This document shows, piece after piece, positions 1 to 64,000 of a stretch of 64,000 nt of DNA. This DNA comes from a virus. Below the pieces are notes generated by a model, which was given only the letters and a program-made list of their open reading frames with translations, had not been told where the DNA came from and searched no databases. Both the position numbers and the translations under genes were made by a program. Each line of letters opens with the position of its first letter. Position 1 is the stretch's first letter. Location of the stretch: positions 1 through 64,000 of the IMG/VR virus record IMGVR_UViG_3300025093_000013; one strand, 5' to 3'.

Positions 1-195
1 ATTCTTGAGAATCCTAACAATCGCAAGGTCTTTCACAATGCGAAGTTCGACCTGAAATTCCTACACAATGTTGGAATCTACCCAACGAATGTCTATGATA
101 CTAAGCTGATGGCTCACCTGTGGAACGAGGATGTTCCCAAGAGCTTGAAGGAACTCGTTAAACTATTCTTCCCTGAGGGCATTGACCAACTCTGA
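1..195 (+). CDS. DNA polymerase family A, 3'-5' exonuclease fragment (5'-partial, piece 1 of split polA)
   Basis: Frame 1 reads ILENPNNRKVFHNAKFDLKFL...YDTKLMAHL...SLKEL...DQL*. HNAKFD is the ExoII motif. The TGA at 193-195 overlaps the next ATG (TGATG). Confidence 0.85.
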   Translation: MLENPNNRKVFHNAKFDLKFLHNVGIYPTNVYDTKLMAHLWNEDVPKSLKELVKLFFPEGIDQL

Positions 196-707
196 TGCTT
201 ACTGTAAATGACAAAAACTTCGACTGGGCCAATATTCCACTCGGTGACTGTCTCCATGGTAATGCTATGGATACTCATTTCACTCTTCGCTTGTTCCATT
301 CCTTAGAGGAACTACTGAAAGAAGAAGGGTGCTGGCATGTGATGGAGAAGCTACTGTCTCCTGTGCTACCTGTGTTCTCTGACATGGAGTATGAAGGTTT
401 GCATGTAGCCCCAGAGGAGCTAGGCTCTGTGGGTAAGAGTCTGGACAAGCAGGCTATGTCTAAGGAGGATGACCTTCTTATGTACAAGCAAGTGAAGCGT
501 GGTGCTAACCTAGCATCGACTGTAGATCTTAGAGATATCCTTTACACTGATGAGGGTGGGTTCCTACTATATCCTCCTAAGCGTACAGGCAAGGGCGACC
601 CTTCAACTGACAAGGCAACCCTTGATGAACTACTCGATTTCATTACTGACGAACTGAACGACCGTGCCAAGAAGACGAGAAGACAAAGAAAAGCTGACCG
701 CTCGTAG
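195..707 (+). CDS. DNA polymerase family A middle fragment (ExoIII and thumb)
   Basis: GNAMDTHFTLRLF (ExoIII-like), then MEKLLSPV..MEYEG, NLAS..DLRDILY and TGKG.PSTDKATL, typical of the PolA thumb. Confidence 0.85.
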   Translation: MLTVNDKNFDWANIPLGDCLHGNAMDTHFTLRLFHSLEELLKEEGCWHVMEKLLSPVLPVFSDMEYEGLHVAPEELGSVGKSLDKQAMSKEDDLLMYKQVKRGANLASTVDLRDILYTDEGGFLLYPPKRTGKGDPSTDKATLDELLDFITDELNDRAKKTRRQRKADRS

Positions 708-1776
708 TGTTCTACAAGAGCGTTCAACTGAGGAACTAGAACAAGCAAGAGAGTGGATCTCTGGGCTGCTCGACTATCGTGCGGCAGCGAAGCTTCACAA
801 GACCTACATTCGGGGTTTACACACGGCTATTGAATACAATGGTCGTAACAAGGTCTACTGTGATTACAAGCTCGATGGCACAGTCACGGGTCGGCTCTCT
901 TGCGGCTCCTACAATGCTGAGAAGGCGATGGGTGTATCATTCCATACGCTACCTCGGGATACCAACAATAACATTCGACGCATCTTTGTAGCACCTGAGG
1001 ATCAGGCGTTTGTCACCATCGACTACGCAGGCATGGAGCTACGAGTTCTCGCGCATGTAGCCGAGGATGAACGCATGTGTAAGGCATTCAAAGATGGCGT
1101 CGATCTACACACCTACTCTGCCTCACTATTGTTCAACAAGTCCGCAGAGAAGGTTCAAAAAGAGGAGCGACAGATTGCTAAGGCAACCTCCTTCCTCATC
1201 GTATACGGTGGTACTGCTTTCACGCTCGCTAACAATAACAGAATCTCACTAGACCGAGCAGAGCATATCATCAACACCTACATGGAAGTCTTTCCAGGCA
1301 TCGGGTCGTATATCAACAACACTTACGAAACGATCAGAGAGGACGGTTACATCACTTCTATCTTCGGACGCAAGCGAAGACTACCTAATGTCAGGTCTAA
1401 GGATGACAAGATTGTTCGCAGGGCTCTACGCCAAGGTCTCAACTTTACTATCCAGTCAGCCGCATCAGACATCATCCTATGTGGTATCAAAGGACTTAGC
1501 CAATCTCTACCAGCAACGGGAGCTAAGATTGTATCTACTGTCCACGACTCACTTGAGATAACATGTCCGAAGAATTCATTGCAGGAATGCCTTGAAGTGT
1601 GCTATAATGAACTAGTGGAGACGCCTACTCTCCGTAAGGATTTCAATATCCATTTCGAAGTACCCCTCAAGATTGATGCCGAAGTAGGTCGTTCATTCGG
1701 TGACGGTCAAGAGGTTCATTACAAGGACGGAGCCGTCCAAAACATAACAGAGTTACTGGAGTATTTTAATGATTGA
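664..1776 (+). CDS. polA: DNA polymerase family A polymerase domain (palm and fingers)
   Basis: TVTGRLS, motif A DYAGMELRVLAH, motif B RQIAKATSFLIVYG, motif C TVHDSL. GTG start. Confidence 0.95.
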   Translation: MPRRREDKEKLTARSVLQERSTEELEQAREWISGLLDYRAAAKLHKTYIRGLHTAIEYNGRNKVYCDYKLDGTVTGRLSCGSYNAEKAMGVSFHTLPRDTNNNIRRIFVAPEDQAFVTIDYAGMELRVLAHVAEDERMCKAFKDGVDLHTYSASLLFNKSAEKVQKEERQIAKATSFLIVYGGTAFTLANNNRISLDRAEHIINTYMEVFPGIGSYINNTYETIREDGYITSIFGRKRRLPNVRSKDDKIVRRALRQGLNFTIQSAASDIILCGIKGLSQSLPATGAKIVSTVHDSLEITCPKNSLQECLEVCYNELVETPTLRKDFNIHFEVPLKIDAEVGRSFGDGQEVHYKDGAVQNITELLEYFND

Positions 1777-2437
1777 TAAGAACTATACTGTTGAGTGTTT
1801 GGATCACGGCTTCGTCCGTCTTATCGATTGGATGGGGTCCGATCTTACTGTGGTTAATGCTGCGCGAGTTTCTTTTAACAAGCGCAAAGATGAGCTAGAT
1901 GAAGGAGATGAGAAGCTCATCAACTATCTCGCAAAGCATAACCATTGGACCCCATTCGCCCATCCTCAGGTTCAATTTCACATAAAGGCGCCGATCTTTG
2001 TGAGGACGCAACTCTTCAAGCATAAGGTAGGCATGGTAGAAAATGAGATCTCGCGCCGCTATGTTGATTTTGAACCTGATTTCTACACTCCTAATTACTG
2101 GCGTGAACGGCCTGATAAAAGTATCAAGCAAGGATCAGGTGATAAGGAGATTGAAGGCAAGGAGAGAGTGTACGATATGTACAAGCAAGCCATAAACCTT
2201 GCTAGAGATACCTACGATGTGTCTATTATTGAAGGACTTGCACCAGAGATCGCAAGAGGCATCCTTCCACAGTGCATGTACACAGAATGGTATTGGACGG
2301 GCTCTCTTGCATCACTGGCTCGCGTTGCGTTACAGCGTAGTGACAACAACGCACAAGAGGAAACTCAACACTACGCATTTGCTATCGATGATATTATGTC
2401 GGAACTGTTCCCCGTTGCTTGGAGAGCATTAGTATGA
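1769..2437 (+). CDS. thyX: FAD-dependent thymidylate synthase
   Basis: VVNAARVSF, HWTPFAH, NEISRRY, PEIARGILPQ, AQEE motifs. Confidence 0.95.
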   Translation: MIDKNYTVECLDHGFVRLIDWMGSDLTVVNAARVSFNKRKDELDEGDEKLINYLAKHNHWTPFAHPQVQFHIKAPIFVRTQLFKHKVGMVENEISRRYVDFEPDFYTPNYWRERPDKSIKQGSGDKEIEGKERVYDMYKQAINLARDTYDVSIIEGLAPEIARGILPQCMYTEWYWTGSLASLARVALQRSDNNAQEETQHYAFAIDDIMSELFPVAWRALV

Positions 2438-3417
2438 GGACTTTGGTAATTGGAGACACCCACTTTCACAACACCAACAGGGAACTACGGCTATGCCAAA
2501 TCCAATGTATCAGAGATCTCCTTCAAGGAGTGGCTTGTGATAATGTCGTATTTCTTGGTGATGTGTTTGACAAGCGGTCACCTTCACCCGAATGTATTCT
2601 CGATGTAAGAAATCTATTTCAAGGAGTAAAGAAAAATGTGTTCATCTTGCGAGGTAATCATGACAGCGCCAGCAAAGCTGATGATGGTGTCACCATTCTT
2701 AGCCTACTGGAGCGTAATGCTGTCTTCTCGGCTGCGGGCAGCATTAAGGTCATTACGAAACCTGCTGTCATAGGCAACTATCATTTCATTCCACACTATG
2801 AGAATGAACAAGTTATTAAGGAAGAGTTGGGAAAGTCTCCTGACGGTGCTATTGTTTTTGGGCATTTTGGTTATGAAGGTTCTCTCAACAATGCTGGTGA
2901 TGCCGATTTTGCTATCTGTCCTGATGATTTTAATCGTACAACATTCCTGGGTCACATCCACCAGCATCATACGAGAGAGAACATCAAGGTCTTGGGTACA
3001 CCGTACTCTACATGCTTCCACGACGGAGGAGACAAATTTTACGCAATTGTGGAGGATGAGACTGTAGAGTTCGTAGACATGACCACAGGTCCTATCCACC
3101 TGACTGTTACACCTAGAACCTTGGACGATGTAAACGATCACAGGAATCGTTATGTTATTGTAAGGTTGCTTTTGGAGCGTGACGATATGGACTACAATGT
3201 CTATGACCTTAAGCAGATGTATCCTCATGTATGTGAGTGGGACATCAAGTATCTTCCAACCTATGACGAGGAAGAACTGAGCAACTATAAGACAGATGTA
3301 TCAATGTTCCAAGTGAACGACCAGATCCTAGAGGACTACCTTGAGCAAGCGGTCAGTGTCTACACTAAGGATCAACTACGACAAGCCCTGGTAGAACTAA
3401 GAGATGAAGATCAATAG
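2434..3417 (+). CDS. Metallophosphoesterase recombination nuclease (SbcD/Mre11/T4 gp47-like)
   Basis: GDTH, LGDVFD, GNHD and GHIH motifs; adjacent to an SMC-like ATPase. Start taken at ATG 2434. Confidence 0.9.
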   Translation: MRTLVIGDTHFHNTNRELRLCQIQCIRDLLQGVACDNVVFLGDVFDKRSPSPECILDVRNLFQGVKKNVFILRGNHDSASKADDGVTILSLLERNAVFSAAGSIKVITKPAVIGNYHFIPHYENEQVIKEELGKSPDGAIVFGHFGYEGSLNNAGDADFAICPDDFNRTTFLGHIHQHHTRENIKVLGTPYSTCFHDGGDKFYAIVEDETVEFVDMTTGPIHLTVTPRTLDDVNDHRNRYVIVRLLLERDDMDYNVYDLKQMYPHVCEWDIKYLPTYDEEELSNYKTDVSMFQVNDQILEDYLEQAVSVYTKDQLRQALVELRDEDQ

Positions 3418-4978
3418 TGTTGAGTTCGAGAACTTCTACTCGTACAAGAAAGGTAAGATCAACTTCAACAAGTATAAAGGACTTGTTGGGGTTGAAGGTA
3501 TAAATAAAGATACAGGTGGAAGTAATGGGTCAGGCAAATCAGTTATTTTGGAGGCTATTGTATACGGACTATTTGGCAAAAGTATTCGTAAGAGTACAGA
3601 AGATGCTATGGTCAATACTTCCGTAGGTCGGAAGTGTGTTGTCAAGATCAAGATCAATGATAACATTGAGATCACTCGAAGCCGAAAGCCTACAAGTCTT
3701 AAGTTTTGTGTAAATGGGGAGGACCGTTCCCTTGCCCACGCTAGTAGAACTCAGGAAGCTATTGAGAAGGCCCTAGGAGTCGATTACAAGACCTTTATGG
3801 CCGCGTCCGTATTCGGACAGCATTCGAATGTAGACTTCCTAGACGCGACCCCTGACGACAAGAGAAAGATCATCAACAGGTTCCTTAACCTTGATTACAT
3901 CTTCGATATGAAGAACAAGATCAAGCGCAAGCGTAGTGACCTTAGGTCTGGTATCAAGGAGTGTGAGGTCCTTGTATCAAAACTAGAGAGGGACATTGAT
4001 AAGTATGAAGAAAAGGTCACGGGAGCTAGGCTCACGAAAAAGCAACAAGAAATCCTTGAGAAGTTTACGCTCGACCAGATCATCGATCAAGAAAAGCGTA
4101 ATACGAAATGCTCTATCAGGATGGACTCCATCAAGAGGGAGATCAAAAACCTAGGCGGGACTGCCATCACCAAAGCACGAAAGGTAGTGGCTCAGGGTGT
4201 AGGTGCCAAGAGTTCATGGAAGTGTTCTGAGTGCGGTACAGAAAAGAATGATGAGGTTACCCAGGAGTTCTACGATTTCTGCCAAGAGAAATTAGAAAAG
4301 TACGAGAGAGATGTTCAAGATCTACAGCAGGAATTAGCAGACCTTAAAGGCATGATAGAGCGTCTTCCATGTACTCCCAGGGAGTATGCCAAGTGGAGTG
4401 AGCAAAAGAACGAAGAGGTCTACACAGATCTACTTACAGAGGCTAAGTCGGAAAGAGTAGCACTTAACGCACGCAAAGCAGACCTAGAGATTAAGTATGA
4501 CATCTTTGGGTTCTGGGACAAGGCGTTCTCTGAGAAAGGTCTCATTCGGTTTGTGATTAGGACTGTAAGGGATTACCTTAATACCCATTGTAATTATTAC
4601 CTTGGGTATTTAACAAACGGTAGGATCACTGTAGAATTTGATGAGGAATTGTCTGAAAATATTGAAGTGCTAGGAAAGCATCGTCACTATATATCTCTAT
4701 CTGGTGGAGAGCGTAGGAAAGTAAACCTAGCGGTGATGCTAGGACTGCAAACACTTCTTACAATGTCCAACGGTCATCAAAGTAGTGTCTTGTTCTTTGA
4801 TGAGGTCGCAGAAAACTTGGACGAGGACGGTATCAACGGTCTTTACGAACTACTATGTGATCTCAAGAAGGACAGGACTCTTTTCGTCATTACACACAAC
4901 CCTCATCTCGCACAGCACATGTCGAGACACAAGAAGATTAATATCACAAAAGAAAAAGGAGTATCAACAATCAAATGA
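3404..4978 (+). CDS. SMC-like recombination ATPase (SbcC/Rad50/T4 gp46-like)
   Basis: Walker A GSNGSGKS, zinc hook CSEC, signature LSGGE, Walker B FFDE, ITH. Confidence 0.92.
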   Translation: MKINSVEFENFYSYKKGKINFNKYKGLVGVEGINKDTGGSNGSGKSVILEAIVYGLFGKSIRKSTEDAMVNTSVGRKCVVKIKINDNIEITRSRKPTSLKFCVNGEDRSLAHASRTQEAIEKALGVDYKTFMAASVFGQHSNVDFLDATPDDKRKIINRFLNLDYIFDMKNKIKRKRSDLRSGIKECEVLVSKLERDIDKYEEKVTGARLTKKQQEILEKFTLDQIIDQEKRNTKCSIRMDSIKREIKNLGGTAITKARKVVAQGVGAKSSWKCSECGTEKNDEVTQEFYDFCQEKLEKYERDVQDLQQELADLKGMIERLPCTPREYAKWSEQKNEEVYTDLLTEAKSERVALNARKADLEIKYDIFGFWDKAFSEKGLIRFVIRTVRDYLNTHCNYYLGYLTNGRITVEFDEELSENIEVLGKHRHYISLSGGERRKVNLAVMLGLQTLLTMSNGHQSSVLFFDEVAENLDEDGINGLYELLCDLKKDRTLFVITHNPHLAQHMSRHKKINITKEKGVSTIK

Positions 4979-6879
4979 CCATCGCCAAGTTGAATGATCT
5001 AGGTCAAGAAATCTTTATGAGCCGTTACGCTTACCCTGGAGAAAAGGAGTGGCGCCAGCGTGCTAAAGCAATCGCCCGCACTGTAGCAGGAGCAGAACCA
5101 GATGAAGACAAAGAAAGAGTCGAAGGTTGGTTTTATGATGCTATATCTAGTGGGGACTTTGTTCCTGGCGGTAGAATTATTTATGGTTCTGGCCGCAATG
5201 CTGGTAAGCACAATCTACTAAACTGTTATGTCATCATTCCTGAGGATAGTGTCGATAGCATTGGAAAAACTATTCAGGACATGTACAAGATTTCATGTGC
5301 TGGTGGTGGTATTGGTTTTAATGTATCTAAGATTCGTCCTCAAGGCGATGATATCGGTAATGTAAAGAACTCTGCCCCAGGCAGTGTTTCTGTTCTTAAG
5401 ATGATTAATGAGGTAGGTGAGCATGTCAAGTCAGGTAAAAACCGCCGCACGGCTCTTATGGGTATACTTAATGTTACTCACCCTGATCTCCTTGATTTCC
5501 TAACGGTCAAGCTAGATCAAGGTCAGCTTAATAACTTCAACATCTCCGTTGCTATTACCAACAGATTCGTTGAGGCTGTCCAGAACGATGAGCCTTGGTA
5601 CTTCTCATACGGTAACAAGGAGTATCACAACTTCACCCTTCGTGCTACTAACAGCAAGGGAGAGGAGCGTGAGCTTGATGTAATCGCTCTTGATGCTGAT
5701 GATGCTATCGGTCGTGCTGAGAACTTCCACCGTGCTGACTGGACTGAAAGCTTTGAGTTGGTTGGTCAGGCTGATATCTCTGCTCGTAAACTCTGGGAAA
5801 GAATCTGGACCAATGCTGTTGAGTCTGGTGATCCTGGCGTCTACAACATCGACCTTGCTAACTCTTTTACAAATGTTTCCTACTTCGAGGAGCTACCTTC
5901 TACTAACCCTTGTGGTGAGATTAGCCTTCCCTCTTACGGCAACTGCTGCCTAGGTAATGTTAACCTTGCCAATATGTGTCTTGAGGATGGTTCCGATGTG
6001 GACTGGAAGCGTCTAGCCAAGACTGTTCGCACTGGCGTTCGTTTCCTAGATAATGTCCTGACCGTCAACCACTTCCCCACCGCTGAGTGTAAGGAGGTTG
6101 GTCAACGCTCTCGTCGTGTTGGTCTTGGTGTCATGGGTCTTCACCACATGTTTATCAAGCTAGGTATTCGTTATGGTAGCGAGAAAAGTCTAGAATTCCT
6201 AGAAAGACTGTTCGCTACAATTAGAGATGAGGCTTACAAAGCTAGTATATACCTTGCGAGGGACAAGGCACCTTTCCCCGCATTCGATAAGGAGAAGTAC
6301 CTGAGTGAGGATTTTGCTAAGACACTTCCTATTAGGATTCGTCATTACATCCGTAAGTATGGTATTCGTAATGCTGTTATGCTCACCATACCCCCTACTG
6401 GTACGATTTCTATGCTTATGGGCGTCAGTTCTGGTATTGAACCTATCTTTTCGGCTATGTACAATCGCAGATGGCGTCAGGGAAATGTCTGGAAAGAGCA
6501 GTTCGTCGCAGACCCTCTTTTCCAGGAGTATTTCGATGCTGGAAAGAGACTCGACGCCTTCGTAGGAGCTTACGACATCACTCCTGAGGAGCATATGGCT
6601 GTCCAAGCTACGATCCAACGCTTCATCGACTCCTGTATCAGCAAGACTATTAACTTGCCAGAGCAGTTCGATCCCGCTACTATGATTGAGGATGCCGTGA
6701 ACTATATGCCCTATCTGAAAGGCATGACTATATATAGAGCGGGCTCAAAGGGCAATGAACCTCTACAAGCTATACCACTTACTAAAGAAAATGTCGAACG
6801 ATACATGGGACAACAAAACGCCGTTGGAGCAGCAGACGGAGCAGCCTGTACACTCGGAGGAGATGGCGAGTGCGGCTGA
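4975..6879 (+). CDS. nrdJ: Ribonucleotide reductase, probably class II (adenosylcobalamin-dependent)
   Basis: PGGRI, LLNCY, TNPCGEI, CCLGNVNL, IPPTGT, SSGIEP, C-terminal Cys pair. No nrdB in the window. Confidence 0.85.
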   Translation: MTIAKLNDLGQEIFMSRYAYPGEKEWRQRAKAIARTVAGAEPDEDKERVEGWFYDAISSGDFVPGGRIIYGSGRNAGKHNLLNCYVIIPEDSVDSIGKTIQDMYKISCAGGGIGFNVSKIRPQGDDIGNVKNSAPGSVSVLKMINEVGEHVKSGKNRRTALMGILNVTHPDLLDFLTVKLDQGQLNNFNISVAITNRFVEAVQNDEPWYFSYGNKEYHNFTLRATNSKGEERELDVIALDADDAIGRAENFHRADWTESFELVGQADISARKLWERIWTNAVESGDPGVYNIDLANSFTNVSYFEELPSTNPCGEISLPSYGNCCLGNVNLANMCLEDGSDVDWKRLAKTVRTGVRFLDNVLTVNHFPTAECKEVGQRSRRVGLGVMGLHHMFIKLGIRYGSEKSLEFLERLFATIRDEAYKASIYLARDKAPFPAFDKEKYLSEDFAKTLPIRIRHYIRKYGIRNAVMLTIPPTGTISMLMGVSSGIEPIFSAMYNRRWRQGNVWKEQFVADPLFQEYFDAGKRLDAFVGAYDITPEEHMAVQATIQRFIDSCISKTINLPEQFDPATMIEDAVNYMPYLKGMTIYRAGSKGNEPLQAIPLTKENVERYMGQQNAVGAADGAACTLGGDGECG

Positions 6880-6940
6880 GTTTGAGAAGCTACCTGATGT
6901 AAACGATCCCTATTGGGAAGACTGATTTTTTTCATTCTTT

Positions 6941-6981
6941 TGCCTCCAAGTATTCTAAATACATATGAATACTTGGAGGTA
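6941..6981 (+). promoter_or_regulatory. RBS-sequestering hairpin with late-promoter-like CTAAATA in the loop
   Basis: CCTCCAAGTATTC-taaatacatat-GAATACTTGGAGG is a perfect 13-bp stem. The 3' arm holds the GGAGG SD of the gene at 6990. Confidence 0.75.
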
Positions 6982-6989
6982 TTTTTATT

Positions 6990-9900
6990 ATGGGTTGGGA
7001 TATTAGGAGACCAAAGTTTGAAGGCGGTAGAACTCTTGCTGCAAGAGCAAGAGCATGGGCGTATGCAAAGAAAGCATTAATACCGCCCAGCAAGAATGAT
7101 TCGTTTCAAAGAGGAACTACATCATACTCTGACAAAGCAAGATACAACGGTACTAACAGGGTACAAGATGGTCTGCTTTGTGAGTGGTGGTTTGATGAAG
7201 GAAACGGAAACACTATCATTGATAGAACTCCTCTGACTAGAGAATCAGACCTTAACTGGATCGAAAACGCTGGTGCTGGTCTTCTAGGAGAGTGGTCACG
7301 AGATAGCTCGCAGAACGACAGGTATTACCTAAACCTTAGTGCAGGAGGGGCGACTAGAAACACAGGCTCCCAAGAGTTTACCGCTGGTCCTATAGCTGCT
7401 AACGAAGTTACAATGGAAGCGTGGTTCAAGCCCTCTGATCAGGATGGACTAGCCACCTCAGGACCAGGAAGAATTGCTACCATAGTTCCTGTTAACACAA
7501 CCTATACCGACCAGTGTGTAATGCTGGGACATGGAACTTGGACTGGAAACGCATCCAACCACAACGCTAGATCTTATGCTGCTAGAGTTAAAATGTACGA
7601 CACAGTTCATCAACTGTGGTCTGCGGATGACACAGCAGTTACAGACCAACTAGTTCATTTAGTGGTGACAGCTAAGTATAACACAGAACTAGATAGAGCC
7701 GAGGCAAGATTTTATGTTGACGGTGTTCTAGTAGACAGCAAAAATGTTTACGATGATAGCTCTGAGATTTTTGAAGACTGGGACCCTACTGCTAGAATAT
7801 CAACAGGAGCAGCAAGAAATGGTCAAAAGAAAGCCAAAGGTGGTTACTACCTAACAGCCATTTATCGTAGAGCACTTACCGCTGCTGAGGTATCACAAAA
7901 CTTTGAAGAAGGTGTTAGCCCTCAGAATGGTGGTTACAAAAAAGGAACCCGTGCTGTCCTAAACGATGGCGCTTCAACCCTCAAGGCTGGTAAGGCTGAT
8001 AAGTTTGAGGTATCTCTAAGCGGCGGTGTCCACCTTGATAAACTAACTGTAACTCTTACCGCATCTAGTGATAACGCTGGGTTTACATTAGGAGAGGACT
8101 TCACTCTTACACCTTCCACAGTAGACCTTCCAAAGGGAACATATGTAAAGAGTGTTAGTTTGTCTTGTGCCGCTGACACTTCTGCTGACCATACAGTTCA
8201 TGTATCTGTTAGCTCCATAAGCAACAACGGAGGCACTACCGTAGTTGAGAGTCCTTCTAACGATGCTAACGATAGTTTTGATACTGCTGTTACGGCAAAG
8301 GCTGTGAAGCCTGATCTTAAGTTCCAGTTCGATACTGATCCACATATCATTCCCTCTCCTACCGCTGCTGTAATAGATGGGTTTACAGTTGCTAAAACAA
8401 GAGATTATGATGAAAGTGTTGAGTTTACTGTAAGTGGAACAGCAACAACGGATAACACTGCTGATTATTACTTTTGGTCAGGAGGAGCCCCAGGCGTCTT
8501 CAGTGCCCCATTCCTTCCTATCTCTGGTACAAACTGTGGCTACAATAATGAGATCTGGCAACAGACTTATGGCTCTCCTGTAACCTTATCTGCTTGGGGT
8601 GGAGACGGTGGAGTCACTGATAAAATTACTACAAACGGTCTTCTTGTAGAGAACGCTATTGTTAACGGTGTTGTTAATGTAAAGGCTAACGATGTCACAT
8701 TTAGAAACTGTCTTATTCAAGGTGCTGATGCGGGCGACAGTCCTACTGAATACGCACTGTATGCACTTAATGCTACCTTCGACTTTACGGGAATAACAAT
8801 AGAAGATTGTAGTATTGAGAGATGTGATTCAGCTTCCCTGTTAATAGGAAACACTACTGTAAGAAGATGCGCTTTCTACGACGCAAGCTTTGATTTTATA
8901 AAATCACAATCTGGAGATGGAAAGGGTAATGTTACTGTAGAGTCGTGTCACTTTCAGCACATGGGTAACAAGGCAGAATTCCCATCCGCACACGCTGATG
9001 TTTGGCAACACAGAGGCCCTGGTAAAAATCTAATATGTAGATGGAACCATTTTGATCTTCCAGGCTACTTTGAAACTCCTCCAAATAGAGTTCACAGTGC
9101 CTCTATTATTTGGCAAAACAAAACAACCGACTCTGATGGCAACCCAATCGTAGGAATAGATCTAAGTGGTCTTGTAATTGATTCAAATTACTTCAATAAA
9201 GGATGCTCCAACGCTATTCTTCTTGCAGCAAAGTTTGGCCCTCTAAATAACTGTTTTGTTATAAATAACAAGTTCTATGGTGAAGCGGATGACTACAACA
9301 ATGATGAAGGTTATACGACAGGCGAAAACAACGATCCCTACATTGGAATGGGTTGGTGTCAATACCATCTCACCGCTCCAGCAAACGAAACCACAGACAA
9401 CGGAGGTCCTTGGATCCCAGAGTATACAGCATTTAATAACAGACACTACGACGGTAGTGAGGTGTATAAAACAGGAAGAGGTCCTGCCAACTCAAGTCCT
9501 ATGGACAATGTGCTTGCACCTCCTGACATTCCTTTCTACGAGAGTCCTGTAGGAGACAAGATTGATCTTTCTACTGGTATCACCTTGACAATGGGTCCTG
9601 AGGAGACTAGTAAAGGTGTGCTTATTTACTCTGAGGCTACTGATAACAATGGAACCTTCGTTGATGGTGATACAGTTAGTGGTGTTCTTGTAAGCGGTAG
9701 CGTTACAACTGGAACTGACGCAGGTGATTCGCTATCTGTTTGCTCAACTCTTAGCACCTTGACAATTGAGTTCAATGAAGCTGGTTTTGCTAGAAACGGT
9801 CTTGGTACAGGAACAAGAATTCCAACTAAGACAGGAAAGTTTGAGACTGTAATCTTTGATGATGAAGATGATGATGGAAATTTAGTGGCTAATGAAGTAG

Positions 9901-11087
9901 GAAAGATGCCTACTTATGTGAGCCCTGTTGAGCTAAGTGATGACGAGATTCTTTCTAGAGTTGAATCTGCTCCTGTTGGTGGTGAGACAAGTGCCACCAC
10001 AGGTGTTAGAGATGGTGTAACACTAACAAACCATCCTTATAGCGGAACAGTTCAATATGTAGACCCAGGTGCAGGAAACTCTACCAACAGGATAGAAGTC
10101 CCTGCTGCTGGATTGGTTGTTAGTGGAATGAATTTCGAGCAGTGTAAAATTAAAACTACTAACCCACTTAGGTTCGTAGACTGCCAGTTCTCTGGACAGA
10201 CTGACTACCACGACGGTATAAATCAATACTATGTTTGTTGGGATAACAACCAAGGTGGTGGTAATATCAATAAGAAGGTAGACTTTGAGTATTGCGACTT
10301 CCGAGGAGGTGGATCTCTAACCTTTATGATGGCCTTTAGAGGTATGCATAAGTGTAACTTTGATAATGTCATTGGAGATTTTATCAGATTTAGATCGGGT
10401 AGTTATAGAGTAACTAACTGCTATTTTGGAAAATATATGAACGCTGAGGATAGTTCATTGAACGGTAATAATGGACACTACAACGCTAACAACGGCTTTA
10501 GTCCTCACGCGGATGCACATCAAATTTACAAATCAGTAAATCCCATAATTCATTTCGGTGATTGTACATTTGATCAAAGGCCCTCTACATGGGGCGATGG
10601 AACTACCAACCCAGACCATTATCAAGGTGCAAACCCTGATAAGATCCATCAGTACGGTGGTAGCACAAGTGATCCAACGGCAACTGATCTAGGTGAGATG
10701 AGGTTTACAAACTGCATTCTTAACGGAGGTGGTCATTACATGTTTACATGTGACCCTGAGTACCCCGTTGCATCTAATGGAAACTGTTTAAAGGGAGAGT
10801 TCTCATTCAAAGATTGTAAGTGGGGAACTGGGCTAAAGTCAGGCTTCTTCAATACAAAAACACACACGCTGACTGATTTGGGAGGAAATGTTTGGTTAGA
10901 AACTGGAACTCCTGGTATAAGACTTCCTCAAGAAGCACTTGATGCAGGAACTACCACCAACCAAGGTAGAAATAATCTTCCAATCTCTTATGTCATCCGA
11001 GGGCTTGATAATGTTAACTTTGGTTCTGACGGTATGAACGAGAGTGGAAGAACTTCCTGGGGACAGCGTGGAGTCGGCTGGGGCTGA
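6990..11087 (+). CDS. Large virion-associated protein: LamG/ConA-like domain plus two pectin-lyase-like beta-helix domains
   Basis: WWFDEGNG..TMEAWFKP..HLVVT..FYVDG..IYRRALTAAEV (LamG). Beta-helix repeats (VTFRNC, ITIEDC) with HADxxQ motifs. Confidence 0.65.
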   Translation: MGWDIRRPKFEGGRTLAARARAWAYAKKALIPPSKNDSFQRGTTSYSDKARYNGTNRVQDGLLCEWWFDEGNGNTIIDRTPLTRESDLNWIENAGAGLLGEWSRDSSQNDRYYLNLSAGGATRNTGSQEFTAGPIAANEVTMEAWFKPSDQDGLATSGPGRIATIVPVNTTYTDQCVMLGHGTWTGNASNHNARSYAARVKMYDTVHQLWSADDTAVTDQLVHLVVTAKYNTELDRAEARFYVDGVLVDSKNVYDDSSEIFEDWDPTARISTGAARNGQKKAKGGYYLTAIYRRALTAAEVSQNFEEGVSPQNGGYKKGTRAVLNDGASTLKAGKADKFEVSLSGGVHLDKLTVTLTASSDNAGFTLGEDFTLTPSTVDLPKGTYVKSVSLSCAADTSADHTVHVSVSSISNNGGTTVVESPSNDANDSFDTAVTAKAVKPDLKFQFDTDPHIIPSPTAAVIDGFTVAKTRDYDESVEFTVSGTATTDNTADYYFWSGGAPGVFSAPFLPISGTNCGYNNEIWQQTYGSPVTLSAWGGDGGVTDKITTNGLLVENAIVNGVVNVKANDVTFRNCLIQGADAGDSPTEYALYALNATFDFTGITIEDCSIERCDSASLLIGNTTVRRCAFYDASFDFIKSQSGDGKGNVTVESCHFQHMGNKAEFPSAHADVWQHRGPGKNLICRWNHFDLPGYFETPPNRVHSASIIWQNKTTDSDGNPIVGIDLSGLVIDSNYFNKGCSNAILLAAKFGPLNNCFVINNKFYGEADDYNNDEGYTTGENNDPYIGMGWCQYHLTAPANETTDNGGPWIPEYTAFNNRHYDGSEVYKTGRGPANSSPMDNVLAPPDIPFYESPVGDKIDLSTGITLTMGPEETSKGVLIYSEATDNNGTFVDGDTVSGVLVSGSVTTGTDAGDSLSVCSTLSTLTIEFNEAGFARNGLGTGTRIPTKTGKFETVIFDDEDDDGNLVANEVGKMPTYVSPVELSDDEILSRVESAPVGGETSATTGVRDGVTLTNHPYSGTVQYVDPGAGNSTNRIEVPAAGLVVSGMNFEQCKIKTTNPLRFVDCQFSGQTDYHDGINQYYVCWDNNQGGGNINKKVDFEYCDFRGGGSLTFMMAFRGMHKCNFDNVIGDFIRFRSGSYRVTNCYFGKYMNAEDSSLNGNNGHYNANNGFSPHADAHQIYKSVNPIIHFGDCTFDQRPSTWGDGTTNPDHYQGANPDKIHQYGGSTSDPTATDLGEMRFTNCILNGGGHYMFTCDPEYPVASNGNCLKGEFSFKDCKWGTGLKSGFFNTKTHTLTDLGGNVWLETGTPGIRLPQEALDAGTTTNQGRNNLPISYVIRGLDNVNFGSDGMNESGRTSWGQRGVGWG

Positions 11088-11101
11088 TACTATAATAGGT
11101 C

Positions 11102-11533
11102 ATGGCTATCTACGAGTTCATCTGTCATGACTGTGAAGTAATTTGGGAACGGGAAGCGCCTATGAGTAAAGCGCCTTCCCGTTCTCGTTGTCCTGAGTGT
11201 AAAAAGCTTAAGAACAGGCATTGGGGCGATGTCCCTGTAATGTTTAATGGCAACGACTACTACACTAACAAGCGCAAGCAGCACAAACTTGTCTACGAAG
11301 ACAAGGCTAAGGGCAAGGAGGTTATGGAAAACCTACTTGATGCCACGAAGCGAATGGGTGAAGAAACTAAATGTCCATACAAACAATATGGGCTTACTGA
11401 AGAAGGCGTCGAAGCCTACGGTGGTGTACGAAAAACAGAGGCTGATAAAAAAATGTCCGAGAAAATGGGTGACAAGATGAAGGAATCAGTCTACAATAAC
11501 AGCCAAGCGTACCGAAACCTTGGCAAACGATAA
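11102..11533 (+). CDS. FmdB-family zinc-ribbon protein
   Basis: MAIYEFICHDC...CPEC. Confidence 0.8.
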   Translation: MAIYEFICHDCEVIWEREAPMSKAPSRSRCPECKKLKNRHWGDVPVMFNGNDYYTNKRKQHKLVYEDKAKGKEVMENLLDATKRMGEETKCPYKQYGLTEEGVEAYGGVRKTEADKKMSEKMGDKMKESVYNNSQAYRNLGKR

Positions 11534-11541
11534 ACAACGAT

Positions 11542-12864
11542 ATGGCATACAACTTTTCAGACAACATTCAGCGAGGCATTCTCAACCTCGCCAAGAGTAA
11601 TCTTGATTTCTTCAACGAGATCGCTCCGCTCGTCAAGTCGGAGTATTTTGAGTACCCAATCCACTCTACGCTATACGAAGGTATCGTGGAGTTCTTTGGG
11701 AAATACCACAAGCTCCCAAATGACGATTTCCTTCTTGAGTTCTGCAAGGATCGCAAGAGGCAGTCGGAGTCTGTCGCTGAGTATGAGGACGAGATCTGTT
11801 TCGTCAACAACCTTGATGCCTCCACAGTCCAGAACACTGAGTTCATCGTAGACTGTGTGGAGAAGTTTGCTCGCAGAGAATCAATGAAGCAAGCCATCAC
11901 CAAGTCTGTTGACCTCATGCGAGATGGACGCTTCGATGAGATCGAGACTGAGGTGAAGGAAGCCCTTCTGGTTGCACGCAGCCAGGACTTCGGCCAAGAT
12001 TACTTCAAAGACACCGAAGCACGATGGGAGCGCCTTCTGACCGTCAATGATGACGATTACATCAAGACTTGCCTGCCTAGCCTTGATCGTGGTCTGAATG
12101 GTGGTGGTCTTCGTAAAAAGGAACTTGCTATGGTTGTTGCTCCTCCTGGGGTCGGCAAGTCCCTTTACCTAGCCAATCAGGCAGTGAAGTGTCTGATTGA
12201 GAATCTGAAAGTTGTTTATATATCGTTGGAGATGAGTGAAGATAGGGTGGGTCAACGCATCGACTCTATCTCCACTCTGATCCCTCAGAAGCTTCTTGGT
12301 CAGGAGCGTGAGCAAAAGATGCTACGCCAACGACACAAGATCTTCCAAGACCGCTTCCCCAAGGCTAACCTCCGCATCAAGGAGTTCCCCACGGGCATGG
12401 CAAATGTAAACACTATTCGGGCGTATCTCAACCAACTAAAAAGCTACGAGGATTTCGTACCCGATGTGCTTGTCATCGACTACATGGAGCTACTCCGTCC
12501 AGTTCGTGAAGGCATGAGTGAGTACGAGGCTCAACAGCGTATTGCAGAGGAGCTACGAGGCATTGGTGTCGAGCAGGACATGCTGATCTGGACTGCTACC
12601 CAGACGAACCGTGCTGGTCGTGGAGCCCGTCTCATCACCGACGAACACCTGGGCGACAGCTATGGTAAGTTCCGTGTGGTGGACCTTGCAATCTCTCTCA
12701 ACCAAGACGAAGAAGAGTTCGATGAGGGCATGATGCGAGCCTATGTTATGAAGGCCAGAAATGGCAAGGCTAGGTTCGTGATCCCCATGACCATCAACTA
12801 TAATGTATTGGTTATGCAAGAGGTTGACCATGACGAGAACCAAGAGCCTGAAGCAGAAAATTAA
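11542..12864 (+). CDS. Replicative DnaB-like helicase (T4 gp41-like)
   Basis: Walker A APPGVGKS, ISLEMSE, VIDYMEL, WTATQTNR, KARNG. Confidence 0.93.
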   Translation: MAYNFSDNIQRGILNLAKSNLDFFNEIAPLVKSEYFEYPIHSTLYEGIVEFFGKYHKLPNDDFLLEFCKDRKRQSESVAEYEDEICFVNNLDASTVQNTEFIVDCVEKFARRESMKQAITKSVDLMRDGRFDEIETEVKEALLVARSQDFGQDYFKDTEARWERLLTVNDDDYIKTCLPSLDRGLNGGGLRKKELAMVVAPPGVGKSLYLANQAVKCLIENLKVVYISLEMSEDRVGQRIDSISTLIPQKLLGQEREQKMLRQRHKIFQDRFPKANLRIKEFPTGMANVNTIRAYLNQLKSYEDFVPDVLVIDYMELLRPVREGMSEYEAQQRIAEELRGIGVEQDMLIWTATQTNRAGRGARLITDEHLGDSYGKFRVVDLAISLNQDEEEFDEGMMRAYVMKARNGKARFVIPMTINYNVLVMQEVDHDENQEPEAEN

Positions 12865-13201
12865 GGATATAGGCTATCTCCACTTTGGTTGGGCCGCATT
12901 CAACATCATCTTCAAAAAGGACCTGTCCTACATGGGTGATGATTGTCTCGGCCTGACCGACTTCGATAAGCTGGAGATCATATTAGACGATACTGCCAAG
13001 GACCATGTTCTTCGTCCGACCCTGGTGCATGAGATCTTTCATGTTATCTTTTCTACGACTGGGCTGAGGGCTGATGATGAGGACTCTACGGTGGAGCTAA
13101 AAACAACTAACGAATTTGTTGTGGAATCTGCTACCCGTGGACTATTATTGTTTCAACACCTGAATCCTGAACTGTGGAGCGTGATATTCGATGAAGAGTG
13201 A
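12830..13201 (+). CDS. Hypothetical HEXXH metallopeptidase-like protein
   Basis: TLVHEIFHV motif. Confidence 0.55.
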   Translation: MTRTKSLKQKIKDIGYLHFGWAAFNIIFKKDLSYMGDDCLGLTDFDKLEIILDDTAKDHVLRPTLVHEIFHVIFSTTGLRADDEDSTVELKTTNEFVVESATRGLLLFQHLNPELWSVIFDEE

Positions 13202-13640
13202 TGACCTACTAAAAGCATACGACGAGCTAGACATGGATCTTTACCTTAAGCTCGCGGACAGCCTGCTTAGTATCGATAAGTTTTCTGTAAACGACGAGAT
13301 CCTTAAGCACTCTCGTATTTATTCCTACTACTGTGGTCTACTAGAGTTTGCGACCAAGAGCGTCAAGGACTACGAGGTAGACATGGAGAAGCATGAGGTG
13401 GATTTGAAAAATGATGCCCGTGATGCTATTATTCAAGCTGGGGCAAGGGCAACGGTCGCTGCTGTCGATGACTATGTTGGCCGTGATTCTACCCTACATA
13501 GTATGAAGAAGAACCTTGAGGAGAAGCGTTACAAGCAGGGTCTCCTCAAGTCTCTAGTCCAATCTATGTCACATAGAAAGGATCTGCTTGTACAACTATC
13601 TGCAAATTCTCGCGCTGAGACGAGAATGATCACTGACTGA
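13191..13640 (+). CDS. UvsY-like recombination mediator (putative)
   Basis: Helical ~150 aa protein between the helicase and SSB, with a TVAAVDDYV segment. Position and size match. Confidence 0.5.
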   Translation: MKSDDLLKAYDELDMDLYLKLADSLLSIDKFSVNDEILKHSRIYSYYCGLLEFATKSVKDYEVDMEKHEVDLKNDARDAIIQAGARATVAAVDDYVGRDSTLHSMKKNLEEKRYKQGLLKSLVQSMSHRKDLLVQLSANSRAETRMITD

Positions 13641-13663
13641 ACTACTATATAAGGAAACTAACT

Positions 13664-14437
13664 ATGGCTATTGACCTAAACGCGCTTCGTGCGAAGCACC
13701 AACAACTTACTAACCCTAAAACTGGTGGTGGAGATCAGGACTTCCTGAACAAATTCTACCAAGTAAAGGAGGGCGAGGCTTACCTTCGTATCCTTCCTGC
13801 TCCTGCGGATTCTGACAAGAACTTCTACGCAGAGACTAAGATCCACCGTGTTCCTCAACCTGATGGCTCGGTGAAGAATGTACACTGCCGTAAGGTGCAT
13901 GGGGAGAAGTGCCCTCTCTGTGACCTGTACTACGGTCTGTGGAAAACTGGTTCCAAGGAGGACGAGGACCTTGCTCGGCAAATCAAGCCCCGTGCTCGCT
14001 ACTACCTGAACGCCTATGACCGTGAGAACGAGGAGGTCAAGATCTTCTCCATCGGCGTTATTCTCTTCCAGAAGATTGTTGAGACCATGATGGATCCCGA
14101 CTACGCTGATCTTTTCGAGGAGTCTGAGAATGGTATCCTTGATACCGAGATCGGCCACGACTTCAAGCTTCATATGAAGAAGGAAGGACAATGGCCCAAG
14201 TACGATCAGTCGATGTTCCGCCCCAAGGCAACATCGCTTGGCAGCAAGAAGATGATCTCAGAGGTGATGGAGTCTCTTCACGATATTCACTCCCTTGTGA
14301 AGCTTGAAGAGTACGATGATGTGAAAGAGGCGGTTCTCAACCTGCGGCCTGAGCTTATGCCACGGGAACGCACTCTTCAAGAGGATTCTTCGGATGCAGG
14401 TTCCGATGATGATTTTACTAAGAGGTTAATGTCATGA
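13664..14437 (+). CDS. Single-stranded DNA-binding protein (T4 gp32-like)
   Basis: LRILP, HC...CPLC zinc site, KYDQSMF, acidic C-terminal tail. Confidence 0.85.
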   Translation: MAIDLNALRAKHQQLTNPKTGGGDQDFLNKFYQVKEGEAYLRILPAPADSDKNFYAETKIHRVPQPDGSVKNVHCRKVHGEKCPLCDLYYGLWKTGSKEDEDLARQIKPRARYYLNAYDRENEEVKIFSIGVILFQKIVETMMDPDYADLFEESENGILDTEIGHDFKLHMKKEGQWPKYDQSMFRPKATSLGSKKMISEVMESLHDIHSLVKLEEYDDVKEAVLNLRPELMPRERTLQEDSSDAGSDDDFTKRLMS

Positions 14438-14991
14438 AACTTATCAATGTAATCGCAGCCTCAGTCCTAGTGTTCGGTACTACATCGTGCGCTGTTCTGA
14501 AGGAACTTATTGGTGACGGTACAGTCTTTACCACAGCCGATCAACTTGCCGAAGGTCAACAGGGCGCTGTCATCCCTTGGGAACAGCTTCCTGAGGAGAT
14601 CAAGGCTAAGATTCCTGAGGGCACTCAGGTCGTTGTAGCAGACAAGGAGCAACTTAAAGAAGATGCTGCTTATATCGCTGCTACTCCAGACGAGGGTGAC
14701 ATCGGGGCCATGATCGACGCTGGCTTTGGTATCGCAAGTACCTTCCTTCCTGGCCTTGCTGCATGGGAGGGCGTTGTAACGATGTTCTCTCAGCGTAAGC
14801 GCAAGCACTATGTTAAGGCAGCCAAGTCCCTTGTACCACACAAGGGAGATCCTACAGTTGATGTAGGTGGGACTGTCAAGGCTGTTGCTTCTGCACTTGG
14901 CCTAGCACACTCAACTGAGGCATCAAAGATTGCTGCTGACGATGAGCATGAGTACGAGTACGAAGAAGTACCCGAAGAGTCTGTTTCGTGA
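14434..14991 (+). CDS. Predicted lipoprotein
   Basis: Signal peptide ending VLVFGTTSC (lipobox-like). Confidence 0.55.
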   Translation: MKLINVIAASVLVFGTTSCAVLKELIGDGTVFTTADQLAEGQQGAVIPWEQLPEEIKAKIPEGTQVVVADKEQLKEDAAYIAATPDEGDIGAMIDAGFGIASTFLPGLAAWEGVVTMFSQRKRKHYVKAAKSLVPHKGDPTVDVGGTVKAVASALGLAHSTEASKIAADDEHEYEYEEVPEESVS

Positions 14992-14994
14992 TAA

Positions 14995-15130
14995 TCGCTG
15001 TGTCTGAGACAATCCCGACGAAGGAGGTGATCCTACTAGAGTGTTCTAGAGGGATCCTGTCGGGCAGCGAAGATTAGACAGTCTAGAAACTCGAAAAAAG
15101 CGTTAGACGGGCGCTTTAAAAATCTCAGGC
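14995..15130 (+). ncRNA. Candidate structured RNA containing AAGGAGGUGAUCC (complement of the 16S rRNA 3' end)
   Basis: Nested stems CCCGAC/GTCGGG, GATCC/GGATC, CTAGA/TCTAG, TCGCTG/CAGCGA. Possible H-type pseudoknot GTCTAG/TTAGAC plus AAAGCG/CGCTTT. Confidence 0.6.
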
Positions 15131-15143
15131 TGGCACTATAATA

Positions 15144-15173
15144 GGGAGACGGTTCAAAGCCGTCTCCCTTCTT
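15144..15173 (+). terminator. GC-rich hairpin, probable intrinsic terminator
   Basis: GGGAGACGG-ttcaaag-CCGTCTCCC followed by TTCTT. Confidence 0.55.
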
Positions 15174-15758
15174 ATGTTTAAGCAGTTTCAAAGACAGTCC
15201 TTCTGGTCTGGTTTACTACAAAAAGCCTTAGCAAAAGGAACTATTCATGATTCTCTAGGAACAGGAATAGATCACTGCTTATTCAATGCTATTGAGTACA
15301 GGCATATTTCTCTAATAGAAAAACTAATACACAGAGGTAATCTGGATCCTATCAAGACTCCTTTAACCACTGATTCTAATCTCAAAGATCATCTAAAGAA
15401 TTCTAATACTAAGGTTTTAGATGTTGCATGTGGATATGGAAGATTCGCTAAATACTTCAACCCACACAACTACATGGGGGTTGACAGTTGCCAGTCTTTC
15501 ATATCTCTGGCAACTGAAAATAATCCAGAGCATACTTTTTTAGTAGCGGATGTTAGCCACCTGAACTTTGATGATAAAGAGTATGATCTTGGGATAGTAT
15601 GTGGTTTTAGGCGAATGATCTGTGATTCAGATGGGCTAAAGGAGTGGAATAAGATTAACAAAGAAATTAAGAGAGTATGCAAGAAGGTTTTATACCTTGA
15701 ATATACTAACGGAAATTCATATTTCTTACTAGATGACTACGAGATTTACAATGGATAA
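15174..15758 (+). CDS. Class I SAM-dependent methyltransferase
   Basis: VLDVACGYGR motif I, YMGVD. Confidence 0.85.
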   Translation: MFKQFQRQSFWSGLLQKALAKGTIHDSLGTGIDHCLFNAIEYRHISLIEKLIHRGNLDPIKTPLTTDSNLKDHLKNSNTKVLDVACGYGRFAKYFNPHNYMGVDSCQSFISLATENNPEHTFLVADVSHLNFDDKEYDLGIVCGFRRMICDSDGLKEWNKINKEIKRVCKKVLYLEYTNGNSYFLLDDYEIYNG

Positions 15759-16947
15759 TAAACTAAAGATACTAGTTGTACCTGCCAATGATGGTGGATG
15801 TGCGTATTACAGAGCGTGGCTACCTTTTAATAAGCTGGCTCAACACTATGGCGATAAAGTAGAAGTTCGCTTTAACAAGAACCCTTTGGGCATAGAAGAA
15901 GAGGGTGAAAGGCAGGGGCAGTGGAAACAGGACTGGGAGTTCGAGGATATGAAGTGGGCTGATATTATCTTCACTCAGAACCTTAGTAACTTTGGTGGAC
16001 CATATACCGCTCGTATCGTAGGCAAGGCTAAAGAGTTTGGCAAGTTCATGCACTACGACACTGATGACCTTCTGACCGATGTTTACAAAGGTCACAGGCT
16101 AGAGAAGGTATACGAGGAGCGAGGACTTAGTGAGATTACTAAGTTTATCTATCACAACTCTGACCTCGTAACTGTAACTCAACAGAAGTTTGCAGAAAGG
16201 GTACATCCCTTCTGTGGTGAAAAGACAACTCTTGCGATTGTAAAGAATGCCATTGATTACGAGCTTCCTTGCTGGAACATGCCAAAGGTTTCACCACAAA
16301 GGAAGAATCTATGTCGTGTAGGCTGGGTAGGAGGCATTCACCATGAGCAGGACCTGAGAGAGTTTGTAGGTGTTCCTTGGCTTGTGAACCAAAAGGCAGG
16401 CCGTGAGCGCGTTCACTGGGACTTCTATGGACGCCCCCCAGTGCCCCCAGACACAAAACCAGACTGGCAACAGGATGTATGGGACAACTATACTAGAATG
16501 CTCACAGCGGGCTTTAGAGGAGCTAGGAACTGGGCTGTACGACAAGCCATGGGTCCTGATCGCTATGGTGAGTTCTACACTCACATGGATGTAGCAATCG
16601 CTCCTCTACAATTCAATGCGTTCAATGACAGTAAGAGTGAGATTAAAGTAGCTGAGTGTGGCCGTTATGGTATTCCTCTTGTAGCTACAGACTGTGGATG
16701 CTACGACGAGACTATTAAGAATGGTCATACAGGATACTTGATTGACAAGAACAACACCAAGTCTGATTGGGTAAAGGTCATGACCAGAATGATCAAGGAC
16801 AAGAAAGGTCGTGAGGAGATGGGCGCTAACCTTAAGAGCGTCACTGATCAATACTTTGATATCAACAAGGTCGTCAAGTTTAGACTGGATCTCTACAAGC
16901 AACTACAAATCAAAAATGAAGTTCTCGATAATAGTGCCGCACTATGA
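15751..16947 (+). CDS. Glycosyltransferase (GT-B, GT4-like)
   Basis: GGCAYYR, YDTDD, DVAIAPL..FNDSKSEIK..E, TGYLI. Confidence 0.85.
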   Translation: MDNKLKILVVPANDGGCAYYRAWLPFNKLAQHYGDKVEVRFNKNPLGIEEEGERQGQWKQDWEFEDMKWADIIFTQNLSNFGGPYTARIVGKAKEFGKFMHYDTDDLLTDVYKGHRLEKVYEERGLSEITKFIYHNSDLVTVTQQKFAERVHPFCGEKTTLAIVKNAIDYELPCWNMPKVSPQRKNLCRVGWVGGIHHEQDLREFVGVPWLVNQKAGRERVHWDFYGRPPVPPDTKPDWQQDVWDNYTRMLTAGFRGARNWAVRQAMGPDRYGEFYTHMDVAIAPLQFNAFNDSKSEIKVAECGRYGIPLVATDCGCYDETIKNGHTGYLIDKNNTKSDWVKVMTRMIKDKKGREEMGANLKSVTDQYFDINKVVKFRLDLYKQLQIKNEVLDNSAAL

Positions 16948-17518
16948 CGGAGTGATTGATGACAAGACTCTATGCTTATGCATGGACAACCTATCTCAAT
17001 CAAAGTTCAAAGACTTCGAGGTCTTGCTGTACCACGATGGTCCTGTATCTAGACCACTGCCTAAATTCTCTGGGTACAATTTAGATCTGAAAGTAAGGGA
17101 AACTAAAAAAAGGTACAATGACTGGGGACACAGCCTAAGAGATCTCGGTATTAAAGAAGCAAAAGGTGAATATATAATTCATCTAAACCCTGACAATATT
17201 TTGTATACTGATACTTTGCAAGAGATCGCAAAGATGGATAGCGACATCATCATATGCCCAGTGATCCTAGATGGCACCATTAGAAAAAAAGAAGGGTTAC
17301 TTCGGACTGGTAAAGATGGAGATCAAGTTATATTAGACGGGCATCCCCCTATCCATCAAAACATAGACGCAATGCAATTGGTAATGAAGACATCTCTTTG
17401 GAGAAAGAACGGAGGATGGTTCGACAAGTCCGAGCAGTCTGATGGGCTTATGTATCAAAAGTTTTGTTTAGAAAACGACTTCATTTATTGCGGTCACATT
17501 ATTGGAGTTCATAGATGA
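16916..17518 (+). CDS. Glycosyltransferase family 2
   Basis: FSIIVPHY, HDG, GIKEAKGEYIIHLNPDN. Confidence 0.8.
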   Translation: MKFSIIVPHYDGVIDDKTLCLCMDNLSQSKFKDFEVLLYHDGPVSRPLPKFSGYNLDLKVRETKKRYNDWGHSLRDLGIKEAKGEYIIHLNPDNILYTDTLQEIAKMDSDIIICPVILDGTIRKKEGLLRTGKDGDQVILDGHPPIHQNIDAMQLVMKTSLWRKNGGWFDKSEQSDGLMYQKFCLENDFIYCGHIIGVHR

Positions 17519-18135
17519 TTCATTTCGTAGTCCCAGCGAGAAAAGGGTCAAAAGGTCTTCCCTTCAAGAATAGGGTTTTGATCAATCACTTAGACTACGA
17601 AGATATAAAACAAGACCTTGTTGTATACACAGACGATGAAGTGATACAACAAAGTTGTAACTCCATAGGTCTAAGGTTTCTTGACAGACCTAATGCTTTA
17701 TCTGTAGATACTACATCTCCTAAAGAGTTGATGGTGGAGTATTGCAAGAACCTTCCTAAAGATGATGTCGTGGTAATGTTGTACTTAACATACCCAGAGA
17801 GGACATCTAAGGATATCAAGAAAGCACTTGAGTTCTTTAAATCATCTAGAGCTTCTAGTATGCTGTGTAGGAAAGAAGTTAAAGTTTCTCCTTTCTTAAT
17901 GATGTTAGAAAAACATGATAATAAAGGAACGCAGTTAGTTAAGCACGACTATTATAGAAGACAAGACTACCCTTCTTGTTTTGAGATAAGCCATTTCGTC
18001 TGTGCCTTTAAGGTATCTGAGTTAGAAAGCTTAAACTCTAATATGTACAACGAGGATACAGTCTACTATCCTATAGATGATAAGGTGGATGTCGATCATC
18101 AACAAGACTATGACAAGTACAAAAGTAATAGCTGA
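17515..18135 (+). CDS. neuA: Acylneuraminate (CMP-nonulosonate) cytidylyltransferase
   Basis: VPARKGSKGLPFKN, TYPER, VDVDHQQD. Confidence 0.85.
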   Translation: MIHFVVPARKGSKGLPFKNRVLINHLDYEDIKQDLVVYTDDEVIQQSCNSIGLRFLDRPNALSVDTTSPKELMVEYCKNLPKDDVVVMLYLTYPERTSKDIKKALEFFKSSRASSMLCRKEVKVSPFLMMLEKHDNKGTQLVKHDYYRRQDYPSCFEISHFVCAFKVSELESLNSNMYNEDTVYYPIDDKVDVDHQQDYDKYKSNS

Positions 18136-18931
18136 GATAGGAATCAACCATAACGGCAGCGTTGAGATAGCTAAGAAGCTTATTGATGCGGCAGCGTTAG
18201 CAGGGTGCGACTATGTAAAGTTTCAGAAGAGAACCCCAGAGGTCTGCGTACCAGATCATCAAAAGGATGTTATGAGATCAACTCCTTGGGGAGAAATGAC
18301 CTACCTTGATTACAAGCACAAGGTAGAGTTTGAGAAACCACAGTACGACGAGATAGACGCATACTGTAAAGAGAAAGGTATAGGTTGGTTCGCCTCCGTG
18401 TGGGACGAACCTTCTTCATACTTTATGAGGGAGTATGTTGATATAACAAAGATTCCTTCCGCACTCATTACTGACCTAACTTTATGTAAGACAGCTAGAG
18501 AACACTCAAGCACTCTCCTGATCTCTACAGGCATGAGTGAAGAGAGTGAGATCGTTGATTGTGTTGGGGCTTGTAACCCTGATGTAATTATGCACACTAA
18601 CTCAAGCTACCCTTCACCTGTTAGTGAGCTAAACCTTAACTATATCACATCTCTACGAGAAAACTTCCCTGGTAGAGATATAGGCTACAGCGGTCATGAG
18701 TATGGTCTAGTTACTACTTTTGCCTCAGTAGCCATGGGAGCTACCTGGGTAGAGAGACATGTCACCCTGGACAGAACCATGTGGGGTAGTGATCATCTCG
18801 CCTCAGTAGAGCCACTAGGACTTTTAAAGCTAGTGAAGGGCATTAGGGATGTAGAGCTATCCTTGGGTGATGGTGGTCCTAGGGTCTGTGCTGGTGTAGA
18901 ACTTGAGAAACGAAAGAGTCTAAGAGGATGA
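18110..18931 (+). CDS. neuB: N-acetylneuraminate/nonulosonate synthase
   Basis: IAEIGINHNG, VKFQKR, ISTGMS, GYSGHE, VERHVTLD, GSDH. Confidence 0.92.
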   Translation: MTSTKVIAEIGINHNGSVEIAKKLIDAAALAGCDYVKFQKRTPEVCVPDHQKDVMRSTPWGEMTYLDYKHKVEFEKPQYDEIDAYCKEKGIGWFASVWDEPSSYFMREYVDITKIPSALITDLTLCKTAREHSSTLLISTGMSEESEIVDCVGACNPDVIMHTNSSYPSPVSELNLNYITSLRENFPGRDIGYSGHEYGLVTTFASVAMGATWVERHVTLDRTMWGSDHLASVEPLGLLKLVKGIRDVELSLGDGGPRVCAGVELEKRKSLRG

Positions 18932-19914
18932 AAGCTTTACACATATACGCGGTGCATGGGGGTAGAAACTCGGGAGACTTCTTTCTAGGTCCTTCAACTA
19001 AAAAAAGGTTTGAGTCGATTATAGACTCTAGTGTTAGCTGGACTAATTTTGATGTAAGAAAGGTTGTCACACAAAAGGATATTGATTACTTCAATACCTT
19101 TGATGCGATCATAGTAGGGGGAGGAGGACTGTTCCTACCAGACACTAACCCCAACAATATATCGTGTTGGCAGTGGGCATGTTCGCATGATCTGATGTCA
19201 CAGATAACTTCTGACATTTATGTCATAGGGATAGGCTGGAATCATTTCTATGATCAAACTATTTTGATGCCCCGATCAGACAACTATGAGGATACTACAA
19301 GACAAGATATATTCAAAAAGAATGTAGAGTGTCTTGTGAGTAAATCTAAAATGTTCTCCATGAGACATAATGGAGACTGTGAGAGATTGAAGTCTCATAT
19401 AGATGAGTCTTTACACTCCAAGATCGAATTTGATCTATGCCCAGTAGTATACTATGTTAAGGATAAATACAAAGACTTTGTTGCCAATGGTGAATATCAT
19501 GTCTTTGAATTGAAGGATGACAGGCTTCATAGAAGGTATAACCGTAAGCCTATTCAAATAGTATATAAGGAGCTACTGGAAGTTATACAGTCGCTACTAG
19601 ACAGAGGAGAAAAAGTAGCCATCATGTCACATGATGGAAGTAGGTCTTTCTATAATACCGCAAGGAATCTAGGCATGGACTTACCTTTGATAGACAACAC
19701 TGTAGCGAACGAGAATAAGATCATACACAACTATGCTAAGGTCAAGCATCTTTACTGCACAGCAGGCCATAGTCAGATGATGGCATATGCCCTCAATATA
19801 CCTTTTACAAGCTTAATTACACACGATAAGCTCAAATACTTTCTAGAAGATATCAAAGAGGATCGTCCAAAGTGTTTTCTGAATGAAGATGATATAGTAG
19901 GTATTTGCAAGTGA
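18928..19914 (+). CDS. Polysaccharide pyruvyl transferase-like protein
   Basis: NSGD, IIVGGGGLF, C-terminal H..MMAYALNIP. Confidence 0.65.
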   Translation: MKALHIYAVHGGRNSGDFFLGPSTKKRFESIIDSSVSWTNFDVRKVVTQKDIDYFNTFDAIIVGGGGLFLPDTNPNNISCWQWACSHDLMSQITSDIYVIGIGWNHFYDQTILMPRSDNYEDTTRQDIFKKNVECLVSKSKMFSMRHNGDCERLKSHIDESLHSKIEFDLCPVVYYVKDKYKDFVANGEYHVFELKDDRLHRRYNRKPIQIVYKELLEVIQSLLDRGEKVAIMSHDGSRSFYNTARNLGMDLPLIDNTVANENKIIHNYAKVKHLYCTAGHSQMMAYALNIPFTSLITHDKLKYFLEDIKEDRPKCFLNEDDIVGICK

Positions 19915-20654
19915 AGATAAACATTTGTATACCTTTTAACGACCTCACGCCTCCAGGCCAAATAGGCATGGTTGTGGGAAAAAAGCCAAGCTACTACAAT
20001 CAGTTAGTTTACTTAATAAAATCCATAAAGAAGAATTGGGACTCAAATTTATTAGATTATTCAATCCATGTGTTCCATTCCAGGGAACTAAAAGAGAGTA
20101 AAAAAAATCAATTAGAGGCTCTAGGCTGCGAAGTGATAAACGACGCAGAGGAGTTAATCCCATACCTGTGCAGGGAGAACATTTTTAAGCACAGTATGGA
20201 CGGAGATTACACTTTAATTTTAGATACGGATATGATTGTTTTGAAAACTCCGTGTCTTGAATATGAAAAAGATATTTATGTAAGAAAGGCAGGGAATCAA
20301 GCAGTTGGAAATATTGATAAATTATGTGGTCTTATGGATCCTCCTCCAAAAGGTAAACTACACTTCAATGCTGGCTGTATTCTAATAAAAAATTCTATAA
20401 AGCATGAGTTATACAAAAGAAGCTATTTAAACCGCGAGATTTTAGATGATCTACTTAAACAAAACAGACACCTAGGAATGCAAGTATACATCAGCCTTTT
20501 AATACAAGGATTTTCCTGGGGATTTTTAGACAAAGGAATTAATGTTTTTTCACAGGAGCTAGGGTCTGTAGATAGAGAATCCGTATCAATACTTCATTAT
20601 CTAGGAGAACAGGGTTATACCGAAAAAATAAAAAAGATAATAGAAACAATCTAA
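19905..20654 (+). CDS. GT-A glycosyltransferase (GT8-like)
   Basis: LILDTDMIV (DxD), HFNAG, ILHY. Confidence 0.6.
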   Translation: MQVKINICIPFNDLTPPGQIGMVVGKKPSYYNQLVYLIKSIKKNWDSNLLDYSIHVFHSRELKESKKNQLEALGCEVINDAEELIPYLCRENIFKHSMDGDYTLILDTDMIVLKTPCLEYEKDIYVRKAGNQAVGNIDKLCGLMDPPPKGKLHFNAGCILIKNSIKHELYKRSYLNREILDDLLKQNRHLGMQVYISLLIQGFSWGFLDKGINVFSQELGSVDRESVSILHYLGEQGYTEKIKKIIETI

Positions 20655-20664
20655 GAGTATAGTT

Positions 20665-21309
20665 ATGGCAAATGGCATTTACAAGATTACGGAGGAGTTT
20701 GAAAAGTCTCTTTGCGAGTACACGGGTTCTAGGTTTGCAGTGGCAGTGGACAATATGAGTAACGCTTTGTTCTTGGCGTTGTACTATGAAAATAATGTTG
20801 CAAAGAGAATAACTACAGACAGAATAATAATCCCTAGCAATACATACCCTTCCGTTCCTTGCGAGATAATTCATGCTGGTTTAAAGGTTGGCTGGAGAAT
20901 GAGTGAAGGTAATACCTTGACAGGAGCCTATAGACTAGAGGGGTCTAATGTCTGGGATTCTGCATTGAGGTTTACTCACAACATGTATCAACCGAATATG
21001 CACATGTGTCTTTCGTTCACAGGACCTTATAAACATTTGAAACTATCGAAGGGAGGGGCGATCCTTACTGACGATCATGATGCTTACTTATGGTTTAAGA
21101 GAGCTAGATTTAGTGGAAGAAGAGAATGCTCGTATGAGGATGATAACTTTGACATGCTAGGTTGGAACTTTTACATGATGCCAGAACTGGCGGCTAGAGG
21201 TCTTCTGTTAATGAAACAGTTTTACAATATAGACGGAACCCCTAAAGATAATGAAGATGTAACACATACTTACCCAGATCTTAGTAAGTTCGAGGCTTAC
21301 AATACCTAA
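20665..21309 (+). CDS. DegT/DnrJ/EryC1/StrS-like aminotransferase (short form)
   Basis: FEKSLCEYTG..AVAVDNMSNALFLAL, SF..YKHL..GGAILTDD, GWNFYM. Confidence 0.75.
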   Translation: MANGIYKITEEFEKSLCEYTGSRFAVAVDNMSNALFLALYYENNVAKRITTDRIIIPSNTYPSVPCEIIHAGLKVGWRMSEGNTLTGAYRLEGSNVWDSALRFTHNMYQPNMHMCLSFTGPYKHLKLSKGGAILTDDHDAYLWFKRARFSGRRECSYEDDNFDMLGWNFYMMPELAARGLLLMKQFYNIDGTPKDNEDVTHTYPDLSKFEAYNT

Positions 21310-21953
21310 TGAAGATTGCAATAATGCAACCCTACTTCGCTCCTTACTTAGGGTATTTTCAACTAATACAAGAGGTAGATCTATTCGTATTTTATGATGA
21401 TGTCAATTTTATAAACAAAGGATGGGTAAATAGAAATTACATTACCATAAACAAGAAAACTCAAAGGTTCACTATACCTCTGAAAAAATCTAGCCAGAAC
21501 AGAAAGATAAAAGATGTAAAGGTTGATTGGGATGGTAGAGAAATGTCTAAGTTGATAAAGACATTTAGACAGAATCTCAGCCATAAACCAAAAGCGATGA
21601 AAGTTATTGAGGTTTTACTGGATGTGAAACCTGATACCATATCTGATATGGCTATTCTCTCAGTAAAATCTTTTTGTGAAGACTTAGGTATAACAACTAA
21701 ATTTGAGAAGTCGTCAGAGATACCATATACAAAAACAGATGACAAGCTACTAAACTTAGTAGAGATATGTAAGAATAAAGGTATTCACAATTATGTAAAT
21801 GCTGAGGGAGGCCATAAACTATACACTAAAGAAGAATTTGAGTCTAATGGAGTAAAGTTAGAATTTATAAAAGGAACACCTTCCTCATCCATGCTGGATA
21901 TTATAGACTCTGTAGACATAAAAGAAAGGTTGTTTGATTATGAGACCATTTAG
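21309..21953 (+). CDS. WbqC-family protein
   Basis: AIMQPYFAPYLGYFQLI..FVFYDDVNF..GWVNRN. Confidence 0.88.
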   Translation: MKIAIMQPYFAPYLGYFQLIQEVDLFVFYDDVNFINKGWVNRNYITINKKTQRFTIPLKKSSQNRKIKDVKVDWDGREMSKLIKTFRQNLSHKPKAMKVIEVLLDVKPDTISDMAILSVKSFCEDLGITTKFEKSSEIPYTKTDDKLLNLVEICKNKGIHNYVNAEGGHKLYTKEEFESNGVKLEFIKGTPSSSMLDIIDSVDIKERLFDYETI

Positions 21954-22704
21954 TATTTGCAATATAGACATGGAGGCGTCTACTCAGACGGTACTGCAAA
22001 GACTCGAACCAGTGTGGGGAAAGTATAAAGCCTATCACATTCACAATGTCAAGGGCATAGACTTCCAAAAGCAGTATGAAGAAGCCGCAGAGGGTCTAGG
22101 GACTATACGGCTGTGTCATCCTGTAAACGATAAAAGCACTAAGTTTTCAAAATCAAGAGATGTGAAGTACGACCCAAGTATTTATCATTACTTCGCATCT
22201 AATACGAGACAGCCTTTACACTCTGATTATGCATACTATCATGACACTGAGAGTCCTGACTGGCTAATGTTATATTGCATTAAACCCTCTGAGTATGGTG
22301 GGAAGACTCATCTATTCTCTACAGACTCCTTAATCTCGATACTGAAGAAGTATGATCCTAGTCTGTTGGAAGATATTCAAACAGAGGTTACTTGGAAATA
22401 TACTGGAGTAGATGGAGATAAGATTCATAAGAAACCAATACTTGATGGCTCTAGAATTAATTGGAACTACTGGCAGATAAAAAAAGATCTTAACACACTA
22501 GAGGTCATGAGGATCCGAGAAGAGTTCTTTACATTCTTAGAAAATGTCATCGTAGGTGGAAATATGTACGACTTTTCTAAAACTTGGAGCCAGGGAGATT
22601 GTATAATATTCAATGACAAATACAATCTGCATGGTAGAGATGCTTTCTTGGGAGATAGGTGGCTAAAAGATTATGCGTTTTATGAAAAGAAGGAGATGTC
22701 CTGA
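21940..22704 (+). CDS. TauD/TfdA-like Fe(II)/2-oxoglutarate dioxygenase
   Basis: LHSD (HxD), LYC..GGKT, W.QGDCIIFND...LHGR. Confidence 0.8.
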   Translation: MRPFSICNIDMEASTQTVLQRLEPVWGKYKAYHIHNVKGIDFQKQYEEAAEGLGTIRLCHPVNDKSTKFSKSRDVKYDPSIYHYFASNTRQPLHSDYAYYHDTESPDWLMLYCIKPSEYGGKTHLFSTDSLISILKKYDPSLLEDIQTEVTWKYTGVDGDKIHKKPILDGSRINWNYWQIKKDLNTLEVMRIREEFFTFLENVIVGGNMYDFSKTWSQGDCIIFNDKYNLHGRDAFLGDRWLKDYAFYEKKEMS

Positions 22705-22706
22705 TC

Positions 22707-23369
22707 ATGAATGATACCTTAGAAATATCTAAAGATATAGCATCCACCATGCTAGGCAAAGATGACCGTAATTTTAAAAGAATTCACCATTACAGTCATC
22801 ACATATTGCTACACATAAAAGATCATTTGATGAAGGAGAGTTGTAAGAATTATTTTGAAATAGGCACTCATTTTGGGCATAGCCTGTGTACAGTTCTTCA
22901 AAGCGATTATGAGTCTAAGTTTGTTAGTTGTGATTTGTTCTCTGTAGGAGGAACGATTGCTACGGATTGCTCTGTAAGAGATGTAGAGAAACTAGCTAAT
23001 GATAATGTTAATCTGTTTAATAAACACAACTATGATTGCAAAATTATAAAAGGAAACTCTCACGCACCCAGCACGGTAGAAAAAGTTAAAGCCTTGTTAC
23101 CAGAGGGTATTGATTTACTTTTCATTGATGGTGATCATAGAGGAGATGCTGTTCGTAAAGACTTTGATTCTTACTTTCCTCTAGTAAACTCTGGAGGGTA
23201 TATTGTATTTGATGACTACTATCCTCGCGTGTACAAAGGTAATTCGAGGGAGTGTCCTAAGGCTATAGACTCGTTGGTCAATAAACACAAGAACCAACTG
23301 GATATTATTGGAGATGCAAAGGACCACTACGATCCAGATAACTTGGATTTTATAGTGAGAAAGATATGA
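22707..23369 (+). CDS. Class I SAM methyltransferase (Methyltransf_24-like)
   Basis: EIGTHFGHS, IDLLFIDGDH, GGYIVFDDY. Confidence 0.85.
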   Translation: MNDTLEISKDIASTMLGKDDRNFKRIHHYSHHILLHIKDHLMKESCKNYFEIGTHFGHSLCTVLQSDYESKFVSCDLFSVGGTIATDCSVRDVEKLANDNVNLFNKHNYDCKIIKGNSHAPSTVEKVKALLPEGIDLLFIDGDHRGDAVRKDFDSYFPLVNSGGYIVFDDYYPRVYKGNSRECPKAIDSLVNKHKNQLDIIGDAKDHYDPDNLDFIVRKI

Positions 23370-23674
23370 TAATCTATGTAGACATTGATGAAACTATCTG
23401 CGATACACCAGATAGTCGAGACTATACGCAAAGCATCCCTTTAAAGGATAGAATAGCCAAGATAAACAAGCTCCATGATGAAGGTCATACGATTGTTTAC
23501 TGGACTGCACGGGGAACCCTTTCAGGTAAGTGCTGGAGAGAGGTTACCGAGAAACAGTTTTCTGAGTGGGGTGTTAAATATTCTAGTCTAGAGTTCAAGA
23601 AACCTTTCTATGATCTATTCATAGATGACCGCAACATCAACAGTGACACTTACTTTAATGAAGAATCTAACTGA
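23366..23674 (+). CDS. HAD-like small phosphatase (capsule-biosynthesis type)
   Basis: YVDIDETI, WTARG, KP.YDLFIDDR. Confidence 0.75.
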   Translation: MIIYVDIDETICDTPDSRDYTQSIPLKDRIAKINKLHDEGHTIVYWTARGTLSGKCWREVTEKQFSEWGVKYSSLEFKKPFYDLFIDDRNINSDTYFNEESN

Positions 23675-24365
23675 ACTAAAAAACATACACGCAGGGAAAG
23701 ACATTTATATCCTTGGAGCAGGGGCTTCTCTTGATCACATTGATAAGTCTTTCTTTGATGGAAAGATCTGTATTGGCATAAACAGAGTTGGTAAGTTTTA
23801 TGAATGTGATTACATAATGACTAAGGACTCCAGAGGGTTTGACAGCATCCTTAAAGGAACGCTTGGAACTCCTAAGATACTATTATCAAAGTACGAGACT
23901 GGGGACCCAGGTAGAGGTTTGAACTTTATGGAAGGTGATGTTTATATTTATGATCACTTCTCAAAACCTCGTCAGATGCCAATGGTGGATGAAATATCAA
24001 AAAAAGTAGATAAACTAGTTGTCAGCTTTTCTACTATTACAACAGGCATTCACGCAGCCGCATACATGGGAGCAAAAAACATAATCATATGTGGACATGA
24101 TTGTGGGGCTTTGGATGGTAAGACTGCCCTCAAAGGTTATCATGAGGATCTTCGACCCCATCACGGCTCTGCTGAAGCTTATGCTACTTGGCTAGGCATG
24201 ATAGAAGACCATACAGTTAGCGTAAAGAAGAAGCTACAGTCAGAGTATGGCTGTAACATCATGTCATTGAACCCTTTTATAAACTTTAACTTAGAAGGTC
24301 ACAAGTATGCTAGATCTTCAAATATTGTCATACCTGTCAACACAACCAAATTTAGAAAGCGATGA
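23658..24365 (+). CDS. DUF115/Maf-like nonulosonate transferase-like protein
   Basis: LKNIHAGKDIYILGAGASL, IGIN, AAYMGAKNIIICGHD. Confidence 0.65.
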   Translation: MKNLTELKNIHAGKDIYILGAGASLDHIDKSFFDGKICIGINRVGKFYECDYIMTKDSRGFDSILKGTLGTPKILLSKYETGDPGRGLNFMEGDVYIYDHFSKPRQMPMVDEISKKVDKLVVSFSTITTGIHAAAYMGAKNIIICGHDCGALDGKTALKGYHEDLRPHHGSAEAYATWLGMIEDHTVSVKKKLQSEYGCNIMSLNPFINFNLEGHKYARSSNIVIPVNTTKFRKR

Positions 24366-24754
24366 GCAAATCAATTCATTACAAAAGAGTGGATGAGTTT
24401 CATAAGGCATACGATATGCCAAGAGGAACTGTAACCCTTAGTGAAGATTTTACTAAGATTACCAAGGAAGACGCAGATCGTATAAGGCTTCGCTTTGAAC
24501 TAAACAATGAAGAGTTCAAAGAGCTTGTAACAGCAGAGACTCCTGCTGAGATTATGAAGGAGGCTTGCGACCTAGTTTATGTCATCCTAGGTATGTTTGT
24601 GGAGTTCGGTTGGAACTTCGATGAGGCATTCAAGAGAGTGCATGAAAGTAACATGAGTAAGCTTGATGAAGAGGGCAAGCCTATTCGTAGAGAGGATGGT
24701 AAGATCCTGAAAGGCCCTAATTATCAAGCCCCAGATTTACGGGATTTAGTCTGA
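24362..24754 (+). CDS. MazG/PRA-PH-like NTP pyrophosphohydrolase
   Basis: EEFKEL, KEACDLVYV, VHESNMSK, REDGKILKGPNY. Confidence 0.88.
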   Translation: MSKSIHYKRVDEFHKAYDMPRGTVTLSEDFTKITKEDADRIRLRFELNNEEFKELVTAETPAEIMKEACDLVYVILGMFVEFGWNFDEAFKRVHESNMSKLDEEGKPIRREDGKILKGPNYQAPDLRDLV

Positions 24755-24783
24755 TAGAAGTCAAATTTCAACTATTATAGACT

Positions 24784-25758
24784 ATGCGCGATGATGTAAT
24801 CAAGTCCCTCAAAACTGCGGGACTTCTTTCCGATCAGAAGCTTGACCTTGGCTTCGTTTCAACAGGGTCCTACGCTCTCAACAAGATCTGCTCTGGTGAC
24901 TACCAAAAGGGAATCCCCATTGGTATGATTACGCAGTTTCATGGTGAGGCATCCACAGCTAAGACTGTATTTGTTACCCATATCCTTGCCAACGCACAGA
25001 AGCAAGGGTATCATACAGTTCTTATTGACGCTGAGAATGCTTACAACTCAGAGTTTGCATCAACACTAGGTATTGATCCAAACAACCTGATCTACGCAGC
25101 ACCTCATACTTTGGAGGATTGCTTTGCTACCATGGAAACTCTCATCAGAGAGATTCGTGAAGTTGATAAAGAGACTCCAATTGTTATTGGCTACGATAGT
25201 ATTGCCGTATCACCTAGCAAAGAGGAGATGACAAAGACTGATTATGAATCACACCAAATGACAGGTGCGATGAGAGCTAAGGTAACGGGTGCTTGCCTAC
25301 GCAAGATCAACCCACTACTGCGCGAGTTTGGTGTTGCTCTGGTCATTGTGAACCAGATCCGCAACAAGGTGGGTGTGATGTATGGTGATCCTAGAACGCC
25401 AGCAGCAGGAGGTAAATCTCTTGAATACTACCTCGGTCTGAACTTCATGACCTCTGCTCCAAAGAATGAGAGGATACAAGACGATAATAAAAGCGTGGTA
25501 GGTATCCGTGGTAAGGTAGCTAATGTAAAGAACAAAGTGACTAAACCTTTCCAAGATGCAGAGTTTGAACTATTATATGATGTAGGTCTAACTCCGCACT
25601 ATGGAGTGCTTGATCTTCTGGTCAAGGACAAGATAGTAGAACGGTCTGGTGCTTGGTATCAATTTGGCGAAGAGGCCAAGTTTCAAGCCAAGACATTCAA
25701 CGAAGGGTTTATGACTGACGATAAGTTCAAGACACTAAGGGAGAAGATAGGACTATGA
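24784..25758 (+). CDS. recA: RecA/UvsX recombinase
   Basis: STGSYALN, G.ASTAKT (Walker A variant), IDAENA, YDSIA, NQIR, GGKSLEYY, KNKV. Confidence 0.9.
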   Translation: MRDDVIKSLKTAGLLSDQKLDLGFVSTGSYALNKICSGDYQKGIPIGMITQFHGEASTAKTVFVTHILANAQKQGYHTVLIDAENAYNSEFASTLGIDPNNLIYAAPHTLEDCFATMETLIREIREVDKETPIVIGYDSIAVSPSKEEMTKTDYESHQMTGAMRAKVTGACLRKINPLLREFGVALVIVNQIRNKVGVMYGDPRTPAAGGKSLEYYLGLNFMTSAPKNERIQDDNKSVVGIRGKVANVKNKVTKPFQDAEFELLYDVGLTPHYGVLDLLVKDKIVERSGAWYQFGEEAKFQAKTFNEGFMTDDKFKTLREKIGL

Positions 25759-25970
25759 CAGACTTTATCAAGCAACTCGATAAGCTCATCGAGAAGGCAA
25801 TGAAAAAAGAACTTAGTAAGAGCAAGAAGCCTGAGACTACTATACAGGAGTACAAGGACATTGAGGACTACCAGCGTAAGACAGGTAAGCGATTCCGTAT
25901 GCTCAAGGAGCAGAAAGAGCGTGGTCTGTCCCGTGAGGAAGCCTTCGCTGAAATGTTCCACACTAAGTAA
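25755..25970 (+). CDS. Hypothetical protein
   Basis: ORF coupled to recA (ATGA overlap). Confidence 0.6.
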   Translation: MTDFIKQLDKLIEKAMKKELSKSKKPETTIQEYKDIEDYQRKTGKRFRMLKEQKERGLSREEAFAEMFHTK

Positions 25971-25994
25971 ACTACATAGTATAGGAGGTGTCAC

Positions 25995-26279
25995 ATGATG
26001 ACACGCACGAAAATCAAGGTTGGAGACAAGAACTACATCTACGATGACCAGCTTAGGTTCTTCTTGAACCGTCCTACCGACGATAAGACCAAAGCTACTC
26101 TTAATAATTATGTCCAAATGTGGTCCATGTACAATGCGATTAACGACCTATACGAACAAGATAATTCCGTGGCAACGCTTCGATGGGACGATGAGTCTGG
26201 TGAGGCTCTCTTTACTTTCCCAAAGGAAGGCGTTGTCATGGACACTCTCAAAGATAAGGGATTTACACTAGATGACTGA
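25995..26279 (+). CDS. Hypothetical protein
   Basis: Strong SD TAGGAGGTG upstream. Confidence 0.65.
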   Translation: MMTRTKIKVGDKNYIYDDQLRFFLNRPTDDKTKATLNNYVQMWSMYNAINDLYEQDNSVATLRWDDESGEALFTFPKEGVVMDTLKDKGFTLDD

Positions 26280-26565
26280 TTATACTTTTGATGGGGATTA
26301 TGTGCCCCTAGCATACGATACTGACCCTAAATACTTCGACCTATCCATCCCCGCAGATTTTATTCCTAATGCGGAGGATATGATGAATTGGTTGGACTGG
26401 CAGCAGTCCATGGTGCCTAAAATGTACCGCGATAACCCTGATGTGTGGCAAATCTATGATTTAGAAGGCTACCAAGCGTTTATCAGCGACTATATATCTA
26501 TAAAGGCTGCTGAGGATTATTATGGCAAAAGTATACATACCAAAGACAGACCATTTATCTCCTGA
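26272..26565 (+). CDS. Hypothetical protein
   Basis: Overlapping operon-style ORF. Confidence 0.55.
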   Translation: MTDYTFDGDYVPLAYDTDPKYFDLSIPADFIPNAEDMMNWLDWQQSMVPKMYRDNPDVWQIYDLEGYQAFISDYISIKAAEDYYGKSIHTKDRPFIS

Positions 26566-26866
26566 GAGATTAAAGAAGGCTTGTGCAGACATGCTCAAGC
26601 AAGCTAAGGAAGATAGAAACTTAGCAAAACAAGCGTATGAGTTCTTCAAGGAAATTGTAGACAACTCCGCTCACTCTGACGAGATCAGAGACATGGACGC
26701 TCGTAAGTGCATGATCGAGTGCTTAAAGCTCATGCAATCTGCCCAGAATACCGCGATAAAAGGGTTAGATACATTTATCAAGGCTGAAGAAAAACTCAGC
26801 AAGAGCAGAAGCACTACTACTATGAAGGACGAGGAACCACCTTCATGGAAGGATCTGAGCGAGTAA
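26522..26866 (+). CDS. Hypothetical helical protein
   Basis: Operon-style ORF. Confidence 0.55.
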   Translation: MAKVYIPKTDHLSPERLKKACADMLKQAKEDRNLAKQAYEFFKEIVDNSAHSDEIRDMDARKCMIECLKLMQSAQNTAIKGLDTFIKAEEKLSKSRSTTTMKDEEPPSWKDLSE

Positions 26867-26871
26867 ATAAT

Positions 26872-28242
26872 ATGTCCAAAGACGGCAACACATTCAAAGT
26901 ATTCTGTGACGCTATTAACGAGATTATCTCTGTCCGTGCATTAGACACAAATAAGCTTGAGAAATACAGGCAGGATGTCTACAAGATGGTCAAGGGTGCA
27001 AACTCTATAGACCTACTTGATTACGAGATCAAGGTAATCACAGACTTTGTTGTCGATTCAAGCAAGCTTCTTGCAAAGTGTGAGAAGCACATCAAAGAGA
27101 ACTTTGAGGATGATTTCGATAGTGTCTACGCAGGCATTATCGAAAGCATTTACATGTCAGTTTGTCAGGTGTACCCTAACCTGCAACTGGAGAACATTGT
27201 ACAATCTCTAAACCAAGAGACGCTCAAAGGTTTTCTTAATTCGTTCCTAGAAGAACTATATGATAAGACTGATGAAAAAGCGCCTAAGAAAAGAACTAGG
27301 CGTCGAACTGGAAGCAGACTCGTTGACGATAGCCCAGAGGGTAAAGAACGCTCTCTTAAGACCCTTGCTGATATTCACAAGCTAGAGGCACAGCTACGCA
27401 AAGAGGTGATTGGTCAGGACGAGGCCATTGAGAGCGTGGTACGCTATGTGAAGCTCATGGTAGCCAACCTCGCCCAGAATGTCTCCCTGATGTTCATTGG
27501 CCCTACAGGCGTTGGTAAGACCAAGCTGGCTAAGGTGCTAGGTGACCACTACTCAGGTAATTTCTTTAAGATCAACTGCTCTGAGTACGCACAGCAGCAC
27601 GAATACGCTAAACTTATTGGATCTCCTCCTGGCTATGTAGGTAGCACCGAGAAGTCCATCCTACAAGTAAAAGCAGAGAAGAGTAATAAGTGGGTGCTTC
27701 TTTTTGATGAGATTGAGAAGGCATCACCTAAGCTCTTCGACTTCATGCTTGCCCTTATGGATGACGGCAAGGTTATGGCATCTAATGGACAAGAGCTAGA
27801 CTTCTCCGAAAGTATCATCCTAATGACCTCTAACGAGGGTATAAAGGACGCAAACATCGGAGAGAGTACCTTGGGCTTCGGGAAGCAAACGATCACCTAC
27901 GAAGGCTCTAAGGACGCTATCAAGAAGTCTGTGAAGAAGAAGTTCAGCCCTGAGTTTATTGGTAGAGTTGATGAGATGGTACATTTTAACTATCTCAGCA
28001 AGGAGGATCTTCTCAAAGTAGCGAAACTTGAGATAAAAAACCTACCAGTTCGTAAAACCAAGGCACTTCTTAACTATATAATTGAGAACGGTACTTCGGA
28101 ACAATACGGAGCGCGGTTCATCGCAAAGTTTATCACCCGTGAGGTTAAGTCTCTCCTAGCTGACAACATTCTTAGTGGAGAGGAGCCCAAGACTGGTAAG
28201 CTTTACGATGTAAAGGTAAAGAATAATAAATTAGTAATATGA
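26872..28242 (+). CDS. Clp/Hsp100-type AAA+ ATPase (single D2-like module)
   Basis: VIGQDEAI, GPTGVGKT, LIGSPPGYVG, FDEIEKA, LMTSN, LGF loop, FSPEFIGRVD, YGAR. Confidence 0.9.
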   Translation: MSKDGNTFKVFCDAINEIISVRALDTNKLEKYRQDVYKMVKGANSIDLLDYEIKVITDFVVDSSKLLAKCEKHIKENFEDDFDSVYAGIIESIYMSVCQVYPNLQLENIVQSLNQETLKGFLNSFLEELYDKTDEKAPKKRTRRRTGSRLVDDSPEGKERSLKTLADIHKLEAQLRKEVIGQDEAIESVVRYVKLMVANLAQNVSLMFIGPTGVGKTKLAKVLGDHYSGNFFKINCSEYAQQHEYAKLIGSPPGYVGSTEKSILQVKAEKSNKWVLLFDEIEKASPKLFDFMLALMDDGKVMASNGQELDFSESIILMTSNEGIKDANIGESTLGFGKQTITYEGSKDAIKKSVKKKFSPEFIGRVDEMVHFNYLSKEDLLKVAKLEIKNLPVRKTKALLNYIIENGTSEQYGARFIAKFITREVKSLLADNILSGEEPKTGKLYDVKVKNNKLVI

Positions 28243-28439
28243 GACGCTCACTTGCACAAAGACAAAGACAAAGAGCAGCGGCCCATTCCGCAAAGAAAAG
28301 AGGTGTAATCTCTACACCCGCACCTGAGCCTGTAAAGGAAGTTGTAGAGGAGGAAGAGGACGCAGCAGAGCTTGAATACCAAGAGAAGACCACTCGCAAA
28401 AAGCGCAGCTATACCCGCCGTAAGAAAAAGGACCAATGA
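28239..28439 (+). CDS. Small charged hypothetical protein
   Basis: ORF coupled to the ATPase gene. Confidence 0.5.
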   Translation: MRRSLAQRQRQRAAAHSAKKRGVISTPAPEPVKEVVEEEEDAAELEYQEKTTRKKRSYTRRKKKDQ

Positions 28440-28501
28440 TCACCTTTAGCCGCCTTGGGTGTGCAATACGCCTTTCGTGCTGGAGATGAACTTCGCTGCC
28501 G

Positions 28502-28527
28502 CCTGCCCCTTCGGGGGCAGGTTTTTT
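28502..28527 (+). terminator. Intrinsic terminator
   Basis: CCTGCCCC-TTCG-GGGGCAGG followed by TTTTTT. Confidence 0.9.
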
Positions 28528-28583
28528 ATAATAAAATCGCTTAGGGGTATGTACTATAGTAGATAAGGTATCGGGATTTTATT

Positions 28584-28808
28584 ATGAGCGGAACAGTTAT
28601 CTCAAAGGATACCTTGATGCCAGTGAGTTTTGTCGTAACACTCGTCGCTGGTTTATTTTGGATGAGCAGCAAGCTTACAGATATTGAGATCAAGCTTGAC
28701 AAGATGGAGACAAAGTTAGAGGATCAATGGAGTTCCACAGAGATGGAAAACTGGTCGCTAAAGCTTAAGATGGCTAACCCTGATATTGATATCCCTGAGG
28801 TGAGATGA
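28584..28808 (+). CDS. Small membrane protein (one TM plus coiled coil)
   Basis: Hydrophobic VSFVVTLVAGLFWM followed by a heptad region. Confidence 0.55.
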   Translation: MSGTVISKDTLMPVSFVVTLVAGLFWMSSKLTDIEIKLDKMETKLEDQWSSTEMENWSLKLKMANPDIDIPEVR

Positions 28809-28993
28809 TGTTTGATAGAATAAGAGATCTTTTGATTGGCGAAAGTGACGCTCCAAAGAAAGGAGAGTCTAAGGAAGACTTCGTAAAAAGAGTTGCACCA
28901 AAAGCTCATGCGGAGGTTGCTGGTAAGGGTAAGAGACAACCTGCAACCAAGAGAAACATCCTTGCAGCAATCAGAGGAAGAAGAAGTAGGTGA
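28805..28993 (+). CDS. Small basic protein, putative internal head protein
   Basis: N-terminal FDRIRDLLIGE resembles a motif shared with other basic ORFs. Confidence 0.5.
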   Translation: MMFDRIRDLLIGESDAPKKGESKEDFVKRVAPKAHAEVAGKGKRQPATKRNILAAIRGRRSR

Positions 28994-28994
28994 T

Positions 28995-29023
28995 TTGAAA
29001 TAGGTCCCCCATCGTTCTATAAT
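28995..29023 (+). promoter_or_regulatory. Sigma70-type promoter for the tRNA cluster
   Basis: TTGAAA-N17-TATAAT. Confidence 0.8.
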
Positions 29024-29089
29024 GGGGTGTAGGAGCAGCCTGAGGTAACAACGGCTGACAGAACACGGCTCCTACTGTAATAGACCTAT

Positions 29090-29165
29090 CCTCCTGTAGC
29101 TCACTGGTCAGAGCAGTGTTCTTATAAAGCATTGGTAGGTGGTTCGATTCCACCCAGGAGGACCA
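29090..29165 (+). tRNA. tRNA-Ile (UAU)
   Basis: Acceptor CCTCCTG/CAGGAGG, anticodon loop CT-TAT-AA, T-loop TTCGATT, encoded CCA. Confidence 0.85.
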
Positions 29166-29172
29166 TACAACC

Positions 29173-29535
29173 ATGAAGACCATTGATCCTCCCCGACCGC
29201 GTTTGCGGTACTACGAACTTGCACGGCGAGAAGCCGAAAAATCAGACCACCCGAAGTACAAACTGGGATGCGTGCTTGTAAAAGGCAAGAAGGTGCTTGC
29301 CACAGGCAGAAATGATAACAAGACGCATCCTAAATGGGGCCGCAATCCTTGGGGATACCTTCATGCTGAAACTAATGCTCTGTATAAGGCAGAGATTAAC
29401 GGTGTTGATGTGACAGGATGTGATGTCTATATCTATAGAAAGGGATATCGTCTTGCAAAACCCTGCTCATCGTGCTATAATGCATTACGAAAAGCAGGTG
29501 TGAAGAATGTCTTCTACACCGATCATCGAGGCTGA
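29173..29535 (+). CDS. Zinc-dependent cytidine/nucleotide deaminase-like protein
   Basis: HAE...PCSSC motif. Confidence 0.8.
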   Translation: MKTIDPPRPRLRYYELARREAEKSDHPKYKLGCVLVKGKKVLATGRNDNKTHPKWGRNPWGYLHAETNALYKAEINGVDVTGCDVYIYRKGYRLAKPCSSCYNALRKAGVKNVFYTDHRG

Positions 29536-29616
29536 GTGGCGGAATCGGTATACGCATCAGACTTAAAATCTGACGCCCAGTAGGGCTTACGGGTTCGAGT
29601 CCCGTCTCAGCTACCA
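29530..29616 (+). tRNA. tRNA-Leu (UAA)
   Basis: TCAGA-CT-TAA-AA-TCTGA anticodon arm, long variable arm, GGTTCGAGTCC, CCA. Confidence 0.92.
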
Positions 29617-29638
29617 TACACAACACTATAATAGAACT

Positions 29639-29797
29639 ATGAAAAATCTTACTAAACTTTGTTACTTCGCTGGTTATGCCAGCATTCCCATCTCAGTGCT
29701 TACTTACTTTCAGCACGCACCCAAAGCTGGGATCTTTATTGGACTTTGGGTTCCTACCCTTCTACTATCAGGTATGATCGCTAGGGACTCTAGCTGA
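29639..29797 (+). CDS. Small membrane protein (52 aa)
   Basis: MKNLTKLCYFAGYASIPISVL...GIFIGLWVPTLLL. TATAAT lies 6 nt before the ATG. Confidence 0.55.
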   Translation: MKNLTKLCYFAGYASIPISVLTYFQHAPKAGIFIGLWVPTLLLSGMIARDSS

Positions 29798-29803
29798 CAA
29801 CCT

Positions 29804-29879
29804 TCCCCGATAGCTCAGTTGGTAGAGCATCTGGCTGTTAACCAGAGTGTCGCAGGTTCGAGCCCTGCTCGGGGAGCCA
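29804..29879 (+). tRNA. tRNA-Asn (GUU)
   Basis: TCCCCGA/TCGGGGA acceptor, CT-GTT-AA loop, CCA. Confidence 0.95.
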
Positions 29880-29975
29880 ATCAAGTTACATGAAAGAAGT
29901 TAGGCATCCCATCTTTTTCTACATCTACTTAGCGTTGATGTTGATCTTTGCCTTTCAGGCGTGTAACTTATCTTA

Positions 29976-30052
<77 letters not shown>

Positions 30053-30093
30053 TACACTAGTATATTCCCTATGAGGAAATACTATAATAGTGC

Positions 30094-30915
30094 ATGAAGA
30101 AATTTCTCGCAGCACTAATGCTACTCGCGCCTGTTACGCAGGCACAAAATGTCATCACCACTGATGGCACCTTCATTGAAAACCAGACATTCGAAGGCAT
30201 GGTCCAAGTTCGGGCTCATAATGTAACCCTTCGTAACTGTACCTTTAACAGTGGACCTCTTGCTCCAAACTGGTATGGTGTAACGAATGTTTACAACAAT
30301 GAGGACGGCACTCCCAAGTCCACTAATTTCCGTCTTGAGAACTGCACTATCCGTGGCGGTTGCACTGGAGTTTATGTTCAGTACGCTACTGTCATCGGAT
30401 GCGACATTCAAGAGACTGGTAAGGATGGTATGAAGATTGGAGGCGGCGGAAACTGCATGATCCGCAATAACTATGTTGCTCGCATTGGCCTACAAGTTGG
30501 TGCCCATGCTGATGCCCTACAATCTGTTGGTGGTAGTCATGTGTTTGTCATTGGCAATCACTTTGATATTCCCGTCACCTTTGCTGACGAGAATGGTTAT
30601 CTTAGTAACGCCTGTATCATTCTACAATCTCAGGTTAAAGAGATTCACGACTGGTATATTTGGGGCAATCACTTTGAGGGAGGTAGCTACACGATCTACA
30701 TCAAAGATAAGGACCATCCTAACTACCCTGGGATTCAGCCTCCTTATAGGATTCGCATGAACAACAATACCTTTGGTTATGATTACCGTTATGGTCTAGC
30801 ATCTATTGATACTCACCCCACCATCCAAATCAACTTCAATGTGATGGATGATGGAGTTCCACTAACAGGAGGTCCTTGGCCCATCAATACTTGGGACAAC
30901 TGGCCTCAATGGTGA
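30094..30915 (+). CDS. Secreted pectin-lyase-like beta-helix protein
   Basis: Signal peptide MKKFLAALMLLAPVTQA; VTLRNC and FRLENC repeats; AHADALQ. Confidence 0.65.
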   Translation: MKKFLAALMLLAPVTQAQNVITTDGTFIENQTFEGMVQVRAHNVTLRNCTFNSGPLAPNWYGVTNVYNNEDGTPKSTNFRLENCTIRGGCTGVYVQYATVIGCDIQETGKDGMKIGGGGNCMIRNNYVARIGLQVGAHADALQSVGGSHVFVIGNHFDIPVTFADENGYLSNACIILQSQVKEIHDWYIWGNHFEGGSYTIYIKDKDHPNYPGIQPPYRIRMNNNTFGYDYRYGLASIDTHPTIQINFNVMDDGVPLTGGPWPINTWDNWPQW

Positions 30916-31296
30916 TCACTTTTTAACAGGAGGTTTTTGAAGAGGAGCTTTTTGCTCCTCTTCTTCTTTATCCTTCTTACCATTCTCAACGATATGCTTG
31001 AGGATGGTAGACATGTTAGTGACCACAAGGGTAATCAATCCTGCTACGACAGCAAGGCTCTCAGAAGGAACGAACTGAATAGAGAAAATAAACAGAGAGA
31101 CGAGGAAAGTAAGATACAGTCCAGCAAACTTGGCAAGGTGCTTGGACGCAACTTCCTTAGCACTTTCTGTAATCTCAAGCTCACGGAACTTGGCGGCTGT
31201 CTCAAGCTCGTAACGCTGGATCTCAATTTTTCCCTCTGCTTCCTTAAGTCGGACAGCGGACTCGACATCAATAACTTCTTTTTCATGATCAGGCAT
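30916..31296 (-). CDS. Two-TM membrane protein (holin-like, uncertain)
   Basis: Two hydrophobic helices and a charged C-terminus. Confidence 0.5.
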   Translation of the reverse strand: MPDHEKEVIDVESAVRLKEAEGKIEIQRYELETAAKFRELEITESAKEVASKHLAKFAGLYLTFLVSLFIFSIQFVPSESLAVVAGLITLVVTNMSTILKHIVENGKKDKEEEEQKAPLQKPPVKK

Positions 31297-31348
31297 GGTA
31301 GACACCTCTACTGGTATATACCCTACCACCAAGTGTAAAAGTCAAATT

Positions 31349-31915
31349 TCAGCAGTTCCACTTACGGAGTGCTTTATTGATGCGACTGTTTGGATCGCTG
31401 GCTGTCTTGGCAGAGGTGAGACGCTTCTTCATACCGCCCATTCTAGCACAGAAGGACTTTCTACGCTTGGCAGATTTGCTACCTTTCTTAAGCTTGCTGG
31501 GCTTGGTAGTAACAGCAGTCTTTAGTTTTGAGCCAGGGTTAGCACGACGATAAGCAGCGACACCAGCTTTGGTGAGACCACCTGCACGGGACTTATGAAC
31601 TCCCATCTTCATCTTAGGCATAACACCTTTCTTGCCTTCATCCTGACGCTTTACTTTCTTAACGCAACGCTCATACTTAGCCATGTCATCACGACCAACA
31701 CTAGCGGTGCATATGGCCCAAGGATTATTTTCTTTTTCAACGAGCAAAGCTCCGAGTCTATCGTAGACAGAGGACTCCTTCTTGCTACTATTTCCCCAGT
31801 TAGCTGCACCCTTCTTTCTACACTTAACAAGGGCACCTGAGGCGTAAGCAGAAGGCCAAACGCTATAACGAGCCTTGACCTTGTGGTAACATGCGTCTTT
31901 CTTTTCGTTGATCAT
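31349..31915 (-). CDS. Basic Cys-containing protein, putative internal head protein
   Basis: KKDACYHKVK..WPSAYASG and RRANPGSKLK..RRKSFCARM modules recalled from T4-like phages; internal YDRLGALLVE. Confidence 0.6.
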   Translation of the reverse strand: MINEKKDACYHKVKARYSVWPSAYASGALVKCRKKGAANWGNSSKKESSVYDRLGALLVEKENNPWAICTASVGRDDMAKYERCVKKVKRQDEGKKGVMPKMKMGVHKSRAGGLTKAGVAAYRRANPGSKLKTAVTTKPSKLKKGSKSAKRRKSFCARMGGMKKRLTSAKTASDPNSRINKALRKWNC

Positions 31916-32319
31916 TTTGATTTCCTCTTGGGTTTATCTGTTGAAACATATGTAGGCTTTGCTGCGCCTGATTTTTGTGGTTGGTTGGGGTCTGCTCTTC
32001 TTTTTCTTGCTTGTGCGGAGCGTCTCTCTGCCTTTGACATGGAAGCTCTCTTGGAGGAGGACACACACTTTGGAGTAGATGTTTGCCCAGGCTGACGAGC
32101 GCAAGGCTTACCAGAAACAACTTGGACCCACCCTGGCTTGCCACCTTTTGAACGAGAGTTCTTGAACCAAGCGTGAAGTCCCTCTTCGTAGATAAGGTTG
32201 CCGAGTCTGTTATAGAACTCCTCGTTAGCCTTGACACAGTTAGGATAACGCTTGCCGAACATGGTCTTCATGCCCTTCTTCTTGTACCCAGGCCAACACT
32301 TTTCATCTATTCTTTTCAT
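31912..32319 (-). CDS. Basic protein, putative internal head protein
   Basis: KCWPGY..PNCV module; FYNRLGNLIYE; GLHAWF..WV..GKPCAR..PKCV. Confidence 0.6.
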   Translation of the reverse strand: MKRIDEKCWPGYKKKGMKTMFGKRYPNCVKANEEFYNRLGNLIYEEGLHAWFKNSRSKGGKPGWVQVVSGKPCARQPGQTSTPKCVSSSKRASMSKAERRSAQARKRRADPNQPQKSGAAKPTYVSTDKPKRKSK

Positions 32320-32642
32320 GGTATTATCTCGAAGTCTGATCCATCTTTTGTGAGTGTTCTGCGGCGACCTCCTGCTCTGCTACTTCCCATGGATCTCATA
32401 ATCTGGTTTTGAAAAACTCTTATGGCTCCTTGTGCGTCAACATTAGCAGGGCTCCTATCAATCTTCTTTATGGTTTTGTCTATCTTCTTTACTGCCTTTT
32501 GTAGCCTTGGTCTGCTGGTATGAGGTTTGTCAGCTAACTCTCTGGCAATATCTGTCATTCCAACTTTTACTCGCTTACCTTCCCTGTTTACGAAAGGAGA
32601 CTCTGTGATGAGCCCTGTTAATCTGCTGTAAACGCTTGACAT
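32316..32642 (-). CDS. Basic protein, putative internal head protein
   Basis: N-terminal MSSVYSRLTGLITE. Confidence 0.55.
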   Translation of the reverse strand: MSSVYSRLTGLITESPFVNREGKRVKVGMTDIARELADKPHTSRPRLQKAVKKIDKTIKKIDRSPANVDAQGAIRVFQNQIMRSMGSSRAGGRRRTLTKDGSDFEIIP

Positions 32643-32669
32643 TAGTTAATCACCTGCTACTATATACCC

Positions 32670-33194
32670 ATGAACATCTTCTTCCTTGCAAAAAACCCGC
32701 GAGTTTGCGCTGAGTGGCATTGTGATCAGCATTGTAGCAAGATGATCATTGAGTATGCACAGCTTATGTCCACGGCTCATCGTGTGACTGACAGCCCGTA
32801 TGCTGACCAATGCTACAAGATCGCACACAAGAATCACCCCAGCACCATCTGGACTCGCGCATCCTGCGATCACTACGCTTGGCTCTACGAACTGTGGCGT
32901 GAGCTTAACAATGAGTTCTACAGGCGTCGAGGCAAGCATCACCTTTCTTGGAGCAAGCTTGGTCATGTCCTGTGCTACACTCCCCCTGCGCTCCCTGCTG
33001 CTGGTTGGGTTGATCCCCCTCAATGTATGCCCGACTACCTTAAAGGTCCTGAGTGTGTGGAGGCGTATCGTAGGTTCTACTGCCAGGAAAAGCGTAAGTT
33101 CGCTACTTGGACTTGGAACCCCAGCAACAAGCCTATGTGGTGGGATTACAAAGAATACAATGAAGCACGACAAGAGTTATCTGCAAATAGCTGA
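32670..33194 (+). CDS. Pyrimidine-dimer DNA glycosylase-like protein
   Basis: MNIFFL..HCDQH.KMIIEYAQL, HKNHPSTIW, PQCMPD. Promoter TTGACA-N16-TACTAT lies 6 nt before the ATG. Confidence 0.75.
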   Translation: MNIFFLAKNPRVCAEWHCDQHCSKMIIEYAQLMSTAHRVTDSPYADQCYKIAHKNHPSTIWTRASCDHYAWLYELWRELNNEFYRRRGKHHLSWSKLGHVLCYTPPALPAAGWVDPPQCMPDYLKGPECVEAYRRFYCQEKRKFATWTWNPSNKPMWWDYKEYNEARQELSANS

Positions 33195-33561
33195 TGTAGT
33201 AGCAGCAAGGTCCTACTGCAAAAGAAATAAGGTGGGCGCAGTTATCGTAAAAGATAACAGCGTCATCGCTGAGGGATACAATGGCACATGCTATGGTATG
33301 CCCAATCAATGTGAATGTTTGAACGGAAAGACACGGGAAGAAGTAGTCCACGCAGAAGAAAATGCTTTACTTAAAGTCGCTCGCTCCACCCAATCTTGTG
33401 ACGGTGCTACTCTTTACCTCACTCTTTCTCCTTGCCTGCGCTGCGCTCGACTCATCGTGCAGGCTGGCATAGCTAGAGTAGTTTATCGAGATTCGTATCG
33501 AAATCTAGATGGGCTCGGACTACTATCAAGATGCGGAGTAACACATGAACAACTACTTTGA
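33160..33561 (+). CDS. dCMP deaminase
   Basis: VGAVIVK..GYNG..HAEENA..LSPCLRC. Confidence 0.9.
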   Translation: MKHDKSYLQIADVVAARSYCKRNKVGAVIVKDNSVIAEGYNGTCYGMPNQCECLNGKTREEVVHAEENALLKVARSTQSCDGATLYLTLSPCLRCARLIVQAGIARVVYRDSYRNLDGLGLLSRCGVTHEQLL

Positions 33562-33865
33562 TGTATACGACAGTTACACAGATAACATGAAACCTTACAA
33601 ATCACACGAAAGCTTCCAAGAACCTGATTACGAGGACAACCCTCCCGATATGGTGAATCATCCTGACCACTACACGGTGGGAGGTATTGAAGCACTTAAA
33701 GTTATTGAGGCAAAGCTTGGTGGCACAGCCAATGAGATGTATCGAGGATATCTCATGGGGAATGTCATGAAGTATCTAATGAGAAGTCCTTACAAAGGTA
33801 AGCGTGTGGAGGATCTCAAGAAGGCACAGTTTTACCTGAACGAACTTGTGGAGTGTTTTAAGTGA
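33545..33865 (+). CDS. DUF3310-family protein
   Basis: VNHPDHY..GIE..GNVMKYL.R...KG..EDLKKAQFYL. Confidence 0.85.
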   Translation: MNNYFDVYDSYTDNMKPYKSHESFQEPDYEDNPPDMVNHPDHYTVGGIEALKVIEAKLGGTANEMYRGYLMGNVMKYLMRSPYKGKRVEDLKKAQFYLNELVECFK

Positions 33866-34458
33866 TCGAGATTGCTAACGATGACTGGGAACTTTACCAA
33901 GATAAGTTCGGGGATCTGATTAGTTTTATTGCTCAAAGGATTACTGGTGATCCTATGTGCTGTGATTATGAGGAGAATGTACAGGATCTTTATATCGCAG
34001 CAATCAACAGCATCAACGGATACTACAAGAAGAACAAGATAACGACTGCCGATATGGCAGTAAGTGAAGTGATTGAGTGTCCTCTGTTTAAACAGTATAC
34101 AAAAACCGTGCTGTGGAATGCCAAGAATTACAAGGGCAACAAAGCTACAAAGTATAAAAACTTCATGCCCACATCTATCGACACGATAGATAATAAGGAT
34201 GATCTAGTTATTGATGACACTAGTAACATCGTAGACTCAGACGATGAGGTATTTAATTACTTTCATAAAAAGTTTAATGGTGAGGAGAGAGAGCTACTAT
34301 CGGTACTGGTAGCACACCCTGAGTGTGTCAGGGACAATGGCACCATTAATTACAATGCGTTGAGCAAAGCATCAGGTAAATCCTTTTACAAGGTGAAGAC
34401 GCGCATGACTAATATCCAAAATAAACTCAATGAAGGACTTTCTAAAGAACACAACTGA
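33862..34458 (+). CDS. Putative divergent RNA polymerase sigma factor
   Basis: Region-2-like EENVQDLYIAA..FKQYTKTVLWN; C-terminal HTH-like segment. Confidence 0.45.
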   Translation: MIEIANDDWELYQDKFGDLISFIAQRITGDPMCCDYEENVQDLYIAAINSINGYYKKNKITTADMAVSEVIECPLFKQYTKTVLWNAKNYKGNKATKYKNFMPTSIDTIDNKDDLVIDDTSNIVDSDDEVFNYFHKKFNGEERELLSVLVAHPECVRDNGTINYNALSKASGKSFYKVKTRMTNIQNKLNEGLSKEHN

Positions 34459-34618
34459 TGTCAGTAAGATGTGGACAATCAAGAAAGCGGATGATATCCG
34501 ACAACTTGCTGTCATTTCAGAGGACCTAGAAAATAAGGGATGGAACATTGAAACTGTGAGTGTAGATGAGCTAACCATCCTAGCTTCTAAGCCAAAGGTG
34601 GGCCGTATAGATGGCTAA
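34430..34618 (+). CDS. Hypothetical protein
   Basis: Operon-style ORF. Confidence 0.5.
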   Translation: MKDFLKNTTDVSKMWTIKKADDIRQLAVISEDLENKGWNIETVSVDELTILASKPKVGRIDG

Positions 34619-34961
34619 TCTACTAGAGCAGACTGTTTACATCGCTGGTCCCATCTCAAAGGTAGATTGGACTGAGGCAAAAGTCAAATTTGTAGACCTT
34701 GAAGGTAAGGTTCGTAAGTTCAGCCCCAAGCATATTTACAATCCATTAGACTTCATGGCTCCTCCTGTTCAGATGGATGAGATGGAGCGATGGTCATGGT
34801 ATATGAGACAGGCTGTGAGATGTTTGTCGCTTTGTGATGCCATTGTCCTCATGGACAACTACCATATCAGTAAGGGGGCACGACTTGAAAAGTATCTGGC
34901 AGAAGAACTTGGTATCACAGTTTACCATGAGAGAGACTTGCATGAAGTATCATCTGAATGA
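34611..34961 (+). CDS. DUF4406 / nucleoside deoxyribosyltransferase-like protein
   Basis: VYIAGP, YNP, CDAI, SKGARLE. Confidence 0.8.
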   Translation: MANLLEQTVYIAGPISKVDWTEAKVKFVDLEGKVRKFSPKHIYNPLDFMAPPVQMDEMERWSWYMRQAVRCLSLCDAIVLMDNYHISKGARLEKYLAEELGITVYHERDLHEVSSE

Positions 34962-35175
34962 TATGGGCCAAGCGTCTCGTTTCTGGTATCTCAACTTTTA
35001 CAGGGCTAATGATCAGCTAATTCATATGGGCGTGGACGATGGACAGTTCGTCTATCTAGAGATCCCCCAGATACTAGAAGACTACATCGACACAATGCCC
35101 GACAAAGAGTTTGAAAAGTACATCAACTGGGACTATAATCCCTTTGGAGATGAAAACGATGAAGATTGGGAATGA
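34942..35175 (+). CDS. Hypothetical protein
   Basis: Overlapping small ORF. Confidence 0.5.
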   Translation: MKYHLNDMGQASRFWYLNFYRANDQLIHMGVDDGQFVYLEIPQILEDYIDTMPDKEFEKYINWDYNPFGDENDEDWE

Positions 35176-35371
35176 CCACAACGGACAAGTTAATGGCGAT
35201 GTCAACCTCTCGAAATGGGAAGTAGACTTGATTTGCGAGGGACTGATCTCTATTATAAGTGACATTCCTGAGGGACATCCTGACCTTGATGTGGCATGTA
35301 AGCTACATATTCAGATGAACGCATTGTTCAATCTTATGGAGGATCCTGATGAACGAAATAATCCCATGTAG
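35150..35371 (+). CDS. Hypothetical protein
   Basis: Overlapping small ORF. Confidence 0.5.
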   Translation: MKTMKIGNDHNGQVNGDVNLSKWEVDLICEGLISIISDIPEGHPDLDVACKLHIQMNALFNLMEDPDERNNPM

Positions 35372-35558
35372 CTCACTTGTACTTGAAATTTATCAAGCAG
35401 ATCTTAGTGCTGGAGCGTCTGCCTTACCCGCAGACTTAGCATCTTCTGTGTCATGTTTTCAGGAATACAGAAATATCATAGCAAATGTCCAAGATGAGAC
35501 AGATACTTTTTGTATGCCAGCATGGATCTACAAACAATGGAAAGACGGAAATGTATGA
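35349..35558 (+). CDS. Hypothetical protein
   Basis: Overlapping small ORF. Confidence 0.45.
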   Translation: MNEIIPCSSLVLEIYQADLSAGASALPADLASSVSCFQEYRNIIANVQDETDTFCMPAWIYKQWKDGNV

Positions 35559-35781
35559 AGCAACGGAGGCAAGCATGAACGCTGAACTACGGAAGAAAAG
35601 AGAAGAACTAGAGAAGAAACTTGAATACGCACAGAACGCCCACCTTGCATACGCCAAAGGTATTGGAAGTGAAGGTGCGTATCGAGAAAGCTACCAAAAG
35701 GTTCGTGAGATTCGTGACGAACTTTACATGGTAGCGATGGATCTTGGAGATCCCATCCCTTTCAGGATGGAGCCCAAGTAA
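35551..35781 (+). CDS. Hypothetical protein
   Basis: Overlapping small ORF. Confidence 0.5.
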   Translation: MYEATEASMNAELRKKREELEKKLEYAQNAHLAYAKGIGSEGAYRESYQKVREIRDELYMVAMDLGDPIPFRMEPK

Positions 35782-35891
35782 AATTAACTCAAAGCCTGCG
35801 TGTGTGCGAGGTAGCTTTTCCTGACGATACTAGGAGAGTTAGTTCCTGAGTTAAATTTTAATAGGGACCACCGATACACTACTATGGAGAC

Positions 35892-36020
35892 ATGACCATG
35901 GAAGACAACAAAGATAAAACTAAGACCGAACTTACTGACATGCTTGATGGCATCATTGACGAGGTGCTTAAAAGTTTGGACCTTTCTGAGGACGAGGAAG
36001 ACAAAGAGGAAGAAAAGTGA
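35892..36020 (+). CDS. Small acidic protein
   Basis: MTMEDNKDK...EEEK. TACTAT lies 6 nt before the ATG. Confidence 0.5.
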   Translation: MTMEDNKDKTKTELTDMLDGIIDEVLKSLDLSEDEEDKEEEK

Positions 36021-36232
36021 GGGTAGAAGATATTTACGGTGAAGACTCGCCTGAACCTACCAAGAGGACTGACACTCCCAGAAAGTCTAAGATGAAACCC
36101 GTGCAAAAGGAAGAGGAGAAAGTTATTAATGGTGTGTGGAAGTTTGTCTTCCTGACTCTACTAACTTCTTTCTTCGTAGGTTTCATTAAGGGTATGGGTA
36201 GTCTAGAAAGCCCAACAAACAAAGTTTACTGA
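36017..36232 (+). CDS. Small membrane protein
   Basis: C-terminal hydrophobic helix. Confidence 0.5.
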   Translation: MRVEDIYGEDSPEPTKRTDTPRKSKMKPVQKEEEKVINGVWKFVFLTLLTSFFVGFIKGMGSLESPTNKVY

Positions 36233-36258
36233 TTCGATTCTCCTACTACTATAACCAC

Positions 36259-36669
36259 ATGGTTAGTATGCAACAACAAGAACAAGACGCACTCGCCCAT
36301 GACATCAACCAAGCTCTCCGCGATTGCTTTGCGTATAAGCTGGAAGGTTTGGTGAAGCACAACGAAAGGATCCAAGACGAGGTTCTCCTCCTCGTCAATC
36401 GCTTCGAGAACATTGCTACGAGTCGTGATGATGAGGAGCTTATGGATGAACCTTACGATGGTGCTACCGCTATCTTTGATACCTTTGGGTGTCGTTATCC
36501 TACCGACTACTGGGGAGATGATATTGTTCATGACACTCTCAAGTTTCTTGCCAAGTGGATTCTGTTCTCCCGTGATGTGATCAAGCGTTGCCGTGAGGTT
36601 GGGTTCAAGAATGATGAGTGGGTTAACCTTGCCCTCGATCACTATCAGACTGGACGCCATGATACTTGA
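36259..36669 (+). CDS. Hypothetical protein
   Basis: TACTAT lies 6 nt before the ATG. Confidence 0.65.
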   Translation: MVSMQQQEQDALAHDINQALRDCFAYKLEGLVKHNERIQDEVLLLVNRFENIATSRDDEELMDEPYDGATAIFDTFGCRYPTDYWGDDIVHDTLKFLAKWILFSRDVIKRCREVGFKNDEWVNLALDHYQTGRHDT

Positions 36670-36826
36670 TGAGGAGAAGTTAATTAAACTCTTGGAGGAT
36701 GCCTTTATGGAGGGATTCTCTGAGGGTTTTCATACAGAAGATAGCCCTGGCTATTACCTTGCCGCATGGAGAAGGTACATAGAAGACTTGAAGACTCGAC
36801 CTCCCTGGACTACTATAGACTCATGA
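36659..36826 (+). CDS. Hypothetical protein
   Basis: Coupled small ORF MILDEEKL... Confidence 0.5.
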   Translation: MILDEEKLIKLLEDAFMEGFSEGFHTEDSPGYYLAAWRRYIEDLKTRPPWTTIDS

Positions 36827-36945
36827 GCATCGAAGAACAACTTGAACATGACGGTGACGAGTATTGGTTCACCGAAACTATTACCCTGATCGCAGAGCAA
36901 GACCCTGTGACTAAAGAGTGGATCTACTTTGACGAGGAGAACTGA
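36823..36945 (+). CDS. Small acidic protein
   Basis: TTGAAG-N17-TACTAT-N6-ATG; MSIEEQLEHDG... Confidence 0.5.
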   Translation: MSIEEQLEHDGDEYWFTETITLIAEQDPVTKEWIYFDEEN

Positions 36946-37092
36946 TGGTAGGACGCGAACTTTGGTTTGAACTGAACAAGTTCCACTCTGATCTTGTCAT
37001 TCTTGACCTTACTGATGAAGAGAAACTTGAGCGTGCGCTCAAACTCCTAAAGGACATCTACATCTACGAACACACTGCCAAATACAACTGAT

Positions 37093-37269
37093 ATGAACAA
37101 CGACCTTCGAGAACGACTGCTTGCTTTCGAGCAAGAGTATAACTCCTCTGACCTTGAGATCAAAGAGAGTGGCAACATGCCTTTTCACTACCAAGAAGAT
37201 GTGAACATGTATCTTCTGGACAAAGCTGCTAAACTTATTGGAGACCTCTTGACATCTGACCTCAACTGA
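37093..37269 (+). CDS. Small protein, paralog-like of 44329-44490
   Basis: MNNDLRERLLAF...QEDVNMYLLDKA versus MKRELKDRLTAW...EQDINLYLLDTA. Confidence 0.55.
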   Translation: MNNDLRERLLAFEQEYNSSDLEIKESGNMPFHYQEDVNMYLLDKAAKLIGDLLTSDLN

Positions 37270-37283
37270 ACTACTATAGAAGC

Positions 37284-37574
37284 ATGAAGATCAACAACTA
37301 CAACAAACTCCCTCAAGGCATCAACGACATGGCTGACCTTCAGATCCATGAGGCGTCCATGCTGATTGGTGCTGCTATCAAGACCCTCTCTGATCTTAGT
37401 CCTCATTGGGAGGAAGAGACGAAGGATCTCCTCGATCTCTACCTTACCCTTCGCCGTGAGCTTCCTGAGAAAGCTAATGGCAAGCATGTCGGACACGATG
37501 ATGCCCATGAGGCTATCAAGTATGGGGCTATTGCTGTCTACTCTGATTACGGAAAAGGAGCAGCAGGACTATGA
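37284..37574 (+). CDS. Hypothetical protein
   Basis: TTGACA-N17-TACTAT-N6-ATG. Confidence 0.65.
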   Translation: MKINNYNKLPQGINDMADLQIHEASMLIGAAIKTLSDLSPHWEEETKDLLDLYLTLRRELPEKANGKHVGHDDAHEAIKYGAIAVYSDYGKGAAGL

Positions 37575-37717
37575 TGTTCGCACTTGTTGTCGCATTCGGT
37601 ATCCATATTATCTGGAAGCTCCATGGCTGAAAAGATTTTCTACCTGTTCGCAGGAATTTCTGCTATCGCTTTCCCAATTAACTACTGGCTTTCCGACAAG
37701 CTCGACTATCATAAACC

Positions 37718-38014
37718 ATGAAGAAACTCGATATGCTTATGTGTGCTGGTATCATGGCAGCAGTTCCCACCATGATTAGCTACGGTGAGCCCGATGGTTG
37801 GATTCCCATGTGGCTTGGTCCTAAGTCTCAGGTGCAAACTTGCCTGATCAACACCGATAACATTGTGATGATCCAGCCTGTGTACGACTCCGATACTTTT
37901 ACCAGTCGCAAGCCTGTTATCAATTACATTGATGTTTACATGAGCGATGGTCGCAAACTTACTGTGACAGAAGACTTTGAGGAGTTCAAGAAGCGGATTC
38001 GTAACAGCCGATGA
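37718..38014 (+). CDS. Hypothetical protein (FlbD-like tail, uncertain)
   Basis: LINTDNI..I...MSDGRKLTVTED. Confidence 0.5.
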   Translation: MKKLDMLMCAGIMAAVPTMISYGEPDGWIPMWLGPKSQVQTCLINTDNIVMIQPVYDSDTFTSRKPVINYIDVYMSDGRKLTVTEDFEEFKKRIRNSR

Positions 38015-38520
38015 AGCGTCTTCTCCCTCTCCTACTGCTGGCTTCCTGTGAGCCTCTGAGCATCATCCACGATGACCTGACTGACAGCGGATCCAACTGG
38101 GGAGAGGGCTCTACGAACCCCAACCTGAGCGACCTGTGTACTGTCCATGATAGTACGCTAGACAGCTTTGGTTATGTGGGAGACTTTCCTGCGAATGAAG
38201 CATATCATCTTTGCGCGGAAGTTAGTTCGGATGATGATTGGCTAAGTGTTAGTTATCTTCCTACGCCATTCACTCTCAATCTTGAGACCGCAACTTACGG
38301 TTACACGACTGCTCTGGTAACTGTTGTAGAATGGCCTGCTGATCTACCAAATGCTCTAAAAGATAACAACTTCACAGTTCTGGACCAGTTTGAGGTTGAC
38401 GGGACTGTGACTCGAAGCTATTATATTGAGCCTACTGAGGAGAACGCCTTCATGACTATCATAGTGAAGGCACTCAACACCAGCAACTTCAACGAATACT
38501 ATCTGAGGATCGAACCATGA
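38011..38520 (+). CDS. Predicted lipoprotein
   Basis: MKRLLPLLLLASC lipobox. Confidence 0.6.
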   Translation: MKRLLPLLLLASCEPLSIIHDDLTDSGSNWGEGSTNPNLSDLCTVHDSTLDSFGYVGDFPANEAYHLCAEVSSDDDWLSVSYLPTPFTLNLETATYGYTTALVTVVEWPADLPNALKDNNFTVLDQFEVDGTVTRSYYIEPTEENAFMTIIVKALNTSNFNEYYLRIEP

Positions 38521-38843
38521 AGTATGTAGAGAAACCTTGGGGCAACGAGCTATGGATGGCTGTCAACGATAAGTACGCCATGAAAAAGCTTACTGTCCTC
38601 GCTGGTCATAGTCTAAGTCTTCAATATCACGAAGAGAAGATGGAGACTATGTATTGCGTGGGAGGCGAGGGGCATCTAGAAGTTAATGATGTAAAGGTTC
38701 TCATGGTCCCTGGTGTCGTCGAGACGATCTACCCAAAGGATGTGCATAGGCTTTCGGCGGTGGAGGATCTCACTATTATAGAGTGCAGCACTCCTGAACT
38801 GGACGATGTTGTCCGACTGGAAGATAACTATGACCGCCTTTGA
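38517..38843 (+). CDS. Cupin (mannose-6-phosphate isomerase type II-like)
   Basis: VEKPWG, SLQYHEEK.ET, HR, STPELDDVVRLED.Y.R. Confidence 0.85.
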   Translation: MKYVEKPWGNELWMAVNDKYAMKKLTVLAGHSLSLQYHEEKMETMYCVGGEGHLEVNDVKVLMVPGVVETIYPKDVHRLSAVEDLTIIECSTPELDDVVRLEDNYDRL

Positions 38844-39303
38844 CGAGAAAGAATACTTCAAGAAGTGGGATCCTGAGGTAGACTACAAGGCCAACCCACA
38901 CCTCTACAACATCGGGAGAGGCCAGCAAGGCGTTCTGATCTGTGAGCCTTACAAGAGCCATCTGTGTGCCATGTGGAGGTTCAAGACTCCTAAGGAGGCT
39001 ATCAAGAGCGCACAGGCTATCTACATCGAGTTCATGAAGTACCTGATGGTGAAAGACTTTGTGGGCGCTGACATGGCGAAGAAGTATCTTCACATGGGAT
39101 TCACTCGCGCAAGGAGATATGCAAATCATAGAGACGGCAATAAGTATGATGAGAATGGGAATGTGAAGCCCCAGGAGCCTGATGCCATGTCTTGTGAGAA
39201 AGCTGAGTCAGCCGAGATCTTCAAGAAGTATTGGTTCAAAGCGAAGGATGACGCACAATACATCAACCTAAAGAAACAATGGAAAAAGGAATACAACAAG
39301 TAG
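38830..39303 (+). CDS. DUF4385-like protein
   Basis: Y.IGRGQQGVL.CEPYKS..WRFKT..DFVGADMAKKYL.MGFTRARRYANH. Confidence 0.75.
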   Translation: MTAFDEKEYFKKWDPEVDYKANPHLYNIGRGQQGVLICEPYKSHLCAMWRFKTPKEAIKSAQAIYIEFMKYLMVKDFVGADMAKKYLHMGFTRARRYANHRDGNKYDENGNVKPQEPDAMSCEKAESAEIFKKYWFKAKDDAQYINLKKQWKKEYNK

Positions 39304-39393
39304 TTCTGGGATTTCTTATGGCAACCGTACCCTGTGTTGCTACTATGATGCTAATAAAGCATGGGGACCAGTTCAATAGGTCCTACAAGAAGT

Positions 39394-39984
39394 ATGAGTT
39401 ATTTAAATAGTAGCATTCCTGAGTTCTACTGCCTAGGCAGGAAGGAGTTCTTCTACAATCAAAAGAAGGGCCACGGTGAGTATGAGAATGTCATGGTCTT
39501 TGGTGCTAGATGTAGAGCAGGGAGGGCCATTGAGTTCCATGTGCTGACTGACTCTGGTATGCAATTCATGGGACTTCCTCCTCATGCTCTGTGTACCAAA
39601 CCTTGTGAGCGTCCAAAACTTATCGACAGTCAGCTATGGGATTGTTTTGGCGATGAGTTTGAGGTCACTAAGTTCGACTACCTAGAGAACATGCGATGTA
39701 AGTATCGTAGAGAGAGTGACGGTAAGATGTTGGACGGAAACTATGTCATGACCTTTGATTGGACAGACAATGCATTCTCCGACGATCCATCTCAAAGAAA
39801 GAATGCTCACCTGATTGCGCTAGACTCAGGTAACTATACCCTACAACCTAACAATCGCACGCTATGGTTCGATCCTGCTTGGACAGATAAAGAACCTCCG
39901 CTAGATTGGGAGGTCAACGAAAAAATTTGGAGTAGTGAGACTCAACATGAAAGAGCAAAAGAAAACAAGTTCTTCTACAAGTAA
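39394..39984 (+). CDS. Conserved phage hypothetical protein
   Basis: QLWDCF, QPNNR motifs. Confidence 0.65.
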   Translation: MSYLNSSIPEFYCLGRKEFFYNQKKGHGEYENVMVFGARCRAGRAIEFHVLTDSGMQFMGLPPHALCTKPCERPKLIDSQLWDCFGDEFEVTKFDYLENMRCKYRRESDGKMLDGNYVMTFDWTDNAFSDDPSQRKNAHLIALDSGNYTLQPNNRTLWFDPAWTDKEPPLDWEVNEKIWSSETQHERAKENKFFYK

Positions 39985-40159
39985 GATCAAAGTTAGCCTG
40001 ACCCTACAATGGGAGATGGAACCTAAGCAATACGAAGAGGCAAAAGAGTTTGTCTACGAGCAGGGCTGGGAATGGGATAAAGATCCTGTAACTGCTATCC
40101 ATTTCATGAATGAGATATGCTGGCCTAGCCTAGTAAAGAAAGCTGTGGAGGTAGACTGA
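39947..40159 (+). CDS. Hypothetical protein
   Basis: Overlapping ORF. Confidence 0.5.
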   Translation: MKEQKKTSSSTSKIKVSLTLQWEMEPKQYEEAKEFVYEQGWEWDKDPVTAIHFMNEICWPSLVKKAVEVD

Positions 40160-40539
40160 TGTACGAATACAAGATAAAAGAGATCGACAGAATTGTTGAT
40201 GGTGACACAGTAGATGCTACTATTGATCTAGGGTTCGATGTCCTCTACAAGACCAGAGTGCGTCTGTATGGCATCAACACCCCTGAAACACGGACCAAGG
40301 ACCTAGAAGAGAAGGCCAAGGGTCTAGCAGCCAAGGAGAGGCTGAACGAGATCATTCACAAAGCAACAAAGATGGGTCATCATCTGATCCTACAGACAAA
40401 AGAAAAAGGAAAGTTTGGCCGCTACCTTGGTGTCATCATCATTGAAGACTGTAGACCAGACCATGATACTAGAACAGACATCAACCAACTCCTAGTAGAA
40501 GAAGGTCATGCCGAACCATACTACGGAGGAAAGAGATGA
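40159..40539 (+). CDS. Thermonuclease (SNase-like) family protein
   Basis: IVDGDTVD..DLGF..RVRLYGINTPE..KGKFGRYLG..LVEEGHA. Confidence 0.85.
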   Translation: MYEYKIKEIDRIVDGDTVDATIDLGFDVLYKTRVRLYGINTPETRTKDLEEKAKGLAAKERLNEIIHKATKMGHHLILQTKEKGKFGRYLGVIIIEDCRPDHDTRTDINQLLVEEGHAEPYYGGKR

Positions 40540-41093
40540 TGCAAGAAGAAATGGACTTCGACCCAGAACCAATAGAAGAGGAAGAAGATCCTAATAAGTA
40601 TTGCAATCATTGTGGCACCACCCTAGAAATAGGAATCAACTGGAATGAGTCCGACAAGAAGATATCCATCTATAGATGCAACCCTTGTCGATACTCACTC
40701 ACCCAAGTACCCAAGATCAAATACAATGACCTGAAAAGATCCGCCATCAAAAGAGGATACGAATGGAAACTAAACCCAGAAGAAACCTCTGGTCTACTAC
40801 TAGATGAATGCTACTACTGCGGAAAAGAATCCATACAAGAAGTAAAACTACATGGTCTAGATAGACTCGATAATAATGTAGGATACCAAAAAGATAATGT
40901 AGTAACCTGCTGTGAACAATGCAATAGAGCTAAACTCACAGACACAAAAGAAGACTTCATTGAGATGTGTAAGAGAGTAGCTGATAGACACTACACATAC
41001 GAAAAGTCAAATATGGAGAGTACAAAAATATACCTAGAGAATAACGATCTAGGGGAATTTGTAAAAGAGAATTTTGATTACCCTGTTTGGTGA
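40536..41093 (+). CDS. HNH-like (His-Me finger) endonuclease
   Basis: CYYCG..GLDRLDNNVGY..NVVTCCEQCNRAK. Confidence 0.75.
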   Translation: MMQEEMDFDPEPIEEEEDPNKYCNHCGTTLEIGINWNESDKKISIYRCNPCRYSLTQVPKIKYNDLKRSAIKRGYEWKLNPEETSGLLLDECYYCGKESIQEVKLHGLDRLDNNVGYQKDNVVTCCEQCNRAKLTDTKEDFIEMCKRVADRHYTYEKSNMESTKIYLENNDLGEFVKENFDYPVW

Positions 41094-41225
41094 TCTACTA
41101 TACACTTGTAGGAAGGGATAGGAAAAGTCAAATATGGCACCCCCTTCTGACCTTGACAATGCATCGTGTAGGAAAAGTCAAATATAAGGGGTGTAATATA
41201 CCCCATGTAAGAAAAGTCAAATCTG
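41001..41225. repeat. Four direct copies of GAAAAGTCAAAT
   Basis: Copies at about 41001, 41122, 41172 and 41211. Confidence 0.8.
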
Positions 41226-41472
41226 ATTGCTTGACTCAAAACTAAACTTACACACCCCATCCGAGCAAACTTAAAGCAAGCTTTGAGCCAAGTTTAGATG
41301 GGGTGGGTTGGTCGGGGAGAAAAGTTTAGAGTGCGTTTCATACAAACTCTAAACTACTCTGATTGATACTATTCTTAAGGGGGCGAGACACCCCAAAAGA
41401 AGCAAACTACTGCAATACATATACATGTACAGTAGCAGATCTCATCGAAGTCTAATTCTCGACGGGTCTTAT

Positions 41473-41727
41473 TCATTTCCCGAACCTTTCACAACTCCTG
41501 CGAAACATAAGTGCAACCCAATTGTCCAAGAATAGCTGATGGAGAACGAATCCCCTAGTGCCTCCCTTGGAAACTTTCATCCACTTCCTACGCCATGCGT
41601 TAGTGGCATTTTCATGCTCATCTAGGAATCTAGGCTCACAAGGTCTATGCCTTGTTTGGAGCATATGATTCCATGCCCAGCAAGTAAGAAGGGCATTGTT
41701 AGGAAACTTAGTAGGTTGAACCATCAT
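41473..41727 (-). CDS. Hypothetical protein
   Basis: Coupled to the upstream ORF. Confidence 0.45.
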   Translation of the reverse strand: MMVQPTKFPNNALLTCWAWNHMLQTRHRPCEPRFLDEHENATNAWRRKWMKVSKGGTRGFVLHQLFLDNWVALMFRRSCERFGK

Positions 41728-41966
41728 CGGTCATTCCTCCAATCTTGATCGTTGTATTGGTCTTCTTCTTCATCCTCGTCGCAAGGAGCGAATGCCTCAT
41801 CTTGGCACTCCTGGCACAATCCAGAGATAGTATACTCCTTAGCAGAGATATCATCTTTGAACCACCCAGCATGGCACCCACACACCACGCACTGCTGGTT
41901 AGCCATAGCGGTAGAGCGAGTGGGCTGGAGGGTGTGGAGGTAAGCTTCCATTTCGGGGCTCTTCAT
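41724..41966 (-). CDS. Small zinc-finger protein
   Basis: CVVCG..EYTISGLCQECQD; TTGAAA-N16-TACTAT-N6-ATG. Confidence 0.7.
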   Translation of the reverse strand: MKSPEMEAYLHTLQPTRSTAMANQQCVVCGCHAGWFKDDISAKEYTISGLCQECQDEAFAPCDEDEEEDQYNDQDWRNDR

Positions 41967-42106
41967 GCGTGTATAGTAGCACCTGGGGACTAGGTTTCAA
42001 GCGGAATCTAAGGAAAGTGGGCGTCCTAAGTCTAGGTCTGATAAGGGTTTACGGCGATCGGGGCCGCCGCCCGCCAAAATGGCAGGGCTAGTTTATTGAT
42101 ATAAAC

Positions 42107-42598
42107 TCAGGCGAGAGATTGAATAGCGGCCTTGTGCCAGTTGTGAATAGACTGGCCCGAGACATTGTAGTCCTCTGCGATAGAAGCGTAGGACTCGCCC
42201 TCGATAGTGTGACGCAGAACGATATCACGGTCACGGTCGGAAAGGGAATCGAGCATGGAGAGAGTCTCCTTGTCCTCCGTGTAGGAAGGGTGCCAAGCGT
42301 CGGAGTTATCGTCCTCTTTGATAGCGTCCAGGGACATCTGGATACCGTCACCCTTGAGCGCCTTCTTGGCACAGGCACGGTCAATCTCCATCATGCGCCA
42401 CTTGATGCGCTGAATCATGTAGGTCGAGAACTTCATGCCCGCATCGGGAAGGTACGCCTGCTCGCCCTTGTGCAGAGCCAGGAAAGCCTCGGACACCAGA
42501 TCGTCACGATCATAGTGAGCAGAGATGTGAGGCTTCTCCGCGTACAGGTTGGCGTACTTGTTGGCGGCGGGGATGAAGTCGCTGATGGTGTTGCTCAT
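42107..42598 (-). CDS. Sigma-70 family RNA polymerase sigma factor
   Basis: DDLVSEAFLAL, KFSTYMIQRIKW (region 2); LSDRDRDIV..ESYASIAEDYNVS (region 4). Start could be 42607. Confidence 0.85.
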   Translation of the reverse strand: MSNTISDFIPAANKYANLYAEKPHISAHYDRDDLVSEAFLALHKGEQAYLPDAGMKFSTYMIQRIKWRMMEIDRACAKKALKGDGIQMSLDAIKEDDNSDAWHPSYTEDKETLSMLDSLSDRDRDIVLRHTIEGESYASIAEDYNVSGQSIHNWHKAAIQSLA

Positions 42599-42756
42599 GT
42601 GACTCATGATAGTCTATTATCGACCACCCGTCAACCATTCCTTGAGAGAAATCTCTGTCCTAAGTGCCTGGGGGATAAGGACTTACGGCGGGGCGGGCTG
42701 CCCCCGCCAAAATGGCAGGCCCTAACCCCTTGCGGGGCCAGGACTTAGAGCCAGAC

Positions 42757-43545
42757 TCAGGCAGCCGCGAGGATACCCTCGGCAGCGTTCCACAGGTTGA
42801 GGTTGACGCGACTCAGCGCGTCGATGTTGGTGAGTTCCCGAGCCTGACGCTTCTGGCCCTCACCCTTGAAACCCCCACGGATGGTGTTCTCCTGCACACG
42901 GTTGAACACGGTCCACAGGTCGGAACCAATGTCCTCCTGCCTGCGAGGGTTGAGAAGCTCCCGAGAGTCGATCTCGGAGGCAGCACCCCAGCGAGCAACC
43001 TTGCCCGCGTGAGCCATCTGGAACTGCTCCTCATCGTCGAGGTGCAGGTTCGCCATGCTGTCGATGTTGTCCGCGATGTTGGGGACAAGGTTGGACATGG
43101 ACTGGATCGCATCGGACACGCTGTCCATGGACAGGTTCATGTGACGCTGCGTGAAGCTGCCCAGATCAAGGGACTGGATAACCAGACCATTCGAGCAGAC
43201 CAGAGCAAACAGGCCAGCGGCCAGCTTGAGCGAGGACGAGCCATCGCTGGAGTTAGTGACGAGGATCTCGGGGAAGATATCCTGCGAAGGGTTGCGAGGG
43301 TCCGCGATGCGAAGGCTAAGATCCTTGCGCTGGAACCCGAGGGTGTGCTTCTTGTTGTCCGCCGAACGCTTGTAGCTCTTGGGCTGGAGCGCACGGGTGA
43401 CGCCCCATCCAAGCGCGTCGAACTGCTCGACAATGCTGGAGGAAGGGACGAAGCTGTAACGATCCGACATGCGGTCGCAGGGCTTGGAGGCGAAGACGGA
43501 AGGAGCGAGCTTCGCGATCTCGCTGTTGTCCATGAAGGTAACCAT
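42757..43545 (-). CDS. DUF932/DUF945-family protein
   Basis: APSVFA..SDRYSFVP, NSSDGSSS, GLFALVCSNGL, DLWTVFNRVQEN; TTGATC-N16-TATTAT-N6-ATG. Confidence 0.8.
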   Translation of the reverse strand: MVTFMDNSEIAKLAPSVFASKPCDRMSDRYSFVPSSSIVEQFDALGWGVTRALQPKSYKRSADNKKHTLGFQRKDLSLRIADPRNPSQDIFPEILVTNSSDGSSSLKLAAGLFALVCSNGLVIQSLDLGSFTQRHMNLSMDSVSDAIQSMSNLVPNIADNIDSMANLHLDDEEQFQMAHAGKVARWGAASEIDSRELLNPRRQEDIGSDLWTVFNRVQENTIRGGFKGEGQKRQARELTNIDALSRVNLNLWNAAEGILAAA

Positions 43546-43679
43546 GCGTGTATAATAGCGTGCCACACTTAGAGATCAACAACAAAAGTGCGAAAGTTAG
43601 CGTCCTAAGTCGTTGGTACATAAGGACTTACGGCGGCGGGGGCTGCCGCCGAAATGGGGCATCCTATCGGAAAAGTTAG

Positions 43680-43710
43680 AAAAAAACCCCCGAGGATGCC
43701 TCCCCGAGGG
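43680..43710 (-). terminator. Intrinsic terminator (minus strand)
   Basis: Minus strand CCCTCGGGGA-GGCA-TCCTCGGGGG followed by a T run. Confidence 0.7.
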
Positions 43711-43780
43711 CTGCCCATTTCCCGATGGGCCACTCGCTTTCTTTCAACTCGGTCGGTTAGCTACCCTCCCGAGCGCATCG

Positions 43781-44014
43781 TCATGCAGATTTAGCCATCG
43801 GCGCGAGGCCGTAGATGCCAGTCCGATTCCAGACCTTGACCGCGTGGTCACGGGTGACTCCAGAGTTGAGGAACTCCCCAGTACGCTGGTTGACGATGGA
43901 AAAGGTGGTGATGCCAGCACGCTGAGTGCGAACCATGCAGTAGTTGCTGTTGCAGTAGCCAGCGACGGGAACGAAGGTCGTGCGACCGTTGGTGTAGCGA
44001 GAGTTGATCTTCAT
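43781..44014 (-). CDS. Hypothetical protein (MKINSRY...)
   Basis: TTGAAA-N17-TACTAT-N6-ATG. Confidence 0.65.
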   Translation of the reverse strand: MKINSRYTNGRTTFVPVAGYCNSNYCMVRTQRAGITTFSIVNQRTGEFLNSGVTRDHAVKVWNRTGIYGLAPMAKSA

Positions 44015-44045
44015 GCTTCTATAGTAGTTTCGAGTGTCGGAAGTT

Positions 44046-44207
44046 TCAAGCGTCCATTGCGTGCTTGTGCTGCTGAATGATATCCCACTCAAGCTCGATA
44101 GCGTCAGCACAGGACTCGCAGAGGAGCGAGTTGCCGAACGGAGAGCCGAGGGCATACTGGGGAAACTGATCCCCGCAAGCGTCACACGCGATGGTGATGT
44201 CTTCCAT
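44046..44207 (-). CDS. Small CxxC zinc-finger protein
   Basis: CDACG..LCESC; TTGCTT-N16-TACTAT-N6-ATG. Confidence 0.6.
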   Translation of the reverse strand: MEDITIACDACGDQFPQYALGSPFGNSLLCESCADAIELEWDIIQQHKHAMDA

Positions 44208-44328
44208 GTGTGTATAGTAGTCTATCGGGCCACGAAAGCAAGGGAGAATGTCGAGAAAGTGGGGCGCGTAAACCCTTGCAGCATAAGGACTTAGGGCGGG
44301 GGCGGCTGCCCCCTGCCAAAATGGCAGG

Positions 44329-44490
44329 TTAGGCTTCTTCTTCCTCACGATAAATATCATACATGATATCGAACGCAGTATCCAAGAGATAAAGGTTGAT
44401 ATCTTGTTCAGCCATAGTTTCTTCAAGAAGACTACTATCTTCGTAGTCAGCCATCCACGCAGTCAGTCTATCTTTGAGTTCTCTCTTCAT
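44329..44490 (-). CDS. Small acidic protein
   Basis: MKRELKDRL...; AGGTGAT SD-like sequence upstream. Confidence 0.55.
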   Translation of the reverse strand: MKRELKDRLTAWMADYEDSSLLEETMAEQDINLYLLDTAFDIMYDIYREEEEA

Positions 44491-44498
44491 GTTATCAC

Positions 44499-45149
44499 CT
44501 AGTGGGACAGGAACTTCACGGTCATAGTAGATTGCCAGCAGGCACCACAAGTACCACAACTCTCAGTCTTTCCAGTCTGCTCAGGACAAGTGAAAGACTT
44601 ACCCTCGAAAGACTCATCCGCAGCATAACGAATGCCCGACATACTTTCTTTGTTGCGAGACCAGCGAATAACACAACGCTCAGGGTAGGATGCATTCAGG
44701 CGTTGAATACGCTTGCCGATATCATCCTCACGGGCAGTATAACCCCAGATGAGAAGACCATCATACTTGCACAGCATCTCATCCCAGAAGGTTACATAGT
44801 CCGTTGAGAAGAAGTCTCCGAGGACATGGAGACGAATAGCAATCTTGCCATGCTTTGCAATCAGCGTGTCGATCTCATGCTCCAATCGACGAACAAATGC
44901 GCTATAGTCAGCGACAGAATAGCGAGCAGCGAAAGGCATATTGTTTCCATAGCAATCGTCCCAATGGTGGCAGGAACGCGGACAAGTATCGCGTTCGGTT
45001 AGAGTGAGAGAAAAGATAGGGGCACCTGCCCACGCAGTCTTTTTAATACGGCGACCAAGTTTTTTATTGTTGCCACCCGACTTGAGCATAAACACATGAT
45101 TGTCGGGAACGGGCTTGATCGACTTCTGGTAGCGAGTGCTTACTAGCAT
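44499..45149 (-). CDS. Phage Gp88-like Cys-rich protein
   Basis: N.KLG, TCP..C....CY, RLHVLGDF, CPEQ..CGTCGACW; TTGCAA-N16-TAGTAT-N6-ATG. Confidence 0.7.
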   Translation of the reverse strand: MLVSTRYQKSIKPVPDNHVFMLKSGGNNKKLGRRIKKTAWAGAPIFSLTLTERDTCPRSCHHWDDCYGNNMPFAARYSVADYSAFVRRLEHEIDTLIAKHGKIAIRLHVLGDFFSTDYVTFWDEMLCKYDGLLIWGYTAREDDIGKRIQRLNASYPERCVIRWSRNKESMSGIRYAADESFEGKSFTCPEQTGKTESCGTCGACWQSTMTVKFLSH

Positions 45150-45260
45150 TCCTGTATACTAGCACGGTCGGCCAAGATTGCAAGCAAAATCTAGCGTCCT
45201 AAGTCGTTGCTACATAAGGACTTAGGGCGGGGGCGGCGGCCCCCTGCCATTATGGCAGGA

Positions 45261-45473
45261 TCACCTCACAACCTCATCCATAACATAAATCTCCTCATCC
45301 CATCCATCATGCCAACAAGGATAGTCTGCGTGATTATCAACTTCCCAATCCTTATAGCTCTCTTCGATATAGGCTTTGGCATACCTGATAGCGTCCTGCT
45401 GGTCCTTGAACAGACCAAGGAGACGCTTGCCTTCGTGTTGCACTTCACGCCAAAGACAATAAACCTTATCCAT
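45261..45473 (-). CDS. Hypothetical protein
   Basis: MDKVYCLW..LLGLFKD..A..YA. Confidence 0.55.
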   Translation of the reverse strand: MDKVYCLWREVQHEGKRLLGLFKDQQDAIRYAKAYIEESYKDWEVDNHADYPCWHDGWDEEIYVMDEVVR

Positions 45474-45667
45474 CAAAACTCTCCAATGTAGTGGCCGACA
45501 CGCCAAATTAGATCTTGCACCATATCCTCCACAACATATGATGGCTCATCACCATAACTTAGTTTGCTACGGATCTGCTTGAGTTCTTCAAAGGTGCGAT
45601 TGAGCATATCAAGTGCTTCTTCAAGTTCTTCTTGATGAAGCATATCAAGCGACTTTTCATCCATCAT
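45473..45667 (-). CDS. Hypothetical acidic protein
   Basis: MMDEKSL... operon-style ORF. Confidence 0.5.
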   Translation of the reverse strand: MMDEKSLDMLHQEELEEALDMLNRTFEELKQIRSKLSYGDEPSYVVEDMVQDLIWRVGHYIGEF

Positions 45668-45797
45668 ATTTCCAACCTCTACAGGCGTTCTTGTTCTCTG
45701 CGCGTTTCTTACTGGTGATCTTATGGGCTCGACGGGCGAACTCCATATTGCGAAGGTGATTCCTACGCTTGGCAAGGTTCTTATCGTGCTGGTCCAT
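45657..45797 (-). CDS. Small basic protein (46 aa)
   Basis: MDQHDKNLAKRRNHLRNMEFARRAHKITSKKRAENKNACRGWKYDG. Confidence 0.5.
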   Translation of the reverse strand: MDQHDKNLAKRRNHLRNMEFARRAHKITSKKRAENKNACRGWKYDG

Positions 45798-45801
45798 GGT
45801 A

Positions 45802-46236
45802 TTAGATAGTAGACCGAAACTTGGCAGTGTAAAACTTTACATTCTTGATCCAGTGCTTATTGAGTCCAGTCGGGTCGTTATCAGCACCCACGGGACAATA
45901 ACGCTTGCCAAGGAAAGTAATAAAGTCTCCCTTGCTACCAGCCTTGACCCAGCGATCATAGTTCTTCTGGACAGTGGCAGCACACCACCCAGCTTGGTTA
46001 CGGTATCCAGGCTTGCAACGCTTGTGGATGATACCGTACTGGTACTTCTTGCCATTCTCTGCATACCTAATGGCTGCAACAATAGGGGCAAGTTTAGTGC
46101 GACACTCAGGACGGATATTCACATTGATAGCATCCTGATATAGAGCAGCGTTAGCCTTGCCGTCCTTAGTCTCGATTGCAGAGTACCCATCGGCAAGGAC
46201 AGGGGCACACAGGAGGAGTGCAAGGATAAACTTCAT
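45802..46236 (-). CDS. Secreted lysozyme/transglycosylase-like protein
   Basis: Signal peptide; AAIRYAENG (candidate catalytic Glu); YCP..WIKNV. Confidence 0.55.
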   Translation of the reverse strand: MKFILALLLCAPVLADGYSAIETKDGKANAALYQDAINVNIRPECRTKLAPIVAAIRYAENGKKYQYGIIHKRCKPGYRNQAGWCAATVQKNYDRWVKAGSKGDFITFLGKRYCPVGADNDPTGLNKHWIKNVKFYTAKFRSTI

Positions 46237-46328
46237 CGCCAAAGCTCCCAGTCGATGTAACCAGAGAAGAAGAGAGCTTCCTCGCCCTCTTGCTCGTTCA
46301 TCTCGTCTTCGTACTCTTCAAGGTCCAT
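46233..46328 (-). CDS. Small acidic peptide (31 aa)
   Basis: TTGCAC-N16-TACTAT-N6-ATG; MDLEEYEDEM... Confidence 0.5.
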   Translation of the reverse strand: MDLEEYEDEMNEQEGEEALFFSGYIDWELWR

Positions 46329-46500
46329 GTGTGTATAGTAGCACAGTCTGGCTATGGTGCAAGACTTTATGGGTAGAAAGTGTGGCGCGTAAACCCTTGC
46401 TATATAAGGACTTAGGGCAGCGGCGGCAGCCCCTGCCACAATGGCAGGGGTGAGCGGTTGTGGATCAATCTAGTTCACCACGCGCCCTCACCCCCTATAT

Positions 46501-46743
46501 TCACTGCGTCGAGAGGTGGGCTTCCAAGTGACCCAGACGCTTGCCATTGGGCTTGGTAGGCATCAGCCTACGGACAGCCTTATAGGCATCGAGGGCTTGA
46601 TTCCACTCGTCCCACTCGACGGCAGGGTTAGTGTAGGCCGCACGGAAGTTGCGACCCAGTTCCTCGGACATGGCCTGAAGCCTAGCCTCAGTGTAGGTGT
46701 ATTGATCTTCCATAGAGAACAGAGCTTTGAACTTGCGCCACAT
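46501..46743 (-). CDS. Hypothetical protein
   Basis: MWRKFKALF... immediately after the upstream stop. Confidence 0.55.
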   Translation of the reverse strand: MWRKFKALFSMEDQYTYTEARLQAMSEELGRNFRAAYTNPAVEWDEWNQALDAYKAVRRLMPTKPNGKRLGHLEAHLSTQ

Positions 46744-46744
46744 A

Positions 46745-46903
46745 TCAGAAGGAGTAGCCTCCGTCATCAGCAGGACCGTAGGCGCTCTCCCACCAGTCAG
46801 CGTCAGAGGCTTCGTAGTAATACTCGTCACACTCGATCTGCTCCTCCCACGAAGGGTCGAAGTTGTCGGGGAGGTCGGAGGTGTAGTCAGGGGTGCTTTC
46901 CAT
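46745..46903 (-). CDS. Small highly acidic protein (52 aa), first gene of the early array
   Basis: MESTPDYTSDLPDNFDPSWEEQIECDEYYYEASDADWWESAYGPADDGGYSF; TTGACG-N17-TACTAT-N6-ATG. Confidence 0.6.
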   Translation of the reverse strand: MESTPDYTSDLPDNFDPSWEEQIECDEYYYEASDADWWESAYGPADDGGYSF

Positions 46904-47024
46904 GCCCCTATAGTAGCCTGCACCCCTTCCCCCGTCAACCTAAAACCGTGCGGAAAAAGGCGCGTTTACGGGTCCCATACACGGGCTCCGCCCGCATATA
47001 TGGAACATCATGTCTTACATATCA

Positions 47025-47079
47025 AGGGACTCCTAAAAACTTAGGGACTCCTACAATTATAAAAAAACAGGGACTCCTA
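47025..47079. repeat. Three direct copies of AGGGACTCCTA
   Basis: Copies at 47025, 47043 and 47069, at the early/late divergence point. Confidence 0.85.
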
Positions 47080-47103
47080 AATAATTCGGAGCTATATAAG
47101 AGT

Positions 47104-47514
47104 ATGAATCAAATACACGAAGAGCAAATGATTAAAGCTGCGCTTGGTGCATTAGCTAGAAAGCCTGTTATAACCCGACAGCAAGAGAGTATTCTCGCCT
47201 CTATAGCCACAGGAGCAGCGACAGATGTAGCCAAAGCGGCAGGGTCATTCCTTGCTAATAAGGTTATTAAAAAACTAGCAAAGAGGAAGGGTAAGAAAAA
47301 ACAGGAAGTCCAAGAGCATCGACTCTACGAAGCAGGAATGATGAGGGCTGCGCTTGGTGCTTTAAAGAATGTTGCTAGAGACAAGTTCCAAAAGAGCTTT
47401 GAGAAGAAAGCCCCTAAGGGAGGACAGCCTTCAAAAAGTAATATTAAGGCTGGTGTTCAAAGTATTAAAAAACTAGGATCAAGTTTAAGTGGTCCAACGG
47501 ATCGTGTGATGTGA
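47104..47514 (+). CDS. Basic protein, putative internal head protein
   Basis: Lys-rich with duplicated (E)..M(I/M)(K/R)AALGAL; CTATATA motif upstream. Confidence 0.55.
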   Translation: MNQIHEEQMIKAALGALARKPVITRQQESILASIATGAATDVAKAAGSFLANKVIKKLAKRKGKKKQEVQEHRLYEAGMMRAALGALKNVARDKFQKSFEKKAPKGGQPSKSNIKAGVQSIKKLGSSLSGPTDRVM

Positions 47515-47583
47515 TATGAGAAACATTCCAAAGCAATACGGCTGAGGCAAGAAGAAAGGAGGGGGCGGTCGCCCTACAAGATA

Positions 47584-48351
47584 ATGTACGATAGGATCCT
47601 AGAACTAATAGCTGAGAGTAGTGCTAAGAGGAGGGCTGAGACTAGGGCTGCACTTGGTAGACAAGCTGGGACGCAGACAGCTAATCCTAGTAGAGCGTCT
47701 GCTCTTGGAGCTTTAAACAAGCAGGCTGCTAAGAAAGCCAAGGGTCAAACATCAGTTATGGATCGTCGTAGGCAAGCTATGGATCGTCGTATCTCAGCCA
47801 AGGCCCAACCTAAGCAAGCAACATCACCTGAGACCATAAAGTCTTCTGTAAAAAGGCCAAAGCCAACAAAGGGTCCAGCTAAAACTTCTAAAACTGCTTT
47901 GTCAAAGGCTGCTAAAAAGGCGATTAAGGCTAAGGGTAAGGAAGCTACTGTACAACGAGGAGTAACCTTTAATGTTCTTAAACAGTCTCGTACTAAACAA
48001 GATGCGAGGAAGGCTGAACTACAAAAGAGATTCTCTCAAGAAAAAGAGACAGGTTCTACAACAAGAACATCCTCATCAAAACAGGATCAGAAATACAAAG
48101 AAAGACCTAGCCAAAAATTCTACGATAGGCTTGGTAAAGTTATCCCTGGAGTCGCCAAGTTAAGCGCGGCTATTAAAGGGGAGAGGGAGCGTAGACTAAA
48201 GAAGGGAAGAGAAGGCAAGGATCCTAGAACGGCTTATGAGCGCGGTCTTGCTGGTAGAGGAGAAACCGTTGTGGGTAGAACCTCGCGTGCTCTTAGAGCT
48301 TTAAGAAACCCTGAGAAGGCGTTAGAGAGACCTTCGGGTAGTGTGTATTGA
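47584..48351 (+). CDS. Highly basic protein, putative internal head/DNA-binding protein
   Basis: N-terminal MYDRILELIAE; K/R/A-rich. Confidence 0.6.
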   Translation: MYDRILELIAESSAKRRAETRAALGRQAGTQTANPSRASALGALNKQAAKKAKGQTSVMDRRRQAMDRRISAKAQPKQATSPETIKSSVKRPKPTKGPAKTSKTALSKAAKKAIKAKGKEATVQRGVTFNVLKQSRTKQDARKAELQKRFSQEKETGSTTRTSSSKQDQKYKERPSQKFYDRLGKVIPGVAKLSAAIKGERERRLKKGREGKDPRTAYERGLAGRGETVVGRTSRALRALRNPEKALERPSGSVY

Positions 48352-48444
48352 AGTATAGAAACAAAGACTCTAACTATTGGCGTAAGGCAGCCTTAGAGAA
48401 GGTTAGAGTTTACTGGGAGAACTTGAAGCAGAGTAAGAAGAAGG

Positions 48445-48840
48445 CTACCACTTTGCCAAGGGGCAAGAAGCGCCCGAGATCTTAGTCTTGGTTTTCATGA
48501 AGCATCCGCATAGGTTGCATTGCTTCTCATTTAAAAGTTCGGGGCAAGCCTTACAAATAGCGAACCTTGCTTCTGCTGTTTGTTCTTCTTCTAGCTTGAA
48601 GCCATTCCTAGCCCATGCCCACATAGTTCCGAAGAACATGTTAAGCTTTTGAGTAAAGGTAGTGCCAGTATCAGATGCATTCAAGAAGACTGCAAACACA
48701 GACCAGAACTGGTCGCTTTTCTTTCTGAGCTTGTACTTTAAAGTTGATTGCTCAAGGGCAATGTACTTATCTTTCATTGCCTGATATTTGTTCTGCCAAT
48801 GACCAATCTTGTTTTTTAGGTCGTTTAGATCCTCACTCAT
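48445..48840 (-). CDS. Cys-rich protein (CxxC..CxxCGC..CP..KW)
   Basis: ARFAICKACP..QCNLCGCFM..CPLAKW. Confidence 0.6.
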   Translation of the reverse strand: MSEDLNDLKNKIGHWQNKYQAMKDKYIALEQSTLKYKLRKKSDQFWSVFAVFLNASDTGTTFTQKLNMFFGTMWAWARNGFKLEEEQTAEARFAICKACPELLNEKQCNLCGCFMKTKTKISGASCPLAKW

Positions 48841-48853
48841 GATATATAATTAT

Positions 48854-48991
48854 ATGAAGAAGTTAGACGAGGTTTTCAAGACTCGAATGCAGAAGGCTGC
48901 ATTCAATGCTTACAGGGGTCTTAGAAAAAAGAATCCTATTGCCAAGCGCACAATGAGCAAGCTGAATCAACCTACGAAAATTGGTAGCTGA
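48854..48991 (+). CDS. Small basic protein
   Basis: MKKLDEVFKTRMQK..., with TATATA upstream. Confidence 0.4.
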   Translation: MKKLDEVFKTRMQKAAFNAYRGLRKKNPIAKRTMSKLNQPTKIGS

Positions 48992-49650
48992 TTTCTTTCT
49001 ATAAAAGCTTCTCTGTTCTTGTGCCAACTATCCCTGCCTACAAGCTCGCCGTGTGAGTTATGTAGAATGGAAATAGGTACGACTTTGTTTTTGAGTTTCT
49101 TCTTGTGTGCAGACACTGTATAGTGTATGTCATAGAAGTCCCAATCACCTTCAAAGTATTCAGGCTTCTCTAAGCCTACTTCTCGAAGGACTCTACCGCT
49201 TGCTGCAAGAAAGAGGCCATCCATGCATACTACTTGGTCTGGCTTTCCATAGTAGGTCGAATCTGCTGTGAGTATATCATCACCATGGAATACATGACCT
49301 CTATGCCTTCCTTGCTGCCATAGTTCGTGATTCCACCACACTGCATCTCTTGAGAGTGCTGTGGTTCCTGCGACTCCAACAAAGCCTGTCTCTACTTGCA
49401 GACAAGTTTGAACTATAATATTTTTGAAAACTTCTGGGTCTGTGAGTATCTCTATATCGTCATGACATAAGATAACAATATCATTGTCCTGGATATCAAA
49501 TTTTTTAAACGCATTTGAATAACCGCTGAAGATAGACTTCTGACCCACTAAGAACTTAGTGCTGATACCAGCCCTAGATAAGTAAGAAGATAATTTTTTT
49601 GTGGTATTACTAAAGTTCTTACTGCGTGTACAAATAAAAGCGTAAATCAT
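48967..49650 (-). CDS. Glycosyltransferase-like (GT2-related) protein
   Basis: ILCHDDI, GVAG, VVCMDGLFLA, WDFYDI. Confidence 0.75.
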   Translation of the reverse strand: MIYAFICTRSKNFSNTTKKLSSYLSRAGISTKFLVGQKSIFSGYSNAFKKFDIQDNDIVILCHDDIEILTDPEVFKNIIVQTCLQVETGFVGVAGTTALSRDAVWWNHELWQQGRHRGHVFHGDDILTADSTYYGKPDQVVCMDGLFLAASGRVLREVGLEKPEYFEGDWDFYDIHYTVSAHKKKLKNKVVPISILHNSHGELVGRDSWHKNREAFIERNQLPIFVG

Positions 49651-51199
49651 GAGACTACAAACAAAAGAAGATTACAAGAAAGAGTATGCTAAATGCAAAG
49701 AGGACCCTGTATACTTTATAAGTAATTATATCAAGGTGGTCCACCCAGTTCGAGGACTAGTTCCATTTAATTTGTATCCCTTCCAGAAAACCATCATCCA
49801 CGCGATAGAAGGAAACAGGTTCAACATACTTAGGAAGTTTAGACAGGCTGGTTGTACAACGATTGCTGCTGCTTACTCCTTATGGCTTTGTTGCTTCAAG
49901 TCTCACCAGACCATTGTTATCTTGTCTGTAGGTGACACGGAATCTACTGAAGTTCTGGACCGTATCAAAATTATGTATGACGAACTCCCAGGGTGGATCA
50001 AGCCTAAGTCTACAACAATCAACGCACACAACCTTAAGCTAGAGAACAACTCTCATATCAAGTCTCGTCCATCAGGTAAGCAATCAGGTCGTGGTCTTTC
50101 TGGTTCACTACTTATTATTGATGAGGCTGCCTTCATTGAACACATTGATACAATTTGGGCTGCTGTTTATCCCATTATTTCTACTGGAGGTCGTGCTTTC
50201 GTCCTGTCTACTGTTAATGGTATTGGTAACTGGTATTACGACACTTGGACAAGGGCTGTCGAGGGCGCTAATGCATTTAACCCAATTCAGATAGGATGGC
50301 AGGACCACCCCGAGTACGCGCGTGTAGAGGGCTTTGAGTGGCTCTACAAGGAGATGGAGGAGAGAGACCCTCCTGCCATTATCGAAGAGTGGGAGCCCAC
50401 TACAAGGGCTAACATCAGCCATAAGAAGTGGCTACAAGAATACGAGTGTGAGTTCCTTGGAACTGGTGATACATTTATCGAAGGTCAGATACTGCAAGCA
50501 CTGACGGAGAATGTGAATGATAACTTCTATCGTAAGTACAATAACCGAATGTATGTGTGGAAAGATCCAGACCCTAACTCGACATATTTCATGGCGGTCG
50601 ATGTTGCATTGGGCAGGGGTCGTGATTATTCTGCTTTTCAAATTATTGATCTTTATTCAGGTGAGCAAGTGGCTGAGTTCTACTCAAACACCACCCCTAT
50701 AAATGAGTTTGCCAAGATATGTTTCGATGAGGGCAACTATTATAATTTATGTCCCGTTCTGGTAGAGCGTAATACGATCGGTAACAACTTACTAGACTAT
50801 CTCTTCGACCAGTTGGAGTACGAGAATGTCTGGTTTGACGAAAAACGAAACATGGGACTCCAAATAACAGCCAAGAACAGAGATACGATCCTGGTGGAAA
50901 TGGAAGAAGCTATTCGCATGAGTGAAGTTAAAATTAACTCCAAGAGAACCGTCCTAGAGCTTAATACCTTCATTATCAGCGATAATGGCAAGGTCAAGGC
51001 AGATACTGGACAAAATGATGATCTTGTTATGAGTTTAGCACTATCTATATACGGAGGCCGAAGATACCGAGAGGACAACCCTGAGATCATTAAATTTAAT
51101 CCTTCCAAAGAGAAGAGACCTCCAATGCCATTAAAATCTCAGAAGATCATGACCTCTAGAGGTAGCATAGAAGAAGACATAACATGGGTAATCAAATAA
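49649..51199 (+). CDS. Terminase large subunit (T4 gp17-like)
   Basis: FNLYPFQ, KFRQAGCTT, LIIDEAAF, STVNG, QEYECEF, VDVALGRGRDYS, NDDLVMSLA. Confidence 0.95.
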   Translation: MRLQTKEDYKKEYAKCKEDPVYFISNYIKVVHPVRGLVPFNLYPFQKTIIHAIEGNRFNILRKFRQAGCTTIAAAYSLWLCCFKSHQTIVILSVGDTESTEVLDRIKIMYDELPGWIKPKSTTINAHNLKLENNSHIKSRPSGKQSGRGLSGSLLIIDEAAFIEHIDTIWAAVYPIISTGGRAFVLSTVNGIGNWYYDTWTRAVEGANAFNPIQIGWQDHPEYARVEGFEWLYKEMEERDPPAIIEEWEPTTRANISHKKWLQEYECEFLGTGDTFIEGQILQALTENVNDNFYRKYNNRMYVWKDPDPNSTYFMAVDVALGRGRDYSAFQIIDLYSGEQVAEFYSNTTPINEFAKICFDEGNYYNLCPVLVERNTIGNNLLDYLFDQLEYENVWFDEKRNMGLQITAKNRDTILVEMEEAIRMSEVKINSKRTVLELNTFIISDNGKVKADTGQNDDLVMSLALSIYGGRRYREDNPEIIKFNPSKEKRPPMPLKSQKIMTSRGSIEEDITWVIK

Positions 51200-52947
51200 A
51201 CGAAAACGCTGGTCCTGGGCTAACAACATGGACACCAGTTGGTGACGGTAGTGTGCAAAGCATGTACACCACTGGTTACATGTCCAAGATCTTTGCAAAG
51301 TTCTTTGCTACTGAGGCGCAGAGAAAGCTTGCCATAGGAGGCGACCCTCGTAACATTGAGGGTGATCTTATTGTAAACCCAAAGGGTCTTGATAATATCC
51401 TTAGCCCTCTTTGGTCCTACACCCGTGGTCTTCCATTCTTACCTGAGTCTGAACTTAACAGGAAGCGTAGATATGACGAATACGAGAAGATGGATGATTA
51501 TCCTGAGATTACCGCTGCTCTTGATATCTATGCTGATGATTCTACTCAGAAAGATCTAAGGAACAAGAGATGGAAAGTAGTATCTGATAGCATCGATGCC
51601 ATCGAAGAGGTTGAGAGACTGTTCGATAGAATCAAGCTAGAGCGTGTATACTACGATATTGTAAGGGGCACTTGCAAGTATGGTGACACTTTCATTGAAA
51701 CTGTAGCTAATGCTAACGATATGACTGCTGGCATCATGAAAGTTAAGGTGCTGAACCCTTACTACATCATGAGAATAGAAGATAAGTTCGGATATCTCAA
51801 GACATTTATTCAAGAAATACCTCATGGCTCACAGGACACAGGAAGTTATGCCCAGAGTAACTCCTCTTACATCGAGCTAGACAAGAATCAGATCGTCCAT
51901 TTCCGTCTGAACACCTCTGATCCCAAATATTACCCTTACGGTAAGTCTATTCTTGCTGGTGCAATCCGTGTTTATCGCTCTCTCAAGCTCATGGAAGACG
52001 CAATGCTTGTCTATCGTCTCTCTAGAGCGCCTGAAAGACGCATTTTCTATGTCGATGTAGGCAACCTACCTGCCTCAAAGGCTGAGGGTTTCCTTGAAAC
52101 CATGAAAACACGCTTCAAGAAGGAGAAGTTCCACAACAATAATAAGGTTGATGGTCGCTTCAACCCTCTTGCAGTCGATGAAGACTTCTTCGTACCCGTC
52201 AGAGGCAACCAAGGAACTAAGATTGACACCTTACCAGGGGCACAAAACCTTGGTGAAGTCGATGATGTCAAGTATTTCCGTGATAAATTGCTTGCAACAC
52301 TTAAGGTTCCCAAGGATTACATCGTTGAGTACGACAAATCACCTGAAAGAAAGGCAAATCTTAGCCAACTTGATGTAAAGTTTGCTCGCGTTATCCAAAG
52401 AGTACAGGATTCCGTGTGTGTTGGCCTTGCTGACATCGCAAAAAGGCACCTAACTATGCTTGACTACCCTGCAAGTGTCGTTAGACGCCTAAAAATCACC
52501 CTTCCTGAGCCTTCTGATGTCTTTATCAAGCGTAAACTAGAGATTGATGAGGCAAAAGCCCGTGTTGTACAGGCTGTAGTCGGTACAGGACTCTTCCCAA
52601 CCAGCCGTATCTACAAAGAATACTATGATATGACTGATACTGAGATTGAAATGGTCAAGAAAGACCTTGAAGACGAGCAACAGAAGCAAAATCAGCAAGA
52701 ACTTGAGCAACAAGCGGGTCAAGCCCAAACTCAAGCGGCTGCTGACATGGCAGTTGCCGATAATCAAGCTCAAAATGACTTAGCAATGCAACAAGCACAG
52801 CAACAAGCGCAACCAGCGCCCCAAAAAGAAGAAATTGACAGCCTGACTCTTCTAAAACGGCAATATTTGATGACTGAGGGCATTGACTCTGCAAAATACC
52901 GTGCAATCGACCGAGTTCTGAAAAATAAAAATAAAATCGACGGCTGA
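51184..52947 (+). CDS. Portal protein (T4 gp20-like)
   Basis: PEITAALDIYAD, LMEDAMLVYRLSRAPERRIFYVDVGNLP, EDFFVP, TLPGAQNL, L.VP. Confidence 0.95.
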   Translation: MGNQINENAGPGLTTWTPVGDGSVQSMYTTGYMSKIFAKFFATEAQRKLAIGGDPRNIEGDLIVNPKGLDNILSPLWSYTRGLPFLPESELNRKRRYDEYEKMDDYPEITAALDIYADDSTQKDLRNKRWKVVSDSIDAIEEVERLFDRIKLERVYYDIVRGTCKYGDTFIETVANANDMTAGIMKVKVLNPYYIMRIEDKFGYLKTFIQEIPHGSQDTGSYAQSNSSYIELDKNQIVHFRLNTSDPKYYPYGKSILAGAIRVYRSLKLMEDAMLVYRLSRAPERRIFYVDVGNLPASKAEGFLETMKTRFKKEKFHNNNKVDGRFNPLAVDEDFFVPVRGNQGTKIDTLPGAQNLGEVDDVKYFRDKLLATLKVPKDYIVEYDKSPERKANLSQLDVKFARVIQRVQDSVCVGLADIAKRHLTMLDYPASVVRRLKITLPEPSDVFIKRKLEIDEAKARVVQAVVGTGLFPTSRIYKEYYDMTDTEIEMVKKDLEDEQQKQNQQELEQQAGQAQTQAAADMAVADNQAQNDLAMQQAQQQAQPAPQKEEIDSLTLLKRQYLMTEGIDSAKYRAIDRVLKNKNKIDG

Positions 52948-52996
52948 AAGGCATTAAAAAGCTATATATTTAGTAATCTGCATCTGCACCAATAAA

Positions 52997-54532
52997 ATGG
53001 AAAAAATATTCAACAAGCGAGATAGAAAAATCTCCAATCTTACTCTCATGGCCGATAGTCTCGGCTACGCTCTACGAGAGAATGTTTCTTTATTCTCCGT
53101 AGACGATAACAACGCCACTGCTACATTTATTACAGAGGCTGGGAACATCATCGAAGGTAATTATTACTTTGGTGAGGAAATGGTCCTTGACAATATTCAA
53201 GTTGAGTCAGGGGACATGTTCAAAGAAGAAGAGAAATTTGATTCTTTCACCAGGGATCAAATTTCTTCATTAGTGGAGAACATTTATAACGACGAGCTTG
53301 TTGGTGCTGGTGATATCTTCGATACGCTTATCGAGTCTTGGAACTCTAGAGTAAAGTTCAACAAGACTGTCGAGCGTCTTGAGGAGAAATCACAATCTTT
53401 CAACAACACCTTTAACATCGTTGAGACAAAGGAGTTTGAGAGATTCGTTGAGGTTTCCGAGAACATCTCCAAGTTCCTACAGGAGAACGCAGAAAAGATT
53501 ACAGCTATCCCTGAGATTGTTAACGCAATCCGCCTCTCCAATGTTCTATCCGAGGCTTTCGACATTCCCAGACTTACTCTAGAGCAGCTAGGTGAGCAAG
53601 GTGACTTCAGTGTCAAGCTTGGCGAGAACCGTGACATTTACGAGATGGTATGCAAGCAGGAGCTTGTCAAAAAGGAGATCCTTGAGTCCAAGAAGTCCTT
53701 CGATACCGTGTGGGTAACTGAGCCCTCCATCTCAAACCTTTCTGTCAAGATGTACGAGAGCGACGATGAGATTGAGAAGGCTCTTGTTGAGGCTTTCTCT
53801 AATGTGCCTTACCTTGCACTCATCTCAAAGAAGCAGCTATCAAACACAATCGCAAAGAACCTTAGCACACTTCATGAGCAGGTTGGCTACACAAAGTCTG
53901 ACCTAAAGGAGTATGTTGCCAAGCTCTTTGAGATGAAGAAGCCTCTCAAAGAGCTTGTTTCTAACCTACTTCAAGAGAAGTACGGTGTCAATGTAAACAA
54001 CCTCAAAGAGACTCCTACCTTCAAGACCCTTCTTAACACTCAGGTTCTTATCTTCGAGTCACTTGCAAAAGTAGCTCCAAGAAGCAGTGTTATCAAGGAG
54101 GCTTTCTCTGCCATGGCTGAGATGCTCAAGGGTAAGAACGGTGTTCAAGCCATCGATGTCAACCAGGGCATGAAGTACCTTTTCGAGAACTCAGGCTTTG
54201 CCGAAGTTTACGAGGTGCAACCAATTGTTTCTAACTTCTCTCTCAACGAGTCCGTCACCGAAGACGAAGAAGATCTTGAGATGATTCTTTCTGAGCTAGT
54301 CTCTGAAGAGGACGAGGAGAAGAAGAAAAAGAAGAAAGCTAAGTCTTCCAAGAAGAAAGATGACGAAGACGAAGAAGAGGATGATGAGGACGAGAAGAAG
54401 GAGATGTCTTCTGATGACGCAGCCGAGGCTGTTAGTGAAGAAGAGAACACGATGACAACTCAAGAACTCATGAAGGCTCTTTCTGATATTGAAGACCTAG
54501 TTTCAGGACCACAAGATTTGGAGGATGAGTGA
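52997..54532 (+). CDS. Acidic helical protein, putative prohead core/scaffold
   Basis: Follows the portal; Glu-rich with several LxE sites. Confidence 0.45.
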   Translation: MEKIFNKRDRKISNLTLMADSLGYALRENVSLFSVDDNNATATFITEAGNIIEGNYYFGEEMVLDNIQVESGDMFKEEEKFDSFTRDQISSLVENIYNDELVGAGDIFDTLIESWNSRVKFNKTVERLEEKSQSFNNTFNIVETKEFERFVEVSENISKFLQENAEKITAIPEIVNAIRLSNVLSEAFDIPRLTLEQLGEQGDFSVKLGENRDIYEMVCKQELVKKEILESKKSFDTVWVTEPSISNLSVKMYESDDEIEKALVEAFSNVPYLALISKKQLSNTIAKNLSTLHEQVGYTKSDLKEYVAKLFEMKKPLKELVSNLLQEKYGVNVNNLKETPTFKTLLNTQVLIFESLAKVAPRSSVIKEAFSAMAEMLKGKNGVQAIDVNQGMKYLFENSGFAEVYEVQPIVSNFSLNESVTEDEEDLEMILSELVSEEDEEKKKKKKAKSSKKKDDEDEEEDDEDEKKEMSSDDAAEAVSEEENTMTTQELMKALSDIEDLVSGPQDLEDE

Positions 54533-54957
54533 TGCGAGAAGGATTTAGACCATATACAAAACTAATTACACTAAACAGTACAACCAGAACAAGCGTTGCA
54601 TTTAGAGATACAGGAAACAACTCTATCAACTGTAATTACATTAAAGTCGAGCCTGTGAGTGGTACTCCCGATGATGGGCTTTTCTATGTAACTCCTACAG
54701 GCCCTTCAACTGAACTAGGTGCCTCTAACACGCTTGCAGCAACTGCATTGCCTGTAGACGCGACTGCTTCTGGTAACTGTGGTGGTGTAGCCTCTTGCTT
54801 GAATGGAACAGTCGTGCTATCTTTGATTAGCCCAGATTTCTCCAATTCATGTTTCATATCTCAAACAACAACTGACCCTGTAGTATATGGAATTACTTAT
54901 GGAGTTGTTCAGGAATCTAATAACTTAAAAGACTCTAGAGAATATAGGGGCAAATAG
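54529..54957 (+). CDS. Hypothetical virion protein
   Basis: Late operon, Ser/Thr-rich. Confidence 0.5.
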   Translation: MMREGFRPYTKLITLNSTTRTSVAFRDTGNNSINCNYIKVEPVSGTPDDGLFYVTPTGPSTELGASNTLAATALPVDATASGNCGGVASCLNGTVVLSLISPDFSNSCFISQTTTDPVVYGITYGVVQESNNLKDSREYRGK

Positions 54958-55367
54958 TGTTTAAGTCCTTTTCAACTCTAAAGACTGTTCTTGATGACGC
55001 TGATGTTTCAGCCAGGGCAAGAAGAGTATTTAGAGATGCTCAGATCGTTTTCTCTGACTCTACAGGCCCTGTGATAGCAGTTTTTGGTATTGGTGATTTA
55101 AAGGGTCGTAAAGGAAACGATTACAAGGCTGCTTTTTTCAGAATTAGTTCTACTAGGATAGCTCTTAGAATATTTAATTCTAGTGGCACGGGCATTGAAA
55201 CCCATGTTGGAAACTCGACGGGCTCTGGTGATGAAGTAGAACAAATGGTAGCTGCCGCCGCAAATAGCCCTTATGTTAAGATTAGGTTTGTAAAGAATAG
55301 CTCTGAAAGCTTTTCGCCTTCAATTAACTACGCTGATGCAACATCATTCAGAGGTGGCGCAGGTTGA
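54957..55367 (+). CDS. Hypothetical virion protein
   Basis: Late operon. Confidence 0.5.
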   Translation: MFKSFSTLKTVLDDADVSARARRVFRDAQIVFSDSTGPVIAVFGIGDLKGRKGNDYKAAFFRISSTRIALRIFNSSGTGIETHVGNSTGSGDEVEQMVAAAANSPYVKIRFVKNSSESFSPSINYADATSFRGGAG

Positions 55368-55380
55368 TATATAATATATC

Positions 55381-58248
55381 ATGGCAGACCAAATACCTTT
55401 AAGAATAGTTACTGTCTCAGGTCAACCCTTTATTGGAGAGTTTCAATCAGGTGACACCGTTGGAGTCGTTCATGGTGGAACTGGTGCATCAAGTATAGCT
55501 GGTCTAAAAACCGCCTTAGACTATAACCTAACTGGTTTAGACGATGTTGCTGTAGGGTTCCCTGATGCGTTATCAGCTAACCAAATTATTGTTTGGAACG
55601 GGACTGCTTGGGTAAACGAATACAACGACAAGACTGAGATGCGTGTTCGGAACGGCAACGAAGTTGCCATGAGCAAGGGTGATGTAATTGCCATTAAAGA
55701 TTCTCAGAACGCTAATCTTGTAAATGTTATCCTAGCAGATGCATCTCAAACATCTGCTATGCCTGCTCTTGGTGTTCTTGAGCAAGACCTTGCTGTAGGT
55801 GAAGAGGGTATTGCAATTACTTTTGGCAAGGCTCAGGGTCTTAATACATCGGGTCTTACAGAAGGTGCAACTGCTTATGTGAGTCCTACAACTCCAGGGG
55901 GTATCACTACTACTAAACCCACCTCTGGAGATCACTTTATTCAAAACATAGGTATCGTTATGAGAGCAAATGCTTTTAACGGTGCTATTAAGGTTACTGG
56001 TATTGGTCGTGCTAACGATATACCTAACGCGGAGATTACGACACTATCAGGTGATGCTGATTATGTTTACATTGATGATGGTGGTGTTTGGAAAAAGATT
56101 ACTCCCGCAAACCTAGGTGTAGGTAGTGGAGGTGGAGGATCCGCATCCTTATCAGGTCTAACTGACACTAATATTTCATCTCCTTCACATAATGAATCTC
56201 TTGTTTGGACATCCTCCACAGGAGAGTGGATCAATGCTAGTGTCGCAGGTGGTGGAGGAGTAACGGATCACGGGCTACTTACAGGTCTAAGCGATAACGA
56301 TCACCCACAGTATGTTCTAACTACTATCAATAATGATCTGTCAACTCTTGTAACAAACATAGAAACCTCTACAGTTGATATATCAGGTTACATAGCTGCC
56401 AATGAAACCACATGGTCAACTGACAACGATACAACAGATCACACTGCTCTGAGTAATATAGGCACAAACACTCACGCCCAGATTGATAGTCACATAGCCT
56501 CAGGTTCTGTACACTTTACAGAAGCGAGCATTGATCATGGATCTATTGCTGGTCTAGGTGACAATGACCATCCTCAGTATGTTCTTTCTGCTACTAATAA
56601 TGCTCTATCAAGCCTTGTAACGAGTGTAGAAACATCTACAGTAAGCCTTTCTAGCTATATTGCGGCTAATGAGACTACATGGTCAACTGACAATGACACG
56701 ACTGATCACACTGCCTTAAGTAATATCGGTACTAACACCCATGCTCAAATCGATAGCCATATTGCTTCAGGATCCGTACACTTCACAGAAGCGAGTATTG
56801 ACCATGGATCTATTGCTGGACTAGCAGACAATGATCACCCTCAGTATGTTCTTTCGGCAACTAACAACGATCTGTCTACGCTTGTCACTAGCGTTGAAAC
56901 ATCTACTGTAAGCCTTTCAAGCTATATCGCTGCTAACGAAACAACTTGGTCCACGGATAATGACACAACAGATCATACTGCCTTAAGTAATATAGGAACT
57001 AATACCCACGCTCAGATTGATAGCCATATTGCGTCTGGGTCTGTACACTTTACAGAAGCAAGCATTGACCACGGATCTATCGCTGGTCTTGGTGATAACG
57101 ATCACCCTCAATATGTTCTCTCTGCTACCAATAATGCTCTATCAAGCCTTGTAACGAGTGTAGAAACATCAACAGTTAATCTATCTGGGTATATTGCAGC
57201 TAACGAGACAACTTGGGCTACTGATACTGACACCACTGATCACACTGCTCTAAGTAATATCGGTACTAATACACACGCTCAGATTGATACTCATATTAGT
57301 AACCACACCACCTCAGCAAATACTTGGAATGGTACTTACCAGACGGTATTTGATAACTCGGGTAGTTGGGGTGGTGGAGGAGGAGTCACCGATCACGGCG
57401 CTTTAACGGGTCTAGCCGACAACGATCACCCGCAGTATGTGCTATCTTCTACTAACGCTGCGCTAAGTTCTCTTGTAACAGATACCACAGACGCAAGCAC
57501 ATTGTTCAGCGGAAACATTACTGTAACAGGAACTACTGCAACTCATATAGGAACTCTAGGAACTACTGACGCTGCTACATTCGGATTACAATCAAGCGGT
57601 AACACTTCCATAATTGCACCATCTCTAATATTGAGTGCGACTACAGCCTATCAATTCCGTAAGAATGGTAGCACTACATTCACTGATACAGACTTCCCTC
57701 AGTCTTGTAGGGATTGGGACTCTACCTACAACACTGTTCTTAACAGTTCAGGTTCTTGGGGTGGTGGAGGCGGTGGAGGCGTAGCCGCTGGTATTACTGT
57801 TGTTAACACGGGAACAGATAATATTAACTCTACTGGTGGTGCCCTTGTTCCATTAGATGTAACCGCTGGATATCCTGCATATGGAAGTTATGCTACAGAC
57901 TTTAGTTACACTCCTGGTAATGCCTATGTAACTATCAACACAGCAGGAACTTACGAGGTAACATTTAATGTTGGTTACATTTCAACAACCACTCGATGGA
58001 ACGGTGTATTAAAAATATACAAAGGTACTGGTGGAGCATCCCCAAGTGCGTGGATTGGTTATGGAGCAGGCAAGATGGGTTATGTAAGAAACTCAAGTGG
58101 TCATAACGAGTCCTCTCTAATTGTAACCTGTCTTGTAACCTGTTCCGCTAATGATACTGTAGGTGGTCATGTAATTAACGAAGCCACTAGCGGAACATGT
58201 ACTCTGGTTGCTAACGAAACATTCATGACAATTAAGAGGATGTCTTGA
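55381..58248 (+). CDS. Fibre-like virion protein with 89-aa His-rich tandem repeats
   Basis: DHPQY units at 56299, 56566, 56833 and 57100 (267-nt period); Gly linkers; C1q-like beta C-terminus. Confidence 0.7.
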   Translation: MADQIPLRIVTVSGQPFIGEFQSGDTVGVVHGGTGASSIAGLKTALDYNLTGLDDVAVGFPDALSANQIIVWNGTAWVNEYNDKTEMRVRNGNEVAMSKGDVIAIKDSQNANLVNVILADASQTSAMPALGVLEQDLAVGEEGIAITFGKAQGLNTSGLTEGATAYVSPTTPGGITTTKPTSGDHFIQNIGIVMRANAFNGAIKVTGIGRANDIPNAEITTLSGDADYVYIDDGGVWKKITPANLGVGSGGGGSASLSGLTDTNISSPSHNESLVWTSSTGEWINASVAGGGGVTDHGLLTGLSDNDHPQYVLTTINNDLSTLVTNIETSTVDISGYIAANETTWSTDNDTTDHTALSNIGTNTHAQIDSHIASGSVHFTEASIDHGSIAGLGDNDHPQYVLSATNNALSSLVTSVETSTVSLSSYIAANETTWSTDNDTTDHTALSNIGTNTHAQIDSHIASGSVHFTEASIDHGSIAGLADNDHPQYVLSATNNDLSTLVTSVETSTVSLSSYIAANETTWSTDNDTTDHTALSNIGTNTHAQIDSHIASGSVHFTEASIDHGSIAGLGDNDHPQYVLSATNNALSSLVTSVETSTVNLSGYIAANETTWATDTDTTDHTALSNIGTNTHAQIDTHISNHTTSANTWNGTYQTVFDNSGSWGGGGGVTDHGALTGLADNDHPQYVLSSTNAALSSLVTDTTDASTLFSGNITVTGTTATHIGTLGTTDAATFGLQSSGNTSIIAPSLILSATTAYQFRKNGSTTFTDTDFPQSCRDWDSTYNTVLNSSGSWGGGGGGGVAAGITVVNTGTDNINSTGGALVPLDVTAGYPAYGSYATDFSYTPGNAYVTINTAGTYEVTFNVGYISTTTRWNGVLKIYKGTGGASPSAWIGYGAGKMGYVRNSSGHNESSLIVTCLVTCSANDTVGGHVINEATSGTCTLVANETFMTIKRMS

Positions 58249-59066
58249 TGGGATATCTTGTAGACGCAAACGGTAAGTTTATTAACTCAGGTGGTAAGAT
58301 TGTATTTAGACAACCTGTTACTGAATCTCCACCACCTCCTGCTTCACAAGGTACAATTCTACAAACAAACCTACAAGCACACTTCCACGCTGGGGATTCT
58401 GCTTCTTACGGAGGAACGGGTACAACTTGGTCTGATCTGACCACAAACAACAACGATCTTACTCTGACCAACGGGCCTACTCATGTAACCAGCCCTGTCA
58501 GTGCGTTTGATTTTGATGGTACGAATGACCTCGCTAACGGTGGAGATGTTCTCGACTGGGGTACAGGAGACATTACAATAGGTATTTGGATGAATGCTGA
58601 CACGGTTACAGCAGGTTATCAATACATTCAATCCAAGTCAGCAAGAGGTAACAGTGCCAGCCGTTATGGGTGTGGTATTAACAATGCTGCTCCATTCTTC
58701 TTCGTCATGACCACGGATACTGGCGATGGTTCTATGATCTGGACAGGCTCAAGTAATGTTACTATCTCTACATGGCACTACCTAACCTTTACTACGAACA
58801 GAGCAAATAGTCAGGTCAACATGTATATTGATGGAAGTCCTATCACAGAATCAGGTAATGCTGCCGCTGCGGACTTAGATAGAACAGAGGGAGAGAATAT
58901 TAACTCTACCTTCCCATTTTGGATTGGTGGCACACCTAACTCAGATGGTGTTAGTAACTTCTTACCATTCAACGGTAAGGTAGCAGAGCTTCACTGGTAC
59001 AACGCTCGCTTATCTGACGCACAAGTGCTATCAAACTACAACGAAACTAAGATCTTCTACACTTAA
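58248..59066 (+). CDS. LamG/ConA-like domain virion protein
   Basis: SYGGTGTTWSDL, FDFDGTND, WHYLTFT, MYIDG, YNARLSDAQV..NY. Confidence 0.75.
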   Translation: MGYLVDANGKFINSGGKIVFRQPVTESPPPPASQGTILQTNLQAHFHAGDSASYGGTGTTWSDLTTNNNDLTLTNGPTHVTSPVSAFDFDGTNDLANGGDVLDWGTGDITIGIWMNADTVTAGYQYIQSKSARGNSASRYGCGINNAAPFFFVMTTDTGDGSMIWTGSSNVTISTWHYLTFTTNRANSQVNMYIDGSPITESGNAAAADLDRTEGENINSTFPFWIGGTPNSDGVSNFLPFNGKVAELHWYNARLSDAQVLSNYNETKIFYT

Positions 59067-59290
59067 TCCAGTTTAGTGCCTTCTTTAAGAAGGTTGATAA
59101 TCTTCTCAATGTATCCATCCTTTAATACACGGACGGTGTTGTAGAAGTTCTGCATCTCTCTCATCTTTAGCAGGGTGATGGAGGGATCTTTCTCAAGCAT
59201 TTCGAGAGTTCCTTTGAGAGATCTAATAGTTGCCATCTCGGCTTCTGTTAGTCTTCCGCGAGCCTTTTTGAGTTCTTCTTCGCTTTTCAT
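59063..59290 (-). CDS. Hypothetical protein
   Basis: Coupled to the helicase gene. Confidence 0.5.
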   Translation of the reverse strand: MKSEEELKKARGRLTEAEMATIRSLKGTLEMLEKDPSITLLKMREMQNFYNTVRVLKDGYIEKIINLLKEGTKLD

Positions 59291-60651
59291 ACCTTTATGA
59301 CCTCATGTCCTTCAGAGACATAGGTTGAGAATCGTTTATTTGCGTGGGCACCAATATATTTTCCTGTATCCATGAAATCATAGACATATACCACTTCCTT
59401 AGTGTCATGGCGACGAAGAGAGCGTCCGAGTGCTTGTATGGTTGCAATAGGACTCTTAAGGCCGCGAGCATTGATGAAATGTGTGATTTCGCGTATGTTA
59501 ACTCCTGTTTGCAAAATCTTCGTTCCAATAAGGATTGAGTTTTCTCCACACTCTGTAAACCGTCGAATGGTTTCATACCTACTGCCGAGATCATCTTCAC
59601 CTCTAAGGAAATAACAAGATCCTCCAATTCCCTCTTGAAGGATGTGACCGTGTTCAAGGTCTCTGACGAGTACAAGTATTCTGGCTTGTTCATGGTTTGA
59701 TCTGATATCATCCACGATATCTTTGATCATGTTATTTCTGATTTCGTTGTTGACAATAAGTTCTTCGTAAACTCCTCTGTACCCTAGCTCTGAGTCATCA
59801 ACTTCAGACTCAGGAACTTTGAGCATTTGTATGATTGGTTTGGTCAGGACATTATCCTCGATAAGATCTTGAGTTGTCCTGCATGTGTATATAGGTCCGA
59901 ACGCTGATATAAGCGTCCATCGAGGGATTGGGTCCTGCGGCACTGTGGCAGTGAAACCGTACCTGTAAGGAGCGTTAGGAAAGCTCTCAATAGCTGCTAC
60001 GGTGAACTCTCCGTTAGCAAACTCATGAACCTCATCCACCATGAGCACCTCGGCATCTGTGACATAATTGTCGATAATTCTTTCAATGCTTTGGACGGTA
60101 CACAGCATGATGTCACCATCCTCGTAGCCCTCACCAAAGCAGACACCTACATTGTTGAAACCACACTCGTTCACAAAGAAGTCGTAAGTTTGTTTTAAGA
60201 GGGACTTGGCATTGAATAGGATGACCATCTTCTTGCCCATGAGAGACTTGACGATGCCAGCCATAATTAAAGTTTTGCCTGCACCAGTAGGAGCCTTGAT
60301 GATACAGCGATGATTATTCAGCGCGTGTTGGATCGATTCATGCTGATAATCAAAATAAGTAAAAGGATCGATAGATTTAAGAGGAAGAGACTCTGGGCGT
60401 TCATTCTTATATTCTAGCTCAGGAACACAATCAATCTTCTCTAGGTCGGCCAGGATAGAAGGTAACATGCCTGTACCGAACTGACCACCTCTGGTAAAGA
60501 AACGCTTCTTACCATCCCATTGACGCCTCTTGTAGGCTGGTGTAAACTCAGCCCCAGGTATCTTGAAGCTATATAAGTTACTGAGAGCCTTTAGGATCTT
60601 AGGATTATCAGTCTTGAGTTTGGATTTCTGTGTTCCAATCACAATTTTCAT
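59287..60651 (-). CDS. SF2 helicase (T4 UvsW-like)
   Basis: WDGK, APTGAGKT, DEVH, GFTAT, QALGRSLR, VYDF. Confidence 0.9.
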   Translation of the reverse strand: MKIVIGTQKSKLKTDNPKILKALSNLYSFKIPGAEFTPAYKRRQWDGKKRFFTRGGQFGTGMLPSILADLEKIDCVPELEYKNERPESLPLKSIDPFTYFDYQHESIQHALNNHRCIIKAPTGAGKTLIMAGIVKSLMGKKMVILFNAKSLLKQTYDFFVNECGFNNVGVCFGEGYEDGDIMLCTVQSIERIIDNYVTDAEVLMVDEVHEFANGEFTVAAIESFPNAPYRYGFTATVPQDPIPRWTLISAFGPIYTCRTTQDLIEDNVLTKPIIQMLKVPESEVDDSELGYRGVYEELIVNNEIRNNMIKDIVDDIRSNHEQARILVLVRDLEHGHILQEGIGGSCYFLRGEDDLGSRYETIRRFTECGENSILIGTKILQTGVNIREITHFINARGLKSPIATIQALGRSLRRHDTKEVVYVYDFMDTGKYIGAHANKRFSTYVSEGHEVIKV

Positions 60652-60652
60652 A

Positions 60653-60675
60653 CTTTATTATAGACTATAATAAAG
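60653..60675. promoter_or_regulatory. Palindromic bidirectional promoter
   Basis: CTTTATTATAG-A-CTATAATAAAG carries TATAAT on both strands between divergent genes. Confidence 0.7.
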
Positions 60676-60687
60676 CGGAGTTTTTAT

Positions 60688-61398
60688 ATGCCAGCAGCAA
60701 AGAAGAAAACTGTAGACGAGATGGTGGATGACATCTTAGCTGATGTCCCCTACAATGCACAAAATACTGTAACTCTCCCCTCAGGTGGGGTTGCTACACT
60801 AAGACCCATTACCTTTGAAGAAGAGAAGCAGATTCTTTCCCTGTCAAAGAAAGGAGTAGATCCTTCCCAAGTGCTTCTTGAAAACTGTGTATCTGATATT
60901 GATAAATCAGATATCCTCCTAGTTGACAAGATATATCTTTTGTTCAAGCTTAGAGAATTATCTTTTGGTTCTGTTTACAAGTTTGTTGTTGGATGCCCTT
61001 CTTGCCACCAAGAAAACAGGATCTCTGTTGACCTAAACGACATGCCTGTAGTTTCTCTGGAAGACATGGGTAGGGAAGTGGAGATACAGCTTCCAATGTG
61101 TAAGAAGCCTGCTAAGGTAAAGCTCGCCTCAATGAGTGACGAGGTTTACATGTCAGACCCTGAGCTTCTGATGGATAATCTTTGGAGATTTATCATCAGC
61201 ATCAATGATGTGGAAAATGACATGGTTATCCAGAAGGCTATCAAAAAACTTCCTGCGGGGGACATTAACACCATAATGTCAACTGTAATGTGCGAGGGGT
61301 ACGGTCTAACCACTGAAATCCGTGTCCTCTGCTCTCACTGCGGCCACGACTCAGTGATGGAGTTGCCTCTAAATAAAAATTTTTTCTCAGCGAGCTAG
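60688..61398 (+). CDS. Baseplate hub / tail assembly protein (T4 gp26-like)
   Basis: VTLPS..LRPITFEEEK, D.IYLLFKLR..S.G, CPSC, CSHCG, C-terminal NFF. Confidence 0.75.
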   Translation: MPAAKKKTVDEMVDDILADVPYNAQNTVTLPSGGVATLRPITFEEEKQILSLSKKGVDPSQVLLENCVSDIDKSDILLVDKIYLLFKLRELSFGSVYKFVVGCPSCHQENRISVDLNDMPVVSLEDMGREVEIQLPMCKKPAKVKLASMSDEVYMSDPELLMDNLWRFIISINDVENDMVIQKAIKKLPAGDINTIMSTVMCEGYGLTTEIRVLCSHCGHDSVMELPLNKNFFSAS

Positions 61399-61583
61399 AG
61401 GAAAACAATCTAGAAAATCTATTTAGAGAAGCCTATATACTTGTTAGAAGGTGTAAAGTCCCCTACAGCGATGTAAAAACTATGGATCGCCAAGAAAGGG
61501 GCTTCTTCTTGGGTTTCCTCAAAGAGGAACTCATGGCTGAGGAGGAATATATAAATGAAGCTAAACGGGGTAGAGGTCGTTGA
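61380..61583 (+). CDS. T4 gp51-like baseplate assembly ORF, reachable by -1 frameshift
   Basis: The -1 frame reads FLSELEENNLENLFREAYILVRRCKVPYSDVKTMDRQERGFFLGFLKEE...GRGR*. It is bounded by TAA at 61374 and has no start codon before 61482. Slippery T TTT TTC at 61380. Confidence 0.65.
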   Translation, partial: FFLSELEENNLENLFREAYILVRRCKVPYSDVKTMDRQERGFFLGFLKEELMAEEEYINEAKRGRGR

Positions 61584-62478
61584 GAGACAGAATCAACCAG
61601 GGGTTTTGAGCAGAAACGCCCTTAGATTAAATCTATACAATAATGGAACTTACTTTGATCCTTATGCAGTAAGCTCTGTAAGTCTATTTTTCAAGAAGGA
61701 GAATGTTTCCCCAAGCTCTGTTCTTGCTTCAGGGACTCAGCTTATCTCTGATTCAGCGGCATCTTCCGTTAAGTTCAGATGGAGATCAGATAACGCTAAT
61801 GGGTATGTGGCTGAGTCTGAATTCTCTACAGACGCTTCCGATGCATCTGGAGTTTATCGAACTGATGTGGGTCGCTTTGTAGTTGTCCTAGACGGAACAC
61901 AGACCGTATCAAGTCTGGATAGAAGCGGGACCACAATAAAAAATACCGCCAGCAGTGTCGGTGATTACATTGATGTATGGACCATAAAAACAGCCGCATC
62001 CGCTGACTGGAAAGTCTTTATCAATAACTTTACTCTGTTTCAAGACAACATTATAGCGATCACTGAGCCTCTTATGATGAAGTCTAGAACCAGCCTAATG
62101 CCAAACAAGGTTAGACTGGATGAGGTTGTAGAACTAAAGGTTCCTGTTGAAATTACTGTTACCAACAGAAACATAGACGAGAGTATCAAGAACGCTCTCA
62201 GCCAAGGAGTATTAACGGAACCTCAGTTTAGGATCCTCAAGCACAACGAAGATAGTAATCTTCCCGCTAGAGTAGAGGTCTCTGGATACTCAGCTACTTC
62301 TTCTCTGGTCGAGACTACCTCGGATAACACCATGATCTTCAAGCTAGACACTAGTGTCCTTACAGACGGTAGTATTACTGACCTTGGAGCAGGGACAGGC
62401 ACCTACTCAGTTGAGGCCAAGTACACTCTCCTCAACGAAACTATCATCTCACCGATGATGTATTTCACAGTCCGCTGA
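61555..62478 (+). CDS. Hypothetical virion structural protein
   Basis: Beta-rich, Ser/Thr-rich, late context. Confidence 0.55.
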   Translation: MKLNGVEVVERQNQPGVLSRNALRLNLYNNGTYFDPYAVSSVSLFFKKENVSPSSVLASGTQLISDSAASSVKFRWRSDNANGYVAESEFSTDASDASGVYRTDVGRFVVVLDGTQTVSSLDRSGTTIKNTASSVGDYIDVWTIKTAASADWKVFINNFTLFQDNIIAITEPLMMKSRTSLMPNKVRLDEVVELKVPVEITVTNRNIDESIKNALSQGVLTEPQFRILKHNEDSNLPARVEVSGYSATSSLVETTSDNTMIFKLDTSVLTDGSITDLGAGTGTYSVEAKYTLLNETIISPMMYFTVR

Positions 62479-63397
62479 GAACCATATTAGCCCAATCGTA
62501 GGGCTTGTAGCTCTTGGCGTAATCTGTGACTAGGAACTGCTCGTCACCAGCAGCAATCAGCATATCGTTCCAGTCCTTGAAGTTGGCACCTGGGAAGATG
62601 TGATTGAAGGTAGGCATACAGCAACGCTTACGGAGCCTCTCAAAGCGTTCTAGACCTTCACGACCAGCATCGTCGTTGTCGTAGGCTACTACAATTGGAC
62701 CCCTGTACTCACGCAGATATCGTATTTGAATGAGCGAAGGGGAGCAGCCGTTGGTACATGTCGCATTAAGACCGCACTCCTTGAGTGCGATGGCATCAAA
62801 GGCACCCTCAGTGATGTATAGTGGCTCGGTGCTCTCGGTATCATAAGGGAGAAGGACATGGGAGGACTTAACACCCGCCTCACTGGGAGGGTTGAGATAC
62901 TTAGGGGTCTGGGGTCCAAGCGCACGGGCTGTAAAGTAGAAAAGTCCGTGTTCGTCCTCGAAGGGGATAATGAGTCTACCTGCGTACCGTCCTGAGGAGG
63001 CATAGTAAAAGCGAGCAGGATTAAGATTACGATTGCGAACATAGTAATCCGCAGGGCTGTCCTCTTCGATTGGATTGAACTCTTCATATTCTAGATTCTG
63101 TATCTCAGGCGTAATGATTTGGGCGCTAGACTCTTCGGGAAGCTGACCGTTCTCGATGCAGTAGCTGTAGAAGATCTCCTTGCCACGATGGTAAGGGACA
63201 CCACGAACAATGGACACAAGCTGGTAAAAGTTACCTGTCTCACCAGATTTGAAGCATTGCCATAGGCCAGTCTCAAGGTTGACGGACATGTGACGCTTGT
63301 AGTCAGAGGTATCAATGACTGAGTTACAAACCCACTCACGACCGCCGCTCTGAAGGCGTCCATCCTTGATGTTATTCTGTACCCACTCGCTAATCAT
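62465..63397 (-). CDS. DNA primase (DnaG/TOPRIM-like)
   Basis: WQCFKSG, RLIIPF, FTAR, PKYLNP, ITEGAFDA, AYDNDDAG, KDWND. Confidence 0.88.
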   Translation of the reverse strand: MISEWVQNNIKDGRLQSGGREWVCNSVIDTSDYKRHMSVNLETGLWQCFKSGETGNFYQLVSIVRGVPYHRGKEIFYSYCIENGQLPEESSAQIITPEIQNLEYEEFNPIEEDSPADYYVRNRNLNPARFYYASSGRYAGRLIIPFEDEHGLFYFTARALGPQTPKYLNPPSEAGVKSSHVLLPYDTESTEPLYITEGAFDAIALKECGLNATCTNGCSPSLIQIRYLREYRGPIVVAYDNDDAGREGLERFERLRKRCCMPTFNHIFPGANFKDWNDMLIAAGDEQFLVTDYAKSYKPYDWANMVLSGL

Positions 63398-64000
63398 TTC
63401 TTGCGTCTTGGTCTGGTCTTACACTCGTCTAGTCGGCCCTTCACGACCTCTGGGTCATTATAGAGTGGGCATATGGATTTGTAAGAACACCAGTTGCAGA
63501 AATCGTTCTTCTGGGGGTACAGGTCATCACTCTTGCATTTGCGGATGGTCCACACATCATCTACAACAGACTTAATGTGTTGCCTAATAGTCGCCTCGGT
63601 GTAGGTAGCCGCGACAAGATTGTTTGATAGAGGATAATAGTGGGCGAAGGTAATGTTTCGTATAGGGACACCCGTAAGCTTGTGTGCTGCGTAGACATAA
63701 GATTTCCCTTGGCTATCATTGAAGAGTTCGAATTTGGTCTTCTCTCGTCTGGAAGTCTTGTAATCCACGACAAGAATATCTCCTGTTGGTGCTTTGATAA
63801 TCCTGTCAATATATCCTTCATGTTTGATTCCATCAGCAATCTCCTCTGCGAAGTGATGCTCCACGATGGACTCCTTTGGCAGTGACGCATTGAACCGCAG
63901 GAAGTTCTTGAAGCATTTCTCGATGTCCTTGTTGTACTTATCTGGGAACTTATACTTGTCCTTTATATCGTTAGCCTTAGCCCAAAGCTGGTCGATAGAG
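63394..64000 (-). CDS. PD-(D/E)XK nuclease (RecB/Cas4-like), 5'-partial
   Basis: GYIDRI..VVDYKT..Q...Y; C-terminal CNWC.YKSICP. The frame stays open to the window edge. Confidence 0.85.
   Translation of the reverse strand, partial: SIDQLWAKANDIKDKYKFPDKYNKDIEKCFKNFLRFNASLPKESIVEHHFAEEIADGIKHEGYIDRIIKAPTGDILVVDYKTSRREKTKFELFNDSQGKSYVYAAHKLTGVPIRNITFAHYYPLSNNLVAATYTEATIRQHIKSVVDDVWTIRKCKSDDLYPQKNDFCNWCSYKSICPLYNDPEVVKGRLDECKTRPRRKK

Follow-up and report, generated by a model that had tools for sequence, protein, structure and literature searches.

An uncultured estuarine phage (IMG/VR virus record, 112,473 bp) carries, in the 3' UTR of its SSB-lipoprotein operon, a non-coding insert that displays a perfect 13-nt complement of the 3' tail of bacterial 16S rRNA with no substantial ORF behind it. 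Analysis of positions 1 to 64,000 of the record (hereafter the window) and of related loci confirmed that this element is real, conserved and structured. From these features we infer a mechanism that we favour only tentatively: the insert may form a 3'-UTR domain that docks the 16S tail of 30S subunits without initiation and acts mainly in cis.

The motif, AAGGAGGTGATCC, is located on the + strand and is complementary to the 16S tail GGAUCACCUCCUU at 13 of 13 positions. One exact copy is present in the window and one in the whole record; by simple arithmetic, about 0.002 copies of a 13-mer are expected by chance per 64 kb, both strands included. At the predicted gene starts of the phage, the longest 16S complement is 8 nt. 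The 13-mer is an outlier with respect to the phage's real ribosome-binding sites (RBSs). A preliminary description of this DNA had pointed out the exact match, its unusual length compared with a normal SD and the lack of a substantial ORF behind it, and all three observations hold. The positions of the motif and of the surrounding features are collected in Table 1.

Table 1 Features of the insert and of its surroundings (positions are those of the window)
Feature	Position	Strand	Remarks
gp32-like SSB	13664-14437	+	
185-aa protein with lipoprotein-type signal	14434-14991	+	stop TGA 14989-14991
Whole non-coding insert (3' UTR element), ~145 nt	14992-15136	+	from the lipoprotein-like stop codon to the TATAAT/terminator module; 12 variants; single copy per genome
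P1 closing helix, 5' strand (GUCUGAGA)	15002-15009	+	pairs with 15123-15130
P2, 5' strand (CCCGAC)	15014-15019	+	pairs with 15059-15064 in fold 1; perfect in 6/12 variants, uncompensated C.A mismatch in 6/12
Start-less super-SD (13-nt perfect complement of the 16S 3' tail)	15021-15033	+	invariant in 12 variants; predicted duplex -24 kcal/mol
S1 stem, 5' strand (GAUCC, last 5 nt of the 13-mer)	15029-15033	+	pairs with GGAUC 15052-15056; 5 bp in all variants, 6-7 bp in L003-type
Apical hairpin A:B (CUAGA GUGU UCUAG)	15036-15049	+	compensated C-G to U-A in L089
Alternative long hairpin, fold 2	15039-15092	+	B:C (15039-15049 with 15083-15092) plus CUGUC/GACAG (15057-15061 with 15077-15081)
P4 hairpin (AAAGCG ... 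CGCUUU), A tracts on both sides	15097-15117	+	invariant, 100% paired; in L089, 1-nt deletion and shifted register
Sigma70-like promoter of the downstream gene (TTTAAA, 16 nt, TATAAT 15137-15142)	15115-15142	+	part of the module common to all relatives, not of the insert
P1 closing helix, 3' strand (UCUCAGGC)	15123-15130	+	in other variants, overlaps CACUA just 5' of TATAAT
Intrinsic terminator	15143-15179	+	12-bp stem, 3-nt loop, T-rich tail running into ATG 15174; three compensatory pairs between lineages
SAM methyltransferase	15174-15758	+	directly after the promoter/terminator module

The only start codon within range of the 13-mer is the GTG at 15041, which opens a two-codon ORF (GTG-TTC-TAG), and all three + frames behind the motif close within 13 codons. 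An ordinary RBS, either of this mini-ORF or left over from a lost gene, is highly improbable. The GTG does lie 7 nt past the 13-mer, and a gene of about 75 aa with a strong SD fills the same slot in three distant relatives (L024, L026 and L027). However, the GTG is replaced by GTT in L089, the most divergent variant, where the hairpin loop reads GUUU; indels break every frame on both strands, leaving no conserved ORF; and a decaying remnant would not exceed the neighbouring genes in conservation. The insert was also compared with the small gene of L024, L026 and L027 as its possible ancestor, and no similarity beyond short chance words was found.

The neighbouring genes are all on the + strand, in the order DnaB-like helicase, small ORFs, gp32-like SSB, lipoprotein-like gene, intergenic stretch, SAM methyltransferase and GT1 glycosyltransferase. 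The 13-mer is located past the last ORF of the operon, 110 nt upstream of the terminator. A search with the sigma70 consensus found no promoter upstream that would belong to the element itself. Given this and its position after the last ORF, the element belongs to the SSB-lipoprotein unit as its 3' UTR and does not constitute an sRNA gene in its own right. In four studies, RNA libraries yielded contigs that extend from the lipoprotein gene into the element (for example 14446-15071, 14695-15068, 14825-15065 and 14926-15128); such contigs may include DNA and give no strand, ends or level. The contig cover ends between 15065 and 15128, with none over 15130-16100, which may reflect a transcript end, an assembly break caused by strain variation or a bias in run selection.

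Searches by DNA pattern and with the proteins of the two upstream genes brought together about 70 viral loci related to this one, along with 12 contigs from metagenomes. The variant set drawn from viral and metagenome contigs comprises 12 distinct sequences from about five independent lineages. Each of the 12 versions of the element is at the same locus and each has the 13-mer unchanged. Between lineages, the core of 109 nt (15013-15121) shows 95-100% identity, whereas the flanking coding DNA shows 78-85%. This gap points to selection at the nucleotide level; recent recombination could account for part of the near-identity. One variant, L083, has recombined inside the core, and the distribution of the two terminator types over the lineages is shuffled. 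The loop of P4 and the A tracts that border it are unpaired and as invariant as the SD. Thus, conservation does not single out the SD.

The SD-bearing part, of about 125 nt, is missing from relatives whose lipoprotein identity is 77% or less and from a clade with 80% SSB identity. In these element-less relatives the order is SSB, lipoprotein, CTATAAT-hairpin-T-run-ATG and glycosyltransferase, and the stop codon almost abuts the module. This cassette without insert is found at L010-L038, L046, L049, L053, L057, L061 and L067, and CTATAAT is conserved in relatives both with and without the insert. Hence the element is an insert of one patchily distributed subclade, placed beside a composite promoter/terminator of the PeSL kind. 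Like the PeSL cassettes of T4-like phages, the intergenic module at 15115-15179 unites a -10 box with a stem-loop and a T-run and coincides with an indel junction (PMC2839356, PMC4122927); the likeness extends to 15115-15179 only, the SD-bearing insert being outside the module and most relatives having the module alone. The junction is seen in L080, which is 99% identical upstream and lacks the methyltransferase gene.

Neither a second copy nor a distant homologue of the element was found by blastn-short and nhmmer in the genome or in 650 kb from 90 loci. An Rfam scan of the window at gathering thresholds returned four tRNAs only, and in a permissive scan of 14800-15400 the best match had E = 2, as expected by chance; the element thus matches no Rfam family. 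A blastn search of cultured phage records gave no match. With tblastn, the SSB retrieved only relatives of 33% identity or less, which gave no clue to the host. The exact 19-mer that was searched for is absent from 185,579 species genomes. It is present in L072, which was set aside because of its unrelated GC-rich context.

The 182-nt stretch folds at -69.1 kcal/mol, against -49.1 +/- 4.2 kcal/mol for shuffled sequences (z = -4.8), and the minus strand folds almost equally well (z = -4.7). The stems CCCGAC/GTCGGG, GATCC/GGATC and CTAGA/TCTAG and the terminator-like hairpin, all listed in the preliminary description, are recovered, together with GTCTGAGA/TCTCAGGC and AAAGCG/CGCTTT. Other pairings proposed there do not extend across the variants: TCGCTG/CAGCGA and TGTCTGA/TTAGACA are restricted to variants with a 5' flank of the window type and are absent from L074 and L089, and the GTCTAG arm of a proposed pseudoknot is not conserved (GTGCTAG in L003, GAACTAG in L074). 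The AAGGAGG core had been placed in an internal loop. This agrees with a core predicted to be mostly unpaired (P 0.45-0.99). The GAUCC end of the 13-mer is predicted to be paired in the lowest-energy fold. Only 7-8 nt of the 13-mer would therefore be freely shown.

The domain is closed by helix P1, which joins bases just past the stop codon to bases before or overlapping CACUAUAAU. P1 is kept by five different sequence pairs. Besides that of the window, these are UAGUGUCU/AGACACUA, GUCUGAG/CUCAGAC, UAGUGCU/GGCACUA and UAGUACCU/AGGUACUA in other lineages. Cognate flanks pair at -11.9 to -16.1 kcal/mol and non-cognate combinations are mostly weaker; 0-13 of 500 shuffles equal the cognate value. 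Inside the domain, segment B (UCUAG) has two candidate partners, either segment A (CUAGA), with which it forms the apical hairpin, or segment C (CUAGAAACUC), 40 nt downstream. In L089, segments A, B and C are all changed in step. In the B:C pairing of this variant, a bulged G has become a U that is paired with an inserted A, and a G-C pair has become A-U. Covariation among the variants supports the closing helix, the terminator and these two mutually exclusive pairings of one segment.

The two pairings define two predicted folds. Fold 1 combines A:B with GAUCC/GGAUC and CCCGAC/GUCGGG; all variants have it as their fold of lowest energy, and it hides the last 5-7 nt of the 13-mer. Fold 2 is incompatible with A:B and P2 and frees the entire 13-mer as part of a single strand of about 25 nt, at a predicted cost of 1.8-8.4 kcal/mol relative to fold 1. 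When P4 and the terminator are included, fold 2 pairs 99.0% of cells over the 12 variants as compared with 89.8% for fold 1, a gap that is partly a register artefact of the GAUCC stem.

On the + strand, G.U pairs are used in P1, in P4 and in CUGUC/GACAG (h5); the T-run, too, exists solely on this strand. Both features favour the + strand as the RNA. That the functional RNA would instead be the minus strand, offering an exact copy of the 16S tail (GGAUCACCUCCUU) to the SDs of mRNAs, is extremely unlikely. This strand does fold well (z = -4.7), and the C.A mismatch in P2 of the L003-type variants becomes a G.U pair on it. Nevertheless, the neighbouring genes and the strong terminator are all on the + strand, a hairpin with a T-run (the P4 complement) would precede the motif, and the G.U pairs of P1, h5 and P4 would become A.C mismatches.

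A DNA-level feature with no RNA function, for example a recombination junction or part of a mobile regulatory cassette beside the PeSL-like module, or else repeats bound by a protein, would fit several observations. The element adjoins a composite promoter/terminator that is an indel junction, with the methyltransferase gene present in the window and absent from L080, and PeSLs are known to mediate such shuffling (PMC2839356, PMC4122927). Its distribution is patchy relative to SSB identity, the recombinant L083 is known, the minus strand folds about equally well and YTAGA is repeated five times. We nevertheless give this explanation little credence. The palindrome TAGAC-A-GTCTA is not conserved, there is one copy per genome, and compensatory changes keep the helices while the G.U pairs work on the + strand only.

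Predicted energies suggest that the 16S tail could bind. The duplex between the 13-mer and the 16S tail is calculated at about -24 kcal/mol and opening of the element costs 8-11 kcal/mol, so that the net value is -13.6 to -16.1 kcal/mol in all variants. Raw duplexes at the strongest real RBSs of the phage range from -10.7 to -15.6 kcal/mol. Because the net energy equals or exceeds these raw values, 30S docking is plausible. Docking would favour fold 2, because the GAUCC stem is removed.

In the mechanism that we tentatively favour, the element is a domain that starts a few bases past the stop codon and is closed by P1, abutting the intrinsic terminator. The 16S 3' tail of a 30S subunit would pair first with the looped AAGGAGG and would next invade the GAUCC/GGAUC stem. 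This invasion would flip the RNA from the masked fold, with the A:B hairpin and P2, to the long B:C hairpin in which the whole 13-mer is free. With no start codon within range, the subunit would be unable to initiate and would stay parked. The primary effect would most likely be in cis: a compact 3' end capped by a ribosome may resist nucleases, so that the operon mRNA, or a 3' fragment of it, would be long-lived. Any 30S subunits taken out of circulation would then be a by-product that scales with RNA abundance.

SDs without a start codon have precedents. The STAB-SD of Bacillus thuringiensis cry3A, the polypurine sequence of phage SP82 and ermC and ompA constructs also pair with the 16S 3' end without directing initiation, bind 30S subunits and stabilise mRNA (PMC4113751, PMC7509114). 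In the STAB-SD case the effect comes from 30S binding (PMC4113751, PMC7509114), whereas in the present case the argument is one of predicted energies. STAB-SD-type sequences are about 9 nt long, unstructured and close to the 5' end, where they block 5'-to-3' decay by RNase J1. In contrast, the present motif is 13 nt long, is located in a 3' UTR before a terminator and is embedded in a covarying fold of about 145 nt with two alternative pairings. Its different position and more elaborate build make it a variant of the STAB-SD kind rather than a member. By analogy, we propose that the element is a 3'-UTR counterpart of the start-less SD stabilisers. The favoured reading is weakened by one consequence of this position: a 3'-UTR site cannot shield the coding part as SD stabilisers at the 5' end do.

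It may also be that the fold matters and that the 16S complementarity is unused. The element would then be a processing or stabilising structure of the 3' UTR or a site for a phage or host protein. It might, for example, be cut at an RNase III-type site so that a protective 3' hairpin remains, or serve as an operator for a regulator such as the SSB. P2, the internal loop and S1/A:B together form an irregular hairpin of about 18 bp that resembles the RNase III sites of phages. The covarying structure is an elaborate one, the SD is matched in invariance by the unpaired UUAGACGG and the A tracts, and a motif, AGAC(A/G)G, occurs twice. Against this, a 13/13 match to the 16S tail is expected only about 0.002 times per window and yet it is invariant, and start-less perfect SDs near a terminator recur in unrelated phage contigs (see below). 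On balance we consider a function of the fold without the SD unlikely, though not far-fetched. An antitermination-like pairing, in which the SD would bind the pyrimidine-rich 3' arm of the terminator, was considered separately and rejected: no more than 6-9 bp can form, with interruptions by bulges or mismatches, and the terminator is of two differing types.

The preliminary description had interpreted the element as a decoy acting in trans: the mRNA part, or a processed 3' fragment, would accumulate and occupy the anti-SD of host 30S subunits, so that SD-led host translation falls while leaderless phage mRNAs go on. Parts of the argument are sound. The element offers a high-affinity SD without start in a compact, terminator-bounded fold, on an SSB operon that is likely to be abundant. 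As had been noticed, many phage genes look leaderless, operon-first genes having TATAAT 5-6 nt before the ATG (11102, 24784, 29639, 30094, 55381 and others). Small marine bacteria have few ribosomes, which would make titration easier. Our literature searches turned up no described anti-SD decoy RNA, in line with the statement that no such system is known. A parallel is offered by toxins that remove or cut the anti-SD, E. coli MazF and M. tuberculosis MazF and RelE1, with which anti-SD inactivation reprogrammes translation (PMC12274833, PMC12620021); these are irreversible protein nucleases, unlike an RNA competitor.

Other results weaken the decoy interpretation, and we regard it as improbable. 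An SD core precedes 39 of the 90 ATG-start ORFs of the phage, structural genes included, against a background of 15%, so that the phage would also suffer from a general block of the anti-SD. A single subclade carries the element, and close relatives with the same gene order do without it. Moreover, part of the SD is hidden when the RNA adopts its lowest-energy fold, and no promoter belonging to the element was detected. The decoy further presupposes that leaderless mRNAs are translated selectively when ribosomes have no usable anti-SD, which is disputed (PMC12274833). Finally, the phage encodes no bS21: PF01165 was not found in it by a search that did detect the family in reference genomes. 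RegB and RegA gave no match in the phage either, in searches whose controls matched nothing anywhere, so that these two negatives carry no weight.

A further possibility concerns the downstream gene. On read-through transcripts, the 30S subunit held by the SD might be passed to its ATG, located 4-7 nt past a stable hairpin. Such a standby site would resemble that of tisB, where 30S binding is independent of the initiator tRNA, occurs about 100 nt from a structured start and needs nearby RNA structure (PMC7708055, PMC6690012). No SD precedes the downstream start, which directly follows a hairpin; this start is at 15174 in the window and is the glycosyltransferase ATG in relatives. However, the tisB site is single-stranded, S1-dependent and in a 5' UTR, whereas the present SD of 13 nt belongs to a 3' UTR and is followed by a terminator, which intervenes before the ATG together with a separate promoter. 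The 12-bp terminator with its T-run should halt most read-through, the downstream gene has its own promoter inside the module, element-less relatives have the same start behind the same module, and a 13-bp anchor should hinder relocation. We consider a standby function very unlikely.

Two other RNAs offer partial parallels. The 3' UTR of Staphylococcus aureus icaR also uses SD/anti-SD complementarity for control (PMC3868564), but there an anti-SD-like motif pairs with the SD of its own mRNA, whereas the present 3' UTR carries the SD itself. No match of at least 7 nt to the 16S-tail sequence was found on the + strand of 13640-14991, and in the whole genome candidate anti-SD-like partners were limited to scattered 7-10-mers at chance level, none of them in the operon. 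P6 of OLE RNA is a non-coding mimic of the SD:anti-SD duplex that is bound by bS21 (PMC12054373). Similarly, in some of our variants GUGAUCC/GGAUCAC copies the distal part of the SD:anti-SD helix. Unlike OLE, which has both strands of the core duplex, the present element lacks the CCUCC strand, leaving the SD core free, and the phage has no bS21.

To place the motif in a wider setting, the perfect 14-mer AAAGGAGGTGATCC was followed in IMG/VR contigs, at 108 distinct sites. They divide into 21 ordinary RBSs, 47 sites inside long open frames and 40 orphans outside long frames. An ATCT follows the 14-mer by 0-6 nt in 20 of the 40 orphans, against about 3% expected by chance and none of the 21 RBS sites. 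A terminator-like hairpin is found within 110 nt downstream in 16 of the 40 orphans. Rfam identified only tRNAs in 11 such orphan loci. In the present element AUCU is absent and about 110 nt of structure separate the SD from the terminator, which indicates a different build of the same start-less-SD theme.

Recurrence in unrelated contigs suggests a possibly widespread, unannotated kind of phage RNA element. If 30S docking does occur, phages would use the SD:anti-SD interaction beyond translation start, at the 3' end of a message, a position that is covered by no described mechanism. A bolder version, to which we assign a low probability, comparable to that of the decoy, is that start-less perfect SDs at the 3' ends of phage transcripts form a class that captures host 30S subunits by the 16S tail. 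In the present phage, capture would be sufficient to shift translation from SD-led host mRNAs to leaderless early phage mRNAs, with docking flipping the two covarying folds. Such elements would offer a direct route to ask whether blocking of the anti-SD reprogrammes translation. The RNA studied here is compact, at about 145 nt, and provides a mutational target (GGAGG), two predicted conformations and natural variants as controls. As a side observation on the 14-mer sample, many of the 47 sites inside long open frames encode K-E-V-I.

The module of sigma70-like TATAAT promoter, hairpin and T-rich tail behind the RNA element, a folded non-coding insert of about 145 nt with a start-less 13-nt SD, lies at a variable junction. 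In L080, a relative with 99% identity to the window upstream, it is directly followed by a glycosyltransferase gene. In the window, a gene encoding a 194-aa SAM-methyltransferase is inserted exactly where the module ends. The module therefore behaves as an indel junction like PeSL, the composite promoter/terminator cassette of T4-like phages. The 5' arm of its hairpin is purine-rich and SD-like in nearly all relatives (AGGAGGA, AGGAAGG, AAGGTGG, AGAGAGGTGG), and the 3' arm and tail resemble the anti-SD (CCTCCTTTTTT, CCACCTTTTTT). A transcript that begins some 7 nt past the -10 box would have the pyrimidine arm alone as its leader.

In three more distant relatives, the slot held by the RNA element in the window's clade, between the lipoprotein gene and the module, contains a gene, with its own strong SD, for a ~75-aa acidic, coiled-coil-like protein.

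Many operon-first genes of the phage look leaderless, with (C)TATAAT or TATTAT 5-6 nt upstream of ATG. In contrast, an SD core precedes 39 of the 90 ATG-start ORFs. Judged from sequence, both initiation modes are mixed in one phage.

We sampled 108 sites of the perfect 14-nt SD (AAAGGAGGTGATCC) in phage contigs (IMG/VR loci L090-L205). Forty are orphans, outside long frames. ATCT follows within 0-6 nt in half of these orphans (chance, ~3%) and in none of the 21 true RBS sites; a terminator-like hairpin lies within 110 nt downstream in 16 orphans. Rfam, checked for 11 orphan loci, gave no matching family. Several perfect 14-nt SDs on unrelated contigs lie ahead of lysine-rich ORFs that are only 15-18 codons long (MAKPKQKG..., VAAKKGKG..., MAMKKGKG...).

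Positions of the features and loci discussed
Feature	Source	Position or locus
-10-like box close to ATG	window	11091-11104, 24770-24786, 29627-29641, 30080-30096, 55367-55383, 59287-60666
Module hairpin	window; same site in L010-L067	15137-15173
Methyltransferase gene	window	15174-15758
~75-aa gene	L024	3500-3760
~75-aa gene	L026, L027	
14-nt SD, examples	IMG/VR	L195, L159, L134, L149, L118, L182
14-nt SD with lysine-rich ORF	IMG/VR	L137, L140, L120, L175, L155

Follow-up and report, generated by a model that had tools for sequence, protein, structure and literature searches.

Six PeSL-type control modules with a promoter-phased palindrome separate shuffled early-gene cassettes in a marine phage

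Promoter early stem-loops (PeSLs) are known in the T4-like phages RB49/phi1, T4/PST and KVP40/nt-1, where each is a small conserved non-coding composite in which a stem-loop directly precedes a sigma70-type early promoter, itself followed by a Shine–Dalgarno sequence and a start codon (Arbiol 2010, PMC2839356; Comeau 2014, PMC4122927). The PeSL stem-loop is an effective terminator, and mini-circles form by exchange between neighbouring PeSLs (PMC2839356, PMC4122927). The DNA analysed here is a window of 64,000 nucleotides (positions 1 to 64,000 of the IMG/VR record IMGVR_UViG_3300025093_000013), in which the minus strand from 41964 to 46448 carries six paralogous modules, each of ~125 bp and direct repeats of one another, that part the first-expressed genes of a marine phage. 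These modules are composite intergenic control elements of the PeSL type, the same kind as in T4-like phages. As with PeSLs, a stem-loop and early promoter composite is repeated between small non-essential ORFs of a hyperplastic region, close relatives differ by ORF deletion, replacement and displacement at the elements, and the crossover points vary within them; the present phage also has a distant T4-type portal. In contrast to PeSLs, the stem-loop part is made up of several pieces (a short hairpin, then a GC tract, then a 37-bp palindrome), and the palindrome is conserved in sequence and not in pairing, is phased to the promoter and is common to phages with unrelated structural genes. Terminator activity and mini-circles are known from PeSLs and are candidate features of the present modules. 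Taking the locus as a whole, we think it probable that the best explanation combines PeSL-type modules, homologous exchange and a palindrome serving as the site of a dimeric factor.

The six modules share one order: after a stop codon come a CCTGCCA-N4-TGGCRGG hairpin and a GC tract, then a 12-5-12 palindrome, and finally a sigma70-type promoter leading to an ATG. The original prediction of this order holds for six modules, except that the hairpin of the module at 43.6 kb has decayed and that this module is preceded by a canonical intrinsic terminator. All seven palindromes listed in that prediction were found in place, and six of them belong to full modules. Module 1 (46326–46448) comprises a hairpin (46432–46448), a GC tract (46417–46431), a palindrome (46388–46416), the −35 element TTGCAC (46357–46362), the −10 element TACTAT (46335–46340) and an ATG (46326–46328), and drives a 31-aa acidic ORF, a 144-aa signal-peptide protein and ORFs of 46, 64 and 70 aa (to 45261). 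Module 2 (45147–45259), with its hairpin at 45243–45259, its palindrome at 45198–45226 and a 14-bp gap to the −35 element (45178–45183; −10, 45156–45161; ATG, 45147–45149), drives a GP88/DUF7227-like 216-aa protein (to 44499) and a 53-aa ORF (44490–44329). In module 3 (44205–44328), the hairpin (44312–44328) and palindrome (44267–44295) precede a promoter (−35, 44236–44241; −10, 44214–44219; ATG, 44205–44207) for a 53-aa Cys-rich ORF, and an internal palindrome-less promoter in the same cassette serves a 77-aa ORF (ATG 44014, to 43781). Two hairpins had been described as lying 0–1 nt from the upstream stop, and they do so at 44328 (module 3, 0 nt) and 45259 (module 2, 1 nt).

The canonical terminator (43680–43710, minus strand; a 10-bp GC stem and a T7 run) lies after the 77-aa ORF, just upstream of module 4 (43543–43668). 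Module 4 retains a GC tract (43633–43651), a palindrome (43604–43632) and a promoter (−35, 43574–43579; −10, 43552–43557; ATG, 43543–43545) driving a DUF932 protein (262 aa, to 42757). Module 5 (42596–42749) is the only one in which both palindromes are kept, one upstream (42721–42749) and one downstream (42659–42687) of the hairpin (42703–42719); its promoter (−35 TTGACG, 42629–42634; −10, 42606–42611; ATG, 42596–42598) drives a phage sigma factor with regions 2 and 4 (to 42107). Module 6 (41964–42086) has a hairpin at 42070–42086, the most degenerate palindrome copy at 42025–42053 and a promoter (−35, 41995–42000; −10, 41973–41978; ATG, 41964–41966) for ORFs of 80 and 84 aa (to 41473). Two previously assigned starts were revised: the ATG of the zinc-finger cassette is at 44207, and the predicted leaderless start of the sigma gene is 42598, not 42607.

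A search of the whole 112,473-bp phage genome with an nhmmer profile of the six modules returned only these six (E values of 1e-27 to 1e-31) and no further full copy. They lie within 4.5 kb, among ORFs of 31–262 aa, most of them without a family match. The hairpin pattern CCTGCCA-N2-5-GGCRGG occurs in five places, versus 0.01 expected, and five of the six modules combine a hairpin with TTGNNN-16/17-TANNNT, the exception being module 4 with its decayed hairpin. A relaxed palindrome core (TAA-N4-TTR-N5-YAA-N4-TTA, up to 1 mismatch) gave 7 matches in the genome, six of them in the module region, versus 1 in a reversed-sequence control; the palindrome at 42025–42053 has 2 mismatches to this core.

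In all six modules, the −35 and −10 elements are 16–17 bp apart and the ATG follows the −10 box by 6–7 nt, leaving no room for a leader. No Shine–Dalgarno sequence was found between promoter and ATG in the six modules, and the ATG coincides with the predicted +1, a further difference from PeSLs. Transcription would start on the ATG itself and yield a leaderless mRNA. Hairpin variants (GGCGGG, CCTGTC) keep G–U pairs on the sense strand only. Since the short hairpin lacks a U-tract, it is not a canonical intrinsic terminator, and it may act as a 3′-end or terminator element in the sense RNA.

The gap between the palindrome and the −35 box had been described as constant or one helical turn shorter. 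This was confirmed: from the 12-mer to TTGNNN, the gaps in modules 1 to 6 are 25, 14, 25, 24, 24 and 24 bp, and the earlier figures differ from these by 1 solely owing to which −35 hexamer was chosen. Among 24 modules of the subfamily, the gap is 24–25 bp in 21, 14 bp in 2 and 35 bp in 1, with a gap sequence identity of ~40% versus 68% for the palindrome. Across 169 non-redundant gaps of the wider family, peaks fall at about 18–19, 28–30, 39–42, 48–51 and 59–62 bp, a periodicity of about 10.5–11 bp that depends on a heuristic promoter call and in which one main peak dominates; the present subfamily is about 4–5 bp out of register with the main family. Class I activator sites, such as those of CRP at −61.5, −72.5 and −82.5, are similarly placed, in that the dyad here lies upstream of the −35 box in helical-turn steps (about −63, −74 and −84, if +1 is, as predicted, the A of the ATG) and spacer length is conserved while spacer sequence is not. 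The present elements differ from class I sites in having unequal half-sites of about 16 bp and promoters near consensus, and most phages with the element have doublet sites five turns apart; binding and activation are predictions only. The conserved gap length with variable gap sequence and the periodicity in the wider family lend indirect support to an activator-like role. Conversely, since the module promoters are near consensus and five promoters of the same design in the genome have no palindrome (ATGs at 32670, 36823, 37284, 44014 and 46903), an activator is not obviously needed. We infer that the palindrome is a face-of-helix-dependent, double-stranded DNA site for a candidate dimeric factor, either an activator or a repressor, which would sit on one helix face, centred near one of these three positions, and modulate the adjacent early promoter; two dimers would occupy the full unit described below.

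The asymmetric module palindrome (12-5-12; 37 bp with flanks) is a derived half of a ~95-bp double-palindrome unit that is widespread in uncultivated phages. The family of phage control elements built on this unit is large and apparently undescribed, with ~650 palindrome cores at ~120 loci in 1.2 Mb of uncultivated-phage DNA. The phages that bear it have unrelated structural genes and no detectable common portal, sharing only replication and nucleotide-metabolism genes; no candidate binder was found. Tentatively, the unit might be the predicted docking site of one conserved host or virion-carried transcription factor that many unrelated aquatic phages exploit; such a factor would control the first-expressed genes through two unequal, promoter-phased dyads five helical turns apart. 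Since the double palindrome is common to several lineages, it could also be a shared linker by which phages trade early host-takeover cassettes with one another. The double palindrome is directly searchable and so locates early regions in unknown phages, and it could serve as bait for the candidate binding factor and might also point to the host. Should the factor be one of the host's own, the element would tie many uncultivated phages to one host regulatory system.

An alternative that we regard as improbable is that the palindrome acts as an RNA or single-stranded DNA hairpin, a terminator or processing site ending each cassette transcript, on the model of the classical PeSL stem-loop, a proven terminator, or of the RNase III sites between T7 early genes. 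The palindrome does always occupy the interval from one transcription unit's end to the following promoter. Among related phages, the unit lies 0–11 nt after 18 of ~188 tRNA genes, each the last of its cluster, and in a Thermoguttaceae MAG the palindrome starts 1–2 nt past six different tRNA genes. However, complementarity between the two halves is rarer than chance would give, and the palindrome is therefore not a covarying hairpin. Mirror positions pair below independent expectation, most strongly position 10/16 (z = −10.8), which pairs in 21% of 310 unoriented sites versus 51% expected; the A–C at this position in all oriented sites follows from how sites were oriented. At position 7/19, 159 of 246 oriented sites lack a pair, and the half-site cores are identical in 1 of 310 sites versus 32 expected. 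The halves show no strand-specific G–U bias, and the palindrome has no U-tract; predicted folds are heterogeneous, with z-scores of only about −2 on both strands, and Rfam gave matches to tRNAs only. Module 4, moreover, has its separate canonical terminator 40 nt upstream. Nor would a terminator hairpin be expected to have so rigid a geometry: the inner spacer is 5 bp in 334 sites, versus 0–3 sites for spacers of 3, 4, 6 or 7 bp, and the core-to-core spacing of the doublet is 53 bp in 200 of 221 close pairs (cores 52–54 bp apart), with variable intervening sequence. These properties are more readily accommodated by a double-stranded protein site.

We give slightly less weight still to the idea that the double palindrome is a selfish MITE- or REP-like mobile repeat with no regulatory role, its constant spacing merely carried along with each copy. 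The edges of the unit are sharp, with information content falling to zero on both sides; the unit occurs in phages without a detectable common portal and in small contigs assigned to MAG bins from many phyla, and in a planctomycete a related palindrome heads a repeated element beside tRNA genes. BIME/REP and Correia elements likewise consist of two inverted imperfect palindromes round a linker and lie after genes, and some bind IHF or gyrase or supply promoters. Those elements are dispersed genome-wide in bacteria, whereas the present short intergenic units are clustered in the phage early region, restricted to one 7–15-kb small-gene block in every complete genome examined. No target-site duplications or flanking direct repeats were detected at 197 units, and the conserved half points away from the promoter in 24 of 24 subfamily modules. 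A passive repeat also fails to explain why a promoter located beyond the unit should be phased to it, or why the spacer and the gap keep their lengths when their sequences vary.

The alternative originally raised, that the cassettes are shuffled, passed the refutation test set for it beforehand, gene order among relatives: the relatives do not share one common gene order, and the breakpoints lie in the modules. Mapping by blastn and tblastn of six related contigs (G000, L043+L087, L292/L290, L335, L287 and L013/L330) revealed five different cassette orders with modules at the boundaries. At these boundaries the modules are hybrid, the 5′ part staying with the upstream gene and the promoter part with the downstream gene, and three-way alignments place the switch of parent in the GC tract, in the palindrome loop or after the palindrome. 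Contigs from three marine studies, taken at 80% likeness and in some cases with short sides of 20–30 nt, add more than 10 further junctions inside module cores, including 42738>44500 (3 contigs, 2 runs), 42708>43603, 44224>46388, 45226>42719 and 43632>42059. Another junction, 44303>42696 (2 runs, 10 shared nt), goes back along the block and fits a circle, a rearranged variant or a tandem duplication equally.

A palindrome acting as an attC- or dif-like site, at which a dedicated recombinase moves promoter-plus-gene cassettes, is the least likely reading and a very doubtful one: the cassettes are shuffled at modules, the palindrome has the form of an imperfect inverted repeat, stop codons directly adjoin two hairpins and one hybrid module switches parent in the palindrome loop, but other hybrids switch elsewhere, metagenome junction ends spread over about 60 bp at many positions, promoter phasing would have no role, and the 5-bp spacer matches neither the 2-bp stagger and even spacing of serine-recombinase sites nor the 6–8 bp of tyrosine-recombinase sites. 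Integron arrays consist of promoterless cassettes with a common Pc promoter and a tyrosine-recombinase integrase. The present block resembles them in its small same-orientation genes, each followed by an imperfect palindrome, and in an order that varies among relatives; in contrast, every cassette has its own −35/−10 promoter, there is no single crossover point, and the palindrome halves lack an attC-type folded strand. The absence of a recombinase, previously reported for the window, extends to the complete genome, in which no tyrosine (PF00589) or serine (PF00239) recombinase, integrase or resolvase was found. An integron-like recombination site therefore seems very unlikely. Since crossover points vary and no integrase or resolvase is encoded, the exchange is more plausibly homologous than site-specific, and would take place within the conserved module core. 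The genome encodes RecA-like, SbcC-like and PD-(D/E)XK proteins, and the phage's own RecA/UvsX-like and SbcC-like proteins may carry out this homologous exchange, with cassettes being excised and then re-entering, as described for PeSLs.

No part of phage genomes is less understood or changes faster than the early host-takeover genes, and this locus shows natural marine populations keeping such genes as self-contained units and reshuffling them, which carries the PeSL concept far outside cultured T4-like phages. The block also resembles the SPO1 host-takeover module and phage morons: it too consists of numerous short early operons that each have a strong host-type promoter of their own and a 3′ structure. 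To our knowledge, SPO1 operons are not bounded by one repeated module, and no repeat-mediated shuffling has been described for them. A complete relative with direct terminal repeats carries its small-gene block at the genome ends, a placement that we compared to SPO1.

The first promoter of the block (46901–46972, minus strand) lacks a full module and has a lone half-site, CCCGTAAACGCGCC, at 46959–46972. Its −35 element TTGACG (46933–46938), −10 element TACTAT (46910–46915) and ATG (46901–46903) serve a 52-aa acidic ORF and an 88-aa ORF. Three minus-strand copies of AGGAGTCCCT (47069–47078, 47043–47052 and 47025–47034) mark a divergent control region between the block and the plus-strand gene at 47104–47514, and this repeat region (47025–47078) is 83% conserved in the closest relative.

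Six copies of one module of about 125 bp lie on the minus strand from 46448 to 41964, and a profile of these copies recovered no others in the whole genome (E 1e-27 to 1e-31). The order of parts given in the original prediction was borne out: the stop codon of the upstream gene (minus strand), a hairpin CCTGCCA-N4-TGGCRGG (at five places vs 0.01 expected), a GC tract, a 12-5-12 palindrome, a gap of 24–25 bp (14 bp in one module), a promoter with TTGNNN, a 16–17-bp spacer and TANNNT, and an ATG 6–7 nt later. The hairpin of the 43.6-kb module is decayed, and a canonical terminator (43680–43710) precedes that module; the 42.7-kb module (module 5) has an extra palindrome upstream of its hairpin. 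Among the cassette genes are those for a sigma factor (regions 2 and 4), a DUF932 protein and a Cys-rich GP88/DUF7227-like protein, along with small ORFs without a family match. No DNA-binding family was found among the neighbor genes of the region. Contigs of RNA run X21 cover parts of several cassettes, although such contigs cannot show starts, ends or strand. The small sigma factor gene (42107–42598, minus strand) sits within the array, and its cassette and the DUF932 cassette form a high-G+C islet (42001–44000; 57.7% vs ~44% genome-wide), suggesting that the two were acquired from a phage of higher G+C content.

The phage record is 112,473 bp long, with the window as its first 64 kb, and is rated complete by CheckV. 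Its portal is of a distant T4 type (best match 34%, Microcystis phage Mel-JY01), and it also encodes a terminase, DnaB helicase, ribonucleotide reductase, SbcC-like nuclease, RecA/UvsX-like recombinase, primase, PD-(D/E)XK nuclease and ThyX. Rfam at gathering thresholds returned four tRNAs only. At the DNA level, no GenBank phage matched the region, a module or the unit of the wider family described below. Near-identical sequence is present in marine metagenomes, with 24 runs from 14 studies among the matches listed; pieces with no or few differences to the phage came from runs of three of these studies.

The palindromes had been proposed, as an additional or alternative reading, to let promoter-plus-gene cassettes shuffle, and we compared cassette order among relatives. 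The closest relative (contigs L043+L087) carries the same cassettes at 80–93% identity in a different order: cassette 1, Zn-finger + 77-aa ORF, sigma, DUF932, GP88 and 80-aa ORF, vs cassette 1, GP88, Zn-finger + 77-aa ORF, DUF932, sigma and 80-aa ORF in the window. With four more contigs bearing the same module (L292/L290, L335, L287 and L013/L330), the total was five cassette orders in six contigs, with the boundaries always at modules. Alignments revealed hybrid modules whose 5′ part tracks the gene upstream and whose promoter part tracks the gene downstream; the switch between parents falls at a different place in each of three cases, namely the GC tract, the palindrome loop and a point past the palindrome. 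More than 10 other junctions ending in module cores were detected in marine metagenome contigs from three studies, and several recur in two runs. Since these contigs were matched at 80% likeness and some sides are short, single junctions are weak evidence; as a set, they agree with the pattern of the assembled relatives. In L043+L087 (~9580–9730), the 53-aa acidic ORF that follows GP88 in the window (44329–44490, minus strand) lies about 5 kb away in inverted orientation, and it is the sole cassette gene whose orientation differs between the two.

Thus, cassette orders do differ and break at modules as predicted, but the site-specific form of the proposal looks unlikely, as the crossover points vary and the complete genome encodes no tyrosine or serine recombinase. 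The promoter-early stem-loops (PeSLs) of T4-like phages are composite terminator/promoter motifs in hyperplastic regions that recombine motif with motif, with crossover points varying inside the element (PMC2839356, PMC4122927), and the module array shuffles as PeSLs are described to. Because of this likeness and the lack of such a recombinase, we favor homologous recombination of the direct repeats over integron-like site-specific exchange as the source of the shuffling. These sequence comparisons indicate that the array is of the known PeSL type, here with direct comparative evidence of shuffling, and that its new part is the widely shared, phased double-palindrome element it carries. Literature searches, including full text for motif strings, found no description of this motif, and a broader search returned the PeSL papers only.

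When IMG/VR was scanned for a 15-mer of the conserved palindrome half, more than 120 loci were returned, mostly with several copies each. Across 1.22 Mb from these loci, we counted 334 relaxed cores with the 5-bp spacer (control, 1), whereas cores with a 3-, 4-, 6- or 7-bp spacer occurred 0–3 times; allowing one mismatch gave 658 cores vs 31 in the control. The distance between neighboring cores was exactly 53 bp in 200 cases, with 17 further cases at 52 bp and 4 at 54 bp. Because of this fixed distance, the basic unit is a double palindrome of about 95 bp around a GC-rich spacer that is constant in length and variable in sequence; the unit edges are sharp, and no target-site duplications were found around units. 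The window modules are a derived form of this unit: their upstream palindrome is replaced by the short hairpin or, in module 5, separated by it from the rest.

In complete genomes, units are grouped in one 7–15-kb block of small genes (124–131 kb, 156–161 plus 0.8–12 kb, and 90–106 kb in the distant phages G006–G008). A record with direct terminal repeats has the block at both termini, where an early region that is injected first would be expected. Five distant phages that carry the element had no match to the portal of the window phage, and the proteins that the window phage has in common with three complete distant phages belong to replication and nucleotide metabolism only (ThyX, DnaB, RecA-like, dCMP deaminase, primase and PD-(D/E)XK nuclease). 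The commonest neighbor of units in distant phages is a 210-aa sigma70-region-2-like protein (23 loci, e.g., L008:1449–2078), followed by ERCC4-like (18 loci) and GP88/DUF7227-like (16 loci) proteins. In 18 of about 188 tRNA genes in these phages, the last gene of a tRNA cluster (Tyr or Asp) is followed by a unit at 0–11 nt (L007:8470–8552, L018:7819–7901, L050:8072–8155 and others).

Whether the palindrome acts as RNA or as double-stranded DNA was assessed from the relation between its halves. The halves did not covary, and complementarity at mirror positions fell below the level predicted for independent sampling: pairing at position 10/16 was seen in 21% of sites, with 51% expected (z = -10.8), and 1 of 310 sites had identical half-site cores, vs 32 expected. 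Oriented sites have a conserved half, CSTAAGTCCTTAT, and a degenerate half, CAA-N4-TTASG; position 7/19 is unpaired in most of them, and position 10/16 is A–C in all by the orientation rule itself. Predicted folds were heterogeneous, with z of about -2 on both strands, and there was no strand-specific G-U bias. An RNA-structure reading was therefore rejected, as folding, covariation and G-U bias were all negative. Together with the fixed 5-bp and 53-bp spacings, these results favor a double-stranded DNA site at which a putative dimeric factor would bind as two dimers on one helix face, and in which perfect symmetry is avoided. The short hairpin is unlike the palindrome: in its rare variants, only the sense strand retains G-U pairs, consistent with the hairpin acting as RNA at the 3′ end of the cassette upstream.

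The proposal that the palindrome is helically phased to the promoter was supported. Among 24 modules of the subfamily, the gap between palindrome and -35 was 24–25 bp in 21, 14 bp in two (both orthologous GP88 promoters) and 35 bp in one, and gap sequences were only ~40% identical vs 68% for palindromes. With the A of the ATG taken as +1, the palindrome centers in this phage would lie at about -63, -74 and -84. In the wider family, 169 non-redundant gaps peaked at ~18–19, 28–30, 39–42, 48–51 and 59–62 bp (Rayleigh p ~1e-10 at a 10.5–11-bp period; not significant at 7–8 bp); support for phasing here is moderate because the promoter call is heuristic and one peak dominates. The geometry does not establish the proposed class-I-like activation, because the module promoters are near consensus and have siblings without the site. 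Five further sigma70-type promoters of the same design, with the ATG at the predicted +1, all lack the palindrome (plus-strand ATGs at 32670, 36823 and 37284; minus-strand ATGs at 44014 and 46903). In these five, the ATG follows a TACTAT box by 6 nt, so leaderless expression appears to extend to the entire early programme. The divergent region that separates the first early promoter (ATG 46903) from a plus-strand gene (47104–47514) contains three minus-strand copies of AGGAGTCCCT (47025–47078), which resemble a palindrome half-site with one extra C and are kept in the closest relative.

No candidate emerged for a phage-encoded binder, as the region's neighbors lack DNA-binding families and the common proteins are the replication/nucleotide set. 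A sigma54/enhancer scheme was rejected because its motif, TGGCAY-N5-TTGCW, occurs zero times in the window's genome and five complete distant records encode no PF00158 activator. In the distant phages (L006–L125, e.g., L023:7486–9640 and L008:4017), this motif occurred 92 times in 1.22 Mb (control, 0), with 22 of 81 unique copies 8–15 nt upstream of a palindrome; these motifs could be promoters for host sigma54 or a phage sigma.

Scanning bacterial genomes, proposed as a route to the host, did return matches, but they were mixed and indicated no host: mis-binned phage-like contigs, repeat families of single genomes and tRNA-adjacent Planctomycetota elements. Host inference was dropped because of this ambiguity. 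Five bacterial genomes showed no enrichment of the bare 10-mer, which in one of them was located in IS terminal repeats. In a Thermoguttaceae MAG (G003; L257, L258 and L260–L263), which has 29 relaxed cores vs 1 in the control, the palindrome TAAGTCCTTAT-N4-YAAGGAGTTACGAC lies 1–2 nt past at least six different tRNA genes and heads a conserved non-coding element of ~100 nt. A Rhodopirellula MAG locus (L255) is listed with the same tRNA-adjacent palindrome, and such copies also occur in about 12 other Planctomycetota genomes.
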